Shown here: positions 1 through 64,000 of the stretch, piece by piece
Numbering within the stretch: position 1 is the first letter of the stretch
Layout of the letters: each line of letters opens with the position of its first letter
NCBI GenBank assembly: GCA_964522405.1
Contig: CAZFTR010000005.1
Coordinates: forward strand, 7,747-71,746
DNA: 64,000 nt
Direction of reading: 5' to 3'
DNA from: an uncultured Gammaproteobacteria bacterium
Lineage (GTDB): Bacteria; Patescibacteriota; Patescibacteriia; Magasanikbacterales; UBA922
Translations under genes and position numbers: made by a program
Notes under the pieces: generated by a model
What the model was told of the DNA's origin: nothing
Databases searched by the model: none
What the model saw: the letters and a program-made list of their open reading frames with translations, nothing else

Positions 1-1091
1 AGCAGATTATTGAACCTGAATTAAGTCTGGAGAGTTATATTATCCAAGAAGGAGATACTTTTGCTACCATTTTTGAGAGTTTTGGAATTGGCTATTCAGA
101 TATGTTGGCAATATTGGATGTATCGTCTTCAACCTATGATTTCACTAGTGTCAGACTTGGTAGGGAATTGAGGTACAATATCAGCGAGGGAATATTAAAT
201 AGGCTTGAATATGATATTGACACAGAAGAAATGGCAATAGTTGAATACATTGGGGATGAATACCAGTCGTACAGAGAAGATATTGAATATAAGATTGAAC
301 AAGTAGTTGCCAAAAATAGTATAGAATCATCACTTTTTGAGTCAGCAGCAGGTGCTGGAGTAGATGAAGCTACAATCCTAGATTTGGCTGCTATTTTAGC
401 TTGGGAAATAGATTTTGCAACAGAAATTCAAGAAGGGGACAGTTATATTTTTGTTTATGATAAAAGATACAGAGATGGTGAACTGGGTCCATCAGGATTT
501 ATACATGCGATCAAATTCATAACTAGTGGCCGTGAACATTATGGGTTTTATTTTGAGTCAGATGATGGCGAAGTAAAAGGATATTTCAATGAAAAAGGTG
601 AATCATTGATTAAGCAGTTTCTAAAAGCGCCACTTAGATTCTCTAGAATTACTTCAGGATACTCTTATGCGCGTTTTCATCCTTCATTGGGGAGGACAAC
701 ACCTCATAGGGCAATAGATTATGGGGCGCCGCTTGGTACTCCGATTATGACTGTGGGGGATGGTACTGTCACATTTGTTGGCTGGAATGGTGGGTATGGG
801 AAAATGGTTACAGTTCATCATAATGATGTTTATACAACCAGATATGCGCATATGACTAGTTATGCAAAAGGGATCAAAAATGGAACCAGAGTAGAACAGG
901 GAGATATTATTGGTTATGTTGGCTCTACGGGTTTTTCTACAGGACCTCATCTTCACTATGAGATAAAAAAACATGGAACGTTGGTAAATCCACTCAAAAT
1001 AGAGCTTCCTAGTGGTGATCCCATACCTGAGCAGTATTTGGGTGATTTTGAGGCTAAGAAGGCTAAATTTATGCCATTTTTGGCCGAGTAG
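1..1091 (+). CDS. LysM domain + M23 family metallopeptidase (5' partial; frame open from base 3)
   Basis: Upstream in-frame translation QIIEPELSLESYIIQEGDTFATIFESFGIGYSDM is LysM-like; C-terminal HRAIDYGAPLGTPI...GYVGSTGFSTGPHLHYEI is the M23 HxxxD/HxH signature. Confidence 0.75.
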   Translation, partial: QIIEPELSLESYIIQEGDTFATIFESFGIGYSDMLAILDVSSSTYDFTSVRLGRELRYNISEGILNRLEYDIDTEEMAIVEYIGDEYQSYREDIEYKIEQVVAKNSIESSLFESAAGAGVDEATILDLAAILAWEIDFATEIQEGDSYIFVYDKRYRDGELGPSGFIHAIKFITSGREHYGFYFESDDGEVKGYFNEKGESLIKQFLKAPLRFSRITSGYSYARFHPSLGRTTPHRAIDYGAPLGTPIMTVGDGTVTFVGWNGGYGKMVTVHHNDVYTTRYAHMTSYAKGIKNGTRVEQGDIIGYVGSTGFSTGPHLHYEIKKHGTLVNPLKIELPSGDPIPEQYLGDFEAKKAKFMPFLAE

Positions 1092-1151
1092 TTGACATTT
1101 TTATAGATATTTGATAGTATATATCCACTATATTTAGTAATAAGGAATTTT

Positions 1152-1307
1152 ATGTCACAAGACAACATGATTAAACTTGAGTGTACTGAATGTAAACGTG
1201 TAAATTATTTTTCTAGAAAAAATAAAAAAACCAACAAAGATCGCCTTGAACTTATGAAGCATTGTGATCATTGTGGAAAACATGTTTTGCACAAAGAAAC
1301 CAAGTAA
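1152..1307 (+). CDS. rpmG: 50S ribosomal protein L33 (not in ORF track)
   Basis: 51 aa [51 protein letters not shown]; CxxC...CxxC zinc ribbon and KHxLHKETK tail typical of L33. Confidence 0.8.
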
Positions 1308-1315
1308 ACTATAAT

Positions 1316-1340
1316 AACTCCCAATGGGGGTTATTTTTTT
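1316..1340 (+). terminator. intrinsic terminator after rpmG
   Basis: aactccc-aat-gggggtt hairpin followed by tattttttt. Confidence 0.55.
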
Positions 1341-2211
1341 ATTTAAAAACAATATGAATTTTTTTAAGCATCTATACAACAGCAGTTGGAATTTTACATG
1401 GCTAAATGAAATCAAAGATAAAAAGGGAAGGTCCTGGGGATATTTCTTTTTATTTATATTCTTGCTTTCGGTTTTTATCCTAATCCCTTATTTTTGGAAA
1501 GGTCCGGCAATTCTTGATGAGCTTTCTGTGACAATTGAAGAAAACTTGCCAGTATTTACCGCAGAGTTCGAAGACGGTGAATTATCTGTGAGAGATTTGG
1601 ATCAGCCATTTATTTTGAGCAATCTTGAGGAAGATAGTGATGAAATGTTCCAAACAGAAATAAATGAATTTTTATTGTATATAGATACTGAGACTACCAG
1701 TACTTTGGATTTCAAAGAAATAATGGAGCAAAAAAATGCCACAAATGGTGTTTTGGTAACTAGAACATATGTTGAAATATATGAAGAGGATGGAAGTTCA
1801 GAATCACAGGATTTTTCAGACATGGATGATGTAAGTTTTACAAACGAAGATGTTTCAACTGTGATAGATAAAATTAAGGGTCCGCTCATGTATATTGGAT
1901 CAGTGCTCGCAGTTGTTTTGGTATTTATCGGCTTAATAATTGGTAAATTGATATACTTATTGATTTATTCACTTATGATATTTGCAATTTCAGCGGTAGC
2001 TAAAAAAGGCTGGAGTTTTGATGAGATTTATACTCTTGGTTTGAGTGCGGTTATACTTCCATCAGTTGCTAAGTTGATTTTGGGATATTTTGGGGTTAAG
2101 TTGCCATTTGTCTATACAGTGATATTTTTGATACTTGTTATTGGAACGATATTCACTCAGAACCATGCTAGTAGTAAGGGTGTAGAGGAAGTGAGGCCAG
2201 AAGAGATATAA
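1324..2211 (+). CDS. hypothetical membrane protein (start uncertain; possibly 1354)
   Basis: 295 aa ORF; N-terminal and multiple C-terminal hydrophobic helices; no recognised motif. Confidence 0.45.
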   Translation: MGVIFLFKNNMNFFKHLYNSSWNFTWLNEIKDKKGRSWGYFFLFIFLLSVFILIPYFWKGPAILDELSVTIEENLPVFTAEFEDGELSVRDLDQPFILSNLEEDSDEMFQTEINEFLLYIDTETTSTLDFKEIMEQKNATNGVLVTRTYVEIYEEDGSSESQDFSDMDDVSFTNEDVSTVIDKIKGPLMYIGSVLAVVLVFIGLIIGKLIYLLIYSLMIFAISAVAKKGWSFDEIYTLGLSAVILPSVAKLILGYFGVKLPFVYTVIFLILVIGTIFTQNHASSKGVEEVRPEEI

Positions 2212-2244
2212 AATTAATAATTTTATTTAGTTAATATAAAATAT

Positions 2245-3066
2245 ATGGGCGAGATAAAATCATCAGGGGAATATTCTATGGGTGGAGATGGTGCAGGTTC
2301 GGCTGGAGGAGATCGAAGAGAAAAAACTTTTAAATTATTCAAGGAAGGTGAAGTCATGCCTAATCATGAGCAATATCTAAATATGGCAAGAGATCTGAGG
2401 AATATGCCATCCCAGGCTTGGTATGATGAAGCAACAAAAAAACCAGAAGTTTTGGAAAAACTGGAGAATATGCAAGCTGCTTTGGCGCGTGCTTCAAATG
2501 TTTCAGATAGGAATACTGCGGCTGAATTTTTTTTAAAAAGGGCCGGATCAGGTGATATAGCGCATGCACAAGCAGCGACAGAGGGATTTAAGACCTATTT
2601 AGAGCATGGATTTAGAATCCAAGAGGATCCACATAAGTATGGTGTGGAGAAAAAAGATGTTCCTAAAATACTAGAGGCGCAAGCTGGGCACACTGCTAAT
2701 CTTCAGCATGAATTATATGTTGATGCTTCTAGTGCGCCTGCTGAAGAAAGAGATGGGGCAATTGAATTAAATGATAGTTTTTTTCAATACAGTTTAGATT
2801 TTTCTGCAAGAGAAGATACGGTTTTGCCAGCCTTTGGGCCAGGTAAGCCAAATAGTTGTTTTCGCAAAATTTTTGATGGTTTGAAAAGGGATTGGGATTC
2901 TATGGTAGAGCATGCAAAAAGAGGTGGAGAAGATGCTGAAAGAGCAAAAAACAGGTTAAGTGTTTTAAGGAGAAACAAAGAAGCTATGAGTGAATTTTTG
3001 AGTGGAAATGAAAAGTTAAGAGAGCTAGTAGATGATTTGCCTGAGAATTGGGAAGACGTGGAATAA
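2245..3066 (+). CDS. hypothetical soluble protein
   Basis: 273 aa ORF with typical AT-rich codon usage; no recognised motif. Confidence 0.45.
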   Translation: MGEIKSSGEYSMGGDGAGSAGGDRREKTFKLFKEGEVMPNHEQYLNMARDLRNMPSQAWYDEATKKPEVLEKLENMQAALARASNVSDRNTAAEFFLKRAGSGDIAHAQAATEGFKTYLEHGFRIQEDPHKYGVEKKDVPKILEAQAGHTANLQHELYVDASSAPAEERDGAIELNDSFFQYSLDFSAREDTVLPAFGPGKPNSCFRKIFDGLKRDWDSMVEHAKRGGEDAERAKNRLSVLRRNKEAMSEFLSGNEKLRELVDDLPENWEDVE

Positions 3067-3076
3067 ATATGTCTAA

Positions 3077-3104
3077 ATCAACCCCTTGGGGGGTTGATTT
3101 TTTT
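3077..3104 (+). terminator. intrinsic terminator
   Basis: atcaacccc-ttgg-ggggttgat hairpin then tttttt. Confidence 0.7.
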
Positions 3105-3132
3105 ATGATTTTAGTGTATAGTATTCGAACTA

Positions 3133-3203
3133 TGGGCGTGTCGGTTAATGGTAAACCACGGGTCTCCAAAACCCGAACTGGGAGTTCGATTCTCTCCACG
3201 CCT
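3133..3203 (+). tRNA. trnW: tRNA-Trp (anticodon CCA)
   Basis: Cloverleaf: acceptor gggcgtg/cacgcct, D arm ggtt-aatggta-aacc, anticodon arm cgggt-cTCCAaa-acccg, T arm gggag-ttcgatt-ctctc; CCA not encoded. Confidence 0.8.
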
Positions 3204-3207
3204 GCTA

Positions 3208-3240
3208 AAAATACTAGTTTTACTACTAGTATTTTGTTTG
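3208..3240 (+). terminator. intrinsic terminator after tRNA-Trp
   Basis: atactagt-tttact-actagtat hairpin followed by tttgtttg. Confidence 0.6.
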
Positions 3241-3301
3241 TATAGAAATAGTTTTTCTGATATCATAATAGTATAAATTTAACTAATTTTAATATAAAAA
3301 T

Positions 3302-3670
3302 ATGGGAAAAAAAGTTTTAGTCATCGAAGATGATATTATCCTGAGAAAGGCAATAGTAACAGCCCTAAAAGACGCAGAGTTTGATATTTCCGAAGCTCTT
3401 GATGGGGATGAGGGCTTGAGAAAGGCTATTTCAGAAAAGCCAGATCTAATACTTTTAGATCTAATTTTACCAAAAAAGAGTGGTTGGAGTGTTCTTGACG
3501 ACCTAAAAAAGAATGATAAGGTCAAAGATATTCCAGTCTTGGTTCTTACCGTAGTCCCGGCTCTTGAAAGTATAGAGAAGTGTACCAAAATGGGAGCTGT
3601 GGGTTATTTGATAAAATCAGATTATTCTCTAGACGATATTGTCACATCGGTCAAAGAGCATATTTCTTAA
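3302..3670 (+). CDS. single-domain response regulator (CheY-like receiver)
   Basis: VLVIEDD...PDLILLDLILPKKSGW...VLVLT...K: receiver acid pocket, T/S and conserved K. Confidence 0.7.
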   Translation: MGKKVLVIEDDIILRKAIVTALKDAEFDISEALDGDEGLRKAISEKPDLILLDLILPKKSGWSVLDDLKKNDKVKDIPVLVLTVVPALESIEKCTKMGAVGYLIKSDYSLDDIVTSVKEHIS

Positions 3671-3680
3671 TTTCAGATTT

Positions 3681-4238
3681 GTGAATTTGAAAAAAATATC
3701 AAAATTTACTTTTTTGTTTTTAGGTTTTTTGACTTTCGTTGGATGTGGATTATTTAGTCCATCAATCAGGCATCATAGTGAGCCTGCCGGAGGCTATCAG
3801 TTTGATGTGCCTTCAAATTGGAAAGCAGCTAAGCCAACTTCTGACCTGCTTTCCACTGATAGTGATGTGGTGGTTTATACAACTTTTATTGTTCCGGAGA
3901 TAAGTGCGTCCAATCAATTGGTGCAAATAGCCGTAGTTAGAAATGCTCAATCATCCAAAAACGCAGTAGAGAAATTTATTAGAGGGGTTGATTGGGATTT
4001 TGCTCTGATTAAAAATGTAAGTAAATACACTGATTTTGAAACAAAATTACCTTCAGAACTAGTCAAGATGCAGGTTCAGGACCTGGAGTGGGATTGGATT
4101 GTCTATGAGCTTGAATCTGGAACTTATGGCCTTGTTCATGGAACCGGTGGATTGAATTTTTCAGATCCTGATGATGTGGTGGATAAATATAGACGAGGTT
4201 TTGATATGCTAATTAAAACTTTTGATAAGTTTGAATAA
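3681..4238 (+). CDS. hypothetical lipoprotein (GTG start proposed; ORF-track start 3639 overlaps the upstream gene)
   Basis: Signal peptide with lipobox FLTFVGC; in-frame GTG at 3681. Confidence 0.45.
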   Translation: MNLKKISKFTFLFLGFLTFVGCGLFSPSIRHHSEPAGGYQFDVPSNWKAAKPTSDLLSTDSDVVVYTTFIVPEISASNQLVQIAVVRNAQSSKNAVEKFIRGVDWDFALIKNVSKYTDFETKLPSELVKMQVQDLEWDWIVYELESGTYGLVHGTGGLNFSDPDDVVDKYRRGFDMLIKTFDKFE

Positions 4239-4329
4239 TCCTGATCTTGCTAAAAGTTGCTAACCAGCGACTTTTAGATTACAAAATTCTTGTTTTTTGC
4301 TATAATAACTATATATTTAATTAAATTAT

Positions 4330-4542
4330 ATGGATTTAAGCGTTATTGGTCCACTTTTTGATGTTATAGGTACTCTTATGATTGCCTTTGCTGCTCTTAG
4401 GGTGCATCATCGTGTTTTAAATGAACACAGTATTGATGATCAGGTATTCACGGTTATGAGGCGCGAGCAATTTATTGGTGTTATTGGTGTTTGTTTTGTA
4501 ATTGCTTCGTTTGCTTTACATATGGTAGAGAAATTTCTTTAA
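4330..4542 (+). CDS. small hypothetical membrane protein
   Basis: 70 aa, two hydrophobic helices. Confidence 0.35.
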   Translation: MDLSVIGPLFDVIGTLMIAFAALRVHHRVLNEHSIDDQVFTVMRREQFIGVIGVCFVIASFALHMVEKFL

Positions 4543-4548
4543 TTTTTT

Positions 4549-5907
4549 ATGCCTGTCAAAAAATATAAAAATGCCTATGTTGTTACAGTGGACATGGGTT
4601 ATGGTCATCAGCGCGCAGCTTATCCGCTCAAGGATATTGCCAGATGCATGACTAGCGGGAAGTGTGGAGAAGATTTTATTATAAATGCCAATACTTACAA
4701 GGGGATTCCGGCAGGTGATGCCGGCAAATGGAAGAGTAGTAGAAGTGTTTATGAATTTATCTCAAGACTAAAAAAATTACCCTTGATCGGTGATCCTATT
4801 TTTAATGCAATGGATTATTTTCAGAGAATTCAGCCTTTTTATCCTAAACGTGATTTATCAAAACCCAGTTTGCAGCTAAAATCTATTTATAAAATGATTA
4901 GAAAAGGTTGGGGAAAGCATTTGATAGATAAATTAAATCAAAATCCTTTGCCGATCATAACCTCTTTTTTCATACCAGCTTTTTTTGCAGATGAGCATGG
5001 TTATGAAGGGGATATTTATGCAATATGTACTGATACAGATGTGAGTCGTGCCTGGGCCCCACTTAACCCAAACAGAAGTAAAATCAATTACCTGGTTCCG
5101 AATAAAAGAGTTCGTGAAAGGTTAAAATTATATGGAGTTAGAAAAGAAAAAATCTTTGTAACCGGTTTTCCGTTACCAAAAGAAAATATTGGTAAAGATC
5201 TAAATATTCTAAAACAAAGTATTGGTTGTAGAATTGGAAATCTAGATCCCAAGCAAAGATATCAGAAAAAATATTCACATACTTTGGATTATTATCTTGG
5301 AGAAAGATACTGCAAGCTTAAAGCAAAACATCCCCTGACTATTACTTTTGCAGTTGGTGGCGCTGGAGCGCAAAGAGATATTGGGGTTACAATTTTGAAG
5401 AGTTTGCATAAATATATTGATAAAGGTGAAATAGCCCTAAATTTGGTGGCTGGTTCAAGATTGGATGTTTATCAATATTATAGAAAAGCGGTAAAAGAGC
5501 TTCATTTCAAAAAGCAACATGGTGGAAATGTGAAAATAATTTATGATGCTCATAAATTGAGATATTTTGGTCAGTTTAATAAAATTCTTCTGACCACTGA
5601 TATACTTTGGACCAAACCAAGTGAATTGTCTTTTTATGCAGGTTTGGGAATTCCTATAATTATGGCTCCGACAATTGGTTCACAAGAAGAATTCAATCGA
5701 TCTTGGTTACACTCTATAAACGCTGGTTTTGAACAAGAAGATCCAGCATATACACATGAATGGTTATTTGATTGGCTTGATTCTGGTTGGCTTGCAGAGG
5801 CTGCAATAGAGGGATTTCTTGATGCGCCTAGAAATGGGGTTTATCATATAGAAGATATTGTCTTACGAGGTGTGCGAAGTGAGATTGAGGATATGCATCT
5901 GCTTTAA
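4549..5907 (+). CDS. GT28-like glycosyltransferase (MGDG synthase/MurG-like fold)
   Basis: N-terminal VDMGYGHQRAA (GxGH motif) and C-terminal FAVGGAGAQ nucleotide-sugar-binding half. Confidence 0.45.
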   Translation: MPVKKYKNAYVVTVDMGYGHQRAAYPLKDIARCMTSGKCGEDFIINANTYKGIPAGDAGKWKSSRSVYEFISRLKKLPLIGDPIFNAMDYFQRIQPFYPKRDLSKPSLQLKSIYKMIRKGWGKHLIDKLNQNPLPIITSFFIPAFFADEHGYEGDIYAICTDTDVSRAWAPLNPNRSKINYLVPNKRVRERLKLYGVRKEKIFVTGFPLPKENIGKDLNILKQSIGCRIGNLDPKQRYQKKYSHTLDYYLGERYCKLKAKHPLTITFAVGGAGAQRDIGVTILKSLHKYIDKGEIALNLVAGSRLDVYQYYRKAVKELHFKKQHGGNVKIIYDAHKLRYFGQFNKILLTTDILWTKPSELSFYAGLGIPIIMAPTIGSQEEFNRSWLHSINAGFEQEDPAYTHEWLFDWLDSGWLAEAAIEGFLDAPRNGVYHIEDIVLRGVRSEIEDMHLL

Positions 5908-5910
5908 TAG

Positions 5911-5990
5911 TTGACAGTTGACAATTATTAGTTGACAGTTATTGATTGAATAATAAACACTGTAAACTATAAACTGTAAACTGTCCACTA
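5911..5990. promoter_or_regulatory. heptamer-repeat array (TTGACAGTT x3 ... AACTGTAAACT x3), inverted halves
   Basis: ttgacagttgacaattattagttgacagtt ... actgtaaactataaactgtaaactgtcc; 7-bp periodicity of AACTGTA; lies just upstream of the 6001 gene. Confidence 0.5.
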
Positions 5991-6000
5991 TTTATTATCT

Positions 6001-6921
6001 ATGCTTTGGTTTATAATCGCACTTATTGGCTATCTGCTACTTGCAGTTGTTTTTGTTTTGGATAAATTAATCCTGACTAAGTCAGTTAGTAAGCCAGTTG
6101 TCTATACATTTTATTCAACCATCATGATGTTTGCTGTAATTGTTGCTTGGCCTTTTGGGGTTGAAATGCTTAATGGAATTGATTGGTTTTGGGCCTTGGT
6201 TTCCGGATTAGCATTTGGTTTTGCTCTCTGGACCATGTTTATAGCTGTAAAAAAAGGAGAAGCAAGCCATATAAATCCTTTCATGGGCGCTGTTATAACT
6301 ATTGCTACCTATATTACTTCCTATCTTTTTTTAGCTGAATCACTTTCACCAGTTCAGATTTGGGGGATTGTTATACTTGTTTTTGCTTCATTTTTATTAT
6401 CTTTTGAAAAAAGCAGAAATGGCAGTGGATTTCATATGGGATTTGTTTGGGCAATTTTGGCGGGTATATTTTTTGCCATTTCTCATGTTAGCGCAAAATA
6501 CCTATATGATATTTATCCTTTTTTGACCGGATTTGTGTGGACCAGATTTACTACTGGTTTTGTGGGATTGATTTGTCTTGCCTATCCAAGTGTTCGTAGA
6601 GTTTTCAAAAAAAAGCAGAAAACAGAAAAAAAACAAAAAAAAATTCCTTATGCCAAAAAACATGCTCTTGGTATTGTGGTTGCCAACAAAGCGATCGGAG
6701 TTGTGGCTGTGATTTTACTTCAGTATGCAATAGCGATAGGAAGTGTAACTCTGGTAAATGCCATGAGTGGCTTACAATATGTTCTGATGTTTTTGTTAAT
6801 TTTTATTTTAACAAAACTTGCGCCAAAAGTGTTTAAAGAGTATTTTACTAAGAGAGAGTTATTGATGCAGACAATTGCCATTATATTGGTTGTGATTGGT
6901 TCGGCCATGTTTGTCTTGTAA
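6001..6921 (+). CDS. multi-pass membrane protein, DMT/EamA-like permease
   Basis: 306 aa, about 10 TM helices in two halves. Confidence 0.4.
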   Translation: MLWFIIALIGYLLLAVVFVLDKLILTKSVSKPVVYTFYSTIMMFAVIVAWPFGVEMLNGIDWFWALVSGLAFGFALWTMFIAVKKGEASHINPFMGAVITIATYITSYLFLAESLSPVQIWGIVILVFASFLLSFEKSRNGSGFHMGFVWAILAGIFFAISHVSAKYLYDIYPFLTGFVWTRFTTGFVGLICLAYPSVRRVFKKKQKTEKKQKKIPYAKKHALGIVVANKAIGVVAVILLQYAIAIGSVTLVNAMSGLQYVLMFLLIFILTKLAPKVFKEYFTKRELLMQTIAIILVVIGSAMFVL

Positions 6922-6925
6922 GTGC

Positions 6926-7040
6926 ATTCGGATTTACGGATAATACTGATTATCCGGATGCTGAGTATGCTTGAATACATAAACATAAATTTAATTAAAG
7001 ATATCCGGATTATCAGGAATTATCTGTATATCAGGATACC
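6926..7040. repeat. Family A repeat, locus 1 (forward copy 6926-6960 plus partial inverted copy 7003-7040)
   Basis: attcggatttacggataatactgattatccggatg matches the 40-bp element seen at 28147, 28687 (inverted) and 54397. Confidence 0.6.
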
Positions 7041-7058
7041 TTCGTGTCAGTATAAATT

Positions 7059-8039
7059 ATGAAATATATAAAAATTTTAATTTTAATTTTAATCTTACTG
7101 TATGTGCTTTTTTGGCTTTTTAGTTTTAAAAAATATCAAGTTAATTATGGTATAAGTTTTAATCAAGATCATGCTGTAGACCTTGGTCTTGATTGGAAAG
7201 AGGTTTATACAGAAATGTTAAATGATTTGAAACCTAAGTATATTCGAGTTGCAGCCATGTGGAGCGATGTTGAAGAAGTGAAAAATCAATATGATTTTTC
7301 AAATGTGGATTTTATGATGGATGAGGCGCAGAAACATGGTGCCAAAGCTGTATTAGTTGTGGGGCAAAAAGCCCCAAGATGGCCTGAGTGTCATGTGCCG
7401 GAATGGTTGGATTATGGGCAAGAAGGATCAAAGCAACATCTTTTGGGCTACGTAGAAAAAACAGTGGAAAGATACAAGAATCATCCAGCACTTGAAATTT
7501 GGCAAGTAGAAAACGAACCATTTATAAGATTTGAATTTGGGAATTGTGAAAATTACGATGAAGAGGCAATATTTGATGAAATAGATCTGGTTCGTTCCCT
7601 GGATTCTGAGCATAAGATCTTGGTTACTGATAGTGGAGAACTTAGCACTTGGTGGAGATCAAGCAAAGCAGGAGATTTGTTTGGTACTACCATGTATCGA
7701 GTTGTCAGAACTCCAAATGGTATGAAAGTGAGTTATGCTTGGATGCCGGCCGGTTTTTACCGACTAAAGGCAGCTCTCTATGGTAGAACTTATAATGATT
7801 ATTTTGTTTCAGAATTACAAGCAGAACCTTGGTTCAATGACTCAAACCCGACTAATACCTCTATTGAGGAACAAGAAAAAACCATGGATCCAACTCGTCT
7901 TAAAAAACATTTTAAATATGTGGAACATGTTGGTACCTCTAGAAGCTACCTCTGGGGTGTAGAGTGGTGGTATTTTATGAAAGAGGTAAAAAATGACAGT
8001 AGATATTGGGATATAGTAAAGGGAAAACTTTCAAATTAA
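7059..8039 (+). CDS. glycoside hydrolase, GH5-like TIM-barrel family
   Basis: Signal/TM N-terminus; WQVENEP motif (NEP catalytic acid region of clan GH-A). Confidence 0.45.
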   Translation: MKYIKILILILILLYVLFWLFSFKKYQVNYGISFNQDHAVDLGLDWKEVYTEMLNDLKPKYIRVAAMWSDVEEVKNQYDFSNVDFMMDEAQKHGAKAVLVVGQKAPRWPECHVPEWLDYGQEGSKQHLLGYVEKTVERYKNHPALEIWQVENEPFIRFEFGNCENYDEEAIFDEIDLVRSLDSEHKILVTDSGELSTWWRSSKAGDLFGTTMYRVVRTPNGMKVSYAWMPAGFYRLKAALYGRTYNDYFVSELQAEPWFNDSNPTNTSIEEQEKTMDPTRLKKHFKYVEHVGTSRSYLWGVEWWYFMKEVKNDSRYWDIVKGKLSN

Positions 8040-8623
8040 AAACATCTAATACAAAAAAAGTGTTGTATTTTCTTTTTAAATATTTCAAAACTTTCAAAAA
8101 ATAACACCAAACCAACTATTCCCATAGAAAAAATTACCGGCTGAGTGTTGAATTGAGGTAAGTTGAAATTAAAGATATATGAAATTGAGGGAAGTGCTAA
8201 ACTCCAAACAAAAATTGATAAGAAAATTGAAAATGCTAGATTCGTGAGCATGGATAAGATATTCAAAAAACTGCGTATCAGGAATATGTCAGTTTTTTTT
8301 ATTTTTAAAATTGTTTTTTTGGAAAGCTTATGATTTTTAGCTATTTTCAATACTAAAGAAAAAAATATGGCCAAAAGCCCTATTGCTAGTACCAATAACA
8401 ATAAATCAGCAAAAAAAGCATACCAACTAGGATATTGTTTTTGAATGGCAAAAGATAAGTCTGTATCAATCAAGGTTGAATTTTGGTTAAATCCAAGACT
8501 GGTAATGAATAGCAAACTACCCAAAATCCGCAAGATCCAAATGTAAGTCCTGGATTTCTTTTTTTGTTGGGCGCAAATTAATTTCATATTAAATAGTATA
8601 TAAAATAAAGACATTGTAGACAA
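8036..8623 (-). CDS. hypothetical membrane protein
   Basis: 195 aa, five or more hydrophobic helices. Confidence 0.35.
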   Translation of the reverse strand: MSTMSLFYILFNMKLICAQQKKKSRTYIWILRILGSLLFITSLGFNQNSTLIDTDLSFAIQKQYPSWYAFFADLLLLVLAIGLLAIFFSLVLKIAKNHKLSKKTILKIKKTDIFLIRSFLNILSMLTNLAFSIFLSIFVWSLALPSISYIFNFNLPQFNTQPVIFSMGIVGLVLFFESFEIFKKKIQHFFCIRCF

Positions 8624-8663
8624 ATTTATGATATAATATATTCATTAATTAAATAATAAAAAC

Positions 8664-9851
8664 ATGAAAAAATACAAACGTTTAGAAAAAGATCAGCCCA
8701 TTGTTCATCATCATGGTATTTTTCGTCGCAAATTGAATCTATTCGGGGCTGTGGCACTTATGGTCAGTGGTACAATTGGTGCTGGTGTTCTAGGTATTCC
8801 TTATGCTGTGGCCAAGGTTGGTCTTGGTGTTGGGCTCTTATATATAATTGGTATAGGAATTTTAATGACAGGATTAAACTTGTTGCTCGGCGAAGTAGTT
8901 ATTAGAACCAAACAAAAATTTCAATTATCAGGTTTGGCAAATCGATATTTGGGCAAAGTTGGAGAGTGGGTTATGACTTTTATTGTTTATTCTGCTCTTT
9001 TTGGAATACTTGTAGTTTATATAATTGGTGAGGGTGAAACTCTTTCTACTCTATTCGGTTCAACTCCTCTAGTTTGGAGCCTGGTTTTTTTCTTTGTTGC
9101 TTCAATTATTATAATGCGAGGTATTCGCACTATCAAGACTGTTGAACTTTTTTTGACTTTGGGGATTTTGGCAATAATAGTTTTAATAGCAGTATTTAGT
9201 ACTCCACATATAAGTTTTGATCATCTCAGTTATTCAAATTTAGCTTATCTACTTTTTCCTTACGGTGTTGTCCTTTTTGCTTTTCATGGTACCACTGCTG
9301 TTCCTGAGGCTCATGCGGTTTTGGTCAACAAAAATGCTTTGTTTAAAAAATCACTGATAATTGCTGGAATAGTTACTACGCTTTCTTATTGTCTTTTTGC
9401 TATAGCAGTTGTGGGAGTTACTGGCGCTGAAACTACTGAGATTGCTACAATTGGTTTGGGAAATAAACTCGGCTCGATCATGTTTGTTCTTGGAAATGTT
9501 TTTGCTGCACTTGCAATGGGAACTAGTTTTATTATGGCAGGACTCGCTCTTCGAGATTCTTTTAATTGGGATTTTCATGTAAATAAAAGAGTTTCAAACC
9601 TGATAGTTCTAGGAGTTCCACTTATAATTTTCCTTTTTGGAATCCGTGAATTTATAAAGGCTATAGATTTTGTTGGGGGAGTGCTTGGAAGTTTAGAAAT
9701 GCTTTTGATTATTGCCATTTACTGGAGAGCAAAACAAACTGGAGATGTTTCTCCTGGTAAGTACAAACTTCATCATACGGTTTTATTGGTTGCACTTTTG
9801 ATTATTGCGCTTACGTTTGGAGCAGTCTATAGTATTATTAAGTTGTTTTAA
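8664..9851 (+). CDS. amino acid permease (APC/AAAP-type)
   Basis: MVSGTIGAGVLGIPYAVAKVG N-terminal signature; about 11 TM helices. Confidence 0.6.
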   Translation: MKKYKRLEKDQPIVHHHGIFRRKLNLFGAVALMVSGTIGAGVLGIPYAVAKVGLGVGLLYIIGIGILMTGLNLLLGEVVIRTKQKFQLSGLANRYLGKVGEWVMTFIVYSALFGILVVYIIGEGETLSTLFGSTPLVWSLVFFFVASIIIMRGIRTIKTVELFLTLGILAIIVLIAVFSTPHISFDHLSYSNLAYLLFPYGVVLFAFHGTTAVPEAHAVLVNKNALFKKSLIIAGIVTTLSYCLFAIAVVGVTGAETTEIATIGLGNKLGSIMFVLGNVFAALAMGTSFIMAGLALRDSFNWDFHVNKRVSNLIVLGVPLIIFLFGIREFIKAIDFVGGVLGSLEMLLIIAIYWRAKQTGDVSPGKYKLHHTVLLVALLIIALTFGAVYSIIKLF

Positions 9852-9856
9852 TTTAA

Positions 9857-9885
9857 TTGACATTGGGCTAGTATTTTGTTAATAT
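9857..9885 (+). promoter_or_regulatory. sigma70-type promoter of metK
   Basis: TTGACA - 17 nt - TAATAT. Confidence 0.55.
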
Positions 9886-9889
9886 CATT

Positions 9890-10058
9890 TTAGTTCATGA
9901 AATGGTGTTCTTTGTTGGTCGGTCGTATTTAGCTTTGTTACAAAGCTGGATTACTGCTCAAAAAAGTCCTTTTTCGGCAAAAGCCGAAATATCTATTTCA
10001 ATGAACTCGCCTACACGTCTTTTGGCGAGCAGGCAACGTAATTTTTAACGTTGTTTTT
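9890..10058 (+). promoter_or_regulatory. structured 5' leader of metK (possible SAM-responsive riboswitch; class not assignable by eye)
   Basis: About 170 nt with hairpins agctttg-tta-caaagct, tttcggc-aaaa-gccgaaa, ctcgcc...ggcgag and caacgt...acgttg; no SAM-I GGTGGAGGGA core seen. Confidence 0.3.
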
Positions 10059-11210
10059 ATGGAAAAAGTTTTGTTTACCTCTGAATCAGTAACAGAGGGA
10101 CATCCGGATAAAATCTGTGATCAGATCTCAGACGCAGTTTTGGATGCAGTTTTGAGTGATGATCCGGACGGAGCATGTTGTTGTGAAGTTTTTACTACAA
10201 CAGGCTTAGTTGTGGTTGGTGGAGAAATTACCACCAAAACCTATGTAGATATACCGGCCATAGTTCGAAGTACCTTAAAGGATATTGGCTACACAGACGC
10301 AGATTATGGAATAGACTATAAGAGTTGTGGAGTGGTTGTGGCAGTAGATGAACAAAGCCCTCATATTGCTCAGGGTGAAAAAACAGAGGAAGGAAAACAC
10401 AAAGCTCAGGGAGCAGGGGATCAGGGTATGATGTTTGGTTATGCTTGTAAAGAAACACCGGAGTTTATGCCACTGCCAATTATGCTGGCACATGGCCTTA
10501 CCAAGAAATTATCAGAAGTTAGAAAAGACGGAACTTTGGGCTATCTTCGACCTGATGGAAAAAGTCAGGTAACAGTTGAATATGTTGATGGAAAACCAAC
10601 TCGAGTAGACGCGGTAGTGCTTGCAGCACAGCATGATCCGGAAATAACACTTGAGCAGTTACGAGAAGATTTAAAACGAGAAGTAATAAACCCGGTTTGC
10701 GGAGAATATATTGATGAGAGTACCAAATATTTTATAAATGAAACTGGAACATTTATAATCGGAGGTCCACAAGGAGATACAGGAGTGACCGGAAGAAAAA
10801 TTATAGTAGATACTTATGGTGGAATGGGCCGACATGGTGGAGGAGCATTTTCCGGAAAAGTTCCAAACAAGCAAGATCGATCAGGAGCATATATGGCCAG
10901 ATATATTGCCAAAAATATTGTTGGCGCTGATCTGGCAGATCAATGCGAAGTTCAATTATCTTATGCAATTGGTTTTCCAGAGCCGGTAAGTGTACTTGTA
11001 GACACATTTGGAACTGGAAAAGCTGATACAGATAAATTAGTTGATGCGGTTAGGAAAATTTTTGATTTAACTCCGGCTGGAATAATTAACCAGCTAGATC
11101 TTAAGCGTCCAATTTACAAAGCAACAGCAGCTTACGGACACTTTGGAAGAGATGAATTTCCCTGGGAGAAATTAGATAAAGTAGAAGAATTGAAAACAGC
11201 ATTAGCTTAA
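10059..11210 (+). CDS. metK: S-adenosylmethionine synthetase
   Basis: GHPDK, GAGDQG and GGGAFSGK...DRSGAY motifs. Confidence 0.95.
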
Positions 11211-11226
11211 AAAACCAAAAAATAAA

Positions 11227-11257
11227 AAAATCTCGTTATTTATAGCGAGATTTTTTA
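11227..11257 (+). terminator. intrinsic terminator after metK
   Basis: aaaaatctcg-(loop)-cgagatttttt. Confidence 0.8.
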
Positions 11258-11301
11258 TAATTAAATTTTTATATTATTTTCAAAAATACGCAATCAACGC
11301 A

Positions 11302-11416
11302 TATTGATTTGTACTATAAAGACTCATGAGACATTCCGCAGGCACATTGTTACCGCGGAGCAAGGTAACAATAGAGCCGAGGACGGCGAAGGAGGATTTA
11401 TAGTACAAATCAATAC
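11302..11416 (+). ncRNA. Family C structured element, copy 1 (conserved core in a 19-bp perfect inverted repeat)
   Basis: tattgatttgtactataaa ... actcatgagacattccgcag ... gagccgaggacggcgaaggagga ... tttatagtacaaatcaata. Confidence 0.5.
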
Positions 11417-11568
11417 TTTCCTATTGACAATAATATTAAAATTTAATTATTAGGAAGTGAGTGCCCGGGCAGCCCTCACGTCATGCCTGGCCCATAACCG
11501 TAGCCACTGTTGATTCCTCCCGACAGGGCGGACAGTGCGTACACGGTTTTGACCTCAGCAGGTCTTCC

Positions 11569-11961
11569 TCAAGTGGGGGAAGGAGCGTCCAAGATGGACA
11601 CGGCCCGTGCGATCAGATCACTCGGGCGAAAGGGTTTAGCAACGAAACCTTGCACCGAACCACTCGCCAGCAGGCCTTGCAGCTCGCCAGTTTGTTCGCC
11701 GGTGAAGCCGGACACGAGCAGAAGAGGGGTGTTGTTGCCAGCTTGCCGAAGCGCGCTTGCCACCTCTGTCCCACCCATGCACGGCATGATCACGTCGCAG
11801 AAAATCAGGTCAAACTCACCATCGAGTGCCTTTGTCAGGCCGTCAGCGCCGTTGCCGGCACATTCGACCTCAGCCTCACCGAAGTGGCGAGACAGCGCCC
11901 TCACAGCGATCAACCTGATCATTTCCTCATCGTCAATCACTAGAAACCGCTTTCTTCCCAT
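11569..11961 (-). CDS. standalone CheY-like receiver domain protein encoded in a GC-rich island
   Basis: MGRKRFLVIDDEEMIRL...DLIFCDVIMP...LLLVSGF...VAKPF; GC-rich codon usage unlike neighbouring genes. Confidence 0.55.
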   Translation of the reverse strand: MGRKRFLVIDDEEMIRLIAVRALSRHFGEAEVECAGNGADGLTKALDGEFDLIFCDVIMPCMGGTEVASALRQAGNNTPLLLVSGFTGEQTGELQGLLASGSVQGFVAKPFRPSDLIARAVSILDAPSPT

Positions 11962-11998
11962 AACACCTCTCTTTTGGAGAGGGCTACCCGGACAGGCC

Positions 11999-12027
11999 AT
12001 ATTATATCATCTATGTTGTGCTGTCAA
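11999..12027 (-). promoter_or_regulatory. sigma70-type promoter for the GC-island receiver gene
   Basis: Minus-strand ttgaca-17 nt-taatat, about 35 nt upstream of the ATG, with a cctctc-caaaa-gagagg leader hairpin. Confidence 0.5.
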
Positions 12028-12082
12028 TAGTATGAGATTATTAAATATTGCTTTTTGGCTAAAATATGCTAAAATAATACCT

Positions 12083-12877
12083 ATGACCATAGTTCAAGCC
12101 CTTTTTTTGGGTATAATTCAAGGAATTACAGAATTCCTACCAATTTCATCATCTGGGCATTTGATTTTCCTGCCTAGTATTTTTGGTTGGGAAGATCAGG
12201 GTCTTGCTTTTGACGTGGTAGTTCATCTGGGTAGTTTGCTGGCAGTTATTGTTTTTTTTAGAAATAAACTTTGGAAAATTCTCAAAGGTTTTTTTGCTCA
12301 AGATGATCTACAAAATAGGAATTTAGGATTATTGCTAATCCTTTCAATTATTCCAGCAGGTATAATTGGATTATTTTTTGGAGATTTTATCGAGACAGGT
12401 TTTCGCTCAGCTACAGTAGTTGGTTTTGGTTTAATCTTTTGGGGAGTTCTACTTGGTTTGGCAGATAAGTATTCAAATAAATTGCAAAATCCTAAAAATC
12501 TTGAGAAAGCAAATTGGAAAAATGCCTTGTTCATTGGTTGTGCTCAAGCAATTGCGCTTATTCCCGGAACAAGCAGATCAGGAATTACTATGACAGCAGG
12601 TCTTTTTGCAAAATTTGATCGCAAATCTGCAGCAGAATTTAGTTTTCTGATGAGTGTACCGGTTATTGGTCTTGCGGGTGCTTTGAAGATTTTTGAATTG
12701 TTAAGTTTTGGATTGGGTCAGCTAAGTCTGGAGATTTTATCAGTTGGGTTTATTGCTTCAGCTCTTAGTGGCTTTATAGCAATTTCAGGGCTTATGAAAT
12801 TAATTCAACGTTGGAGTTTTATGCCTTTTGTTTATTATAGGGTGGTTGTTGGAATTTTGATTTTGTTCTTATTTTAA
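12083..12877 (+). CDS. uppP: undecaprenyl-diphosphatase
   Basis: MTIVQALFLGIIQGITEFLPISSSGHL N-terminus and PGxSRSG motif. ORF-track 11510-12877 is an artefactual read-through from the GC island. Confidence 0.85.
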   Translation: MTIVQALFLGIIQGITEFLPISSSGHLIFLPSIFGWEDQGLAFDVVVHLGSLLAVIVFFRNKLWKILKGFFAQDDLQNRNLGLLLILSIIPAGIIGLFFGDFIETGFRSATVVGFGLIFWGVLLGLADKYSNKLQNPKNLEKANWKNALFIGCAQAIALIPGTSRSGITMTAGLFAKFDRKSAAEFSFLMSVPVIGLAGALKIFELLSFGLGQLSLEILSVGFIASALSGFIAISGLMKLIQRWSFMPFVYYRVVVGILILFLF

Positions 12878-12880
12878 TAT

Positions 12881-14296
12881 ATGACAGAAAAACAGATAAT
12901 TAAGAAAATTTATACAGTTTCAAAGGAGCTTGACCAGGATATTTATATTGTTGGTGGTTTTGTGCGTGATGAATTATTGGGGATTAAGCACAAGAAAGAC
13001 TTGGATTTTGTAGTAGTCGGAAGTGGTCTTGAATTTGCCAAGAAATTTGATTTATCTCTAGAAGAAGAGGGGAGTCTGGTTGAGTTCCCAGATTTTGATA
13101 CAGCTCGTTATGTTTTAGATGATTTTGAAATAGAATTTGCAGGAGCTCGCATGGAATCGTATGATTCAGATTCCAGAAAACCGCATGTTAAGCCAGCTAC
13201 TCTTGAAATGGATTTATCAAGAAGAGATTTTACAGTTAATGCCATGGCAAGAAAAGTTATGTCATCTGGTTTGAGTAGTAAAATTCTTGATCCCTTTGAG
13301 GGCCAACAAGATTTAAAAAAGAAGATCATAAGAACGCCACTTGAGCCAAATGAAACATTTTCAGATGATCCACTACGTATGATGAGGGCAGCACGTTTTG
13401 CAGCGCAATTAGAATTTGAAATAGAAGAAAATACTTACAAAGCACTTGATAAAAATGCCAAAAGACTTAAAATAATTTCAGCAGAAAGAATTCAAGAAGA
13501 ATTATTTAAGATGCTTTCAACACTTGAGCCTTCAAAAGGTCTGTGGATTTTATATAAGACAGGATTGTTATCAGAATTTCTTCCGGAAGTGGTCGCACTT
13601 GGCGGTGTAGAAGAAGTTGCCGGTTATGCACATAAAAACAATTTATCCCACAGTTTCAAAGTTGTAGACAATATTGCCCAGATGAGTGATAAGTCAATTT
13701 TGCGTTTTGCCGGTTTGATGCATGATATTGGCAAGGCTGATACAAAGAAATTTGTAAAAGGGCGGGGCTGGACTTTTGATATGCATGATCATCTGGGAAA
13801 GAAAATGGTTAGGCAGATTGGCCGTCGATTGCGCATGAGTAAGGGTGATATAGAATATGTAGCTCACTTGGTTCGCTGGCATCTCTATCCGATTGCTCTT
13901 ATGGATGAGGGGGTAACTGATAGTCCTGTTCGCAGATTAATTGTAAATCTTCAGGAAGATTTGGATGATCTTCTGATTCTTTGTCGAGCAGATATTACCA
14001 CTGGAAATCAGAAGAAACTTAAGAGGAGATTAAAAAATTATGATTATCTGGAAAAAAGAATTGTAGAGGTTTTGGAAAAGGATAAGTTGCGAGCATTTCA
14101 GTCGCCGGTTCGCGGAGAGGAAATTATGAAGGAGTGCGGTTTAGGTCCAGGTCCAACAGTTGGAAAAATAAAAATAGCAATCGAAGAAGCTATTCTTGAT
14201 GGAATTATTGCCAATGAATATGAGCCGGCATTAGAATATTTTAAGAAAATAAAAGATGAATATATGAAAGATGTGCAGGATTGGGAAAAAGTTTAA
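12881..14296 (+). CDS. cca: CCA-adding tRNA nucleotidyltransferase (PolyA_pol head + HD domain)
   Basis: GGFVRDELLG...DLDF nucleotidyltransferase motif, RDFTVNAMA, HD-domain HDIGK. Confidence 0.8.
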   Translation: MTEKQIIKKIYTVSKELDQDIYIVGGFVRDELLGIKHKKDLDFVVVGSGLEFAKKFDLSLEEEGSLVEFPDFDTARYVLDDFEIEFAGARMESYDSDSRKPHVKPATLEMDLSRRDFTVNAMARKVMSSGLSSKILDPFEGQQDLKKKIIRTPLEPNETFSDDPLRMMRAARFAAQLEFEIEENTYKALDKNAKRLKIISAERIQEELFKMLSTLEPSKGLWILYKTGLLSEFLPEVVALGGVEEVAGYAHKNNLSHSFKVVDNIAQMSDKSILRFAGLMHDIGKADTKKFVKGRGWTFDMHDHLGKKMVRQIGRRLRMSKGDIEYVAHLVRWHLYPIALMDEGVTDSPVRRLIVNLQEDLDDLLILCRADITTGNQKKLKRRLKNYDYLEKRIVEVLEKDKLRAFQSPVRGEEIMKECGLGPGPTVGKIKIAIEEAILDGIIANEYEPALEYFKKIKDEYMKDVQDWEKV

Positions 14297-14315
14297 TTCT
14301 AAAATATAAATAAAA

Positions 14316-14345
14316 GCCAGCCCACACAAGGGCTGGTTTGATTTT
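14316..14345 (+). terminator. intrinsic terminator after cca
   Basis: gccagccc-acacaa-gggctggt then ttgatttt. Confidence 0.75.
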
Positions 14346-14349
14346 GAAG

Positions 14350-14770
14350 GGAGGGGTCGGCGCGGCAAGTTGGTCCTGAATTGCCCCTTTTATACGGGTG
14401 GTTGATGATACAACCGCGCCTTCCCCATAAATAGCCTTAGCTTGCGCCTTGGCCAAAGAACAGATGGATCGGGAACCTGGATTTGAACCAGGGACTTCAG
14501 GATTTGGAGTCCTGCACTCTACCGCTGAGTTATTCCCGAAAAAGAGAGGGCTGGGCTTGGGTCTGTCGCCAAGGCATATAGACCACAATCGGACTGGGAC
14601 GCCAGATCCAAGCTTGCCCCCATAAAAGGACAGAAACGCCATCTAGTCCACCGTGGACTAGGGGGGTGACAGCGAGTCTGTGCTGATCCGTGCTGGGCAC
14701 GGGCCCTGATGCGGGGATTTGCACCCCAATGCGCGACGAGTGCCGCGGTTTACTTTGCCTGATTTTGCGG
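14350..14770 (-). other. GC-rich structured island surrounding a tRNA-like gene
   Basis: By eye >55% GC. Perfect hairpins ctagtcca-cgg-tggactag and gggg-tgcaaat-cccc; long-range pair ggggaaggcgcgg/ccgcgccgacccc; no convincing ORF. Confidence 0.4.
14465..14539 (-). tRNA. tRNA-Trp-like (anticodon CCA), GC-rich, CCA encoded; a second and very different Trp tRNA
   Basis: Minus strand: TCGGGAA-TA-ACTC-AGCGGTA-GAGT-G-CAGGA-cTCCAaa-TCCTG-AAGTC-CCTGG-TTCAAAT-CCAGG-TTCCCGA-T-CCA. Confidence 0.6.
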
Positions 14771-15074
14771 AGTCAAATTGAGGCTTAAGCTTACAATTTT
14801 CTTGGCAACAGCATCAGGGAAGCCACTCATGGCGGCTATGTTTGTGGATGAGAAGTGCTCAACACTTGTGGCGGATTATGAATACCGCTTACCAACCCGA
14901 CAAGTGGGGCACAAGTTTACTCCCGTGAACGGGCAGACTTTCTTCACTCCTCACATTGATATCGAAAGCAATAAGAATATTATACAAAAGAGTTCTTTTT
15001 GTCAATTATAGAAGTGAATAAACAAATTGCTATTTTCAATTAAAATTGCTATAATGGCATCATAAATTTTCTAT

Positions 15075-15803
15075 ATGTTTCTAGTGGAATTTTGGAATAA
15101 TTTTTTATATCGTCCATTATTTAATTTCCTAATTTGGATGTACAATAATTGGACTCATGGAAACTTGGGTTGGGCAGTTGTTTATTTAACTGTCTTTTTG
15201 CGTTTAGCACTTCTCCCTTTTACAGTTTTGGCAGAGCGAGCAAAAGTTAAAAATGAAATATATTTTACAAAAGTTAAGCAGATGATCAAGGAGTACAAAA
15301 AAGATCCGGTTTTGCTCAAACAAGAAGTGCGTAAATATCTGAAAAAGAAAAAAGTACGTCCATGGTCAAGAGTATTTGAAATCGGAGTTCAGTTAGTGGT
15401 ATTGTTACTTTTGTATCAGGTATTTTTGCGGGGAATTACAGGTGAGAGAGTAAAGATTTTACGTCTACTCTACGATTTTGTGAATTACCCGGGAGATATC
15501 AATACCATGTTCTATAGTTTTGATCTTGGAGCTATACATGATTCTATTTGGGCCGGATTTGTAGCTGTTTTCATGCTTTTTTATATTTTTCTTGAATTCA
15601 AAGAAAATAAGGTACTGCTTACCAAAAGAGATTTGGCTTATTTTACACTTTTTCCATTGTCAGTTTTTCTATTATTGTGGATATTACCAATGGTAAAATC
15701 TTTGTTTATATTGACTTCCATGATCATGTCAGTAGTTTTTCACTATGTGATTAAGCTATTTATAAGAAAGCCCAAGCTGCATGAAAAAGCAAAATCAACT
15801 TGA
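15075..15803 (+). CDS. yidC: membrane protein insertase YidC (short form)
   Basis: LYRPLFNFLIW...GNLGWAVVYLTVFLRLALLPFTV conserved YidC TM1 region; five TM helices. Confidence 0.6.
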   Translation: MFLVEFWNNFLYRPLFNFLIWMYNNWTHGNLGWAVVYLTVFLRLALLPFTVLAERAKVKNEIYFTKVKQMIKEYKKDPVLLKQEVRKYLKKKKVRPWSRVFEIGVQLVVLLLLYQVFLRGITGERVKILRLLYDFVNYPGDINTMFYSFDLGAIHDSIWAGFVAVFMLFYIFLEFKENKVLLTKRDLAYFTLFPLSVFLLLWILPMVKSLFILTSMIMSVVFHYVIKLFIRKPKLHEKAKST

Positions 15804-15908
15804 TATTAAAAGGTTTTAGTAGTAATATAGATACATCAATAAGGATCTGTAGCCAAATTTCATCCTAAAAGCATATTTGGCACAGCACCATTAAATAAAC
15901 CATCAAAT

Positions 15909-16520
15909 ATGGCTGAAGAATCAATTGATAAATTAATGTATTCCTTTGTCATGGAAGACGTACTCAAGGGCATTTTTATTTATGTGCCACCCGGGTATGT
16001 TGCCTGTGTCTATGATCTCGGCAGGGGAGTTTTAAAAAAAGTTCTTACACCGGGATTGCATTTTAAGATTCCATTTTGGCAAAAAGCAAAATTGTTCAAT
16101 ACTCAAACTTTAGAATACAGTATCAGTAGAGAATTTAATCCTGAGAACGAAAAAGCCATGGGAGACGTGCCAATTGCAGCAGTTACTATGGATTCTAAGC
16201 GTATAGCAGTAGAGGGAACAGTTCTCTTGAGATTAGATATTCACCAAATCCCACATATTTGGCAGACAATAGGTGAAGATTTTGTAGTGAAGATTATCCG
16301 ACCGACTATCCGCAGCCGTATTCGTATGGTAGCAAGTAGATTTGATCACAATGACATGATCGGAGCAAAGAGAGATTCAGTAGAAACAGAGCTCAAGAGC
16401 GAACTTGAGAGAATATTTTATCCGCGTGGAATATATGTAGAAAATATTCTTCTGAGTGAAGTTTCCACAGTATCAGAACAGCCCAAGAAAAAGAAAAAGA
16501 AAAAAGAAGACGAAGAATAA
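15909..16520 (+). CDS. SPFH/band-7 (prohibitin/slipin-like) protein with poly-Lys/Glu tail
   Basis: Band-7 core with PIAAVTMDSKRIAVEGTVLLRLD; C-terminal KKKKKKKEDEE. Confidence 0.5.
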   Translation: MAEESIDKLMYSFVMEDVLKGIFIYVPPGYVACVYDLGRGVLKKVLTPGLHFKIPFWQKAKLFNTQTLEYSISREFNPENEKAMGDVPIAAVTMDSKRIAVEGTVLLRLDIHQIPHIWQTIGEDFVVKIIRPTIRSRIRMVASRFDHNDMIGAKRDSVETELKSELERIFYPRGIYVENILLSEVSTVSEQPKKKKKKKEDEE

Positions 16521-16602
16521 ATAACAAATCTAAATTCAGCTCTGACACATGTCGGAGCTTTTTATTTAGCCGCAAAACTTGTTGACAATAAATTTTGAAT
16601 TA

Positions 16603-16780
16603 AATAGATATTAGCTTAAATTTAGCACATATATGGTTTGTGGATTAAAAACTCATGAGACAATCCGCAGCCCCCTTGCTGATGCTGAAAGCAGATCAGC
16701 AAGAGAGGCGAGGACGGCGAAGGAGGATTTAATCCACAAACCAATGTAGAATAGAAAAAATTTAAGCTAATATCTATTTG
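16603..16780 (+). ncRNA. Family C structured element, copy 2, nested in a 22-bp outer and 16-bp inner inverted repeat
   Basis: Outer aaatagatattagcttaaattt / aaatttaagctaatatctattt; inner tggtttgtggattaaa / tttaatccacaaacca; core actcatgagacaatccgcagccccc...gagaggcgaggacggcgaaggagga. Confidence 0.5.
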
Positions 16781-16790
16781 ATTCCATTTC

Positions 16791-16819
16791 TTGACAACAT
16801 TTTAAGGCGGTGGTATATT
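16791..16819 (+). promoter_or_regulatory. sigma70-type promoter of the hrcA operon
   Basis: TTGACA - 17 nt - TATATT, immediately upstream of CIRCE. Confidence 0.6.
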
Positions 16820-16844
16820 ATCACTCAAGTATCATGAGTGCTAA
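16818..16844 (+). promoter_or_regulatory. CIRCE operator (HrcA binding site)
   Basis: ttaTCACTC-aagtatcat-GAGTGctaa, a 9-bp spaced inverted repeat close to the TTAGCACTC-N9-GAGTGCTAA consensus; ends 4 nt before the hrcA ATG. Confidence 0.8.
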
Positions 16845-16847
16845 AAT

Positions 16848-17528
16848 ATGGAAACCAGAAAAGAACAATTACTCGGGCTGGTAGTAGAGGAATATATCAA
16901 AACAGCCCAGCCAATCGGATCAAAATTTTTAAGTACAGAAACAGAACTTAGAGTTAGTGCTGCAACAATTCGAAACGAAATGCGAGACCTAGAAGAAACC
17001 GGAATGCTAGCGCAACCACACACCTCAGCAGGAAGAATACCAACAGAAGCAGGGTACCGATACTATGTAGATAATATTTTAAAAATAGGAAAACTTACTA
17101 AGAAAAAACAGGAAAACTTACAAAAAATTGAAAAACTGGAATTAGATAAAAAAAGCAAATACAAAGAAATGGCAAAGTATATTTCAGAGGACTTGGGCGC
17201 TGCGGTTATCATTGCTTTTGGGAGTAATTCATTGTATTATACTGGGATTGGAAATTTATTTTCACAGCCAGAATTCCAAACTCATGCACATACAGTGGAT
17301 GTCTCAGCAGTATTTGACAAGTGTGAAGAAGTAATAGATCAGGTGTTTGAAGAAATAGAAAAGGGCTTACCAAAAGTTCTGGTTGGCAAAGAAAATCCAT
17401 TTGGTTCAGTCTGTAGTTTAGTGGGGGTCCGTTTTGGAAATCATAGTTTGTTGTCAGTTCTCGGACCCATGCGAATGAACTATGGTAGATCATTAGAATT
17501 TCTTGATTTTATCAAGGAAATCGATTAA
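16848..17528 (+). CDS. hrcA: heat-inducible transcription repressor HrcA (short)
   Basis: N-terminal wHTH QLLGLVVEEYIKTAQPIGSKFL...ISAATIRNEMRDLEETG; CIRCE upstream; grpE and dnaK downstream. Confidence 0.8.
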   Translation: METRKEQLLGLVVEEYIKTAQPIGSKFLSTETELRVSAATIRNEMRDLEETGMLAQPHTSAGRIPTEAGYRYYVDNILKIGKLTKKKQENLQKIEKLELDKKSKYKEMAKYISEDLGAAVIIAFGSNSLYYTGIGNLFSQPEFQTHAHTVDVSAVFDKCEEVIDQVFEEIEKGLPKVLVGKENPFGSVCSLVGVRFGNHSLLSVLGPMRMNYGRSLEFLDFIKEID

Positions 17529-17623
17529 TAGTTGATAGTTTGCAGTTTATTGACGATAATTAGTTGTAAACAAAATCAAATTTTAATCATAAACTAATAA
17601 CTATTAACTGTAAACTATCAACT
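17529..17623. promoter_or_regulatory. heptamer-repeat array with inverted arms agttgatagtttgcagtt / aactgtaaactatcaact
   Basis: 17/18 matching inverted repeat flanking a 58-bp AT spacer; second arm is tandem NAACTNN heptads ending 7 nt before the 17631 ATG. Confidence 0.5.
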
Positions 17624-17630
17624 AACAAAT

Positions 17631-18542
17631 ATGTCAGAAGAAAAAAGACCACGAGCAACAATGGGTGTTTATATTTTCAATAAAAAAGGTCAGATTTTAA
17701 TGGCAAAAAGCCCAAAATGGAGTGATCAGTATGTAGTTCCGGGTGGACATGTGGATTATGGTGAAAAAGTAGAAGATGCAGCAATTCGTGAAGTAAAAGA
17801 AGAAACAGGTCTTGATGTAAAAAATCCAGAATTGATTACAGTGATAAATATGATAGAGCCGGAGGATTTTACCAAATACACTGCCCATTTTGTTGGATTG
17901 CAATACCGGGTTGAGTTGATAGATGAAAATCAAAAGCCGGAATTGGATGAGCGTGAATTAACAGAATACAAATGGATTACACCAGAAGAAATTGTAGCAG
18001 ACGAAAACGTAGAACCATTTACAAGAAAAGTAGTACAAGATTTTCTAGTAAACAAAAAATCAAAGAAATTATTTAATAAAAAATGTAAAAACTGTGAGAA
18101 AAATGAAAACCAGTCACTAGAATACAAAGCTGGTTGGCAAAGAGCGCAAGCAGATTATAAAAATTTACAAAAAGAAATAGAAGAAAAAAGAAGCGAGCTA
18201 CTAAGATGGAGTAAAGAGCAAATACTTGGGGATTTTATCCCGGTATATGATAATTTCAAAAAAGCATTTGCAAGTAGAAAAGAGACAGATGATAAAGAAA
18301 TAGAAAATTGGGCAAAAGGAATTGAATACATAATGAAGCAATTTGGAGATATTCTAAAAGCTCACAATATAGAAGAGATTGAAACAGTGGGTCAGGAATT
18401 TAATCCAGAATTTCATGAAGCGATGAGTGAAGAAAATTCAGAAGAATTTGAAGAGGGAGTAATTATAAGAGAAATAGATGCAGGATATACAATGAAAGAA
18501 AAAGTTATAAAAGTCGCAAAAGTGGTAGTTTGTAAAAAATAA
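17631..18542 (+). CDS. grpE: NUDIX hydrolase - GrpE fusion protein
   Basis: N-terminal Nudix box GGHVDYGEKVEDAAIREVKEETGL; C-terminal GrpE region GWQRAQADYKNLQKE...ILGDFIPVYDNFKKA...FNPEFHEAM. Confidence 0.7.
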   Translation: MSEEKRPRATMGVYIFNKKGQILMAKSPKWSDQYVVPGGHVDYGEKVEDAAIREVKEETGLDVKNPELITVINMIEPEDFTKYTAHFVGLQYRVELIDENQKPELDERELTEYKWITPEEIVADENVEPFTRKVVQDFLVNKKSKKLFNKKCKNCEKNENQSLEYKAGWQRAQADYKNLQKEIEEKRSELLRWSKEQILGDFIPVYDNFKKAFASRKETDDKEIENWAKGIEYIMKQFGDILKAHNIEEIETVGQEFNPEFHEAMSEENSEEFEEGVIIREIDAGYTMKEKVIKVAKVVVCKK

Positions 18543-18546
18543 TCTT

Positions 18547-18915
18547 ATGTTTGGAAGAAAAGAAAGAGTAAGAATGCCAGATAGGTTTAAAGATGAAGTC
18601 ATGACCACTGATCATGCAATTGATAAATTAGAGGAGGAAGAAGACACAGCATCGATAATAAAGTGGGCTAAGAATAATGAAATATCAAGAGATGAGATAG
18701 TTTTTTCTTTAAATTGGATATTGGGGTTTGTTTTACTTGAGGAGGAGCTTATAAGAAACGCTGAAACTAGAGTAGAAACGTCAGAAGATGTAAATGATTT
18801 TGATAGCTCAATAGAGTCTACATTTAGTGTTGAGGAGCGTAAGGAATATATAGATAATTTAGCAAAGAGAGTAAGAAAACACGCCGACTATCTAGTAGGC
18901 CTAGATGATTGGTAA
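18547..18915 (+). CDS. hypothetical acidic protein
   Basis: 122 aa ORF inside the heat-shock cluster; no motif. Confidence 0.35.
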   Translation: MFGRKERVRMPDRFKDEVMTTDHAIDKLEEEEDTASIIKWAKNNEISRDEIVFSLNWILGFVLLEEELIRNAETRVETSEDVNDFDSSIESTFSVEERKEYIDNLAKRVRKHADYLVGLDDW

Positions 18916-18972
18916 TAATTAAAAAGGGTTTATTTCTCGTCAGACGGCGACAGATAAACGGAGGATAAAAGT

Positions 18973-19422
18973 ATGTCATTAATACGTTGGTCACCAGATT
19001 GGGATCCATTTGCCCAGATGGAGCAAATGATGAAAAACTTTCCATCAATGGGTGGTGCAGGATTACAAAAAGGATTTGTGCCTGCCATGGATGTTTATGA
19101 AGAAAAAAACGCAATAGTAGTAGAGGCTCCGCTAGCAGGAGTAGATCCGGAAGATGTAGAAGTAAGTGTAGAAAAAGGAATTTTAACAGTGCAAGGACAA
19201 AGTAAAAAAGAACATGAAGTAGAAGAAAAAAATTATTACCGAAAAGAAATGAGAAGTGGTTCATTTTTTCGACAAGTAGCACTTCCAGCAGCAGTAAAAG
19301 AAGACAAAGTAACAGCAAAGTTTGAAGATGGAATTTTGAAAATCAGTTGTCCAAAAGCGACTCCGACAAAAACAAAGAAAATAAACGTCAAAATAGTGAA
19401 AAAAGCAAAAGGAAAAAAATAA
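18973..19422 (+). CDS. small heat shock protein (Hsp20/alpha-crystallin)
   Basis: Alpha-crystallin domain AMDVYEEKNAIVVEAPLAGVDPEDVEVSVEKGILTV...FEDGILKI; GGAGG RBS. Confidence 0.8.
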   Translation: MSLIRWSPDWDPFAQMEQMMKNFPSMGGAGLQKGFVPAMDVYEEKNAIVVEAPLAGVDPEDVEVSVEKGILTVQGQSKKEHEVEEKNYYRKEMRSGSFFRQVALPAAVKEDKVTAKFEDGILKISCPKATPTKTKKINVKIVKKAKGKK

Positions 19423-19438
19423 ATTATATTTTCAAGCA

Positions 19439-19468
19439 TCTTGGTCGCAAATTGCGATCAAGTTTTGA
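19439..19468 (+). terminator. intrinsic terminator after hsp20
   Basis: cttggtcgc-aaatt-gcgatcaag followed by ttttga. Confidence 0.55.
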
Positions 19469-19763
19469 GGGGATAATTAAGAAATTATTTATTTCAGAGT
19501 TATGTTTAAGTTTAATTTAATAGAAAAATTGAAAATTATTTTTCATTTTAGAAAAAAAAGCAAAACAAAAGGAGGTAACGGTGGGGATATATTTATCGCA
19601 GGTGGAGAATTGAAAGGTGGCGGAACAATAAGTGCTGATGGGAGCAGGGGTGAAGTGGGTGGTGAAGGTGGTTCTGTAACTATAATTACAGATAAAAATA
19701 ATTTTGAAGGACAAATTTCAGCTCAGGGTGGAGGAAATTTGTAAGATAATAATATATGTAATT

Positions 19764-19820
19764 AAACTGTAAAATATTCACTATTAACTAATAACTATTA
19801 TCTATTAACTATTCACTATT
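19764..19820. promoter_or_regulatory. six tandem heptamers ttcacta-ttaacta-ataacta-ttatcta-ttaacta-ttcacta (mirror-symmetric) directly upstream of dnaK
   Basis: Exact 7-bp register 19777-19818; array ends 10 nt before the dnaK ATG. Confidence 0.55.
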
Positions 19821-19828
19821 AAAAAAAT

Positions 19829-21781
19829 ATGGGAAAAATATTAGGAATCGATCTAGGAACAACAAATTCATGTATGGCAGTGACAGAAGGTGGTCAGCCA
19901 AAAGTACTTGAGAACAAAGAGGGAAACAGAACAACACCTTCAATGGTTGCAGTTTCAAAAACAGGAGAACGACTTGCGGGACAACTTGCCAAACGTCAAT
20001 CAGTTACCAATCCAGCAAATACACTATATTCGATCAAACGTTTGATCGGACGACGTTTCAATGATCCGGAAGTGCAGGAAGTACAAAAGCATGTGCCTTT
20101 TGAGATTATTCCAGATGGAGATAGATTGAAAATCAAAATGGGGGACAAGGAACATACACCGCAAGAAGTTGCAGCAATGGTTTTACAAAAACTAAAAGCA
20201 GATGCAGAAGAAAAAACCGGTGAAACTATAACAGAGGCTGTTATTACAGTTCCAGCATATTTTGATGATGCACAACGCCAAGCAACAAAAGACGCAGGAG
20301 AAATTGCAGGTCTAAAAGTTTCAAGAATTATCAATGAGCCAACAGCAGCAGCATTTGCCTATGGTTTTGATAAGAAAAATGACCAGAAGATTGCAGTGTA
20401 CGATCTTGGTGGTGGAACTTTTGATATTTCAATTCTAGAGATTTCACATGATGCAGAAGACGACAGTTCAACTGTAGAAGTAATGGCTACAAATGGTGAC
20501 ACCCATCTAGGCGGAGATGATTTTGATCAGGCAATTATCAGATGGATAATCGATGAATTTAAACGCACTGAGGGTGTAGATTTGGGTTCAGACCCATTAT
20601 CACTCCAAAGAGTAAAAGATGCGGCTGAAAAGGCCAAAATAGAGCTCTCAAGCACTCCAGAAACAGAAATCAACGAACCATTTATCACAGCAGGAGCAGA
20701 AGGACCAAAACATTTGAATTTGAAGATGTCTCGAGCAAAATTAGAAGAGCTCGTGGGAGATTTAGTAGAGAGAAGTTTAATCCCAGTAAAGAAATCACTA
20801 GATGATGCTGGAGTTGCAAAAACAGATATAAATGAAGTAATTCTAGTAGGTGGAATGACCAGAATGCCATTAGTTCAGAAAAAAGTAGAAGAATTTTTTG
20901 GTAAAAAACCAAACTCATCAGTAAACCCAGATGAGGTAGTAGCAATGGGTGCCGCAATCCAAGCAGGACAGCTCCAAGGAGATCTTGGAAAAGAAATTTT
21001 GCTTCTTGATGTAACACCACTTTCATTTGGAATAGAGACACTTGGATCAGTTAGTACAAAAGTAATTGATAGTAATACAACAATTCCAACAACAAAATCA
21101 CAAGTATTTTCAACAGCAGCAGATAATCAGCCAAGTGTAGAAATACATGTGCTTCAAGGAGAGCGTGAAATGGCAACGGATAATAAAACATTGGGGAGAT
21201 TTCATCTTGATGGAATTCCACCAGCACCGCGTGGAGTGCCACAGATCGAAGTAAAATTTGATATTGATGCAAATGGAATCCTAAGTGTTTCAGCAAAAGA
21301 TAAGGGAACAGGAAAAGAACAATCAATTCGAATTGAAGCAAGTTCAGGACTAAGTGATGAAGAAATCGAAAAAATGAAAAAAGATGCAGAAGCGCATGCA
21401 GAGGAAGATAAGAAAAAACGTGAAATGATTGATATCAAAAATACAGCAGATACAATGGTTTACACAACAGAAAAAATGATGAAAGATGTTGAAGAAAAGA
21501 AAATAGAAATCACAGAAGAAGAAAAGAAAAAAGTAGAAGATGCATTAGTAAAAGTAAAAGAACTAAAAGAGGGTGAAGATATGGAAGCTTTGAAAACTGC
21601 ATCAGATGAACTTTCAACATCAGCCCAAGCAATCGGAATGAAAATGTATGAGCAAGAACAGGCTGCGCAAAAAGCAACTGGTGGAACAGAAGGCCAAACT
21701 GCAGGAGAAGCCGGTGCAGAAACTGACGAGAAAAAAGAAGATGGGCCGATTGAGGGTGAAGTTGTTGAGGATAGTAAATAG
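19829..21781 (+). CDS. dnaK: molecular chaperone DnaK (Hsp70)
   Basis: [28 protein letters not shown] signatures; 650 aa. Confidence 0.95.
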
Positions 21782-21850
21782 TTGACAGTTAACAGGTAAC
21801 AGTTCACAACTGGAAACTACAAACTGTAACCTGATAACTGTAATAAATAT
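21782..21850. promoter_or_regulatory. heptamer array gttgaca-gttaaca-ggtaaca-gttcaca / spacer / aaactgt-aacctga-taactgt
   Basis: GTTNACA x4, then the reverse-complement heptads; ends 2 nt before the 21853 ATG. Confidence 0.5.
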
Positions 21851-21852
21851 AA

Positions 21853-22500
21853 ATGCTAAACCAATACAACAATCTAGAAGCACAAGAACAGGAGTTCACT
21901 GAACTCCTTGTTCGCTTTTCAGAAGAAGATAGAGAAGAGATTAAAGGCGCGTACGAATTAGCAAAAGAAATGCATACAGGTCAGCTCAGACATGAGGGGA
22001 CAGCTTATGTAATTCATCCACTTCGAGTCGCTATGATTTTGATGAGAGATTCGGGTATTGAAGACAAAGAATTGATAATCGCAGCACTTCTTCATGACAC
22101 AGTAGAAGACACTCCAGTTACACTAGAAGATCTGAGTAAAAAATATACTCAAAGAACAGTAGGGTTGGTAGAAGATTTAACACGCCACAGACCGGAGAGT
22201 GAAACAGAGCAGCAGAAAAAGCAAGCAAAGCCGATTAAGCTAAATTGGTTTATAAAGAACGCATCCAAAGATTCAAAACTGATCAAATGCGCAGATATAC
22301 TAGATAATATGCGAACCTGGGAATTTATTCCAGAAGGGCATTGGGGAGAGAAGAAATTTTCGCGCTGGATGGACGAAGCCCAGAATTTGTATATTCCGCT
22401 TGCTGAAGTTACAGATGAGTATTTTGTTAAGGAGATTAGAGATTTGTATGAGAAGTATAAATTAAATGAAAGATTTAAGTTGTCATCCCGAGCGGAATGA
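21853..22500 (+). CDS. HD-domain protein, (p)ppGpp hydrolase-like (RelA/SpoT HD domain only)
   Basis: GQLRHEGTAYVIHPLRVAMIL...LLHDTVEDT HD signature. Confidence 0.55.
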   Translation: MLNQYNNLEAQEQEFTELLVRFSEEDREEIKGAYELAKEMHTGQLRHEGTAYVIHPLRVAMILMRDSGIEDKELIIAALLHDTVEDTPVTLEDLSKKYTQRTVGLVEDLTRHRPESETEQQKKQAKPIKLNWFIKNASKDSKLIKCADILDNMRTWEFIPEGHWGEKKFSRWMDEAQNLYIPLAEVTDEYFVKEIRDLYEKYKLNERFKLSSRAE

Positions 22501-22580
22501 GTCCGAGCGTAGCGAGAGCGAATGAAGTCGAGGGATCCCTAGATTACTTTTTTCTTTCAGAAAACTTCACTCGGGATGAC
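22482..22580. repeat. Family B MITE-like element, copy 1
   Basis: gtcatcccgagcgg ... gaagtcgagggatccct ... tttcagaaaac ... cactcgggatgac: terminal IR GTCATCCCGAG/CTCGGGATGAC plus internal AGGGATCCCT palindrome. Confidence 0.55.
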
Positions 22581-22607
22581 AGACTATTGAACTACAACCA
22601 AAAACAT

Positions 22608-23072
22608 ATGAAAAAACTTCCAATGTTCACATCCACGCTATTATTTTTGATAGTTTTTGGATTAGCATTTTGGTATTTTAATTCGCAAGAAGTAGAAGAG
22701 GTAGAAGAAGGTATCGTAGAACAAGAAGAATTGGAAAAACCAGTCTTAATTGGAGATGAAATTGGAGTATCGATTAGTTTTAAATTAGTTTCAAGAGAAA
22801 ATTTAATAGGATCATGGCAATGGACACAGGGTCCGGCATCATGGCAAAGTATAATTCTTGATCAAGATGGAAATTACTATACACATTTGCATGATCGGCC
22901 ATTTGATAGTGGTACTTGGAATTTGGAATCAGGAATACTGTCTCTGGATTCAGAAGTTGGAGAAGAAATGGATTTATCGTTTAAAGATTTGAAATTATCA
23001 AAAGAAGATAATTTGAATATGATGCGAGTGATTGATGACGCGACTGTTAGCGTTTGGGAGAGAATTAAATAA
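22608..23072 (+). CDS. hypothetical membrane-anchored protein (start moved from ORF-track 22497, whose N-terminus lies inside the repeat)
   Basis: MKKLPMFTSTLLFLIVFGLAFWYF signal anchor; in-frame ATG at 22608. Confidence 0.4.
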   Translation: MKKLPMFTSTLLFLIVFGLAFWYFNSQEVEEVEEGIVEQEELEKPVLIGDEIGVSISFKLVSRENLIGSWQWTQGPASWQSIILDQDGNYYTHLHDRPFDSGTWNLESGILSLDSEVGEEMDLSFKDLKLSKEDNLNMMRVIDDATVSVWERIK

Positions 23073-23112
23073 TTTTAACTATCAACTATAAGCTGTCAAC
23101 TATAATTAACCT
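23073..23112. promoter_or_regulatory. heptamer array ttaacta-tcaacta-taagctg-tcaacta upstream of dnaJ
   Basis: 7-bp register of (T/A)CAACTA, ending 9 nt before the dnaJ ATG. Confidence 0.45.
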
Positions 23113-24201
23113 ATGTCCAAAGACTACTACAAAACACTCGGCGTCACTAAAAATGCTTCACAAGAAGAAGTAAAAAAAGCTTTTCGTAAACTTGCCCATA
23201 AATATCATCCGGATAAAAAGGGTGGTGATGAGGCAAAGTTCAAAGAAATAAATGAAGCTTTTCAAGTTGTGGGTGATTCTACCAAGAGAAAACAATATGA
23301 TCAGTTTGGCGCAGACTTCCAGCAACAAGGCGGTTTTGGTGGTGGAATGAATTGGGAAGATTTCATGCGAGCAACTCGTGGTGGTGGAGGTGGAATGAAT
23401 TTTGGAGGGGTTGATCTTGGGGATATTTTTGGTGAGATGTTTGGTGGTGGAGGTGGTCGAGGAAGAGGTCAAACTCGTGGAAATGATGTGCAAGTAGATA
23501 TTGAATTAGATTTCAAAGACGCAGCTTTTGGAATAGAGCGTGAAATTAATTTAAAGAAAAACAATCCATGCGCAGTCTGTTCTGGAACTGGAGCTGAGCC
23601 TGGAAGTAAAATGGAAAATTGCGAAACTTGTGGAGGTCAGGGGCAGGTTCGAAGAATCCAACAAACTCTTCTTGGTGCTATGCAATCAGTAAGTACATGT
23701 CACAGTTGTCATGGACAGGGAAAATTTCCAGAAAAACAATGTAAGCATTGTGGAGGAGATGGACTTGAGAGAAGTAATTCAAATTATAAAATAAAAATTC
23801 CTGCTGGAATTGATCATGGCGGTCTTATTAAGTTATCCGGAAAAGGAGAAAGTGCAGGTGTTGGAAGTGTTCCTGGAGATCTTTATGTTCGTGTTCTTGT
23901 GAAATCACTTGAAGGATTTGAAAGAAGAGGTTTTGATGTTCATACTGAGGTTAATATCTCATACCCGCAAGCAGTTTTGGGTGATAAGATTGAAATAGAA
24001 ACTCTTGATGGAAATAAAAAATTGGTAATTCCGTCAGGTACACAGTCACATCAGGAAATCAAATTAAAAAGTTTTGGAATCACTCGATTAAATCGTGGTG
24101 GACGAGGGGATCAGTATGTAAAAGTTGTAGTAACGGTTCCGAAAAAACCGGGTAGGAAAGCGAAGAAGTTGATCGAAGAATTAGGAAATGAGCTAAAATA
24201 G
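23113..24201 (+). CDS. dnaJ: molecular chaperone DnaJ
   Basis: J domain KDYYKTLGV...HPDK; Gly-rich linker; four CxxCxGxG zinc-finger repeats. Confidence 0.9.
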   Translation: MSKDYYKTLGVTKNASQEEVKKAFRKLAHKYHPDKKGGDEAKFKEINEAFQVVGDSTKRKQYDQFGADFQQQGGFGGGMNWEDFMRATRGGGGGMNFGGVDLGDIFGEMFGGGGGRGRGQTRGNDVQVDIELDFKDAAFGIEREINLKKNNPCAVCSGTGAEPGSKMENCETCGGQGQVRRIQQTLLGAMQSVSTCHSCHGQGKFPEKQCKHCGGDGLERSNSNYKIKIPAGIDHGGLIKLSGKGESAGVGSVPGDLYVRVLVKSLEGFERRGFDVHTEVNISYPQAVLGDKIEIETLDGNKKLVIPSGTQSHQEIKLKSFGITRLNRGGRGDQYVKVVVTVPKKPGRKAKKLIEELGNELK

Positions 24202-24202
24202 T

Positions 24203-24712
24203 ATGCAAGAAGCCCCAAATCACAATGGAAAGTTTGGAATAGGAGTTTTTACAACTTTTATAAATGAAAAGGGTCAGGTTTTGCTGGGTCATAGAACTGA
24301 TCATGATTTATGGAATCAGATCGGTGGGGGAGTTCACACTGGTGAATCTCCAGAAGACGCAATGATTCGTGAAATAAAAGAAGAGATATGTGTGGATGCT
24401 AAAATTATTCGATTAGTTGGCGTTTATCCAAAACCAGAAAATAATGAATTGATTTTTTCTTTTGAATGTAAAATTACAAATGGAATTCCTTGTGAAAGCG
24501 CTGAAGTAAATAAAATTGAATGGTTTGATCCAGAAAATATTCCAAAAAATATCTCTCCAAATCAGTTTAAAAGAACTTTTGATGCTTTAGATAAAAATAA
24601 AAAATTTCATTTTTATAATATTCCGTATGCTCGGACTTTGGAGAGATGTAAAGATGGAACTCTAGAAAAATACAATGAAGAAATACTTAAAAAAATAAAA
24701 AGCCCCAAGTAA
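24203..24712 (+). CDS. NUDIX hydrolase
   Basis: Nudix box GGGVHTGESPEDAMIREIKEEICV. Confidence 0.7.
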   Translation: MQEAPNHNGKFGIGVFTTFINEKGQVLLGHRTDHDLWNQIGGGVHTGESPEDAMIREIKEEICVDAKIIRLVGVYPKPENNELIFSFECKITNGIPCESAEVNKIEWFDPENIPKNISPNQFKRTFDALDKNKKFHFYNIPYARTLERCKDGTLEKYNEEILKKIKSPK

Positions 24713-24725
24713 TCGGGGATTTTTA

Positions 24726-25055
24726 TTATGCTGGAGAAAATCCTAGGCCACTTCTGATTTTTCCAAGATTTTGCAATTTATCAGAATTTTCAGATACTTT
24801 GTGTATTATTTCAGTTTGTATTTCTCGCATATCACTAAATTCTTCCTTGAACTCAGAATATATTCTGTCAATTTTATAATCCATGGATTCCATATTGTCT
24901 TTTATTGAAACCATTTCTCCTTTTACTGAACTCATTTCATCTTTCAATGATCCAACATCGTTTTTTATAGAAACTATTTCTTGACCTTGAAAATCTACTT
25001 GTTTTCCGATTTTATCTAGTTTAGCCCCAATATCTTTTAATGTTATTTCCTCCAT
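24726..25055 (-). CDS. hypothetical coiled-coil protein
   Basis: 109 aa with repetitive heptad-like KDxxSxK segments. Confidence 0.3.
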   Translation of the reverse strand: MEEITLKDIGAKLDKIGKQVDFQGQEIVSIKNDVGSLKDEMSSVKGEMVSIKDNMESMDYKIDRIYSEFKEEFSDMREIQTEIIHKVSENSDKLQNLGKIRSGLGFSPA

Positions 25056-25181
25056 ATTGATTTTTTAATGAATAATAGTATATTCAATATTATCGCTCAA
25101 TCAAAATCACGTCAACACAAAAGATTAAATTTTTCTAAACTCATGTAGCTTGTAAAAAAACTTCTATCCACAAATAGAAGT

Positions 25182-25595
25182 TTATAATATGTTTTTCAGA
25201 TTTCTATGTAAAATGGTCGGCTTCATAGCAATTATTTCAGTCTCATAATACGGCATTTTTGGAATTGGATTTAATAAGTAAATTGGCTTATTTAGAATAT
25301 ATGCAAATCCCATTTCCAGAAAACTATTTCCCCCGATATATCCAGCAATTCCAGATTTTTCATAATTAAGAACCAGAACTTTATCACATTTTTTTATAGT
25401 ATCCCAATGTTCACGCATGGCATCTTGTTCGTATTTTTGTTTTAATTTGAGTTCTTCTGCTTGTTCATCATCTAAACCTCTAAATTCTGCAGAAAAAGTT
25501 GATGCAAATGCTTCGTGTCCATGAGATTTAAACCACTCAGCAGTTTTGATTGCTTTTTCAGCGTATTGCATGCTATGGCAAAGTGCGATTTTCAT
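25182..25595 (-). CDS. hypothetical protein, nucleoside 2-deoxyribosyltransferase-like fold (weak)
   Basis: 137 aa; Rossmann-like pattern KVLVLN...GYIGGNSFLEMGFAYILNKPIYLL. Confidence 0.3.
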   Translation of the reverse strand: MKIALCHSMQYAEKAIKTAEWFKSHGHEAFASTFSAEFRGLDDEQAEELKLKQKYEQDAMREHWDTIKKCDKVLVLNYEKSGIAGYIGGNSFLEMGFAYILNKPIYLLNPIPKMPYYETEIIAMKPTILHRNLKNIL

Positions 25596-25597
25596 AT

Positions 25598-25999
25598 TTA
25601 GACTTGATCATCCAAAACCTTATTTACTTCTGCATCTGCTTCTTTATTCAAAGCTCTTTCGACATGTGCTATCTTCACTTTTTTAAAACCTTGTATCTCG
25701 TTCCAGGCCTGTATAAATAGTTTTTGAATATTCGGATGTTTTACTTTCCAATTTCTGTTTAGCTGTTCACAAACAAGCTTGCTGTCTACCAATAGTTCAA
25801 TTTCTTCTGCTCCAAGTTCTTTGGCTTTTTTTAGCCCAGAAATTGCTGCTGAGTATTCTGCAAAATTATTTGTTTGTTCACCAAGATATTCTCCGTAGTT
25901 CGCTAGAATTTTTCCTGATTGGTCTTTTACCACAATTCCTGTTGCGGCTGGGCCTGGATTTCCGCGGGCTCCGCCGTCGGTGAAGATTGTTAGTTTCAT
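25598..25999 (-). CDS. rnhA: ribonuclease HI
   Basis: IFTDGGARGNPGPAA...NNFAEYSAAISGL...VDSKLV catalytic D/E/D pattern. Confidence 0.8.
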   Translation of the reverse strand: MKLTIFTDGGARGNPGPAATGIVVKDQSGKILANYGEYLGEQTNNFAEYSAAISGLKKAKELGAEEIELLVDSKLVCEQLNRNWKVKHPNIQKLFIQAWNEIQGFKKVKIAHVERALNKEADAEVNKVLDDQV

Positions 26000-26032
26000 A
26001 AAGTAGTGAGTATTGATTTATGAGTTTAATTT

Positions 26033-26186
26033 GTCATCCCGAGCGAAGTTTTCTGAAAGAAAAACGAAGTCGAGGGATCCCTGTCTATGTAGTATTGCGA
26101 ACGGATTAAGAGTGTTGCGCTATACTGTATAGACAGGGATCTCTCCACTACATCTCTTACTTCGTAGAGATTGCGGTCGAGATGAC
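26033..26186. repeat. Family B MITE-like element, copy 2 (longest, extra internal hairpin)
   Basis: gtcatcccgagcgaag ... gaagtcgagggatccctgtctat ... atagacagggatc ... cggtcgagatgac. Confidence 0.55.
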
Positions 26187-26190
26187 AACT

Positions 26191-27966
26191 TTAGTTTTTC
26201 TTCAAATCACTTATAGTCAACTGCAACTCACGATTTCCATTCCATTCATTTATATCTACTTCAAAAACCATGTCTATTTTATCTCCAGGTTTGAGAATTC
26301 TTGACCAGTCTTTTCCATCTCCTTTCTGTGTATCTGAAAGATTCCAACCAATTGTTTTTCTAACTATATGATTGTTGTGTTTAACCAAAATTCTCAAGTG
26401 TTTTCCTTCTTTTCCAACCGGTTCAATTTTGTGAACTGTTAGCCCTTCTGCTAAATATTTTGGTTTGGGATTTGCTTGTCCAAATGGTTTGAAATGGTCT
26501 AGTACATCATAAAATTTCCAATCCACATCTTCTAAGTTTATTTTTGCATCAATGTCCAGGTATGCATTTATATCTGAATCTTTTGTTTGTAAATCAAATT
26601 TTTCTAAAAGTTTTTTCTTGAACTCCTCAAGTGTCTCTGGACTTGCAAGTGTAAAACCACAAGCCATTGGATGTCCACCAAATTTTTTGAACATTTCCGG
26701 CATGCTTTGTAGCGCTTCTATCATATTAAAGGCAGGCATACTTCTGCATGATCCGGTTATTTCTTCTTTGTTCATGGTCATGGCAACGGTTGGTTTGCTA
26801 TATTTTTCTTTTATTCTTCCTGAGATAAGTCCCAGAATTCCTGTCATCCAGTGAGATTTATAAACAAATAGCACTTCTTTTTTGTCCAATCCTTCATTGT
26901 TTATTTGTGAGATTGCTTCGTTTACATATTCTTCGGTCATGTCGCGCCTTTCTTTGTTGTTTTGTTCAAGCTCAAAGGCTAGATCAACTGCGTCAGTGGC
27001 ACTTTCTGTTACAAATAATTTATAACCAACATTGGCATGATTGATTCTGCCTGCTGCATTTATTCTCGGTGCTATTCGAAATCCTATTGAATGTGCATCT
27101 AGCTCTTTGGTTAAAACACCTTCCTGATCCATTAGTTTTATTTCCATTAGCAATTTTTTCATTCCCACTCGTCGAGCTTTATTTAGAACTATAAGACCAA
27201 ATTTTGTCAGGGTTCTAGATTCACCAATCAGTGGAACCATGTCAGCAACACTTGAAATTGCTACCATGTCCAGTAACCATTTTTCAAATGCTTCATGTTT
27301 TTCCCCGTTTGGAAGTACTTCGTGTTTTTCTTTGTGTTTTTTTAGAATTGCTTGAACATATTTAAAAGCAACCGCGCCTCCTGCAAGCCCTTTATCTGGG
27401 TAAGATTCTCCTTCAACTTTAGGATGGATAATTGCATAAGCAGGGGGAAGTTGGTCTGGAATACTGTGATGATCTGTGACAATTACATCAATTCCCAGCT
27501 GATTTGCAAGTTCTACTTCTTCTTTATTACTAACACCACAATCACAAGTAATAATTAAGTTTGTACCTTGTTCATTTAGGTAATTAATTGTTTTTTTGTT
27601 AAGTCCGTATCCATCTATATCCCTGTGTGGAAGAAAGACATCAAAATTATCATGACCAAGTGCTTTTAAAATTGAATGAAGAATTACTGATCCTGAAACT
27701 CCATCAGCATCATAATCTCCATGAATTGTTATTTTTTGGTTATTTTCTACAGCTTCAAAAAGCCGATCAACAGCTTTTTCCATATCTTGAAACAAGAAGG
27801 GATCATGAACATCCTGAGAATAATCTGGATGCAGAAATTCATCTATTTGTTCTTGGGTATGTAGATTTCGGTGATAGAGTAATGCTGCTACGCCACGAGG
27901 AAGTTCTGGATGAGATTCAAAAAATGACTCAGGCGGGTCTGGCAATACATTCCAGATTTTTTGCAT
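26191..27966 (-). CDS. recJ: single-stranded-DNA-specific exonuclease RecJ
   Basis: DHH motifs HGDYDADGVSG and DHH; DHHA1 GGHPMACGF. Confidence 0.85.
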   Translation of the reverse strand: MQKIWNVLPDPPESFFESHPELPRGVAALLYHRNLHTQEQIDEFLHPDYSQDVHDPFLFQDMEKAVDRLFEAVENNQKITIHGDYDADGVSGSVILHSILKALGHDNFDVFLPHRDIDGYGLNKKTINYLNEQGTNLIITCDCGVSNKEEVELANQLGIDVIVTDHHSIPDQLPPAYAIIHPKVEGESYPDKGLAGGAVAFKYVQAILKKHKEKHEVLPNGEKHEAFEKWLLDMVAISSVADMVPLIGESRTLTKFGLIVLNKARRVGMKKLLMEIKLMDQEGVLTKELDAHSIGFRIAPRINAAGRINHANVGYKLFVTESATDAVDLAFELEQNNKERRDMTEEYVNEAISQINNEGLDKKEVLFVYKSHWMTGILGLISGRIKEKYSKPTVAMTMNKEEITGSCRSMPAFNMIEALQSMPEMFKKFGGHPMACGFTLASPETLEEFKKKLLEKFDLQTKDSDINAYLDIDAKINLEDVDWKFYDVLDHFKPFGQANPKPKYLAEGLTVHKIEPVGKEGKHLRILVKHNNHIVRKTIGWNLSDTQKGDGKDWSRILKPGDKIDMVFEVDINEWNGNRELQLTISDLKKN

Positions 27967-28030
27967 AAATAGTAATAGTTGACAGTTTACAGTTAATAGT
28001 TTTGAGTGGTGAACGGTGATTGGTTTGGAT
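27967..28030. promoter_or_regulatory. heptamer array directly upstream of recJ (minus strand reads aaaacta-ttaactg-taaactg-tcaacta)
   Basis: Plus strand tagttgacagtttacagttaatagtttt; array abuts the recJ start codon. Confidence 0.5.
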
Positions 28031-28146
28031 TTGTTGATTTTAGTAAAATGCTGGGAGGACTGTGAAGAAGATCATTCCGAGAATTGCGACTACGCTGATT
28101 ACAAGCCAGAGTGTTTTGAATTTTTTGGAGTTGTACATAGATTTAA

Positions 28147-28726
28147 GGGGTATTCGGATTTACGGATAATCCTGATAATCCGGATGTTTAATTAGAATTG
28201 TTTTTCAAGTCTTGAACCAACTTTAGCTTTTTATTATAATTATAAAATTTTTCTATCATTTAATTTGTCTCTTTATCAATTTTGTTTTCTAGCTCTTTGA
28301 TTGATTTTTTCATTGCACTTGTTATTTTAAAAAAGTGGAATTTCATAGTAGTGTCATCTGTTCTCTTTTTTTTATCACCCATCATTTCATCGAAATTATC
28401 ACCAACTTCTTTTGGAAAAGTAACCTTGAAATCAGCAATCATTTCGCAAGAGTAACTATTTTTTGCCATCGAAGAGCTTAGTTCTTCGATGACTTTTTTG
28501 TATTTATTTTCTAAATCGCGTTTCCTTTTGTAAAGCCTCTCAATTTTGATGGTTTTTTTCCATTTTTTATATTCTACATTTAAAGTAATAATGGGTGTTA
28601 TGCTTGCAATTAGGCCACCAATTAAAACTCCTAATAATGTCTCTGACATATATAAATTAAATTTTATTCTATTTAACCCCAGCAATCATCCGGATTATCA
28701 GGATTATCCGTAAATCCGAATACCCC
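28147..28726. mobile_element. MITE-like cassette: 40-bp perfect terminal inverted repeats (Family A) flanking one small gene
   Basis: ggggtattcggatttacggataatcctgataatccggatg at 28147-28186 and its exact reverse complement at 28687-28726. Confidence 0.55.
28260..28649 (-). CDS. hypothetical small protein inside the inverted-repeat cassette (N-terminal TM helix, charged coiled-coil tail)
   Basis: ATG at 28649 gives MSETLLGVLIGGLIASITPIITL...; the ORF-track TTG start at 28685 runs into the repeat. Confidence 0.4.
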   Translation of the reverse strand: MSETLLGVLIGGLIASITPIITLNVEYKKWKKTIKIERLYKRKRDLENKYKKVIEELSSSMAKNSYSCEMIADFKVTFPKEVGDNFDEMMGDKKKRTDDTTMKFHFFKITSAMKKSIKELENKIDKETN

Positions 28727-28760
28727 CAAGCCAGTTTCATCAACTCATTAACGGTTTGTA

Positions 28761-30551
28761 TTACCTCTTTAACACCGCCAAATAAGCCTCAGTTGGAATA
28801 TCAACCTTACCTTTTCCCATAGCCATCATTTTCTTTTTTCCTTTTTTCTGTTTTTCTAGGAGTTTTCGTTTTCGAGTTACATCACCACCATACAGTTTTG
28901 CTGTAACATCTTTTCGAAGAGCTGAAAGTCTTTCTCCGGCAATAATTTTTCCGCCAATTGCAGCTTGAATTTTGATCACAAATTGCTGTTTTGGTAATGT
29001 TTCTTTAAGAGATTTTACAATTTTCTTTCCGGTTGCAAATGATTGATCTCTCCAAACTAGACTTGAAAGCGCTTCTACCGGTTCTTCTGAAACAAGTATA
29101 TCCATTTTCACTACATCAGCTTTTAGGTATTCTTTGAATTCATAGTTTAAAGATCCATAACCGCTGGTCACAGTTTTTAGTTTATCATAAAAATCTGTTA
29201 TTAGCGAAGCAAGAGGCATTTCATAGTGGAGCATGGCGCGCTGGTCTGATCCTGCGCTTAAATACTCAGTTGTCAGGTATTTTCCTTTTCTTTCAGAGAC
29301 AAGTCCCATGACATTTCCAATATAATCTTGGGGTACAATTATGTCTACTGTCATCCAGGGTTCTTCGATATGATCAATTTGCTGAACTTCCGGGAGCTCT
29401 TGCGGGCTTTTGATAGTCAGTTCTTCTCCATTGGTTTTAAAAATATGATAAGCAACACTTGGAACTGTGGCAATGATATGAAGTCCAAATTCTCGCCAAA
29501 GACGCTCCTGGAAAATTTCCAGATGAAGCATTCCCAAGAACCCACACCTGAAACCAAATCCAAGCGCTTGTGAGTGTTCCGGTTCATAACTTAGGGCAGA
29601 GTCACTTAATTTTAGTCGATCCATTGCCTCGCGAAGCGCTGAATAATCATCTCCTTCTTGAGGAAAAATTCCAGCAAAAACCATGGGTTTTACTTCTTTG
29701 TATCCTGGAAGTGCTTCTTCTGCGCGATCTTTTTCAAGTGTAACCGTGTCACCAACCCGAACATTTCCCAACTCTTTTAATCCTGTAACTATATATCCAA
29801 TTTGTCCGTTTTCAAGGATCGTATCGGCAACTAGGGCAGGTGAGTAGTGCCCGGTTTCTAGGATTTCAACCGATGTTTTTGATCCCATGAAATATACCTT
29901 ATCTCCTTTTTTGAGTTCTCCGTCTTGCATACGAACTGAAGCAATAACTCCACGATAATCATCATAAAAAGAATCAAAAATCATTGCTCGAGGTTTGGCA
30001 GCATCAATTTTCTCTGGGGCAGGAACTTGTTCAATAACTGCCTCAAGAATTTGCTCCACACCTTCTCCTGTTTTTCCGGAAGCGTGGAGTATTTCTTCTT
30101 TTTTGCATCCAAGCAGGTGAATTAGTTCTGCACTGGCTTTTTCAACGTCAGCATTAGGAAGATCAATTTTGTTTAAAACAGGGATAATTTTAAGGTCTTG
30201 TTCTAGAGCCAGATAGAGATTGGCGATAGTTTGCGCTTGTACTCCCTGGCTAGCGTCAACTAGAAGAATTGCTCCTTCTACTGCAGCAAGTGACCTAGAA
30301 ACTTCGTATGTAAAATCTACATGGCCCGGAGTATCGATCAGGTTCATGGTATAGCCTTTGTAATTCATGCGAACGGGCTGGAGTTTGATGGTGATTCCGC
30401 GTTCTTGCTCCAGTTCCATGGTGTCGAGAAGTTGATCTTTCATTTTTCGTTCATCTATTGTCCCTGTAACCTCAAGAAATCTATCTGCTAAGGTAGATTT
30501 TCCATGGTCTATATGTGCGATTATACAGAAATTTCGGATCTGTTGGTTCAT
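28761..30551 (-). CDS. lepA: elongation factor 4 (LepA)
   Basis: IRNFCIIAHIDHGKSTLADR G1 motif, DTPGHVDF, NKID; start moved to MNQQIRNF by comparison with the usual LepA N-terminus. Confidence 0.9.
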   Translation of the reverse strand: MNQQIRNFCIIAHIDHGKSTLADRFLEVTGTIDERKMKDQLLDTMELEQERGITIKLQPVRMNYKGYTMNLIDTPGHVDFTYEVSRSLAAVEGAILLVDASQGVQAQTIANLYLALEQDLKIIPVLNKIDLPNADVEKASAELIHLLGCKKEEILHASGKTGEGVEQILEAVIEQVPAPEKIDAAKPRAMIFDSFYDDYRGVIASVRMQDGELKKGDKVYFMGSKTSVEILETGHYSPALVADTILENGQIGYIVTGLKELGNVRVGDTVTLEKDRAEEALPGYKEVKPMVFAGIFPQEGDDYSALREAMDRLKLSDSALSYEPEHSQALGFGFRCGFLGMLHLEIFQERLWREFGLHIIATVPSVAYHIFKTNGEELTIKSPQELPEVQQIDHIEEPWMTVDIIVPQDYIGNVMGLVSERKGKYLTTEYLSAGSDQRAMLHYEMPLASLITDFYDKLKTVTSGYGSLNYEFKEYLKADVVKMDILVSEEPVEALSSLVWRDQSFATGKKIVKSLKETLPKQQFVIKIQAAIGGKIIAGERLSALRKDVTAKLYGGDVTRKRKLLEKQKKGKKKMMAMGKGKVDIPTEAYLAVLKR

Positions 30552-30689
30552 AAGTTTTATTGAATTCTGGGTTATTTTATCTATTTTTAGATAAAAAATC
30601 AAGTCTTGGCAACTTGCTACTTTGATTGCTCTTAGAGAGTGATTTGAGATACATTAGTATTTACAGATAAATTTCTAATATTATCTATT

Positions 30690-31412
30690 TTAGATAGGAA
30701 ATAATAAAAATTTCAATCCTGCCAACAAAAGAAACAATGCTACTATTGTTCGAAATTTTTGCTGAGGAATGCGGTCGCTTAGTTTTTTGGCAACTCCGGC
30801 TCCTGCAAATGACATGGGAATAAACAACAAAAATCCCCAGAGAAATTGCTGTTCAAGCGTAACATTGTTGTATATATACGTGGCTATGCGTGTGGAATCT
30901 ATAAATAATGCTATTGCTCCCATGGCTGAGATATAAACAGCCTTGGGCAGGTCAAAAGCTGACAAAAAAACTCCTCTTATAGCTCCACCAACACCAAATA
31001 TTCCGGCAAAGAATCCGGATAATCCACCTCCACTTATTGCCGTTGCCGTGTTTCTGGGTATTTTGAATTTTGGTTTTAAAAAAAGGAAAACAACATAAGC
31101 AAGTAAAAAAATTCCTAAGATTTGTGAGAGGAGTTTTTCAGAGACAGTAAATACTATACTTGCCCCCAAATAACTGGCAAGAATACCTGCAATTCCAAAT
31201 TTAAGTACAAGTTCCCATCTGAAGCCTTTTCTAAAAAATAATATTTTCCAAATATCACTAAACCAGTGGATAATCCCAACTAGTAACAGAGTTTGAGGGA
31301 GAGGTAAAGACAATAAAAGAAGCGGTATCATAATTGTTGATGTGCCAAAACCGGTAAGTGTACCAACGCCACCGGCAAAGAATGTTAATAGGGCGATATA
31401 GATTATTTCCAT
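30690..31412 (-). CDS. TSUP/TauE-SafE family membrane transporter
   Basis: 240 aa, two 4-TM repeats, Gly-rich helices GGAIRGVFL. Confidence 0.5.
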   Translation of the reverse strand: MEIIYIALLTFFAGGVGTLTGFGTSTIMIPLLLLSLPLPQTLLLVGIIHWFSDIWKILFFRKGFRWELVLKFGIAGILASYLGASIVFTVSEKLLSQILGIFLLAYVVFLFLKPKFKIPRNTATAISGGGLSGFFAGIFGVGGAIRGVFLSAFDLPKAVYISAMGAIALFIDSTRIATYIYNNVTLEQQFLWGFLLFIPMSFAGAGVAKKLSDRIPQQKFRTIVALFLLLAGLKFLLFPI

Positions 31413-31425
31413 ATTTTTAATTATT

Positions 31426-32157
31426 TTAAGATTTTTTTTCAGCCCTTATTCGAATCCCGGCTCCCCAAAATTTATCAAGAAGAAATCCAAGCGGTAAGGT
31501 AAAAATCCAAATTGGAAAAAGATACTTAAGTTTGGTTTGAAAAAGATTTGGACGAAATAATTGATAAAATAAAGTAAGTGGAAGTGGTAGAATCTGTTCA
31601 TAATATGTATTTCTCAAACACTTGGCATTTCTTTTGAAAAGAGACTTTAATTCAAAATAAAGTGCTGCATTATGTCTTTCAGTTGAAATATTTTTAAATC
31701 CTGCTTTTTGCAGTCCTTTTTTTATTTCTGATCCATTGAAAAAGTCTATATGACCAATTTCTAGCCAATAATTTGGTCTGAGCTTTAGTAGTTTTTCTTC
31801 GGATTTAAAATAGGGGACAGTAATATATAGTTTTGTGCCAGAAGTTAAGTTTTCCAAATTTGAAATCACTTCTTGCCAATTTTCAATATGCTCCAGAACT
31901 TCGGTACAAATCACTTTTTTTATATTTGAAAATTTACTAAAATCTGTTTTTGAAATATCTCCAATCTCAAAACTTCCATTGGGCATTTTTTCTTGGCAGA
32001 TTTTGATATTTTCTGGATCAAGATCAATTCCAACTACATTGAATTTTCCATAAAATTTTAGAAGTTCATTTCCTGTTCCACATCCAAGATCTAAAATAGT
32101 ATTTTTCATAGTATGTTTTCTATAGGTTTCTACGATATTTGTGCATTTTTCTAACAT
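31426..32157 (-). CDS. class I SAM-dependent methyltransferase
   Basis: ILDLGCGTGNELL motif I and VIGIDLD motif II. Confidence 0.65.
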   Translation of the reverse strand: MLEKCTNIVETYRKHTMKNTILDLGCGTGNELLKFYGKFNVVGIDLDPENIKICQEKMPNGSFEIGDISKTDFSKFSNIKKVICTEVLEHIENWQEVISNLENLTSGTKLYITVPYFKSEEKLLKLRPNYWLEIGHIDFFNGSEIKKGLQKAGFKNISTERHNAALYFELKSLFKRNAKCLRNTYYEQILPLPLTLFYQLFRPNLFQTKLKYLFPIWIFTLPLGFLLDKFWGAGIRIRAEKKS

Positions 32158-32225
32158 TTTACTTAACGAGAGAATCTATTGATATAGTACACGAATTTAC
32201 AAGCTGTCAACAATTTGCAAACAAT

Positions 32226-32320
32226 CGTCATTCCGAACCAGTGTAACTGGTGAGGAATCCCTTGTTTAATTTGGTCGTTTATCTTTCTGAAAGGGATCCC
32301 TCGCGATACTCGGGATGACG
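32226..32320. repeat. Family B MITE-like element, copy 3 (opposite orientation)
   Basis: cgtcattccgaacc ... ttctgaaagggatccctcgcgatactcgggatgacg. Confidence 0.5.
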
Positions 32321-32351
32321 GCTCTGCCTACTATCATCTATTTACTGTAAA

Positions 32352-33953
32352 CTATGTTTTTATGTGAGAATCTGACCCAACAAAACGCAACCATCTTCTT
32401 CTCAGACTTTTTTGGAATAATTGCATTTCTTCAACTCTAAGTAGGTGAGTGAGAGCGCCATAAACTAAAAGACCTATGGTTCCGGCTATAAATCCTTGAA
32501 TCAAAATTCCCCAAAATCTGGTCATATCTACAATTTGGGCAAGTGGAATTTTTGCATATTGCACGATCACTGCCATAACCATAGCGCTAATTGAAATTTT
32601 ATATAAACTGTTTAACATTTGATATTCATTGAGAGTTCCAATTTTCCTGCGCAAAAACAACCACATCACTGCAAACTGAACTGTCATAGATATTGAAAAA
32701 GCAAAAGCAAGCCCTTGTACTCCGTAAATATCTTTTAGATAAAGACTTAAGAAAAGATTTAATATCACAGCTCCAAGACTGACTAAAAATGGTGTCCAAG
32801 TGTCATGAATTGCGTAAAATGCTCTGGCTAGAACCAGTATCAAACACTGTGCAAAGAGTGATAGTACAAAAAAAGCAAGAGTGTCAGCAGTCAGAATAGT
32901 TGCTTCCCATCCAAATTGACCAGAGCCGAGGACTACACGAACTATCTGCGCGCGAAGTAATAGAAAAACCACAGTAACCGGAACAATAAAAAAAACTATT
33001 TGTCGAATAGTTAGTGATAGGTTTGCTACCAGTTCTTTGTATTTGTTTTCTGCAGCCAGTTTTGCCAGAGTTGGAAAAGCAGCAATGGCAAATGAATGTC
33101 CAATTAGTCCCACTGCAAAGTACTGAAGATTATTTGCAAAATTAAATACGGCAATACTTCCAACAGCCATGGTTGAGGCAATTACAGTTATAATTAACAT
33201 ATTCATTTGAACCGTTGCCAGTCCAAGTGTTCTCGGTATAATCAATTTCCCAATTTTTCTAACCAGTGGATCTTTCCATTGAGTAATGAGTTGGTATTTA
33301 AATCCATAATGTCGGATGGCAGGGATTTGAATAGACACATGAAGCATTGCGCCAAGTACAACACCCCAAGCCAGACCGGAAATTCCCAGGATTGGAACTA
33401 GAAATACTGCACCGGTAATAATTCCAAAATTATATAGAATTGGACTTATGGCAAAAACAACAAAGTTTTTGAAGGAATGAAGAACGCTGCTGATAACACT
33501 GCTTACAGAGAGTAGTATTGGACTTAAAAACATTATCCGTGTAAGTGTGATAGTTGTTTGTAGTTTCTCTCCGGAAAATCCCGGAACTACAAATTTCATT
33601 AGCTGAGGTGTAAAGATGAAGAGAGCCGTACAAACCAGGATAAAACTAATTAATATTATATTTAAAACGCTACTGGTTACTTCCCAGGCTTTTTTCTTGT
33701 TTTGATGATAAATTTTTAAAAATACAGGTATAAAGCCGGCTGAAAGAGCTCCGGCAATAAGTAAATTAAAAACCAGATCAGGAATACGAAATGCTGCATA
33801 GTATGCATCCAGGATTTCTCCTGCGCCAAAATGGTGGGCAAAAATTCTATCGCGAATAACTCCGACTATACGACTAAGAAAAGACGCCGCCCCTAGAATT
33901 ATGGCAGCGCCTGTTATGGTTTTTGATTGTGATGAAAAAAGACGTTTGATCAT
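32352..33953 (-). CDS. murJ: lipid II flippase MurJ (MviN family)
   Basis: 533 aa, 14 TM helices, N-terminal ILGAASFLSRIVGVIRDRIFAHHFGAG MurJ pattern. Confidence 0.75.
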   Translation of the reverse strand: MIKRLFSSQSKTITGAAIILGAASFLSRIVGVIRDRIFAHHFGAGEILDAYYAAFRIPDLVFNLLIAGALSAGFIPVFLKIYHQNKKKAWEVTSSVLNIILISFILVCTALFIFTPQLMKFVVPGFSGEKLQTTITLTRIMFLSPILLSVSSVISSVLHSFKNFVVFAISPILYNFGIITGAVFLVPILGISGLAWGVVLGAMLHVSIQIPAIRHYGFKYQLITQWKDPLVRKIGKLIIPRTLGLATVQMNMLIITVIASTMAVGSIAVFNFANNLQYFAVGLIGHSFAIAAFPTLAKLAAENKYKELVANLSLTIRQIVFFIVPVTVVFLLLRAQIVRVVLGSGQFGWEATILTADTLAFFVLSLFAQCLILVLARAFYAIHDTWTPFLVSLGAVILNLFLSLYLKDIYGVQGLAFAFSISMTVQFAVMWLFLRRKIGTLNEYQMLNSLYKISISAMVMAVIVQYAKIPLAQIVDMTRFWGILIQGFIAGTIGLLVYGALTHLLRVEEMQLFQKSLRRRWLRFVGSDSHIKT

Positions 33954-34092
33954 TTTTTGGTATTCAATTTGTGTAAGTATATATTATAAAATGAAACGTT
34001 AGGCGATCAATTTAATTTGATGGTTAAATTATTTCCATAGAGCCCGGTTGAGTTTTATAATATATACTTACACAAATTGAACTGGCTATATA

Positions 34093-35013
34093 TTACAACC
34101 ATTTTCTTTTTTTCAAGATCCAAATCGTAGAAAGAATAAGCGCTAAAAGTCCGATAAAAAATCCCCAAATCCAAGTAGGATTATTGGCAAATGGTAGTCC
34201 GGCAACATTCATACCGTAAATTCCGGATAGTAAAGTAAGAGGAAGCAATGAAACAGAAATAACAGTCAGAATACTAATCACCTTGGTAGTTTTTTGGTTG
34301 ATAATTGATTCAACAGTTAAGTGAAGTCCGCCAATTGTTTCTTTGTAAGTTTCTACTATGGCCCAAAGTTTGTCCAGGTAATCACGAATATTATCAAAAT
34401 AAATTGACAAGCTTTCGTCCATAAAGCTTTTGCGGGTATGAGAAAGATTAGACATTAAATATCTCTGCGGATCAATTATTCTTCTGAAATTCAAAACATT
34501 TCTTCTGTGAAATGCCAGTTGTTTAATTACATCATTGTCTGGTTCATCTTCAAAAATTTCATTTTCAACCGCAGAAATTTGCTTGCCAAAATTATTTAAA
34601 ATCGGTCTGGTCTCATGGAAAAATGCTTCTAAAAGTTTATATAATAAAAACCCTGAATTTTTACTCATCCAATCCTGTTTGATTTTCTTATTATTCATAC
34701 ATCGGTAAAAGAAATTTTTCATTTCTTTGCTTTTGTGATGTTGGATTGTGATTAGAAAGTTTTCCCCAACAAATATATCAACTTCCTGAGATTTTATTTG
34801 TTGGCTGCCCCCATGCCATCTTGGAGCATCTAATACCAAGAAAAGATAGTCTTCATAAACATCTATTTTAGGAGTTTGGCCTTCACTTTGAATGTCTTCA
34901 AGATCAAGTTGATGAAATTTATAGTTTTTTTTCAGGTAATCAATGGCTGAATCATCAGTCTTATCAATATTTATCCAAACTAATTTGTCTTTTTTTATTT
35001 CTTTTATAGCCAT
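34093..35013 (-). CDS. corA: magnesium/cobalt transporter CorA
   Basis: YGMNVAGLP (GMN motif) before two C-terminal TM helices. Confidence 0.85.
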   Translation of the reverse strand: MAIKEIKKDKLVWINIDKTDDSAIDYLKKNYKFHQLDLEDIQSEGQTPKIDVYEDYLFLVLDAPRWHGGSQQIKSQEVDIFVGENFLITIQHHKSKEMKNFFYRCMNNKKIKQDWMSKNSGFLLYKLLEAFFHETRPILNNFGKQISAVENEIFEDEPDNDVIKQLAFHRRNVLNFRRIIDPQRYLMSNLSHTRKSFMDESLSIYFDNIRDYLDKLWAIVETYKETIGGLHLTVESIINQKTTKVISILTVISVSLLPLTLLSGIYGMNVAGLPFANNPTWIWGFFIGLLALILSTIWILKKRKWL

Positions 35014-35037
35014 ATTTGAATAATTAAGCCTAAAATT

Positions 35038-35739
35038 TTATTTTTCTTCTTGGTTTTTTTCTAAATCAACTGTAACTGTTACAGCAACCAGATCAGTTTC
35101 AACTGTGTCTTTTTTGTCTCTTATATATACCAAACCATCAATTGTGTCAAGACTGAAAGTGAATTGACTTACAGTGTCTGTCTTACTGACCAACCCTATA
35201 TCAAAGCCTTTTTTCTCTAGTTCGCTCATATAGTATTCTTCAATAAAATCAGCTTTTGAGCTAAGTAATGTCCACTCAATCTTATAAACATCTCGGTGAT
35301 CTGCAACCGGAGCTTTCATAAAAGCAATTAACTTTTTCCAGGCAGTTTTCAAAGTGCCGGCATCTGAGTCTTCATCTTCCAATTCAGGTATAAAAGAATT
35401 GTCTTTGTCTATGGCAACCAAAACAGGAGATATGAACAATTTAGGCAAAAATGCTGCATATTCTGCGCCTTTGTTTCTTTCTTGTCCTATAGTAATTTCA
35501 ATTTTTTCAATTCCTTTTTCATTGTAGAGCGGCACTGTATCTGTAAAATTATCCGGCAGATCTTTTATTTCTCTGGTTTGTGGTCCAAGTGTAAATTTGA
35601 GGAGTATTAGCGAGATGACAATTATAATGGTTACGCATCCAAGTCCGGTAAAACAGCTTCTTCTAAGGCAGGAACGCTTTCTTGTTAATTCTTCAAGAGG
35701 GGGTTCTTTAATTTCTATCTTGTCTATTTTGCTGCGCAT
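35038..35739 (-). CDS. hypothetical membrane-anchored protein
   Basis: 233 aa, single N-terminal TM helix. Confidence 0.35.
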   Translation of the reverse strand: MRSKIDKIEIKEPPLEELTRKRSCLRRSCFTGLGCVTIIIVISLILLKFTLGPQTREIKDLPDNFTDTVPLYNEKGIEKIEITIGQERNKGAEYAAFLPKLFISPVLVAIDKDNSFIPELEDEDSDAGTLKTAWKKLIAFMKAPVADHRDVYKIEWTLLSSKADFIEEYYMSELEKKGFDIGLVSKTDTVSQFTFSLDTIDGLVYIRDKKDTVETDLVAVTVTVDLEKNQEEK

Positions 35740-35901
35740 AAATTAGCTTTTTTAAATTAGACTATAACTATAAGATAAAAAATCGTTGCACACGATTGGA
35801 GTTATTATATCAACAAAAGGGGAGCGTGTACAGGTTTGCTTTTAGTTTATATGGTATACTAATTTGCAGTAGATTTTTTAATTTAATTATGAGCTAAAAA
35901 T

Positions 35902-37254
35902 ATGAAAATAACATTTTACGGAGCAGCACATGAAGTAACAGGGTCATGTCATTTGGTAGAAACCAGTACCAAGAAAATTCTCTTTGATTGTGGAATGTTC
36001 CAAGGTTCAAATTTTAGTGAAGGACAGAATCACGAAGATTTTCCATTTGATCCCAGTGAGGTGGACATACTACTGGTTAGTCATGCGCATCTTGATCACA
36101 CCGGAAGAGTACCAAAATTGGTTAGAGATGGTTTCAATGGAAAAATATACATGACCAAAGCGACTTGTGAACTTGCCAGAATAATATGGGATGATGCCTA
36201 CAAAATCATGCAATACAACAAAAAGAAATTTGAACTGCCTATACTTTATGACACAACAGACATAGAAAGGTCAACAGAGCTTTGCCATGGTTTGGATTAT
36301 GAAGAAGAATTAGATCTCGGTGATGGTATAAAAGTAAAATTCAAAGATGCAGGACATATTTTTGGCGCAGCTTTTATAGAATTAACAGCAGATGGAAAAA
36401 CAATTGCCTATTCAGGAGATATAGGAAATGTAAATGTGCCCATCCTTCGGGAAACCACAGGATTGGGAGACATAGATGTTTTGCTATGTGAATCAACTTA
36501 TGGTGATAGGCTACATGAAACAGAAGAAGAAAGAAATAAAATTTTACTTGATCTTATAAAAGAAGGTTGTAAACGTGGCGGAACTATTATGATGCCGGCT
36601 TTTTCTATTGAAAGAACCCAAGAAATTTTATATAGGCTTGATGAGTTAAAAGAACATGACAAAACCTTGCCAGATATTCAGATATTTGTAGATAGTCCCA
36701 TGGCTATAAATGCCTTGCCGGTTTACAAGAAGTACACTGAATATTATGATGCTGAAGCAAAGGCAAAATTTGTAAAAGGAGATGATTTTTTCGATTTTGA
36801 AGGTCTTACTTTGACTCCAACTGTAAATGATTCTAAAAAAATAAATAATGTTAAGGGTGTAAAAATGGTTATGGCAGGAGCAGGAATGATGAATGGTGGA
36901 AGAATTCTTCACCATGCTTTGCGTTATTTGTCAGATCCCAAGTCAACTTTGATAATAGTTGGTTATCAGGCATATGGAACCTTGGGAAGAAGACTTTATG
37001 AAGGTGCCGAAAGAGTTACTGTGATGGGAAAACAAGTAGAAGTTAAATGCACTATCAAAGCTATTGGAGCACTTTCTGCTCATGGAGATCAGAAGAAATT
37101 AATGAATTGGATAAATGGTGCCAAAACCAAGCCAAAAAAAGTTTATTTTATTCACGGAGAGTCAAATTCAGCAACAGTAATAGCCCACAAAGTAAGAGAT
37201 GAGCTGGGAATTGATGCCTTTGTGCCTGAACTTGGGGAGAGTGCTGAGATATAA
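35902..37254 (+). CDS. MBL-fold beta-CASP ribonuclease (RNase J/CPSF-like)
   Basis: HxHxDH as VSHAHLDHTG; beta-CASP and RMMBL regions; 450 aa. Confidence 0.65.
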   Translation: MKITFYGAAHEVTGSCHLVETSTKKILFDCGMFQGSNFSEGQNHEDFPFDPSEVDILLVSHAHLDHTGRVPKLVRDGFNGKIYMTKATCELARIIWDDAYKIMQYNKKKFELPILYDTTDIERSTELCHGLDYEEELDLGDGIKVKFKDAGHIFGAAFIELTADGKTIAYSGDIGNVNVPILRETTGLGDIDVLLCESTYGDRLHETEEERNKILLDLIKEGCKRGGTIMMPAFSIERTQEILYRLDELKEHDKTLPDIQIFVDSPMAINALPVYKKYTEYYDAEAKAKFVKGDDFFDFEGLTLTPTVNDSKKINNVKGVKMVMAGAGMMNGGRILHHALRYLSDPKSTLIIVGYQAYGTLGRRLYEGAERVTVMGKQVEVKCTIKAIGALSAHGDQKKLMNWINGAKTKPKKVYFIHGESNSATVIAHKVRDELGIDAFVPELGESAEI

Positions 37255-37289
37255 AAAACAAAAAACCGCTTTTTGCGGATCGTATAATT

Positions 37290-37880
37290 TGGGGTAGGGT
37301 ACGGCCAGCGCGCTACCCGAGTCCGTTGCCTCTCTCTAGGCTCCGGTTTGGACTCGGGCAGCGCGCGGCCGCTAGTTGAAGCTCCAGAAGGAGCGGTGGG
37401 ATGCGCTATGGCACCGTGTTTACTTCGTGACAGTTCTTCGCACAAAGTCGACACAGGTTGCCGCAGACGCGACACTGGGTGGGGATCGTCGCGACCCCCT
37501 CTGGATCTCCAGGCCATTCGATTCGGCCTGGGAGCAGCGCGCTTAACCGGACTTCTCCCGGAATGATGGGCGCGACTGCTGTCTCATCACAGTCTTAAAG
37601 AGCAACACGAACCGTTGGCTTTGCAAGAGTCCTCAGTTCTTGCAATAACCTCACCTGGGCTAATCAGCCCGCACTTCCACCGCCTCGCGGTGGTTCTGGC
37701 AACCCACTTTGGGGTAGGCAACGCATGACGTCCACCGGGATTGCTGATCGTATTCGTTCACGACCTGCGGGTCAAAATTCCGGGTGGCGACCGTTGCTTC
37801 GAGGTTTTGAATATAGCATAAAAAAAGCCTTTTGTCAACCCTGTCGCTCGCGAACGACAGGGTCAAGGCCCTAAGATTGA
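37290..37880. other. about 600-bp GC-rich, highly structured, ORF-poor island (candidate structured ncRNA or foreign DNA)
   Basis: Starts ggggtagggtacggcc; 20-bp imperfect hairpin ggccagcgcgctacccgagtcc / ggactcgggcagcgcgcggcc; gctcc-agaa-ggagc; ccctgtcg-ctcgcgaa-cgacaggg; minus-strand terminator-like ccgcaaaaagcggtttttgttttt at 37262-37285. Confidence 0.35.
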
Positions 37881-37941
37881 AATATAGAAAAATGAGAAAT
37901 ATCAAAATTTAGCTAAACTAAGCAAATTTTTGAAAATAAAA

Positions 37942-37972
37942 ATCCAGCTCTTGTTAAAAGCTGGATTTTGGT
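37942..37972. terminator. hairpin with flanking A and T runs (bidirectional terminator-like)
   Basis: aaaatccagct-cttgttaaa-agctggatttt. Confidence 0.5.
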
Positions 37973-37974
37973 TT

Positions 37975-38110
37975 TAAGTGAAGTGTGCACGCCGGGATCA
38001 TGGATCCCGGCGTGCCCCCAGAGGCGGGGGTCTGGACAAGTGCCCGACCCACCAGTGCGGAGCAAGGGAGTTTGACCCAAAACGCATCTAAACTTTCACC
38101 GCAAATCGCG
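37975..38110. other. second short GC-rich structured segment upstream of uvrB
   Basis: 13-bp perfect hairpin gcacgccgggatc-atg-gatcccggcgtgc; ccccc-agagg-cggggg. Confidence 0.3.
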
Positions 38111-38222
38111 GTTCCAGAGTAGAAGAAGAGGATCCTAAATAATATATCATTTTTTTGCTGTATTTACAATATTTTGCTAGTATTAAGTGGTGATATAAGT
38201 TTTTCTAAATTAGCAAAAATTT

Positions 38223-40286
38223 CTGAAATTTAAACTTAAGTCAAAATACAAACCAGCAGGAGATCAGCCTCAGGCAATTGAATCTCTGGTTTTGGGTATG
38301 CAAAAATCAGCAGAGAGACAAACCTTGCTTGGAGTCACTGGTTCTGGAAAAACTTTTACTGTTGCAAATGTGATTGAGAAGGTTCAAATGCCAACTTTGG
38401 TAATTGCTCATAATAAAACTCTGGCAGCCCAGCTTTGTAATGAATTTCGTGAATTTTTTCCAGGTAACGCAGTTGAATATTTTGTAAGTTATTATGATTA
38501 CTATCAGCCAGAGGCATATATGTCTGGCAGTGATACCTATATAGAAAAAGAAGCTCAGGTAAACGATGAAATAGATAGACTTCGTCATGCTTGCACCCAA
38601 GCGCTTATGACTCGAGATGATGTGATCATAGTAGCTTCAGTTTCAGCAATTTATGGTCTTGGTTCACCAAAAGAATATGAAAAAATTGTTTTGCATCTTG
38701 AAGTTGGACAGAAAATTGAGAGAAGAGAGATGATGAAACACCTTATTGAAATGCAATTCAACAGAACAAGCACAGATTTGAAACGAGGGATGTTTAGAAT
38801 GCGTGGTCAGGTTTTTGAAATCATGCCGGTAAATGAAGATAGAGTTTATCGGTTTGAGATAAGCGATACTATTGAATCAATAGAGGTTTTAGATCCGATC
38901 ACCAGAAAATCAACTTCAAAAAGACAAATTAGAGATGCTTGGATTTTTCCTGCTAAGCATTATGTGATTGGAGAAGAGTCAAAAGGGGTTGCCATACAGA
39001 GCATAAAAAAAGAACTAGAAGAGCAATTGAACTTTTTTAAGAAAAAAGGAAAAGTTTTGGAATATGAAAGACTTAAACAGAGAGTTAGATATGATTTGGA
39101 GATGATTGAAAATATTGGATATTGCAATGGAATTGAAAATTATTCAGCTCATTTTGAAGCTAGGAAATCCGGAGAGCCTCCATTTACACTTCTTGATTAT
39201 TTCAAAGAAACTTCGAAAAGGGTTGGTGGTTTTCTAACTGTTATAGATGAGTCTCATGTAACAACTTCTCAAATTCGTGGCATGTACAATGGAGACAGGG
39301 CTCGCAAAAATTCACTTGTAGAACATGGTTTTAGGCTTCCCAGCGCGAGAGATAATAGACCTCTTAAATTTGAAGAATTTGATGATCGAGTAGAATCTCT
39401 TGTCTATGTTTCTGCAACTCCGGCTGACTATGAATTGCAAGACAGCTCTCAAGTAGTTGAGCAGATTGTCCGACCTACCGGTTTGGTTGACCCTGAGGTG
39501 ATAATCTCACAAATTACACCGACAAAGGATAATCCCAAGAGTCAAGTCGATGATGTGATAGAGAGGATAGGACAAGTTATAAAAAAAGGTGAGCGCGCTC
39601 TTGTAACTACTCTGACCAAGAGGATGGCAGAAGATCTGAGTGAATATCTTGAAAAGCAAGATATAAAAGTTAAATACCTGCATAGTGATATTAAAACTTT
39701 GGAGAGAATTGAAGTGATAATGGCTCTGCGAAAAGGAGAGATAGATGTTATAGTGGGGGTAAATCTTCTTCGTGAGGGTCTGGATATTCCGGAAGTTTCT
39801 TTTGTTGCCATTCTTGACGCAGATAAAGAAGGATTTCTACGAAGTGAAACAAGCTTAGTGCAGACCATTGGTCGCGCAGCCAGAAATGTAAATGGGCAAG
39901 TTGTTCTCTATGCAGACCAAATAACAGGTTCAATTGAGCGAGCAATCAAGGAAACAGACAGGAGAAGAAAAATTCAAATTGAATACAATGAAAAACATGG
40001 TATAACTCCAAAAACAATTGAGAAAAATATTCGAAATATTCTCGAAGAGTTTGGAATAAGTGGAAGCAAAGTTGATAAGCAGGTAAGAGGAAGGAAAAAA
40101 ACAAAGTCACTTAGAGAAATTCTTGAACTTGATACTATTGGAGATGATAGACCGGTAAGTGATATTTTAAAAGATAAAGAACAGAAAATGAAAAAAGCAG
40201 CAAAAGACTTGGAATTTGAATTTGCAGCAGTACTTCGGGATGAAATTCGTCAATTAAAAAAATCCCAAAAAGGGATTAAGAAATAA
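38223..40286 (+). CDS. uvrB: excinuclease ABC subunit B (start codon uncertain)
   Basis: Frame open from 38214 encodes the conserved UvrB N-terminus FKLKSKYKPAGDQPQAIESLV upstream of the ORF-track start. No in-frame ATG/GTG/TTG there; CTG at 38223 proposed. Body contains GVTGSGKT, DESH and the helicase C-terminus. Confidence 0.8.
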   Translation: MKFKLKSKYKPAGDQPQAIESLVLGMQKSAERQTLLGVTGSGKTFTVANVIEKVQMPTLVIAHNKTLAAQLCNEFREFFPGNAVEYFVSYYDYYQPEAYMSGSDTYIEKEAQVNDEIDRLRHACTQALMTRDDVIIVASVSAIYGLGSPKEYEKIVLHLEVGQKIERREMMKHLIEMQFNRTSTDLKRGMFRMRGQVFEIMPVNEDRVYRFEISDTIESIEVLDPITRKSTSKRQIRDAWIFPAKHYVIGEESKGVAIQSIKKELEEQLNFFKKKGKVLEYERLKQRVRYDLEMIENIGYCNGIENYSAHFEARKSGEPPFTLLDYFKETSKRVGGFLTVIDESHVTTSQIRGMYNGDRARKNSLVEHGFRLPSARDNRPLKFEEFDDRVESLVYVSATPADYELQDSSQVVEQIVRPTGLVDPEVIISQITPTKDNPKSQVDDVIERIGQVIKKGERALVTTLTKRMAEDLSEYLEKQDIKVKYLHSDIKTLERIEVIMALRKGEIDVIVGVNLLREGLDIPEVSFVAILDADKEGFLRSETSLVQTIGRAARNVNGQVVLYADQITGSIERAIKETDRRRKIQIEYNEKHGITPKTIEKNIRNILEEFGISGSKVDKQVRGRKKTKSLREILELDTIGDDRPVSDILKDKEQKMKKAAKDLEFEFAAVLRDEIRQLKKSQKGIKK

Positions 40287-40348
40287 ATTGATGGTGCCGA
40301 CGGCCCGCGTTCGAAAACGCGGACCGACGACGGGGGTTGTGGGGATGC

Positions 40349-40471
40349 TCAGACGAGCAGGGTCAGGGGCCAGAGGCTCCAGAGCGTGCTCACGAACGTG
40401 ATCTGGTTCTGGGTCCTTGCGGACGGCTCGGGCAGGGGGATCTGGGGCATGTGCCCCTTCTCGAACGTCAT
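40349..40471 (-). CDS. GC-rich small ORF (40 aa, hydrophobic W-rich C-terminus) with strong SD
   Basis: ggaaggagagagtcgag-ATG; MTFEKGHMPQIPLPEPSARTQNQITFVSTLWSLWPLTLLV; GC-rich third positions; followed by ccgcgtt-cgaa-aacgcgg hairpin. Confidence 0.3.
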   Translation of the reverse strand: MTFEKGHMPQIPLPEPSARTQNQITFVSTLWSLWPLTLLV

Positions 40472-40626
40472 CTCGACTCTCTCCTTCCGCGGTTGATTCC
40501 ACGAAATTCTAAATCGACTGATCAATTCAGTATTTCATGGAATCAAACTTTGAAGATTTGGAGTATTAAACCCACAACCGAATTATTCTACACTATGCAG
40601 TCAGTTTTGTCAAGATAAAACAAAAT

Positions 40627-41226
40627 ATGAAGAATTTTTGGCTGAAATATAGGAAATTTTTATATATTTGCGCTGTTTTAACTGCTGTTTTTGTGTTGTT
40701 TTGTAATTACTCAATACTAAAATTTAACAATCAGATTTACTCAGATACTTTAGAGTTGCCAACTAGCTCAATAGCAGTGGTCTTTGGTGGTGGCATGACC
40801 CCAGAGGGTGAACAGTCAGATATGCAATTTGATCGAGTCAAAACCGGGATAGATTTATATAGGAGTGGAATTGTGGATAAGATTTTATTTACAGGAGATG
40901 ATGGCCAGTTCAGATTTGATGAAATTACTGCCATGAAAAATATGGCTCTTGATCTGGGTGTAAAAGATTCTGATATTTTGATTGATCCACATGCATATAG
41001 GACATACTTGAGTTGTAAACATGCAGCAGAAATAAGCGAAATAAAAAAAGCTATTGTGGTTTCACAAAATTTCCACCTTCCTAGAATTAGATATATTTGT
41101 GAGAATTTTGGAATTAAAACTATTGGTTTTTCTGCAGATGCACGAGAATACCATTCTCTTTGGAGGCCTTATCTTCGTGAATCTTTGGCTCGAGTCAAGG
41201 CTTGGCTGGAGGTTAATTTGAAATAA
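40627..41226 (+). CDS. DUF218 (SanA/YdcF/ElyC family) membrane-anchored protein
   Basis: N-terminal TM helix; DUF218 core AVVFGGGMTPEG...ILFTGDDGQFRFDEITAM. Confidence 0.55.
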   Translation: MKNFWLKYRKFLYICAVLTAVFVLFCNYSILKFNNQIYSDTLELPTSSIAVVFGGGMTPEGEQSDMQFDRVKTGIDLYRSGIVDKILFTGDDGQFRFDEITAMKNMALDLGVKDSDILIDPHAYRTYLSCKHAAEISEIKKAIVVSQNFHLPRIRYICENFGIKTIGFSADAREYHSLWRPYLRESLARVKAWLEVNLK

Positions 41227-41370
41227 AAAATACCTTAACAATAAAATTGACACATATTTATATTTTTGCCATAGTTATCAATGCTGTATCTGTGAGGGCT
41301 GCGTTGTGGCCCTGCAAACGCGAATACTTGTCCCGCGGTGGGGCTTGTGGATACCCTTGGGGGGTATATT

Positions 41371-41634
41371 ATGACAGCTCAAGAGATGAGAGACTTCGCT
41401 GCTTCGCGCGGCATTTACTTCACCAAGCCTGGTGAGAGTGCTGCCCCGCTCGAGGAGCAAAGAGAGCTCGAGGTTCGCTGGCTCGAAGACACGGACGCCG
41501 ATCCGATCGGTACGGTGGCGGCGGGTTCCTCGATGTTCATGTTCGACGAGCTGGTCTGGAAGGTCGACCAGCTTCTCGGTCAGCTGCAGGCTGGCAAGTC
41601 GGTCGGACAGCCTCGGGTCATGCGCGCGGGCTGA
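41371..41634 (+). CDS. GC-rich small acidic protein (87 aa) of unknown function
   Basis: gggggg tatatt ATG; MTAQEMRDFAASRGIYFTKPGESAAPLEEQRELEVRWLEDTDADPIGTV...; much higher GC than neighbours. Confidence 0.35.
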   Translation: MTAQEMRDFAASRGIYFTKPGESAAPLEEQRELEVRWLEDTDADPIGTVAAGSSMFMFDELVWKVDQLLGQLQAGKSVGQPRVMRAG

Positions 41635-41730
41635 TTCGCGGTTCGCATCGCAGAGCAGGTGGGGGTTCGGCATTGTCGGACCCCATCGCTTCCTTTGTTT
41701 ATTTCTAGTATATAGAGGAGGCGAAATTAA

Positions 41731-41758
41731 AAAACTACCAATTACGGTAGTTTTTTAA
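41731..41758. terminator. bidirectional intrinsic terminator
   Basis: aaaaaactacc-aatta-cggtagtttttt. Confidence 0.7.
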
Positions 41759-41779
41759 TTATCTGAGAACACTCAGCTC

Positions 41780-42232
41780 TTATTTTACTTCAACTTTGTG
41801 AATATCACTGTAAACTTCACATTCATTTGCTTTTACAATACAGGCTCTAAGATGTCTTTCTCCGCTTGGAAGATCTGTCCAAGTTTTAGAAGTGTGAGCA
41901 GTTCCAAGTTCATACCAATATCCCTTGGTTGGCCATTCAGCTTTTTCATCAGAACTTAGAATAAGTCTAAATGCTTCTGCTGATTCTTTTAGTTTTTCTT
42001 CTACTGATAGTTCAATTTCAAGTGTTCCTGTCTCTGTTGCTTCTGCTTTTGTGATGGTGATTCCAGTTGTCTCTGATTTTGTTTTGGTTTCTTCACTTAC
42101 CATTTCTTTTTCAGCGTCTTTCTGCGGTTGTTCTGCGTCTTTTATATCTGTTTGACCAGGTGCAGCACATCCTCCACCAACTAGAATTAGTAAAGCAAAT
42201 AATCCACCAATAAGTTTGATTTTTGATTGCAT
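41780..42232 (-). CDS. hypothetical lipoprotein
   Basis: MQSKIKLIGGLFALLILVGGGCA lipobox; acidic repeats. Confidence 0.5.
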   Translation of the reverse strand: MQSKIKLIGGLFALLILVGGGCAAPGQTDIKDAEQPQKDAEKEMVSEETKTKSETTGITITKAEATETGTLEIELSVEEKLKESAEAFRLILSSDEKAEWPTKGYWYELGTAHTSKTWTDLPSGERHLRACIVKANECEVYSDIHKVEVK

Positions 42233-42278
42233 ATTTAAATATAAATAATTACTCGAATATTATACAGCTTTTGCAACT

Positions 42279-42719
42279 TTAGGTCAATAAATTTCCCTTG
42301 AACTGGTCAAGATTGCTTGAATTATTAATTTTATTTACTATTGTTTTTAGAAATTGCACACTGTCATTTCCTGCATTTATTTTTGCTAAATGAAGTTCTG
42401 AAATTTTCTCAATTACTTGAAGTTTAAAATCTGCTATTTGATTTATACCATCATATTCAGCAAAAAGCCACTTCCTTAATCTGGCAAAAGTTTTTAAATT
42501 CTGATCATTAATTTTTATTTCTAAATATTGATTTTCATCATCTGACTGATATTCAAGATTGTAAACATTGAATCCAATCATTCCTTGATCTGTAACAGTT
42601 TCAAGAAGAGTGTAGTACCAAAGATGAAAAAGGCCTTCTGAAAGTTCAGTACCTGATTTTGAAATAGATCTTGAGTGATCAAAGTTGTCTTGAGTCCAGA
42701 GATTCCATTTTGTATGCAT
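42279..42719 (-). CDS. hypothetical protein
   Basis: 146 aa ORF; no motif. Confidence 0.35.
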   Translation of the reverse strand: MHTKWNLWTQDNFDHSRSISKSGTELSEGLFHLWYYTLLETVTDQGMIGFNVYNLEYQSDDENQYLEIKINDQNLKTFARLRKWLFAEYDGINQIADFKLQVIEKISELHLAKINAGNDSVQFLKTIVNKINNSSNLDQFKGNLLT

Positions 42720-42862
42720 ATATTTTGTTTTAGAATATTGCTAGTTTAGCAGAAAACATGACACTTATCCATAATTGACATAGTATCATCTTTGAGTATA
42801 ATAGAACTTGCTCTTTTCTACTAATTCATATGCAACCCCACAAAAGGGGCTTTTTGTAGTTT

Positions 42863-45427
42863 ATGAAGAATAAAATTTCTATAAAAGGTGCTCGAGAACA
42901 TAATCTCAAGAATATAGATCTGGAGCTTCCCAGAAACAAAATGATAGTTTTTACAGGTTTGTCAGGTTCAGGAAAGTCAAGCCTGGCTTTTGATACCATT
43001 TTTGCAGAAGGACAGCGAAGATATGTAGAGAGTTTATCAGCATATGCTCGTCAGTTTTTGGGAAATATGCAAAAACCGGATGTAGATGAAATAGATGGAC
43101 TTTCGCCTGGAATTTCAATTGATCAAAAAGCCCATAGTGCTAACCCTAGATCAACTGTAGCAACAATTACAGAGATTTATGATTATCTGCGTGTTTTATT
43201 TGCGCGAATAGGAAAACCGTATTGTCCAATTTGTAAAACAAAAATACAAAAAATGACTACAGATGAAATGATTGGGCAGATTATTGATACTACCAAGAAA
43301 AAAATTCAAAAAGCTAAAAATCAGGAATTAGTTATTTTATCTCCGGTTGTTCGAGGAAGAAAAGGGGAGTATTATCAGATGCTTTATGATATGTATAATT
43401 CCGGATTTTTGGAAGTTAGGGTTGATGGAAAGATCAAGAATTTGAAAAACAGAATAGTTTTGAGTAAAAATAAAAAACATACAATTGAGATAGTGGTAGA
43501 TAGAATGCCGGCTGATTCAGATAAACAAAGAATTGCAGAGGCAGTGGAGACAGCGGTTGATCTTTCAAATGGACTTTGTAGTGTTATTTATGCAAACAAG
43601 GAAGAACAAATTTACAGTACTCAGTATTCATGTCCTGAAGATGGATTTAGTTTTCCGGAAATTGAACCACGTTTGTTTAGTTTTAATAGTCCATATGGAT
43701 ATTGTAAATCATGTGTGGGTCTTGGAACAATTGAAATTTTCGGTGAGGAATTATGTAAAATTTGCAAAGGAAAAAGACTAAATGAAAATGCCTTAAGCGT
43801 TCGTATTGCAAATCAAAATATTTGGGAAATTACCTCAATGTCAATTCATGATGCTCGAGATTTTTTTGAAACACTACTCCAAACAGCAAAGTTGAGTGAA
43901 AAAGAATTGGAAATTGCCGGCCCGGCACTTCGTGAAATTCAAAATCGCCTTCAATTTATGTTTGATGTTGGTTTGCATTATCTAAGTATGAGTAGAAAAG
44001 CAGGAACATTGTCAGGTGGAGAAGCACAGAGAATTCGTCTTGCTTCTCAGGTTGGGCAGAGATTGGTTGGAGCTATGTACGTGCTTGATGAGCCTACAAT
44101 TGGTCTTCATCAAAAAGATAATGATCAGCTTGTCTCAACTCTTAGAAACCTATGTGATATTGGGAATACTATAATTGTAGTAGAGCATGATGAAGATACA
44201 ATTTTAACCAGTGATTGGATAGTAGATATTGGTCCTGGGGCAGGTGAGCATGGTGGAGATATAGTTTTTTCCGGGCCACTTGAAAAAATGCTTAGTTCAA
44301 AAAAATCTTCTATAAAAACTGAATATGACTGTACTGTAAAGGGCGATAATAGGAAATCTTTAACAGGTCAATATTTGAGAGGAGAACAGAAAATAAAAAT
44401 TCCAGAAAAAAGAAAAAATGTAGACAAGTACACTCCAAAAATTAAAATAAAAGGCGCGACTGAACATAATCTCAAAAAAGTAAATGTTGAAATCCCACTT
44501 AGACGCTTTGTTTGTCTTACAGGAGTTTCCGGTTCAGGAAAATCAACTCTTATGAATGATATTCTCTATCGTGCGGTTGCAAACAGACTTCATCATGTTG
44601 AAAAGAGAATTGGAGAGCACAAAAGCATAACCGGAACTGAATATATAGATAAAATAATTAGAATTGATCAAAAACCAATTGGTAGAACTCCCAGATCAAA
44701 TCCAGCAACTTATACAAAAGCTTTTGATCATATTCGAGATTTATTTGCATCAGTTCCAGAAGCTAGAATTCGTGGGTATAAAAAAGGACGTTTTAGTTTT
44801 AATCGTCCGGGAGGAAGATGTGAAAATTGTGAAGGTCGAGGTTCGCTTGAGATTGAAATGCATTTTTTACCGAGTGTCAATATTATTTGTGAAATTTGCA
44901 AAGGAAAGAGATTTAATCAGGAAACTCTGCAAGTTCATTTCAAGGGAAAAAGTATTTCAGATATTTTGGAAATGACAATTGAGCAAGCAGAGGAGTTTTT
45001 CCAAGATATCCCGGTTATTTTTGATAAACTAAAAGTATTAAACCAGGTTGGCTTAGATTATTTAACTTTGGGTCAATCAGCTACAACTCTCTCAGGTGGG
45101 GAAGCACAAAGAATAAAATTATCAAAAGAACTTGCCAAGAAAAATACCACTAAGACTTTGTATTTACTTGATGAGCCAACAACAGGTCTCCATTATGATG
45201 ATGTGCGAAAATTAATTGATGTTTTGCAAAGATTGGTTTCTCAGGGAAATACAGTTATGGTTATTGAGCATAATCTTGACGTAATCAAATCAGCTGACTG
45301 GATAATTGATCTTGGACCAGAAGGTGGTGATAAAGGTGGAGAAGTTGTAAAAGTTGGTACTCCAGAAGAGGTGGCTAGATATGAAAAAAGTTATACTGGA
45401 AAATATCTAAGGAGAATTCTTAAGTAA
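42863..45427 (+). CDS. uvrA: excinuclease ABC subunit A
   Basis: Two ABC modules (GLSGSGKSSLAF, GVSGSGKSTL), LSGGEAQR x2, zinc-finger CxxC pairs. Confidence 0.9.
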   Translation: MKNKISIKGAREHNLKNIDLELPRNKMIVFTGLSGSGKSSLAFDTIFAEGQRRYVESLSAYARQFLGNMQKPDVDEIDGLSPGISIDQKAHSANPRSTVATITEIYDYLRVLFARIGKPYCPICKTKIQKMTTDEMIGQIIDTTKKKIQKAKNQELVILSPVVRGRKGEYYQMLYDMYNSGFLEVRVDGKIKNLKNRIVLSKNKKHTIEIVVDRMPADSDKQRIAEAVETAVDLSNGLCSVIYANKEEQIYSTQYSCPEDGFSFPEIEPRLFSFNSPYGYCKSCVGLGTIEIFGEELCKICKGKRLNENALSVRIANQNIWEITSMSIHDARDFFETLLQTAKLSEKELEIAGPALREIQNRLQFMFDVGLHYLSMSRKAGTLSGGEAQRIRLASQVGQRLVGAMYVLDEPTIGLHQKDNDQLVSTLRNLCDIGNTIIVVEHDEDTILTSDWIVDIGPGAGEHGGDIVFSGPLEKMLSSKKSSIKTEYDCTVKGDNRKSLTGQYLRGEQKIKIPEKRKNVDKYTPKIKIKGATEHNLKKVNVEIPLRRFVCLTGVSGSGKSTLMNDILYRAVANRLHHVEKRIGEHKSITGTEYIDKIIRIDQKPIGRTPRSNPATYTKAFDHIRDLFASVPEARIRGYKKGRFSFNRPGGRCENCEGRGSLEIEMHFLPSVNIICEICKGKRFNQETLQVHFKGKSISDILEMTIEQAEEFFQDIPVIFDKLKVLNQVGLDYLTLGQSATTLSGGEAQRIKLSKELAKKNTTKTLYLLDEPTTGLHYDDVRKLIDVLQRLVSQGNTVMVIEHNLDVIKSADWIIDLGPEGGDKGGEVVKVGTPEEVARYEKSYTGKYLRRILK

Positions 45428-45429
45428 TT

Positions 45430-46677
45430 ATGAATAAATTAGAACTCAAAATTAAGAAACTCCCAGATAAACCTGGAATTTATCTTTTTTATAATTTAAA
45501 AAAAGAATTAATTTATGCTGGGAAAGCAACTTCACTTAAAACTCGAGTAAGAAGTTATTTTTCAGGCCAGAAAACTCCACGTCCGATTGAGGAAATGATT
45601 CATGAAGTCGTTGATTTAAAATATATAGTTGCTGATTCTGCTCTTGAGGCTATAATTTTAGAATCAATTTATATTAAAAAATTTAAACCTCGCTACAATG
45701 TTTTAGGTCGTGATGATAAGAGTTGGAATTACTTAACTATTAGTAGTGATGATTATCCAATAGTTGCAACCATTCGTCAGCATGAATACAAGAAAATTAT
45801 AGCTCAAGCTAGTTCAAAAAAAGAATTTCAATATATATTTGGTCCATATCCTAGTTTGAACACCAAGGCTGCGCTTAAAATTTTGAGAAGATTATTTTAT
45901 TTTTCAAATTGTCAAAAAATTAAAAGAAAAAATAATAAACCATGTTTGTATTATCAGATGGGGGAATGTTTTGGTGTATGTACAGGAGAAATCAGCCCAA
46001 AGGAATACAGGCAGAAAATTATCATGCCATTGGTTAGATTCTTAAAAGGAAATAAAAAACAGGTTTTGAGGGATTTCGAAAAACAGATGAAAAAAGCATC
46101 TAATAAGCTTGATTTTGAAGAAGCTTCAAGAATTCGAAATCAATTGTATTCTCTCAGAAGAATTCAGGATATTGCTCTTTTGAATTCCAGTTTTGTGGTT
46201 GATATAGAAAAACAAAATCAAAATTTGCGAATAGAAGGTTATGATATTTCAAATCTTGGGAAAACAGGAAAAGTTGGGAGTATGGTTGTCTTTGAAAATG
46301 GAAAATCTAATAAATCAAATTATAGAAAATTTAAAATAAGATCAGTTCTGGGTCAAAGTGATGTTGATTGTATAGATGAGGTTTTGCGAAGAAGGCTGAT
46401 GCATCAAGAATGGAAGTATCCAGGTTTGATTTTGGTTGACGGAGGAAAACCACAAGTAAATAGAGCAAAGAGAGTTATAGCTGATTTTGGTTTGAAGATT
46501 CCAGTAGTTGGAATTGCTAAAGGACCGAAGAGAAATAAAAATGAATTTGTTCTAGGTTCAAGAAATAGAGGATTTATTCGGTGGGTCGAGTCAAATCAGA
46601 AGTTATTGGTTCAAGTTAGAGATGAAGCTCATAGATTTGCAATAGCTTATCAGAGGAAATTGAGAAAAATTGCTTAG
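45430..46677 (+). CDS. uvrC: excinuclease ABC subunit C (short form, 415 aa)
   Basis: GIY-YIG N-terminus GIYLFYNLKKELIYAGKATSLKTRVRSYF; UVR-like region EASRIRNQL; RNase H-like endonuclease region; no C-terminal HhH tail. Confidence 0.7.
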   Translation: MNKLELKIKKLPDKPGIYLFYNLKKELIYAGKATSLKTRVRSYFSGQKTPRPIEEMIHEVVDLKYIVADSALEAIILESIYIKKFKPRYNVLGRDDKSWNYLTISSDDYPIVATIRQHEYKKIIAQASSKKEFQYIFGPYPSLNTKAALKILRRLFYFSNCQKIKRKNNKPCLYYQMGECFGVCTGEISPKEYRQKIIMPLVRFLKGNKKQVLRDFEKQMKKASNKLDFEEASRIRNQLYSLRRIQDIALLNSSFVVDIEKQNQNLRIEGYDISNLGKTGKVGSMVVFENGKSNKSNYRKFKIRSVLGQSDVDCIDEVLRRRLMHQEWKYPGLILVDGGKPQVNRAKRVIADFGLKIPVVGIAKGPKRNKNEFVLGSRNRGFIRWVESNQKLLVQVRDEAHRFAIAYQRKLRKIA

Positions 46678-46773
46678 GTTGGGTAAATTTTGCTTGAAAA
46701 GTGCAGATTTTAGCAGATCTGCTTTTTTTATTTAAAATTTTTGTGGATAACTGTGGTTGAAGCGATAGGAAAA

Positions 46774-46810
46774 GTGGTGTACAATGGAAGCACGTGGGGA
46801 AAAGTGGGGA
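46774..46810 (+). promoter_or_regulatory. putative MraZ operator: direct GTGGKG repeats
   Basis: aaaaGTGGTGtac ... cacGTGGGGaaaaGTGGGGaaaa at 10-bp spacing; a perfect 8-bp IR actgtcgc-gaatttt-gcgacagt at 46885-46907 lies just before the mraZ start. Confidence 0.45.
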
Positions 46811-46916
46811 AAATGCTTGTCTCTCTGCTTCTAAACAATTTTCAGCGTAACTGAATTTGTTCGGATGTCTATATAGGCACTGTCGCGAATTTTGCGACAG
46901 TACTTAAACCAAAATT

Positions 46917-47348
46917 ATGTTTATAGGCGAATATTCCCACAATTTAGACGAAAAAGGCCGACTGGCAGTGCCTAAGAAATTTCGTCAGGCTCTTTCAAAA
47001 GGGGCAGTAGTAACTAGAGGTTTAGATAACTGTCTTTTCTTGTATACCACCTCTGAGTGGAAAAAGCTTGCTGATAAGCTGGCAAACCTGCCATTTGCTC
47101 AGGCAAATACAAGAGCTTTTGCTAGGCTAATGCTTGCAGGAGCTATGGACGTAAATCTAGACAAACAAGGGAGAATTATTCTCCCGGAATATTTGCGAAA
47201 CTTTGCTGATCTCACTAAACAAACAATCGTGGCAGGTCTGTACAACCGTCTCGAAATCTGGGATCAGAAAGCTTGGAACGAATATACCAAGAAATCTGAA
47301 AAAGAAAGCACTAAGATTGCTGAGCAGATGTCAGAATTGGGGGTTTAG
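46917..47348 (+). CDS. mraZ: transcriptional regulator MraZ
   Basis: MFIGEYSHNLDEKGRLAVPKKFRQ and second DKQGRIILPEYLR (duplicated DxxxR motif). Confidence 0.85.
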   Translation: MFIGEYSHNLDEKGRLAVPKKFRQALSKGAVVTRGLDNCLFLYTTSEWKKLADKLANLPFAQANTRAFARLMLAGAMDVNLDKQGRIILPEYLRNFADLTKQTIVAGLYNRLEIWDQKAWNEYTKKSEKESTKIAEQMSELGV

Positions 47349-47349
47349 T

Positions 47350-48261
47350 ATGAGACATGTACCTGTTTTACTTTCAGAGGTTCTTGAATCTTTACAACTT
47401 AAACCGGGAATAAACGCAATTGATTGTACACTTGGAGATGCTGGTCATGCTCAAAAGATTTTAGAAATGACTTCACCTAATGGTAAATTACTCGGAATTG
47501 ATTCAGATCCGGAAGCTCTTATTCGCGCCAAGAATTTTCTCAGTCAGTATTCTGATAGAGTGAATTTTGTGCGGGACAATTTTTCTAATTTGAAAACCAT
47601 AGTTGAAAATGAGAATTTTGGTTCTGTGCAAGCGATTCTATTTGATTTTGGCTGGTCTACGCCTCAATTCAAAGAGCGAGGTAGGGGATTTAGCTTCCAT
47701 GAAAATGAATTTCTGGATATGAGATATTCAGGAATCAGTTCAGGAGACTCTGAAACAGCAGCCGATTTATTGGATAATCTCAGAGAGGAAGAATTAGCAA
47801 AAATATTCAAAGAATTGGGAGAAGAAAAATTGAATAAAGAAATTGCTGAAGCAATAGCAGAAACCAGAAAGGATAAAGAAATCAAATATAGTGGTCAGTT
47901 GGTAGAAGTTATCCTAGAAGTTTATAGAAAAAAATTAAAAACAGACAAAGAAATTCCCTGGATTGGTGGCTTGCATCCGGCAACAAAAGTGTTTCAGGCT
48001 CTAAGAATGGCTGTAAATCATGAACTGGAAGTAATTGAAAGGGCACTGCCTCAGGCAATAGAAATTCTTGAGAAAGGTGGAAGATTGGCAGTTATCAGCT
48101 TTCATTCTCTCGAAGACCGAATTGTTAAACATTATTTTAAATCACAAAAAGGAAAAACCATAGAAATAATAACCAAAAAACCAATAGTTTGCAGTAAAGA
48201 TGAGTACAGGGAAAATCCCGCCTCTAGATCTGCAAAATTAAGAGTGGTAGAAAAATTATGA
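47350..48261 (+). CDS. rsmH: 16S rRNA (cytosine1402-N4)-methyltransferase RsmH
   Basis: MRHVPVLLSEVLE...IDCTLGDAGHA...LGIDSDPEA...FDFGWSTPQF. The ORF-track start 47203 is an out-of-frame overlap with mraZ; ATG at 47350 used. Confidence 0.85.
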   Translation: MRHVPVLLSEVLESLQLKPGINAIDCTLGDAGHAQKILEMTSPNGKLLGIDSDPEALIRAKNFLSQYSDRVNFVRDNFSNLKTIVENENFGSVQAILFDFGWSTPQFKERGRGFSFHENEFLDMRYSGISSGDSETAADLLDNLREEELAKIFKELGEEKLNKEIAEAIAETRKDKEIKYSGQLVEVILEVYRKKLKTDKEIPWIGGLHPATKVFQALRMAVNHELEVIERALPQAIEILEKGGRLAVISFHSLEDRIVKHYFKSQKGKTIEIITKKPIVCSKDEYRENPASRSAKLRVVEKL

Positions 48262-48596
48262 AGCCATACAAAAAAACAACCCTCAGACAAAAACGTCAAA
48301 AGCTCCATAGATTGATCTTAAGCGCTTCGTTTAGAGCTGGATTAGTGGTATTTATTTTGGTGTTTGGTTTTTTATTTATTTGGCAAACAAATTCAGTCTC
48401 AACCAAGGGATATTCAATGAGTGATTTAGAGGGTCAAGTAAAAGTTCTTGAGCAGGAAAATCGAAAATTGGAAGTAAAAATAGCAGAAAATACCTCAATG
48501 CAAAATATACAAAATAGAATAACTAATAGTGGTTTGGTTGTTGTAGATAAAATTGAGTATATGAGTATGGTTGGTAGTGTGGTGGTACAGAGATAG
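48258..48596 (+). CDS. ftsL: FtsL-like cell division protein (bitopic, coiled coil)
   Basis: 112 aa; basic N-terminus, one TM helix, coiled coil VKVLEQENRKLEVKIAE; position after rsmH. Confidence 0.45.
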   Translation: MKPYKKTTLRQKRQKLHRLILSASFRAGLVVFILVFGFLFIWQTNSVSTKGYSMSDLEGQVKVLEQENRKLEVKIAENTSMQNIQNRITNSGLVVVDKIEYMSMVGSVVVQR

Positions 48597-48713
48597 GTAA
48601 TTATTTAGAATTGTTTACAGTTCAGCTTAGAAATGTAAACAAAACTGCGATAATTATTTAGTGCTGGCATTGTTAGTCGCAATTGCTGGTGCATCATCGC
48701 GCTATACTGTGTG

Positions 48714-48740
48714 GAACCTCCGAAAGGGGGTTCTTATTTT
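48714..48740 (+). terminator. intrinsic terminator
   Basis: gaacctcc-gaaa-gggggttc then ttatttt. Confidence 0.75.
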
Positions 48741-48824
48741 GTTAGTTAACAGTTTGAAGTTGGCAGTTTATAGTTAAGAATATTTCTACCAACTATTAAC
48801 TGTAAACTATTAACTATTTATTGT
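48741..48824. promoter_or_regulatory. inverted heptamer arrays agttaac-agtttga-agttggc-agtttat-agttaag / spacer / ccaacta-ttaactg-taaacta-ttaacta
   Basis: AGTTNNN x5, then the reverse-complement NNNAACT x4 in exact 7-bp register; upstream of the 48825 gene. Confidence 0.5.
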
Positions 48825-49211
48825 TTGCGATTCGTTATTATGTTAAAATATCTACATATGTGGATTATTGTTTTACAACGTATTTCAATTGAATTTTTTT
48901 GGCACTTAATTTATTTTCCAATTTGGTGGTATAGTGTTGGGCTCAAAAAATCTTTTGCTTTTGCATTGGACTGGTTTAAGATGGGTAATACTTATCTGGC
49001 TCCAGGACTTTGGCTTAAGAATATTTTTGTTCCCATGTATGGACAAAGAGATTTTCAGGGTAGGCTAACTAGTTTTTTCATTCGTTTTGTAAATGTGATT
49101 ATTCGAGGTCTTGGGCTTCTTTTTTGGTTAGTATTAAGCATATTAGTATTTATGGTTTGGCCTGCTTTGCCAGTTGTTTTCTTTTATATGTTTTTTATCT
49201 CCTTGTTTTAG
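48825..49211 (+). CDS. hypothetical membrane protein
   Basis: 128 aa, 3-4 TM helices; stop abuts the next gene. Confidence 0.4.
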   Translation: MRFVIMLKYLHMWIIVLQRISIEFFWHLIYFPIWWYSVGLKKSFAFALDWFKMGNTYLAPGLWLKNIFVPMYGQRDFQGRLTSFFIRFVNVIIRGLGLLFWLVLSILVFMVWPALPVVFFYMFFISLF

Positions 49212-51968
49212 TTGATTATGTTGTTTGAAAAAAACCAAAAACTTAAACTCACAAATACAGATCTGGTCAAAAGAAATGGTCTTTTGGGGAGAATTTCCAA
49301 AAAGATTCCCGGAGTTAGAGAGGTTGGGCTTTGGCATGAGGGATCTTTTTTGCATTATGCTCATCCACTTAGTTCTTATTATATTAGACTCAAAAAAGCA
49401 AGAAAGTTTTTACGAGTATTTGAGAAGATTGGAGCACTTGTTTTTGCCATTGGTTTTATTGCTTTGTTTTTTTGGACAATTTCAAATAAAAACTTGATTG
49501 CTGACTTGGCCAGTTTTGAGTTTTGGTTTGATTTAAATGTGCCTGAGAGATCATTGTTTTGGTTGGGATTAATTGCATTTTGTTATTTTATTTATCGATC
49601 TCTTGATACAAAAATTAAAATCAAGGATATTAGTTTTGTTGATGATCTTAAAAAAAATAAAAATCAGCAGGAAATGATTGGGCTGGATGAAAATTCCATG
49701 GAAATGAAAAAAATGCAGAAAAAATATGCTTTTGATATTAGCGAGGTTTTTACTTTGAATGCAACAGATGCTTTAGAAATGGCTTTTTCTATTGCAGAAA
49801 AAAACAATCATCCTGGTATAAATTCTGTACATATTTTTAGAGCACTTTTGGATCTTCCTAATATTCGGGGTATTTTTCTCAGACTGGCTTTGCCTGTAAA
49901 TTCTATCAAAAAAATGCTAGATAAAGTTATTTCTGAAATAAAAGAAAAAGGTTCTACAACTCTTTCGGAAGATGCTTATCAAATTATATTTCATTCTTAT
50001 CTACTAGCAAAACAATACAGAGATCATCATGTTCGGGAAACTGAAATATTGATTGCCACTGTGGGTCAGTCAGAATTTTTGCAGGAATTATTATATGATT
50101 TGGAAATTGATCAACAAAAATTAGTAAATGTTGTCGAATGGGTTAGAGTCAGAGAGCATCTACGTGAACAATATCAAAAGTTTAGAAAAGGTGCTGCCCA
50201 ATTTAGTAAATATGGGATGGATAGAGCAATGACGGCTGTTGCCACTCCTTTTTTGAATAGTATAAGCCAGGATATTACTATTGCTGCCAAGTATGGACAG
50301 CTTTCTGTCTGTGTAGCAAGAGAAAAGGAAATTGATGAAATTTATAGAATCATCAAAGCTGGGAGACAAAGTGTTATTTTGGTTGGTGAGCAAGGTGTGG
50401 GTCGTATGGCAATTATCGAAGGTATTGCTCAGAGAATGCTTTCAGGAGATGTGCCAGATAGATTAAAAGATAAAAGGTTAGTTCAGATTTCAACCTCTGC
50501 ACTTGTGGCTGGAACTACTGTGGCAGGAGCACAGGAGAGAGTGATTAGACTGATGAATGAAGTTTCCAAAGCTAAGAATATAATTTTATTTATTAATAAT
50601 CTTCATGATCTAACCGGCATGACAGATTCTGCAGGTGAGGGATTAGACATTACTGAGACATTGGCAGAGTATTTAGGTCCGGGAAGATTTTTAACTTTAG
50701 CAACAACAACCAATGAAGGGTATAATCGATATATTGTTAATTCATCTGCTGGAAAAGTATTTACAAAAGTAGAAATAGGTGAGATGGATACCAATCAAGC
50801 CATACAAGTGCTTGAATCAAAAGTTGGCGGTCTTGAGCACAAGCACCATGTCTTCTTTTCTTATGCTTCTATTGAACAATGTGTAGAGTTGGCCAAAAAA
50901 TTCTTTCATGATCAAAATTTACCCGAAAGCGCCTTGTCACTTATGAGTGAGGTTGCCAGTTTTGTGCAGAGTTCAAAAGGTGAAAATCAGCTTGTCACTG
51001 CTCAAGATGTTGGGAGTATAGTTGCAGCCAAGACAGGTGTGCCTGCTACTAGTATTACTGAAGATGAATCATCTAAGTTGCTTCGTCTTGAAGATGAAAT
51101 GCATAAGCGAGTTATTGGGCAAGATGAAGCCGTTATCTCAGTTGCCAATGCGCTTCGTAGAGCCCGTGCTGAAGTTCGTTCTCAGAAAAGACCAATTGCT
51201 AATTTCTTATTCCTGGGTCCAACCGGTGTTGGAAAAACTGAACTAGCCAAGACAATTGCTGATGTTTATTTTGGTGGAGAGAACAGAATGATTCGAATTG
51301 ATATGAGTGAATACCAGGATAAATCTTCAATTTACCGCTTAATTGGACAACCAGGGCAACAGGGTACTGGTCTTCTAACAGAAGCAGTAAGACAAAATCC
51401 ATTTTCACTTTTACTTTTAGATGAGCTTGAAAAAGCTGATCCAAATATTTTAAATCTATTTTTGCAAGTATTTGATGATGGAAGACTTACTGATAGTGTG
51501 GGAAGAGTAATTGATTTTACCAATACAATTATAATAGCAACATCAAATGCTGGAACCAGTTATGTGCAAAAGCGCATAGAAGAGGGCGTAGAAATGAAAG
51601 ACATACGAGAAGAAATGATTAGGGGAGAGCTGAAACAGTATTATCGACCGGAATTTTTAAATCGTTTTGATGGGGTTATATTGTTTAAATCTCTAAATAG
51701 AGATGAAATAAAATTGATTGCCGGGCTCATGCTCAAGAGAGTTGGGCGCGATTTAGAAATTAGGGGAGTTGGGCTAAAAGTCGAAGACGCTGCGCTTGAA
51801 TCATTGGCAGAAGCTGGATATGATCCGGAATTCGGTGCCAGACCTATGAGACGAGCAATTCAGGATTTAGTTGAAAATCGTTTAGCAGAATTGATTTTGG
51901 AGAAAAAATTAAATAGAAGGGACGTGGTAGTTTTGGGAAAAGGCGTACAAATAAGTATTGAAAGATAA
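49212..51968 (+). CDS. membrane-anchored ClpA/ClpB-family AAA+ protein with degenerate first ATPase domain
   Basis: N-terminal TM helices, a Clp_N repeat region, NBD1 with GEQGVGRMAI (Walker A Lys-Thr replaced by Arg-Met) and ILFINNLHDL (Walker B DE replaced by NN); NBD2 intact: GPTGVGKTELAK, LLLLDELEKA, GARPMRRAIQ. Confidence 0.7.
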   Translation: MIMLFEKNQKLKLTNTDLVKRNGLLGRISKKIPGVREVGLWHEGSFLHYAHPLSSYYIRLKKARKFLRVFEKIGALVFAIGFIALFFWTISNKNLIADLASFEFWFDLNVPERSLFWLGLIAFCYFIYRSLDTKIKIKDISFVDDLKKNKNQQEMIGLDENSMEMKKMQKKYAFDISEVFTLNATDALEMAFSIAEKNNHPGINSVHIFRALLDLPNIRGIFLRLALPVNSIKKMLDKVISEIKEKGSTTLSEDAYQIIFHSYLLAKQYRDHHVRETEILIATVGQSEFLQELLYDLEIDQQKLVNVVEWVRVREHLREQYQKFRKGAAQFSKYGMDRAMTAVATPFLNSISQDITIAAKYGQLSVCVAREKEIDEIYRIIKAGRQSVILVGEQGVGRMAIIEGIAQRMLSGDVPDRLKDKRLVQISTSALVAGTTVAGAQERVIRLMNEVSKAKNIILFINNLHDLTGMTDSAGEGLDITETLAEYLGPGRFLTLATTTNEGYNRYIVNSSAGKVFTKVEIGEMDTNQAIQVLESKVGGLEHKHHVFFSYASIEQCVELAKKFFHDQNLPESALSLMSEVASFVQSSKGENQLVTAQDVGSIVAAKTGVPATSITEDESSKLLRLEDEMHKRVIGQDEAVISVANALRRARAEVRSQKRPIANFLFLGPTGVGKTELAKTIADVYFGGENRMIRIDMSEYQDKSSIYRLIGQPGQQGTGLLTEAVRQNPFSLLLLDELEKADPNILNLFLQVFDDGRLTDSVGRVIDFTNTIIIATSNAGTSYVQKRIEEGVEMKDIREEMIRGELKQYYRPEFLNRFDGVILFKSLNRDEIKLIAGLMLKRVGRDLEIRGVGLKVEDAALESLAEAGYDPEFGARPMRRAIQDLVENRLAELILEKKLNRRDVVVLGKGVQISIER

Positions 51969-51976
51969 ACATATAT

Positions 51977-52013
51977 AAAAACCTATTCTTTAATTGCAAG
52001 AATAGGTTTTTTT
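51977..52013. terminator. bidirectional intrinsic terminator
   Basis: aaaacctattct-ttaattgcaag-aataggttttttt. Confidence 0.8.
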
Positions 52014-52087
52014 GCGGCCTGTCCGAGCGTGTGGAGCGCGGGCAGGCCTTGGGTCCCTCAGATGTGGATCCATGGTATCCTCCTTGG

Positions 52088-52198
52088 TTAGAACCGGTTG
52101 GGCTCGCCCTTGTTGGTCAGTAAGACCACCACGCAGAGGCCGGTGACGACCACGATCAGGCAGCCCGCGAAAGCAAATTGAGTTGCTTTTTTGAACAT
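52088..52198 (-). CDS. GC-rich small hydrophobic peptide (36 aa), possibly leaderless
   Basis: MFKKATQFAFAGCLIVVVTGLCVVVLLTNKGEPNRF; minus-strand ttgaca-17 nt-tagcat ends 6 nt before the ATG; an aaggagga SD and a 27-aa ORF follow. Confidence 0.3.
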   Translation of the reverse strand: MFKKATQFAFAGCLIVVVTGLCVVVLLTNKGEPNRF

Positions 52199-52294
52199 AG
52201 CTTTATGCTAGTTGATTTGCCTTTGTTTGTCAATCATGATGTCAGTATGATATTCTTTAGTAAAAAGGAGTTTGATTTTTATGTGAAGTAAGTT

Positions 52295-53359
52295 ATGTAT
52301 TTTGGATATTTTGTATTAAGTCTATCCCTTTCAGTTTTGATTACACCTCTTGTGCATATGATTATGTACAAGCAGGGCATAGTTGATCATCCACGTTCAG
52401 AAAAAAGAAAAATTCATAAGAAAAAAATACCTCTTGGTGGTGGTTGGGCAATTTTTATAAGTTTCTTTGTGGTTGTAGCTTTACTCTTGTTTGGTTCAGC
52501 AAATCTTGGTATTGAGATTTTACCCAAACATATCTATGGGTTGTTTCTGGGCTCTCTTGTTTTGATGGTCGGAGGCTATTATGATGATAAATATTCTCTT
52601 TTGCCCAAAAAACAAATGTGGTTTCCGGTTATTGCCACCTTGCTTATAATTGCCTTTGGTATTGGTCCACATATGTTTAGTAATCCGGCTGGGGGGCTTA
52701 TTGATCTTTCCAAATGGACAATTACAATTGATGGCTTTGGAAATTGGGTTGTTCTGGCAGATGCATTGGTTTTTATCTGGCTTATGGGTATGATGTTTAC
52801 AACCAAATTTCTTGATGGGCTTGATGGTTTGGTTTCAGGTGTAGTCACAATTGGAGCCTTAGTTTTATTTTTCTTAACTCAGCAAGAGCAGTGGTTTCAG
52901 CCGGAAGTTTCCCTCTTGGCTATTGTTTTTGCCGGAGCTTGTGTGGGATTTTTGGTTTGGAACTGGCATCCGGCAAAAATATTTCTTGGAGAAGGCGGTA
53001 GTTTGTTTACAGGATTTGTACTGGGAACTTTGGCTATTATTTCCGGGGCAAAAATTGCTACAACTCTTCTGGTTATGGGTCTGCCGGCTCTTGATGTTTT
53101 GAGAGTTATTATTCGAAGAATACAAAAGAAAAAATCAATTTTTAAGGGAGACAATGAACATCTTCATTTTAAATTAGTTGCAAGAGGCATGAAACAGTGG
53201 CAAGCCGTACTCTTGATGTATGCAATTTCTTTTCTCTTTGGTCTGAGTGCCTTGTTTTTACAAACAACCCAGAAATTGACAGCGCTTTTGCTATTGTTTG
53301 TGCTTATGGTTTTAATTGGGATTTGGTTTGCAAAGCGGGAGAGAGTAAATAGTTTGTAG
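52295..53359 (+). CDS. GT4-family polyprenyl-phosphate N-acetylhexosamine-1-phosphate transferase (MraY/WecA/TagO family; N-terminus WecA-like)
   Basis: KKKIPLGGGWAI, YYDDKYSL, FLDGLDGL motifs; 10-11 TM helices. Confidence 0.6.
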   Translation: MYFGYFVLSLSLSVLITPLVHMIMYKQGIVDHPRSEKRKIHKKKIPLGGGWAIFISFFVVVALLLFGSANLGIEILPKHIYGLFLGSLVLMVGGYYDDKYSLLPKKQMWFPVIATLLIIAFGIGPHMFSNPAGGLIDLSKWTITIDGFGNWVVLADALVFIWLMGMMFTTKFLDGLDGLVSGVVTIGALVLFFLTQQEQWFQPEVSLLAIVFAGACVGFLVWNWHPAKIFLGEGGSLFTGFVLGTLAIISGAKIATTLLVMGLPALDVLRVIIRRIQKKKSIFKGDNEHLHFKLVARGMKQWQAVLLMYAISFLFGLSALFLQTTQKLTALLLLFVLMVLIGIWFAKRERVNSL

Positions 53360-53424
53360 TTAACAGTTATAACTATTTTTGTTAAACTACTAACTGTTAT
53401 CTGTAAACTGTAAACTAATAAAGT
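53360..53424. promoter_or_regulatory. heptamer array agttaac-agttata ... taaacta-ctaactg-ttatctg-taaactg-taaacta
   Basis: 7-bp register, inverted arms, ends 7 nt before the 53425 ATG. Confidence 0.45.
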
Positions 53425-53910
53425 ATGTTTGGTTTCAAGAAAAAAAGAGAAGATGCAAAACTTTCCAAAAGTATGAAAGTGGTTTTCTTGGTATTTATAA
53501 TCTCTGCTGGTTTTTTGCAATTGTGGAAATTTCATATGGCTGACGAGATTGTAGAGTTGAAAGGTCAGCATCTCAATGTTTTGGTGGCCAAGACGATTTA
53601 TCATCAGTACAAGGGTCTTGGCAAAAGAGATTCTATAGAGCCTTATGATGGTATGATTTTCCCTTTTGCTTTTGAAGATCGGCATGGAATTGTCATGAGG
53701 GATATGAGATTTCCTATAGACATTATTTGGATAAATGGAGCTCAGGTTGTGGATTTCGCCAGAAATGTACCAACTGAGCCTGGTACTTCTGAAAATGCCT
53801 TAGTTAAGTATTACCCTAGGACCAATGCCAATATTGTCCTTGAACTACCTGCTGGTTGGATTGATGAGAATGACCTAAAAATAGGTGATCGAATCAGGTT
53901 AGTTAACTAG
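53425..53910 (+). CDS. DUF192 family protein
   Basis: Signal anchor; GMIFPFAFEDRHGIVMRDMRFPIDIIWIN pattern. Confidence 0.45.
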   Translation: MFGFKKKREDAKLSKSMKVVFLVFIISAGFLQLWKFHMADEIVELKGQHLNVLVAKTIYHQYKGLGKRDSIEPYDGMIFPFAFEDRHGIVMRDMRFPIDIIWINGAQVVDFARNVPTEPGTSENALVKYYPRTNANIVLELPAGWIDENDLKIGDRIRLVN

Positions 53911-53913
53911 CCC

Positions 53914-53942
53914 TTGACTATTTTTCCGTTTTTTAGTATAAT
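53914..53942 (+). promoter_or_regulatory. sigma70-type promoter of rplU
   Basis: TTGACT - 17 nt - TATAAT. Confidence 0.6.
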
Positions 53943-53988
53943 TTTAGCGTTTCCCAAAAACACTATTTATATTATTTATAATCAAATT

Positions 53989-54303
53989 ATGTTCGCAGTA
54001 ATAGAAACAGGTGGAAAACAGTACCTTATTAAGACTGGCGACACTCTAAAAATCGAAAAACTTGATGTTGAGGCAGGAAAGGAAGTAGTTTTTGACAAAG
54101 TGCTTCTACTTGCCAAAGAAGATGGTAGTGATGTACAACTTGGAAGTCCGTATTTGGATGGAGTAAGCATTGCCGCCAATGTAGAAGAACAAGGCAGATC
54201 TCGCAAAGTAAGAGTTGTTAAGTTCAAAAGAAAAGTTAGATACAAAAGAGTTCGCGGTCATAGACAGCATTTCACAAAAGTAAAAGTAAAAGCTGTAAAA
54301 TAA
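53989..54303 (+). CDS. rplU: 50S ribosomal protein L21
   Basis: MFAVIETGGKQYLIKTGD...KFKRKVRYKRVRGHRQ; the ORF-track start at 53914 adds a spurious N-terminus. Confidence 0.9.
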   Translation: MFAVIETGGKQYLIKTGDTLKIEKLDVEAGKEVVFDKVLLLAKEDGSDVQLGSPYLDGVSIAANVEEQGRSRKVRVVKFKRKVRYKRVRGHRQHFTKVKVKAVK

Positions 54304-54310
54304 GATTTTA

Positions 54311-54337
54311 AAAAACCGGCTCACACCGGTTTTTTGG
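54311..54337 (+). terminator. intrinsic terminator after rplU
   Basis: aaaaaccggc-tcaca-ccggtttttt. Confidence 0.8.
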
Positions 54338-54396
54338 TAGACGATTACAGATTTACTGATAATGGGAATCATTGATGTGTTGATGAAACTGGCTAA

Positions 54397-54437
54397 GGGG
54401 TATTCGGATTTACGGATGATCCTGATAATACGGATCG
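54397..54437. repeat. Family A repeat, locus 4 (solo copy, 3 mismatches)
   Basis: ggggtattcggatttacggatgatcctgataatacggatcg. Confidence 0.55.
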
Positions 54438-54508
54438 AGCGACGCGTTGATCAAGTCATGTTTATAGTTTTTTGGCTTTTCTGGCATTTAAGCTTATTCA
54501 GATTTTCT

Positions 54509-55108
54509 CTATCCCCCCGTCCTATTCTTCAATGCACTACTAAGCGTAATCTCATCAGCATATTGAATATCACTACCCATAGGTAGGCCTCTTGCTAAAC
54601 GGGTAACTTTTAAATCTGGATAAACTTCTTTTAATTTTTTTTCTACAAACATCATGGTTGTTTCTCCTTGAATGTCTGGGTTTAAGGCCAGAATAATTTC
54701 CTGAGCATTTTGATTTTTAATTCTTTTAAAAAGTTCTTTGGTTTTAGTTTTGGAAGCTATTGCTTGGGTGTCAATATTCAAAGTTCCGCGAAGAATATGA
54801 TAAACTCCTGAATAAGTTCCAGTTTTCTCAATTGTTCTCATATCTTGATGCTCAGCAACCACACATATGGTTGTTTTATCTCTTTTGGGGTCAGAACAGG
54901 TTTTACAGGGGGTAATATCAGAGAAATCCCAACATTCTTCACAGCTTTTAATATTCTCCATTAGGTTCTTAAGAGCTATCGATAGTTCGGCCACATTTTT
55001 TTTTCCGGATTTTAGCAAATAAAAAACAAAGCGTTCAGCAGTTCTGCGGCCCACGCTTGGCAGTTTTGTGAACGCTTTGATTAATTGTTCGATTGGGATT
55101 GGGTACAT
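54509..55108 (-). CDS. recR: recombination protein RecR
   Basis: PSVGRRTAERF HhH, CxxC...CxxC zinc finger, Toprim region. Confidence 0.85.
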   Translation of the reverse strand: MYPIPIEQLIKAFTKLPSVGRRTAERFVFYLLKSGKKNVAELSIALKNLMENIKSCEECWDFSDITPCKTCSDPKRDKTTICVVAEHQDMRTIEKTGTYSGVYHILRGTLNIDTQAIASKTKTKELFKRIKNQNAQEIILALNPDIQGETTMMFVEKKLKEVYPDLKVTRLARGLPMGSDIQYADEITLSSALKNRTGG

Positions 55109-55121
55109 ACCCGTTTAGTTT

Positions 55122-55436
55122 TTATTGCCCCGCTCCAGATCCTCCAAAAATATCCGGCAAACCACCCATTTCCTTCATCTTCATAGCCATTACTCTTTGG
55201 ATTTTTTTGAGAGCATCTTTGTGAGCATCTTTTAGAGCTTCTATAAGTTTATTTTTCTTGTCTGGTGACATAAGCTCATCATCAATAGCAAGACCGGTAA
55301 GAGTCATGTTTCCATCCATAGTAAGAACTACCTTGTCTCCGGCTGCTTTTACAGTTACAGATTCTTCTGACAAAACATTTTGCATTTGTTTTGCCTGACC
55401 TCTCATGTCTTTGAATTGTTTTAATTTATTGAACAT
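55122..55436 (-). CDS. ybaB: nucleoid-associated protein YbaB/EbfC
   Basis: MFNKLKQFKDMRGQAKQMQ...VTVKAAGDKVVLTMDGNM. Confidence 0.8.
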   Translation of the reverse strand: MFNKLKQFKDMRGQAKQMQNVLSEESVTVKAAGDKVVLTMDGNMTLTGLAIDDELMSPDKKNKLIEALKDAHKDALKKIQRVMAMKMKEMGGLPDIFGGSGAGQ

Positions 55437-55472
55437 AGATTTGATTTAGATAAATAATAATTAAATTTTAGA

Positions 55473-56894
55473 TTAATTTGAAGCTCCGGGGTTTGGTGGT
55501 GGACCACTTGATTGTTCATCGTATTGAGTTTCAAGATCTTTGAAACTGGCTCTTGTAGCATCAAAAAATAATTTTGCTACGCCAGTTGGTCCGTTACGAT
55601 GTTTGGCAATGTGAATTTCTGCTATGTTTCTTTCATCAGGTGGTATGTCTTCAAGTCGATAATTTCTATCAGCTGCTTTTCTATAAATAAACATAACAAC
55701 ATCAGCATCTTGTTCAATACTACCAGATTCTCGCAAATGAGACAATTTCGGGATAGCTGGTTTGGTTTGTTCTACTGCACGAGATAACTGTGAAAGCGCC
55801 AGAACAGGAACGCCTAATTCACGAGCAATACCTTTTAAATTACGACTCATTTCAGCAACTTCTTGGACACGATTATCAGTTGCCCTGGTTCGATGTGATT
55901 CCATAAGTTGCATATAATCAATTACAATCAAACCTAGGCCATGTTCAGCTTGTAGCCTTCTTGCTTTGGTTCTGATTTGCATAACATTGTTTCCTGGAAA
56001 ATCATCAATAAAAATTTGCGCTTCTGACAATATGCCCATGGCATGCCCAATGCGCGGAAAATCCTGGCTATCTGGGCTGTCAGACAAGTTACCTGTTCTC
56101 ATTTTCCAAAGATCAACTCCTGCTTCTGCACAAAGTAGTCTATCAACCAGCTGTTCCTTGCTCATCTCCAGAGAGAAAAAACCAACTGGCACTTTGGAAC
56201 GAACTGCCACATTTCTAACTATATCAAGTGCAAAAGATGTTTTTCCTACAGAAGGACGGGCAGCAAGTATAATCAGGTCTGATTTTTGTAGTCCTGCCAG
56301 GAGATTATCCATTTTTTTGAATCCTGTTGGTATTCCGCGTAGTTTTCCTCGTTCCTTGTGTAATTCATCGATTCTTTCAAAGGCATCACTAAGCACTCCT
56401 CTAATTGGTGTAAAATTCTGTTTAAGATGTTTTTGAGTTACTCCGTATAAGTGTTTTTGCGCTTCGTCGAGAAGTTGATCTATATCATCTTCCTCTTCTT
56501 TGTATCCAAGTTGAGTAATTTCATGTGCTGATTTGAGTAGTTTTCTGAGAGTTGATTTTCTTCTAATTATTTCTGCGTAATGTTTGATATGAGAGGCAGT
56601 TGGAACACTGTTGGATAGTTTTACCAGGTATGCTCGTCCACCAATGGTTTCTAATACTTGTTTTTCCTCTAATCGATTTCCAAGAGTGAGTAGATCAATA
56701 GGTTCATTTTTGGCGTATAGCTCCTGCATTGTTTCAAATACTGCAGAATGACTCTTTTTGTAAAAATCATCTGACTCAATCACGTCAGCAATTTTTAACA
56801 TGGCATCTTTGTCTAGCAAAATAGAACCTAAGAGCGACATCTCTGCTTCCAGGTTTTGCGGAGGTATTTTTTCTATTTGAGTGATATCTGACAT
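55473..56894 (-). CDS. dnaB: replicative DNA helicase DnaB
   Basis: PQNLEAEMSLLGSIL N-terminus; Walker A ARPSVGKTSFAL; Walker B LIVIDYMQLM. Confidence 0.9.
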   Translation of the reverse strand: MSDITQIEKIPPQNLEAEMSLLGSILLDKDAMLKIADVIESDDFYKKSHSAVFETMQELYAKNEPIDLLTLGNRLEEKQVLETIGGRAYLVKLSNSVPTASHIKHYAEIIRRKSTLRKLLKSAHEITQLGYKEEEDDIDQLLDEAQKHLYGVTQKHLKQNFTPIRGVLSDAFERIDELHKERGKLRGIPTGFKKMDNLLAGLQKSDLIILAARPSVGKTSFALDIVRNVAVRSKVPVGFFSLEMSKEQLVDRLLCAEAGVDLWKMRTGNLSDSPDSQDFPRIGHAMGILSEAQIFIDDFPGNNVMQIRTKARRLQAEHGLGLIVIDYMQLMESHRTRATDNRVQEVAEMSRNLKGIARELGVPVLALSQLSRAVEQTKPAIPKLSHLRESGSIEQDADVVMFIYRKAADRNYRLEDIPPDERNIAEIHIAKHRNGPTGVAKLFFDATRASFKDLETQYDEQSSGPPPNPGASN

Positions 56895-56977
56895 AAGATC
56901 TTGTGGACTTATAGTATCCTATTTTGATTTTTGATACAAATGGCTTTTGTGAGCTAATTGTGGAGATATTGGGGATT

Positions 56978-57105
56978 AATTGTCTGTGATTTGTGTTATG
57001 AAGACAGCTTCGCCGTCCTCGCCTCTCTTGTTACTCTGCTTTCAGCAGTAGCAAGGGGGCTGCGGATTGTTTCATCTGTCTTCATAACACAAATCACAGA
57101 CAATT
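56978..57105 (-). ncRNA. Family C structured element, copy 3 (minus orientation), in a 30-bp perfect inverted repeat
   Basis: aattgtctgtgatttgtgttatgaagacag / ctgtcttcataacacaaatcacagacaatt; minus-strand core acaatccgcagcccccttgctactgctgaaagcagagtaacaagagaggcgaggacggcgaag. Confidence 0.5.
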
Positions 57106-57215
57106 GGTTATATTATACGGAGATTTGAAATAGCTGAGTAATTCGTTTATACTTGGCCTTGTTAACCATTGGCTATTCCTGAAAGTGGATGCCATGCGGG
57201 TATGAACTACCAATT

Positions 57216-58412
57216 ATGAAAATCTGCATAATCAGCAATATCTTTCCGCCCTACGATAGGGGAGGGGCAGAACAAGTGGTGGTCAAAACTGTAGAAGGTC
57301 TTAAAAAACAAGGCCATGATGTTGTAGTTATTACCGGTTCTCCCAAGAAAGAAGAGTTTTCAGATCAGGGAAATTTGAAAATCTACAGAATCAAACCAAG
57401 AAATATCTTTTTTTATACTGATGCTCATAAATATTCAATTTTTTTGAGATTTTTTTGGCATATTATAGATATTTTTAATTTTTCTGTTTCTGGGAGAGTC
57501 AAAGAAATTCTTTTAAAAGAAAAACCAGATGCAGTTCATACTCATAATCTTATGGGTTTGAGTTTTCTACTGCCAAAGATGATTAGGAAATTGGAAATTC
57601 GTCATATTCATACTGTTCACGATGTTCAGTTGGTTGAACCGAGTGGTATGATCCTCAAACAAAAAGAAAATTCTTGGAGATATAATGGCATGATGACCAG
57701 AATTTATTCGGCAATTATCAGAAATTTAATGGGCTCTCCTCAGGTTGTAATTTCTCCTTCACAGTTTTTGTTAAATTTTTATAAAAAAAGAAATTTTTTT
57801 AGCAATTCAGATTTTAAAATAATCAGAAACCCGGCAACTTTTGAGATCCAACAAACAGTTTCTTCTCAAAAAAGCGATTCAGCTGTTTTTAATTTTTTGT
57901 ATTTAGGACAAATTGAATATCATAAAGGAATTGAATTTTTAATTTCAGTTTACCTGGAGCTGATGCAGGAGTCAGATTATGATTCGGTTTTACATATTAT
58001 TGGCGGTGGTTCAGTTTTAGATAAAATTAAGAAAATCTCTTCCGGCTCTCTAAAAATTAAAATTTATGGTAGGAAAAATCGCAGTGAACTTCCGGATTTG
58101 TTTAGAAGAATGGATATGACAGTTGTACCTTCACTTTGTTATGAAAATTCTCCAACAGTTATTTTCGAAAGTTTTGCTTTTGGACTTCCGGTTTTAGCTA
58201 GTAATAGCGAAGGAATTTCTGAATTGATTGAGGAAGGAGAAAATGGTGTTACTTTTCAGCCTTGTGATCCAGACTCTCTTAAGAAAAAAATAAAATGGTG
58301 TATTGAAAATCAAGAAGAAATTAAAAAAATGAAACAAAAAACAAGCCGTTCACTTAGAGGCTTGTCTCAGGAAGAATATATTGAAAAGGTTTTGCTTTCT
58401 TATCAAGGTTAA
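57216..58412 (+). CDS. GT4-family glycosyltransferase (GT-B)
   Basis: MKICIISNIFPPYDRGGAEQVV N-terminus; C-terminal E...E sugar-donor motif SFAFGLPVLASNSEGISELIEEGENG. Confidence 0.7.
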   Translation: MKICIISNIFPPYDRGGAEQVVVKTVEGLKKQGHDVVVITGSPKKEEFSDQGNLKIYRIKPRNIFFYTDAHKYSIFLRFFWHIIDIFNFSVSGRVKEILLKEKPDAVHTHNLMGLSFLLPKMIRKLEIRHIHTVHDVQLVEPSGMILKQKENSWRYNGMMTRIYSAIIRNLMGSPQVVISPSQFLLNFYKKRNFFSNSDFKIIRNPATFEIQQTVSSQKSDSAVFNFLYLGQIEYHKGIEFLISVYLELMQESDYDSVLHIIGGGSVLDKIKKISSGSLKIKIYGRKNRSELPDLFRRMDMTVVPSLCYENSPTVIFESFAFGLPVLASNSEGISELIEEGENGVTFQPCDPDSLKKKIKWCIENQEEIKKMKQKTSRSLRGLSQEEYIEKVLLSYQG

Positions 58413-60530
58413 TTATTTGGTATAAGTGAAGATATAAATTTTCCCATTGTCAATTATCTCAATTTTTTCAGCTGTTTGTTTTGCTCCTGCAACAATCCGA
58501 TCAGATCCAGCCCAAAATTCACTAACTACAAAATAAGCTTTGTCTACTCCCATGATTTCCATAGCTTCGAGCATGGTTTCTTTTTTTTGTCCTTGATAAA
58601 GCATTTTCTGGTAAAGTTTATACATAACACCTCCGGTTGGTATTGAATAGTAGGAAAGAGGTCCATGGTCTGTTTCAAAATATTTGGGAAAGCCATAATT
58701 AGTCATGGCAGCAACTGAGGTAAGAGGATTGGCCAGTACAATATAGTCATATTGTTGATTTTGATTTTGAATCCACTCAGCAGCATGGAAATCACTTATG
58801 CTTACATTGTATCCGGGAAAATGTACTTTGGGATTTTCTTGAGGATAGGCAAGATAAAAAGAAATAGTTAGAGCGCCTGCAAGGCCTAAAACTAGAATGG
58901 TTTTAATAGAATATTGAATTATTGTTTTATATTTATTTGAGAAACTTACCAGCTGATCGGTTATTTTGTATAGCGCAAACATAGCCCAGGGTAAAACAAA
59001 CATCAGGCTTGATTTGAGTAAACGCATTGGGTAATCTCCTTGTTCAGTAGTAGCCACATCCGGGAAAACAATCCAACTTCTCAGAAAGAAAGCACCGGAA
59101 CAAAGAGCTAGAGCAGTAATTATAAATAAGTTATGTTTTTTATTTTTTTGTCTTAGTAAGAAGAAACCGGCAATAGACAAAATAATAACTAAAATTGGAA
59201 TTAGGCGCTGCCATTGATAAATCGTCTCAAAAATTAGTGATGAGGTTGGAAAATACCAGCGTGGCCTTTTGAAAAGTTCGAAAAAAGTCCAAATTTTATC
59301 CAATGGATTAGATAGGTAGGGGAGATCACCGCCACTGATCAATATATAAATAGTAAATAATATTGAAAAAAGAAAACTTATCGCAAAAAAATATAAAATA
59401 TACCAAGCCATTCTACTCTTTGTCTTTTTAGTATTTTTGATTAGAAGAGCCATAATCACAAAGGCACTAATTGGTGCACCAAGCAAAATATGGGTACAGA
59501 GTCCGGCAATAGAAAGTATGAGTGGGATTGAAAATGGAATTTTCTCGTAAATATATCCTAGGGTGGTGAAAATAGTTAGTAATGAGAGTAAAATGACAAG
59601 GTTGTAAGGTGTTGTCAAATGCAAAGACATGAAGTAAATAAATGGCAAAGTCCAGATTAAGTTTATAGAATACTTGCGTGGAATATCCCAGACTTTCTCC
59701 AGAATGGTTGAAAAAAATAAAGGAATACTCAGTGAGGCCAGTATTGGCACCAGAAAACTATCTACATAAAAAATCGACCAGCCAGTTATATTGGAAATCC
59801 AAGTAACCAGATTGTATTGCCCAACATATACTGCTTGCTTGGGTGATATAAATCCATTTGCCTGTATATATACTTCTGTGGCTCGGTGAATAAAGCCATC
59901 AAATCCAAAACCAAGCGGAAAGAAAAGTACTGTTACACTATAAGTTGTAAACAGATGCAAAGAAGCCGCGATCAGGGATGTAATTCTATTTTTGGATACA
60001 AAACAAAAAACTATAACCAGTGAAGTTGCCACTAGATAGGCTATGAAAAACCAATGGTTAAATGATAACCATGGAGAATTAGTTACCTCTAGTGTGGAAT
60101 TATTTAAAATAGTTTTGATAATCCCAACTTCAAAGAGAAGTATGGTGATTCCGAGGAAGGTGGTTAATAGATTTTCCTTTTTAAATTTTATCAGTTTAAT
60201 TTCGATTTTTTTTACTGGAAAAAGCAATAAAAGAGGTAAAAAAAGTATTAGAAAGGAAACAAAAGTATTGATTTGGAATAGATAGTAAATTAGTGTTCCG
60301 ATAATACTAAATAAAAAGATTGATAAAATCATTGACCAGACAATGGATAAGAGATATTTCTTGAAAAAAACATGGTTTAGTAAAATTCCAGTTATGCCGA
60401 TATACGCCAAAAAGAATATCAGGCCTAGATATTTGTTTTGGAGAAAGAAAAGATTAAGAGATAAAATCCCGATTATTATCAGGAAAATAGCCAGAAGTTT
60501 CTTTTTCTTTAACAGAAAGCTTTGAAGCAT
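58413..60530 (-). CDS. large polytopic membrane protein (about 16 TM), possible GT-C-type glycosyltransferase
   Basis: 705 aa, almost entirely hydrophobic helices with a C-terminal soluble domain. Confidence 0.4.
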   Translation of the reverse strand: MLQSFLLKKKKLLAIFLIIIGILSLNLFFLQNKYLGLIFFLAYIGITGILLNHVFFKKYLLSIVWSMILSIFLFSIIGTLIYYLFQINTFVSFLILFLPLLLLFPVKKIEIKLIKFKKENLLTTFLGITILLFEVGIIKTILNNSTLEVTNSPWLSFNHWFFIAYLVATSLVIVFCFVSKNRITSLIAASLHLFTTYSVTVLFFPLGFGFDGFIHRATEVYIQANGFISPKQAVYVGQYNLVTWISNITGWSIFYVDSFLVPILASLSIPLFFSTILEKVWDIPRKYSINLIWTLPFIYFMSLHLTTPYNLVILLSLLTIFTTLGYIYEKIPFSIPLILSIAGLCTHILLGAPISAFVIMALLIKNTKKTKSRMAWYILYFFAISFLFSILFTIYILISGGDLPYLSNPLDKIWTFFELFKRPRWYFPTSSLIFETIYQWQRLIPILVIILSIAGFFLLRQKNKKHNLFIITALALCSGAFFLRSWIVFPDVATTEQGDYPMRLLKSSLMFVLPWAMFALYKITDQLVSFSNKYKTIIQYSIKTILVLGLAGALTISFYLAYPQENPKVHFPGYNVSISDFHAAEWIQNQNQQYDYIVLANPLTSVAAMTNYGFPKYFETDHGPLSYYSIPTGGVMYKLYQKMLYQGQKKETMLEAMEIMGVDKAYFVVSEFWAGSDRIVAGAKQTAEKIEIIDNGKIYIFTYTK

Positions 60531-60600
60531 ATTGGAATTTGATATATACTACATCTGTATTTCAAGATACAGTATTTTAATTGTAACCCATCAACTCCCT

Positions 60601-61218
60601 ATGTTCAATAGTCTAAAAACAAATCACCAGGATCTCTTTGTCTATTTAAAGGCTGATAAAGTCCATCGTCATGATATTTTTCTAGATAAGGTCTTGCTGC
60701 GTTTTTTGCCAAAATCTGTAACTCCAAATCAATTGACTGCATTTAGAATAATAATGACCCCCTTTGTTTTTTTTATTGTGTTGAATGAATACTTTGTCCC
60801 GGGTTTTATTTTATTCCTTTTAGTAGCTTTTACTGATGCTATGGATGGTTCCATGGCCAGAACTCAGAACAAGATAACTCGTTTTGGTATGCTCTTTGAT
60901 CCACTGGCTGATAAATTATTGGTTGGTTCAATGGTTTTACTTTTGGTTTTTGGTTATTATCATTATCTATTGGGGGCTACCATAATTGGAATGGAAGTTT
61001 TTGTGGTAGGTTTTGTTCTTTTTGAAAGAAAAGGAATTAAAATTGTGCGTAAGGCTAATATCTGGGGTAAGATGAAAATGATATTTCAGGTTATTGCCAT
61101 GTCTCTGACCATGATCGCTCTTATTGTTCAACTGCCGATTTTATTTTCAATAGCTTTTTGGTTTTTTATTTTCGCTGTTATTTTTGCTTTTATAAGTATA
61201 TTTGGGCATGGCATATAG
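60601..61218 (+). CDS. CDP-alcohol phosphatidyltransferase family protein
   Basis: DAMDGSMARTQNKITRFGMLFDPLADK = D-G-x2-A-R-x8-G-x3-D-x3-D motif. Confidence 0.65.
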   Translation: MFNSLKTNHQDLFVYLKADKVHRHDIFLDKVLLRFLPKSVTPNQLTAFRIIMTPFVFFIVLNEYFVPGFILFLLVAFTDAMDGSMARTQNKITRFGMLFDPLADKLLVGSMVLLLVFGYYHYLLGATIIGMEVFVVGFVLFERKGIKIVRKANIWGKMKMIFQVIAMSLTMIALIVQLPILFSIAFWFFIFAVIFAFISIFGHGI

Positions 61219-61223
61219 TTGTT

Positions 61224-62819
61224 ATGAGGCAATTTTTTAAAAAAAACTTATTTTCCATAAGCTTGTTGCTTTCAATATTTTTTTTTCTATCATATAGTTT
61301 TTTAAATATAACTTCTCCGGATTTATATAATTCTCCGGATGAAAATGCTAACTTTGTTTTTATTAGTCAATTTGCTGATTTGGGGATTTTGCATTTTGAT
61401 CATCCTGATAATTATGGAAAGTTGGCAGAGTTTATTCATCCGAGAAGCGCTTTTTCTGATTTTGGAGATTATATTTTGCCGGTTGGTTTTTGGGGTTTGG
61501 CTGTATTGTATGGTTTTTTAGCAAAATTGGTTGGAGTGGGTAGTATTGCTTTTGTAACACCTTTTCTCTCTGTCTTGGCCGGTTGGGCACTTTTTGCCAT
61601 CTGGAAAAAAATATTTACTCCCAAAATTGCAGGCTGGGCAACATTTCTTTATTTTATCCATCCGGTTGTCTGGTATTATTCTGCGAGAGGTCTTCTGCCC
61701 AATATCCCACTGGTCAGTTTTTTGATATTGGCAGTATTTTTTATATTTGTTCAGCCTTTTAAGTCTTTTTTTGATAATAGAAAACTCAATTGGATTGATG
61801 ATTTGCTGGGCAGTTCTATGCTTTGCTTTGCTTTGCTGATTCGTCCCAATGAAATTTTATGGATTGGATTAGCAGGATTGATTTTATTTTTTTCTTATCT
61901 AAGAAAAATCAGTTTTTTGAGAATTGTGGTTTGGTTAATCCCGGTAATACTATCAATGGTTTTGTATTTTTATATAAATAATTCAATTTTTGGAAGTGTG
62001 GCTGGAAGTTATGTGGTTTCAAGATCATTGGAAGTGAAATCATGGCTTGGCTTTATTTTTCCATTTGGAATCAATATAAAAAATATTTTGCTTTCTGGAT
62101 ATGTTTATTTTGCCAAGATGTATTGGTATCTGGTTTTGCCGGCTTTATTAGGAGTAGTATTTTATTTCAAAGAGTATATTTTATCCAAGAAGCCCATTTC
62201 AAAGGATCAGAAAAATTATTTATGGATTTTTATATTAGTTTCTCTGTTTTTGTTTATATATTATGGTAGTTTAAGAGTTGTTTCATTTTCACTTGAGACA
62301 ATTGGGATAGCATATTCAAGATATTGGGTTCCTATACATATCATGTCTTTACCTTTTGTTGTTTTAGGAGCTATTAAGATGCTAAGTTATAGTTTTTTAG
62401 AAAAGTATAAAAAATACTTGGTGGCGGTTTTAGTGGTTTTGGTTAGTTTTTTTAACTTCAGAGCAGTTTTTCTGGGGGTTGATGGATTGCTTGCTATGCA
62501 AGATAATCTTAACTACTTAGAAGAGGTCAGAACCGATGTATTGGCGAATACTGATCCAAGTGCTATAATCGTGACAGATAGGGAAGATAAGTTTTTTTGG
62601 CCTCATAGGCAGGTAATTGTTAAGTTTTATAATCCTAGAGTGGGGCAGGCAATTTCTGATTTCGTACAACAAGGTTGGCCAATTTATTATTTTTCTCCTA
62701 CTCTTGAAAAACAAAAATTAGAGGAAACACTTGATTATTTAGTCAAATTTGATATAACTATTAGTGAATTTATTAAGTTTGGAGATCATTCTCTGGGTAA
62801 ATTTATTAAATTAAGATAG
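61224..62819 (+). CDS. large polytopic membrane protein, possible GT-C-type glycosyltransferase (start uncertain; ORF opens at 61158)
   Basis: About 530 aa, 12 or more TM helices with a C-terminal soluble domain. Confidence 0.4.
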   Translation: MRQFFKKNLFSISLLLSIFFFLSYSFLNITSPDLYNSPDENANFVFISQFADLGILHFDHPDNYGKLAEFIHPRSAFSDFGDYILPVGFWGLAVLYGFLAKLVGVGSIAFVTPFLSVLAGWALFAIWKKIFTPKIAGWATFLYFIHPVVWYYSARGLLPNIPLVSFLILAVFFIFVQPFKSFFDNRKLNWIDDLLGSSMLCFALLIRPNEILWIGLAGLILFFSYLRKISFLRIVVWLIPVILSMVLYFYINNSIFGSVAGSYVVSRSLEVKSWLGFIFPFGINIKNILLSGYVYFAKMYWYLVLPALLGVVFYFKEYILSKKPISKDQKNYLWIFILVSLFLFIYYGSLRVVSFSLETIGIAYSRYWVPIHIMSLPFVVLGAIKMLSYSFLEKYKKYLVAVLVVLVSFFNFRAVFLGVDGLLAMQDNLNYLEEVRTDVLANTDPSAIIVTDREDKFFWPHRQVIVKFYNPRVGQAISDFVQQGWPIYYFSPTLEKQKLEETLDYLVKFDITISEFIKFGDHSLGKFIKLR

Positions 62820-62823
62820 ATAT

Positions 62824-63228
62824 ATGGCAGAAACGATTTTTACCAAAATTATAAACAAGGAAATTCCCGCACATATTATTTATGAAGATGATCATAATTT
62901 GGCATTTTTGGACATTACTCCTCATGCTCAAGGTCATACTTTGGTTGTGCCAAAGACAGAAGCAGAAACTATTGTGGATTTAGATGAAGATCAAATTGCA
63001 AGCCTATTTAGCGCTGTTAAAAATACAGCCAAAAAAATACAAGATATATTAAAACCAGATGGATTTAATATTGGAATAAATCATGGAGAATTTGCAGGAC
63101 AAACAATTCCGCATTTGCATGTACATATAATGCCAAGATTTGAGGGTGATTCAGGAGGGAGTATGCATTCAGTGGTAAGCAATCCAGGCGATAAGTCAGT
63201 TGAGGAAATTGCAGAAATGTTCAAATAA
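62824..63228 (+). CDS. HIT-family (histidine triad) nucleotide hydrolase
   Basis: GHTLVVPK...HLHVHIMPR histidine triad. Confidence 0.85.
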   Translation: MAETIFTKIINKEIPAHIIYEDDHNLAFLDITPHAQGHTLVVPKTEAETIVDLDEDQIASLFSAVKNTAKKIQDILKPDGFNIGINHGEFAGQTIPHLHVHIMPRFEGDSGGSMHSVVSNPGDKSVEEIAEMFK

Positions 63229-63230
63229 AT

Positions 63231-63770
63231 ATGCCCAAAAGACTTAAGAAAATCTCAGAAGAACTGATGCATGAAAATCCATATTGGAAATACATGCATG
63301 ATAAGTATCAACTTCCAAATGGAGAAGAAGCTGATTATTGGTATGGTGTTAGTCGGGGAACTGCTATGGTGGTTGCCAAATCTCCGGATGATAAGATAAT
63401 CATGGTTCGACAGTACAGGTATTTACATGATAAACAATGTTTACAATTTCCAGCAGGTGGAATTTTGCCAGAGCTTGACGCGCTTCAAACAGCACAAAAA
63501 GAATTAGCGCAGGAAACCGGTTGGGTTGCTGAAAATTTTATTAAGGTTGGTTCATTTCAACCTTCACCGGGATTATTAAATGAAGACATTCATGTGTATT
63601 TGGCCGAAGCCACAGTCCAGCAAGAACAGCAATTAGAAAGTACTGAAGATATCGAAGTGATTGAGAGAAGAGCAGATGAAATAGAAAGCATGATTAGAAA
63701 TGGAGAAATATGGTGTGGTCAAACTATAGGATCATGGGCTCTTGTAAGACATTATTTTTTAGATGAATAA
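63231..63770 (+). CDS. NUDIX hydrolase (ADP-ribose pyrophosphatase-like)
   Basis: Nudix box FPAGGILPELDALQTAQKELAQETGW. Confidence 0.6.
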   Translation: MPKRLKKISEELMHENPYWKYMHDKYQLPNGEEADYWYGVSRGTAMVVAKSPDDKIIMVRQYRYLHDKQCLQFPAGGILPELDALQTAQKELAQETGWVAENFIKVGSFQPSPGLLNEDIHVYLAEATVQQEQQLESTEDIEVIERRADEIESMIRNGEIWCGQTIGSWALVRHYFLDE

Positions 63771-63772
63771 TA

Positions 63773-64000
63773 TGGAAAATAATACTCCGAAATATAATTC
63801 TTTTGTTCAGACTTTTAAATTTCGTGATGATATTAGTAAGAGCGGAAGAGTTTTGTCGCAAGTAAAGATCGGGAGCGTTTATATGTCTAGACTTAGAATA
63901 CAGCCCGGTGTAACCACAGGAAATTATTATCACAAAGAAAATAGGGTAATGTTCTATGTTGAAAAAGGTGAGGTCTTGTCAGCTTGTGAGCATGTGGAAA
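63773..64000 (+). CDS. hypothetical protein, 3' partial (cupin-like beta strands?)
   Basis: ORF runs off the window end. Confidence 0.3.

Follow-up and report, generated by a model that had tools for sequence, protein, structure and literature searches.

Repeats with inverted ends are known from MITEs and mobile insertion cassettes, such as MIC231 and the Tn3-derived TIMEs with their mosaic derivatives (PMC4133298), in which a short non-coding intergenic form occurs beside a longer form that has the same ends around a passenger gene and lacks a transposase of its own. The inverted repeats described for Tn3-derived elements are 38 bp long and the duplications 5-6 bp, and the TIME-driven mosaic elements provide the comparison for two arms that capture and move a gene (PMC4133298). 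REP, BIME and REPIN elements with RAYT transposases (PMC3116915, PMC2817692, PMC3333891) are genome-specific intergenic hairpin repeats that occur as inverted doublets and singlets between co-directional genes. In the REP-targeting elements ISPpu9, ISPpu10 and ISPsy8 (PMC1525189), foreign DNA lies inside a palindromic intergenic repeat, the parts of which flank it. We compared these systems with a locus in a 64-kb stretch of DNA (64,000 nucleotides, hereafter the window), the RecJ of which places the host in Candidatus Magasanikbacteria (CPR/Patescibacteria). The feature found there works like a MITE/MIC or a REPIN, yet it shows neither the target-site duplication and defined ends of the former nor the unit palindrome and head motif of the latter.

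The feature is real and is not a product of chance. The 40-mer GGGGTATTCGGATTTACGGATAATCCTGATAATCCGGATG and its inverted copy agree at 40 of 40 positions (0 mismatches), as an earlier reading made from the letters alone (the sequence-only reading) had stated, and 0 of 100 dinucleotide-preserving shuffles gave any match. The repeat finder lengthens the pair to 43 nt with 1 mismatch (28147-28189 and 28684-28726), with 494 nt between the arms. The order on the minus strand is lepA, a 36-nt leader, arm 1, orf129, arm 2, the 11 nt between arm 2 and the start codon of the 32-aa orf33, orf33 itself, a 7-mer array and recJ (Table 1). An nhmmer profile of the arms finds exactly five of them in the 64-kb window, forming two inverted pairs and one solo arm, and beyond these five nothing with E < 0.1. 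All five arms are intergenic (5/5), in agreement with the earlier reading.

Table 1. Coordinates of the bracketed unit, its neighbours and the related repeats (window coordinates unless a locus is named).
Feature	Coordinates	Strand	Description
lepA (EF-4 GTPase)	28761-30551	-	upstream neighbour
Leader	28727-28763	-	36-37 nt from lepA stop codon to arm 1; homologous to 54360-54396
Arm 1 (right arm by window coordinates)	28687-28726	-	upstream in direction of transcription; exact 40-nt CGGAT-type copy
orf129	28260-28649	-	129 aa from the ATG at 28649; membrane-anchored, all-helical
Arm 2 (left arm by window coordinates)	28147-28186	+	downstream in the transcript; exact reverse complement of arm 1
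orf33	28037-28135	-	conserved 32-aa transmembrane ORF MYNSKKFKTLWLVISVVAILGMIFFTVLPAFY, between left arm and recJ
AACTGTN solo arm	27972-28009	-	directly upstream of recJ start codon
recJ	26191-27966	-	downstream neighbour
Arms found by nhmmer profile	28147-28186 (+); 28726-28687 (-); 54397-54435 (+); 6922-6960 (+); 7040-7003 (-)
Compact sibling element	6922-7040	+	arm 6922-6960, 42-nt spacer, inverted arm 7003-7040; ~119 bp
Solo copy with leader	54360-54436	+	downstream of rplU terminator, facing convergent recR; 3 differences from the 40-mer
AACTGTN-family inverted pairs	5908-6000; 17529-17630; 21782-21852; 48735-48824; 53360-53424
AACTGTN solo arms	19766-19819; 23073-23112; 27972-28009
Species-specific inverted 7-9-nt array pairs, CPR intergenic DNA	L012 77-174; L024 1005-1089, 16831-16892; L029 5690-5754; L036 1653-1736, 13943-14027; L056 3146-3255; L013 21232-21354 (CGGAT-type)

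The comparison set consisted of 26 related loci from the genome collection and the closest relative (L095-L100). The latter has the nearest RecJ among 5.8 billion proteins and the same gene order, with corA-murJ-lepA-orf33-recJ-rnhA and hrcA-grpE-hsp20-dnaK-HD-dnaJ common to both. lepA and recJ are neighbours across ~27 related loci, with orf33 homologues between them in ~20, and orf129 occurs at this junction in 0 of the ~27, the nearest relative being 71% identical in RecJ. The lepA-to-orf33 spacer measures ~4-110 nt in ~16 related loci, and 47 nt in the closest relative against 625 nt in the window. The spacers of hrcA/grpE (2 against 102 nt) and recJ/rnhA (36 against 191 nt) are also longer in the window. 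Since the relatives have no orf129 and short spacers, ~0.62 kb comprising the arms, the leader and the gene was probably gained in this lineage, and the bracketed unit appears to be extra, lineage-specific DNA in a conserved lepA-orf33-recJ row. None of the repeat families described here occurs in the 21.8 kb of the closest relative, and they too appear to be gains in this lineage. Unrelated ORFs of 118-333 aa stand at the same junction in five relatives (L013, L024, L025, L027, L056), so this junction has repeatedly taken in new genes.

orf33 follows lepA in the relatives either by a short spacer or after an unrelated extra ORF, and its counterpart is called as a 35-aa gene in L096, L098 and L099. 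In ~20 Magasanikbacteria loci the homologues are found at this position as well, with the ending …FFT.LPAFY; they are often followed by a ~135-aa membrane protein ending ADSYWDFKK, which the window does not have. We considered a preserved ancestral junction, as the sequence next to the left arm, TTAAATCTATG, is identical to that from the lepA stop codon to the orf33 start codon in L012; however, its TTA may equally be the repeat's own TAA end (TAAGGGG at 54394), and we take the match as ambiguous. Between murJ and lepA, the window has two genes (30690-32157, minus strand), one for a TauE-family exporter and one for a class I methyltransferase; the closest relative has a 310-nt spacer alone there, so this is another local gain in the window.

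The arms are short arrays whose 8-9-nt units share a (C/T)(G/T)GAT core, with the periodicity ATTCGGAT / TTACGGAT / AATCCTGAT / AATCCGGAT, and they begin (TAA)GGGGTATTCGG with no GTAG or CGTC head. The sequence-only reading had reported near-identical copies elsewhere, and arms do recur at 6922-7040 and 54397; the copy at 6926, however, is a complete compact inverted pair and not a partial one. This compact element starts directly after the stop codon of an EamA-family transporter and extends to 18 nt before the start codon of a glycosyl hydrolase. Its arms match at ~80% with an indel, and its predicted RNA hairpin has an energy of -37.6 kcal/mol (z -3.9). The copy at 54397, described as solo, is indeed a solo arm, yet it shares a further 36 nt with the lepA-side arm. 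The leader and arm together (28688-28763 against 54360-54435) align over 76 nt at 86%, so the leader belongs to the repeat unit but not to the inverted repeat. Beside this solo copy, ~54340-54378 may be a degenerate tandem copy. Orientation relative to transcription is the same at all three loci, with the forward arm first in each. The compact element and the long lepA/orf33 form are homologous in their arms only.

With moderate confidence, we read the two 40-mers as the halves of one genome-specific MITE/REP-like palindromic intergenic repeat that has been split by the passenger gene orf129. The compact form of this repeat reaches from one stop codon to the following start codon and is predicted to fold into one long hairpin; at the lepA/orf33 junction, orf129 would hold the halves 0.5 kb apart. 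The elements may have spread as non-autonomous DNA served by an enzyme encoded elsewhere, a RAYT-like HUH transposase being one candidate type, and orf129 would either have landed in the centre of an element or have been captured between two arms. A feature that counts against the split repeat is the perfect identity of the arms, since the halves of an old split element would have diverged. Compared with the ~80% of the compact pair, this identity suggests either a recent event or gene conversion.

At the three loci, the arm family follows the pattern of REP-type intercistronic hairpins, with a stop codon, arm, loop, arm and start codon in that order. As in REP, BIME and REPIN systems, the repeat is genome-specific and intergenic, and it occurs both as a singlet and as an extragenic inverted doublet with a short spacer (42 nt at 6922-7040) between co-directional genes. 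The resemblance is nevertheless loose, because a single CGGAT-type arm folds on itself weakly as DNA (-5.8 kcal/mol, z -1.7) and the unit is not a stable palindrome. The arms are also periodic arrays, no RAYT gene lies in the 64 kb, and there are three loci here and not hundreds. The sequence-only reading had itself named a REP-like sequence without target-site duplications as the finding that would speak against mobility, and half of that picture is found here. The arrangement also resembles that left by ISPpu9, ISPpu10 and ISPsy8, with additional DNA inside a palindromic intergenic repeat and parts of the repeat on either side; unlike those elements, the insert here is a single non-transposase gene without ends of its own.

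Tn3-family ends are ~40 nt long and begin GGGG, and the arm here has the same length and the same start. This likeness favours a mobile insertion cassette, in which a transposase encoded elsewhere would have used the arms as its terminal inverted repeats and moved arm-orf129-arm as one into the lepA/orf33 junction, a reading that we regard as possible but rather unlikely. The inverted repeats are perfect, the ends recur in the 64 kb as five arms spread over three loci, one of which is a compact MITE-like form, and the unit is missing from the orthologous site in all relatives. However, the target-site duplications that the earlier reading had proposed to look for beside the copies are present neither at 28147-28726, the outer 5-nt flanks of which are TTTAA and CAAGC, nor at the compact copy. 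TAA does occur near both ends of the bracketed unit, but it does not adjoin the lepA-side arm. Moreover, the lepA-side repeat homology runs 36 nt past the arm, up to the lepA stop codon, so the arms are not the ends of inserted DNA. As the earlier reading had said of transposases, no transposase, recombinase, integrase or invertase family in Pfam matched the ORFs of at least 90 aa in the 64-kb window, 14 of which have no Pfam match of any kind. A tblastn search of the window with a RAYT-like ORF also found nothing. orf129 occurs once in the window, its protein cluster comprises a single member from a single contig, and its homologues elsewhere lack these ends. In contrast to MIC231 and the TIMEs, the ends consist of arrayed 8-9-nt units, there is no known parent transposon, and placement is strictly stop-to-start in one orientation relative to transcription. 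Of the non-autonomous cassette with cargo that had been proposed, the extra DNA and the repeat family thus stand, while the duplications and the arms as ends of the insert do not. The bracketed unit lacks the hallmarks of an active transposon, and its movement as a cassette is only a possibility.

The gene between the arms is a real one. As the sequence-only reading had it, one 129-aa minus-strand gene is bracketed; its product is identical to an NCBI protein (P0001). That search gave 13 homologues, and a deeper search gave 291 cluster representatives of this widespread family, nearly all ~127 aa long. The start was placed at the ATG given in Table 1 because the homologues all begin MSETLLGV, and the family N-terminus MSETLLGVLIGGLIASITPI is strongly conserved. 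The AlphaFold model (pLDDT 85.8) is all-helical, with a long helix at residues 3-63 that takes in the hydrophobic N-terminal stretch LLGVLIGGLIASITPIITL. A helical bundle comes after this helix in the model. Searches of orf129 against Pfam, PADLOC, PHROGs, NCBIfam, Foldseek (PDB or BFVD) and viral contigs gave nothing significant. The homologues have no conserved neighbours, and their host contigs range from 31% to 58% GC. Third-position GC of orf129 is 0.285 against a genome mean of 0.277, which is typical of the genome and thus gives no compositional sign of recent import.

A flanking inverted repeat is missing at 28 of the 31 orf129 homologue loci. An exact-match version of this flank test found no case, and a local-alignment version gave two more among the 31 loci: L068, in which the homologue is flanked by a dense host repeat, and L143, with a 30-nt AT-rich inverted repeat. 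The sequences of both are unrelated to the arms of the 40-mer. We therefore rejected flanking inverted repeats as a trait of the gene family, the remaining cases being the respective host's own repeats. Since the homologues lack these repeats, the arms belong to this genome and did not arrive with orf129. The earlier reading had taken the perfect terminal repeats to imply recent mobility; this is possible, but the REP-type stop-arm-loop-arm-start layout, the typical third-position GC and the homologues without such repeats do not support it.

In L068, the host repeat is a REP-like family, CGGAACAYTATTATGGAAARCGGTA, with 7 copies in 6 kb. The copy after the stop codon of the orf129 homologue (4426-4453) is not present in the 93%-identical L069 (~3455-3480). 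In L143, the 30-nt inverted repeat (82-111 and 476-505, 93% AT-rich) lies over the start and stop codons of the closest orf129 homologue (42% identity), and although the proteins are this dissimilar, the 5' leader of that homologue, AATAAAATTTA…TATGTCAGA, is conserved with the window.

The L068 case, in which inverted host-repeat copies flank the homologue purely through repeat density and one of them is missing in L069, lends some weight to two independent copies in the window as well. Here a leader and arm would have arrived after lepA and a separate arm before orf33, with orf129 already between them; gene conversion would account for the identity, and the arms would have no joint function. 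The solo copy after rplU, with the same leader as the lepA-side copy, is a precedent for such an arrival. Nonetheless, we consider this reading improbable: arm density is low (5 in 64 kb), arms are paired otherwise only in the one compact element, and with orf129 missing in all relatives, this reading requires that the gene and each arm were gained separately at a single place.

If the split repeat is the correct reading, its arms may act at the RNA level. No promoter-like site occurs on the minus strand from arm 1 to the orf129 start codon, and there is no terminator-like site; the unit is therefore probably transcribed together with lepA and recJ. Folding of the whole lepA-orf33 spacer gives -159.5 kcal/mol (z -11.2), with the two arms as the closing stem in this one-sequence prediction. 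The arms would accordingly pair as a ~40-bp stem that loops out the orf129 cistron. A perfect duplex of ~40 bp is a textbook RNase III substrate, and the stem might thus serve for RNase III-type processing or for insulation. Long-range RNase III stems flank the 16S and 23S rRNA, where distant complementary segments on one transcript likewise enclose a complete unit in a long perfect duplex; unlike in rRNA, the enclosed unit here is an mRNA cistron and the cleavage is putative. The compact siblings would give intercistronic hairpins like those of REPs in Escherichia coli operons.

The only strong promoter-like site in the segment lies on the plus strand at 28212-28240 and points inward. This bears on an invertible switch, in which the 40-bp repeats would be crossover sites and flipping of the 0.5-kb segment would turn orf129 sense or antisense to the operon. 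The repeats are perfect and inverted around a short segment, and homologous inversion may occasionally take place with 40 bp of identity. However, no invertase or site-specific recombinase family was found among the window ORFs, no promoter faces outward, and the same arms also occur as a compact hairpin whose loop is 42 nt long, unlike the layout of an inverton. We judge such a switch very unlikely. The locus also differs from an integron gene cassette, as an arm stands on each side of orf129 where a complete palindrome would follow the gene, there is no integrase, and the neighbours of orf129 are housekeeping genes.

An inverted repeat can also result from mis-joined metagenome contigs, and the window does come from a metagenome-assembled genome. 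Exact look-ups in a contig index gave no record for orf129, orf33 or lepA, and recJ alone gave a contig. This independent Logan contig (L001) equals window positions 26060-28176 exactly, covering recJ, orf33 and the first 30 nt of the arm, and ends there, inside the left arm. If the Logan graph uses k = 31, a contig would break 30 nt into the arm at a true repeat, and the break is the expected one. In addition, the arm recurs at two other loci, and the bracketed gene is intact and a member of a real family. Hence an assembly artefact is extremely unlikely, and the contig end illustrates how such repeats break short-read assemblies.

The CGGAT type is one of several such repeat families in this genome. 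A second family, commoner and with the same layout, consists of inverted arrays of 7-nt units (NACAGTT … AACTGTN) that form stop-to-start hairpins. Three of its pairs (5908-6000, 17529-17630 and 21782-21852) fold from stop to start with z scores of -4.1 to -6.4. For one arm alone, DNA folding gives -1.1 kcal/mol (z 0). The first arm of a pair starts with TAGTT…, in which TAG either serves as the stop codon of the preceding gene or adjoins it; single arms stand before the starts of dnaK, dnaJ and recJ. STRR are intergenic tandem 7-nt units, one of which is CAACAGT, and this unit resembles the ACAGTT units found here. The STRR heptamer repeats of heterocystous cyanobacteria are mentioned in PMC4692102; the arrays in the window differ from them in being inverted pairs that bridge stop and start codons, in CPR bacteria.

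Similar arrangements occur in other CPR genomes. A compact CGGAT-type palindrome with AATCCKGAT units is present in another Magasanikbacteria species (L013), and other 7-9-nt arrays often form inverted pairs in CPR loci (Table 1) but seldom do so in the Firmicutes loci that the same search retrieved. Our literature search found no published description of inverted tandem 7-9-nt array pairs in CPR. These pairs may represent an undescribed CPR class of small mobile 'punctuation' palindromes, species-specific and made of tandem 7-9-nt units, which would insert precisely from stop to start, at times supply the stop codon, and carry or admit genes into conserved operons; we offer this broader proposal as speculative and doubtful. 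If true, punctuation elements would be a route for accessory genes into reduced genomes, with arm-orf129-arm as the first gene-bearing example. CPR (Patescibacteria) genomes are very compact and their gene gain is poorly understood. In the window, a conserved housekeeping row appears to have gained one accessory gene exactly inside a hairpin-forming repeat, and many stop-to-start junctions are filled with similar repeats that the nearest relative lacks. Repeats that are mobile and carry genes would amount to a gene-delivery route in reduced genomes, whereas repeats that act at the RNA level only would be cheap operon punctuation. The array palindromes at stop/start junctions in CPR genomes are the part most worth following.

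In a distant relative, the Parcubacteria-group genome L029, a 195-aa RAYT-like ORF with an HUH motif lies between lepA and recJ (8363-8947), beside a similar array at the same junction. It is preceded by an inverted palindromic CAAGTAAA array and matches NCBIfam NF047646 with E = 1.5e-11 at 44 bits, below the 80-bit curated cutoff. This ORF is a lead to a possible enzyme type and says nothing on the present genome.

Other functions for the arms were considered and rejected. A DnaA-box cluster was suggested by TTATCCGGA and TTATCAGGA, which share 6-7 of 9 positions with TTATCCACA, but they lack the CACA end, and GC skew has no turning point at this locus. The arms contain GGA motifs as in a CsrA-type decoy, but the commoner AACTGTN family of the same layout has none. 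TTGACA occurs in some arms, yet no -35/-10 pair has the correct spacing for promoter arrays. Exact-pattern scans with the arm TTCGGATTTACGGATNATNCTGAT gave no match in the genome collection or the JGI metagenome collection; a shorter degenerate arm motif gave 42 single matches in viral contigs, which were discarded as being about chance level by a rough estimate. Rfam returned two tRNAs only, even at E = 0.1.

The window also contains further repeats and signals. A third palindromic repeat family, of the GTCATCCCGAG…GGGATC type (22461-22586, 26027-26207 and 32230-32320), occupies the spacers that follow recJ and murJ, as well as sequence within or adjoining 22497-23072. A ~110-nt element with inverted-repeat bounds is present in three copies, at 11305-11414 (+), 16634-16743 (+) and 56987-57096 (-), which lie upstream of uppP, hrcA and dnaB, each in the orientation of the gene. 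Its conserved core is GC-rich (…CTCATGAGACA.TCCGCAG…GAGGACGGCGAAGGAGGATTT), with no Rfam match. Two more inverted repeats, 29 and 30 nt long, are perfect and have loops of 61-68 nt (33963-33991 / 34053-34081 and 56978-57007 / 57076-57105); one of them stands in the corA/murJ spacer, and the second bounds the dnaB copy of the ~110-nt element. Three non-coding islands of 0.3-1 kb (14297-15074, 37255-38291 and 51969-52294) are visibly far G+C-richer than the ~35% GC genome; they match no Rfam family even at E = 0.1 and could be divergent structured RNAs. Finally, hrcA is immediately preceded by a CIRCE-like operator at 16820-16846, with the sequence TTATCACTC-N9-GAGTGCTAA.

Follow-up and report, generated by a model that had tools for sequence, protein, structure and literature searches.

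Two tandem GC-rich units with predicted promoters and terminators between a beta-CASP RNase gene and uvrB in a Candidatus Magasanikbacteria genome

The GC-rich sequence that separates a beta-CASP RNase gene (bCASP) from uvrB in this AT-rich Candidatus Magasanikbacteria genome (Patescibacteria, CPR) appears to consist of two tandem, self-contained minus-strand units, C1 and C2, inserted in the bCASP-uvrB spacer. In each unit, a sigma-70 promoter that is AT-rich, close to the consensus and extended at the -10 element would drive transcription of a body that is GC-rich from the start site onward and closes with an intrinsic terminator. The predicted RNAs are ~545 nt long for C1 and ~200 nt for C2, each with several long near-perfect hairpins. 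We are fairly confident of this two-unit, foreign-cassette architecture. To the fuller reading, that C1 and C2 are horizontally acquired moron-like cassettes with structured non-coding RNA products, we give an even chance; the transcription of the units, and the functionality and role of their RNAs, are what we infer. A preliminary description had reported ~800 bp of GC-rich, highly structured sequence in two segments. The structure was borne out, but the description missed the minus strand, the split into two units, and the recurrence of the same class of cassette both in the window (the whole 64-kb stretch of DNA analyzed here) and in relatives.

Setting and layout of the two units

The two blocks singled out in the preliminary description indeed stand far above their flanks, at 55–63% GC in a genome of 36% GC. 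Block 37290-37880 has 57% GC with a peak of 63.5% and block 37975-38110 about 55–59%, with an AT-rich spacer between them. When measured in 200-nt windows, the GC fraction is 0.555–0.635 over 37200-37800 and 0.465–0.47 around 37900-38200, where AT-rich flanks dilute the value, compared with 0.33–0.39 in the flanking genes and a window mean of 0.361. The observed/expected ratio of CpG is 1.06 in C1 and 0.84 in C2 versus 0.62 in the host. The upstream gene, described earlier as RNase J-like, was placed by Pfam as a beta-CASP metallo-beta-lactamase RNase gene (35902-37254, plus strand; Beta-Casp 8.6e-37, RMMBL 6.9e-14), and the downstream gene is uvrB. The spacer between them measures 1,038 bp by ORF coordinates and ~970 bp up to the likely CTG start of uvrB. 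Two Logan contigs from independent assemblies, of runs SRR8146441 and SRR8146440, show 100% identity to window positions 34705-37839 and 36644-38461, respectively, and because these two sister-run assemblies are identical at every junction, the GC-rich junctions are not an assembly artifact. A literature search returned no paper on GC-rich islands in Magasanikbacteria, nor on the SRA runs. The features of the two units are listed below.

37810 to 37838, minus strand: predicted C1 promoter, TTGACA (37838-37833), 17-nt spacer, TG-extended -10 element TATATT (37815-37810)
37256 to 37803, minus strand: predicted C1 transcript, ~545 nt, GC-rich, with many hairpins and no SD-led ORF
37303 to 37370, minus strand: C1 hairpin of ~21 bp close to the 3' end, RNA arms GGCCGCGCGCUGCCCGAGUCC / GGACUCGGGUAGCGCGCUGGCC
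37255 to 37278, minus strand: weak intrinsic C1 terminator, CCGC-AAAAA-GCGG followed by U6-G-U4, read from the sequence
37838 to 37863, no strand assigned: palindrome ACCCTGTCG-N8-CGACAGGGT, 9 bp and perfect, arms 37838-37846 / 37855-37863
38141 to 38169, minus strand: predicted C2 promoter, TTGTAA, 17-nt spacer, TG-extended TATATT
37932 to 38134, minus strand: predicted C2 transcript, ~200 nt, including a perfect 13-bp hairpin at 37987-38015
37939 to 37969, minus strand: C2 terminator, AAAATCCAGCT...AGCTGGATTTT plus U-run, called by the scanner with 14 pairs

The C1 promoter (TTGACA-17-TGnTATATT) agrees with the consensus at 11 of 12 positions and carries the TG extension in addition. GC content rises from 0.33 within the promoter to 0.62 in positions +1 to +40 relative to a predicted start near 37803. 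The C1 RNA folds with an MFE of -235.8 kcal/mol (z = -6.33). Its 21-bp stem is formed by arms at 37303-37324 and 37350-37370 with one bulged A, and the single A.C mismatch of the plus strand corresponds to a G.U pair in the RNA of the minus strand. Immediately upstream of the -35 box, and overlapping it by one base, lies the palindrome ACCCTGTCG-N8-CGACAGGGT. The preliminary description had listed an 8-bp version of it among the hairpins and missed that the palindrome is upstream of the predicted C1 start site and therefore outside the C1 RNA. By its position it looks like an operator. Otherwise, the hairpins quoted earlier were all found in place, namely the ~21-bp stem with one bulge, the perfect 13-bp stem and the palindrome, which extends to 9 bp.

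At the far end of C1, the terminator-like hairpin placed earlier at 37262-37285 does exist, but it amounts to a 4-bp stem (CCGC/GCGG) followed by U6-G-U4; the scanner makes no call there because the stem is so short. The terminator runs up to the complement of the stop codon of bCASP. No plus-strand terminator for bCASP precedes 37939-37969, and C1 is convergent with this gene, so by layout C1 would be fully complementary to the read-through 3' UTR of bCASP. By passing its own weak terminator, C1 could also read antisense into bCASP. With duplexfold, a program unsuited to long RNAs, duplexes of C1 and C2 with the mRNAs of the other cassettes and with the 5' regions of uvrB and bCASP gave no z below -2.

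The C2 promoter lies back-to-back with the uvrB promoter region and matches the consensus at nine of 12 positions, again with the TG extension. The rise in GC is from 0.15 within the promoter to 0.50 in +1 to +40, with the predicted start near 38134. The C2 RNA has an MFE of -87 kcal/mol (z = -7.17), and the arms of its 13-bp hairpin (37987-37999 / 38003-38015) are 100% complementary. The C2 terminator is located in the AT-rich spacer, where the preliminary description had noted a bidirectional terminator at 37942-37972. A terminator on the minus strand is supported by the scanner call at 37939-37969. This hairpin may act both ways and may be the original bCASP terminator. A 15-nt repeat (37264-37278 / 38099-38113) considered as the terminal inverted repeat of a MITE-like element was rejected, as it turned out to be two similar small CCGC-loop-GCGG hairpins.

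Compared with dinucleotide shuffles, segment 37286-37880 gave MFE z scores of -6.4 for the plus strand and -6.9 for the minus strand. In both C1 and C2, a predicted promoter and terminator bound an ORF-less unit whose predicted structure is above chance. It should be noted that every cassette transcript in the window, coding ones included, folds better than its shuffles (z from -3.3 to -7.2). The protein-coding sibling cassettes alone span z scores of -4.4 to -6.4, so a strongly negative z is a property of the class and no proof of a non-coding RNA.

Sibling cassettes in the window and at the bCASP-uvrB locus of relatives

C1 and C2 are two of at least seven GC-rich cassettes in the window. 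All follow one plan, in which an AT-rich consensus promoter precedes a sharp rise in GC at the predicted start site and a terminator or hairpin closes the opposite end. In six of the seven, the switch in GC coincides with the predicted start site. A count over the whole window of TTGACA-N16-18 followed by a recognizable -10 element gave 12 exact TTGACA promoters, half of which (6/12) sit at the edges of GC islands, all six pointing inward. The class has 57–65% GC and an observed/expected CpG of 0.72–1.06 in the islands versus 0.62 in the host; the cassette promoters are host-like in composition. The five siblings of C1 and C2 are as follows.

11440 to 12027, minus strand: cassette A, TTGACA promoter, strong SD, GC-rich orphan CheY-like receiver of 130 aa (11961-11569)
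14305 to 15005, minus strand: cassette B, TTGACA promoter, ~430-nt GC-rich leader, tRNA-Trp(CCA) (14539-14465), terminator (14336-14317)
40287 to 40613, minus strand: cassette D, TTGACA-17-TAGAAT promoter, structured leader, GGAAGGAG SD, 40-aa peptide (40471-40349) with a hydrophobic C-terminus
41247 to 41765, plus strand: cassette E, TTGACA promoter, GGGGGG SD, 87-aa orphan ORF (41371-41634), terminator hairpin (41725-41760)
51985 to 52233, minus strand: cassette F, TTGACA promoter, leaderless 36-aa hydrophobic peptide (52198-52088), GGAGG-led 27-aa basic peptide (52073-51990), terminator

Four of these cassettes, namely A, D, E and F, are coding: they carry genes for small proteins together with strong SD sites, which host genes lack. 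When the SD pairing energy was computed against CACCUCCUU, the first ORFs of A, D and E scored from -8.1 to -10.7 kcal/mol and the second ORF of F -10.9, compared with a mean of +0.4 kcal/mol and a best value of -5.2 for 29 host genes, whose upstream regions are AT-rich and free of SD sequences. The anti-SD motif has been reported to be lost in about half of Parcubacteria (PMC9297842), with which the SD-less host genes agree. Transcripts of A, D and E are predicted to fold with their 5' end paired to their 3' end. The CheY-like protein of cassette A matches Pfam PF00072 (2.6e-16), and its best non-self match among 5.8 billion proteins has 36% identity; the 87-aa protein of cassette E had no homologue in the protein search. 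The tRNA-Trp(CCA) of cassette B is a second one, with only about 50% identity to the native tRNA-Trp at 3134-3205, and a distant blastn of this cassette against plasmids and phages gave only a trivial tRNA match.

The islands share no similarity with each other or with any other locus searched, and no second copy was found in the window or at the loci of relatives. A motif common to islands A and C (GCTACCCG / CGGGCAGC) was set aside, since an 8-mer is not significant in ~3 kb of GC-rich sequence. Searches of all islands by blastn, tblastx and nhmmer against 161 syntenic or related loci (~2 Mb) recovered only the window's own Logan contig. A distant blastn of C1 and C2 against plasmids and phages, and a scan of IMG/VR viral contigs for the exact hairpin patterns, gave no match, and no donor lineage emerged from the plasmids, phages, viral contigs and relatives' loci searched. 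The closest relative obtained from metagenome and GTDB scans has ~70% amino-acid identity in bCASP.

Given that the composition of the cassettes (GC and CpG) and their SD sites are both foreign to an SD-less host of 36% GC, horizontal acquisition is the explanation that these data argue for. A foreign origin is further supported by the redundant, divergent tRNA-Trp of cassette B and by the orphan cassette proteins; the host-like composition of the promoters, and the failure of the above searches to find a donor lineage, speak against it. The preliminary description had offered foreign DNA as an alternative to a structured RNA, and in this it was partly right: the high GC, the non-depleted CpG and the cassette layout are common to C1, C2 and the neighboring SD-bearing islands.

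In relatives, the synteny of bCASP and uvrB is kept while the spacer ranges from 123–180 bp (L005, L008, L010, L012 and L017) up to 1.5–7 kb. In five relatives (L015, L006 with two tandem units, L009, L013 and L004), minus-strand consensus promoters lead into GC islands in this same spacer. SD-led membrane proteins are encoded in the L004 island (154 aa) and in unit 2 of L006 (~87 aa), and other islands of relatives are ORF-poor like C1 and C2. Pfam found no match for ORFs in these islands. By blastn, nhmmer, Smith-Waterman alignment and shared k-mers, the relatives' islands resemble neither C1 and C2 nor one another, and between ORF-poor units of different species, shared k-mers and Smith-Waterman alignment gave only the T-runs of terminators. 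Among relatives, as many promoters were directed into GC islands as away from them (6 versus 6), a comparison that does not discriminate because the promoters of host genes that follow an island score as pointing away. The bCASP-uvrB spacer acts like a hot spot, at which cassettes of like orientation and layout carry unrelated payloads.

Coding potential, known RNA families and alternative readings

Neither segment had appeared to contain a convincing ORF, and this view is upheld by the present analysis. Stops occur in all six frames of the region, and in each frame their density is close to the ~3.6% per codon that we calculate for random sequence at 57% GC, which argues against a recently inactivated ORF. 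The three longest ORFs of the region have no match in Pfam. A 92-aa plus-strand frame of C1 has none in a library of 5.8 billion proteins, and a 109-aa minus-strand frame of C1 found only itself and one low-complexity protein in a library of 1.84 billion representatives. C1 has no ORF with an SD energy of -8 or lower, and the only strong-SD ORF in C1 and C2 is a 15-codon frame whose 'SD' sits inside the 13-bp hairpin. No credible open frame with an initiation signal and/or homology was found in either unit, and we therefore take RNA, not protein, to be the most likely product.

A small doubt comes from the 5' half of C1 (37546-37800), which shows a coding-like 3-nt periodicity in GC with a permutation p of 0.007 that is uncorrected for the several segments tested, close in size to the periodicity of the CheY-like coding sequence (p = 0.013). 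This observation, together with the fact that four sibling cassettes are coding and that conservation of C1 and C2 was not detectable among the relatives' loci searched, speaks for the strongest alternative, in which C1, and perhaps C2, is the decaying relic of a coding GC-rich cassette that kept its promoter and terminator and whose transcript has no function. We regard this as unlikely. An ORF so thoroughly destroyed that stops have reached the random expectation in each frame should have lost its GC too, yet neither GC nor CpG has shifted toward the host values, and the long stems remain perfect. The frames tested show no SD remnant and no protein homology, and in C2 no 3-nt GC periodicity was seen (p = 0.91).

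Still less probable, in our view, is that C1 and C2 encode unrecognized small proteins that are translated without a canonical SD in the manner of host genes. Three candidates can be named.

From GTG 37761: small-ORF candidate of 33 aa
37626 to 37543: small-ORF candidate of 27 aa
38087 to 37998: small-ORF candidate of 29 aa

Cassettes D and F do encode peptides of 27–40 aa, one of them leaderless, and the 3-nt GC periodicity in the 5' half of C1 is in phase with the minus-strand frame that contains the 33-aa candidate. However, the SD sites of the candidates are weak or absent, whereas the first ORF is SD-led in three of the four coding siblings and leaderless in the fourth, F. None of the candidates is hydrophobic or has homologues, and their start codons are buried in predicted stable structure.

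GC spikes in AT-rich genomes often mark structured RNA genes, and on these grounds the preliminary description had proposed a structured RNA gene, naming RNase P RNA, tmRNA, SRP RNA and 6S RNA. The direction was right, in that two ORF-less units running from promoter to terminator with strong folding were found, but the named candidates are excluded. Rfam 15 at gathering thresholds returned only two tRNAs for the whole window, and on positions 37000-42200, searched on both strands up to E ≤ 10, it returned only sub-threshold chance matches, none to RNase P, tmRNA, SRP or 6S; the check proposed for a routine non-coding RNA therefore produced no assignment at either cutoff. OLE, GOLLD, HEARO, ROOL and raiA had no Rfam match at E ≤ 10, and no family was found at gathering thresholds on the loci of seven relatives. 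Within 37201-38200, ARAGORN detected neither a tRNA nor a tmRNA, also under the relaxed setting -ps80. RNase P RNA, tmRNA, SRP RNA, 6S RNA and the large orphan RNAs are therefore excluded as far as covariance models see. Two more facts tell against a divergent native housekeeping RNA, namely that many relatives have no insert (spacers of 123–180 bp) and that the inserts of others have no sequence similarity to the window. We consider this reading largely refuted already and its truth very improbable. The same small weight falls to the reading of the region as a chimeric assembly or as a repeat element of the MITE, REP or PATE type, for which the abrupt change in composition and the many palindromes could be cited, but the two other assemblies are identical over all junctions, promoters and terminators are arranged consistently at each of the seven islands, no second copy exists among the sequences searched, and the islands are mutually dissimilar.

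Comparison with known systems and implications

Among known systems, the reading of C1 and C2 as acquired cassettes brings them closest to phage morons, which were reportedly described by Hendrix and colleagues as autonomous promoter-gene-terminator units between phage genes. Like morons, C1 and C2 are discrete units between conserved genes, each with its own predicted sigma-70 promoter and intrinsic terminator; they deviate in composition (GC 0.57–0.59 versus 0.36, CpG 0.84–1.06 versus 0.62), and the cargo at the bCASP-uvrB position varies among related genomes. A promoter, a payload and a terminator are found here between genes that are adjacent in relatives with spacers of 123–180 bp, and three of the four defining features of a moron are present. 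A phage or prophage location is not: unlike those of morons, the flanks are CPR chromosomal housekeeping genes (beta-CASP RNase, uvrB, metK, CCA-adding enzyme and YidC) and not a prophage, and these neighbors are syntenic across Magasanikbacteria. C1 and C2 also differ from morons in having no ORF and in belonging to a group of at least seven such units in 64 kb.

Other comparisons are less close in different respects. Large orphan and housekeeping non-coding RNAs (OLE, GOLLD, HEARO, ROOL, raiA, RNase P, tmRNA, SRP and 6S) resemble C1 and C2 in being intergenic, GC-rich relative to the genome, strongly structured by prediction and equipped with a promoter and a terminator of their own. In contrast, C1 and C2 match no Rfam 15 family, have no homologues found and are absent from many close relatives. 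With the sRNA genes of prophages and islands and with type I toxin-antitoxin loci they share a strong promoter, a structured RNA, a terminator and a probable horizontal origin, and cassettes D and F also encode small hydrophobic peptides on highly structured mRNAs with pairing of the 5' and 3' ends. Unlike such loci, C1 and C2 have no small hydrophobic ORF and, by a poorly suited method, no significant complementarity to other cassette mRNAs. A palindrome-rich, intergenic region is likewise typical of MITE, REP and PATE elements, from which C1 and C2 differ in being single-copy: they lack shared termini and a target-site duplication, and neither the window nor the relatives contain a family of related copies.

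A broader proposal, which we put forward tentatively and with less confidence than the reading of C1 and C2 themselves, is that Magasanikbacteria chromosomes are seeded with undescribed GC-rich promoter-terminator cassettes of 0.2–0.9 kb. These would be SD-led where coding, in hosts whose own genes lack SD sites, would turn over rapidly at conserved intergenic hot spots, with the same orientation at bCASP-uvrB, and would carry orphan small proteins, a tRNA or novel structured RNAs as cargo, C1 and C2 being RNA-only. If such a class is real, it would point to an unrecognized route by which gene cassettes enter CPR genomes and would supply new families of non-coding RNA. If transcribed, C1 and C2 would be two new structured RNAs with no known family from an uncultured CPR lineage. 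The cassette phenomenon, with its contrast between SD-led cassettes and SD-less host genes, matters more than the 800 bp alone. It raises the questions of how foreign genes come to be acquired and expressed in the reduced genomes of symbiotic CPR bacteria and of whether such hosts still translate SD-led messages. Because SD-bearing cassettes lie between housekeeping genes and the cargo differs in relatives, both questions are testable with existing metagenomes and metatranscriptomes.

Shine-Dalgarno use and products of the GC-rich cassettes

Shine-Dalgarno (SD) sites are entirely absent from host genes across the whole window (29 long ORFs), whose upstream regions are AT-rich, whereas all SD-like sites preceding real ORFs in the window lie in the GC-rich cassettes. 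The following genes were found in these cassettes, together with one native tRNA copy outside them:

11569-11961 (-): single-domain CheY-like receiver, cassette A; 58% GC, strong SD
14465-14539 (-): divergent tRNA-Trp(CCA), inside island (cassette) B
3134-3205 (+): native tRNA-Trp(CCA)
40349-40471 (-): 40-aa hydrophobic peptide, cassette D; GGAAGGAG upstream
52088-52198 (-): 36-aa hydrophobic peptide, cassette F; leaderless

The entire mRNA of the CheY-like receiver is enclosed by a 16-nt inverted repeat (11462-11477 / 11979-11994), and the top non-self match of the protein in a search of 5.8 billion proteins is only 36% identical. In predicted folds, the transcripts of cassettes A (11440-11992), D (40287-40578), and E (41283-41765) would each pair the extreme 5′ end with a near-3′ segment, enclosing the whole RNA.

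The window carries two tRNA-Trp(CCA) genes. When they are aligned, no more than 37 of 75 columns are invariant between the native gene and the island B copy. The latter, whose acceptor end is U1-A72 and whose CCA is encoded, sits in a GC-rich leader with a consensus promoter approximately 430 nt upstream.

The two hydrophobic peptides look like type I toxins, and their transcripts are GC-rich and predicted to be highly structured, with strong promoters. No antitoxin RNA partner was identified for either peptide.

The uvrB start and a heptamer-repeat motif

uvrB appears to start at a CTG codon (38223-38225). The reading frame is interrupted by a stop at 38211, with no ATG, GTG, or TTG until 38292. 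In all relatives, where the start is ATG, M-K-F... lines up with the conserved N-terminus K-F-K-L-K-S-K-Y-K-P-A-G-D-Q-P.

Matches to the heptamer-repeat motif AACTGTAAACTGTCAACTAT at ≤3 mismatches number 12, versus 0 in shuffles (sites at 5907-5991, 17528-17625, 21778-21797, 23084-23103, 27975-27994, 48791-48817, and 53399-53418). Copies directly precede start codons among the gene-upstream sequences inspected, and some form inverted pairs; the motif may be a host-specific 5′-UTR, terminator, or REP-like element.

GC-rich genes in Magasanikbacteria relatives

In L006, one of the relatives' loci compared, CUGAUGAG...CGCCAAAG (11930-11975, minus strand) superficially resembles the core of a hammerhead; the Rfam search of this locus returned no match to one. 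Three other loci encode GC-rich small proteins with C-terminal membrane anchors, none of which has a Pfam family:

L005: 18139-18543
L014: 16203-16703, 16835-17296
L010: 9562-10041, 10223-10630

Because these small proteins (~58% GC) are conserved across different Magasanikbacteria species with genomes of 40–43% GC overall, the comparison suggests within-phylum circulation of GC-rich genes.
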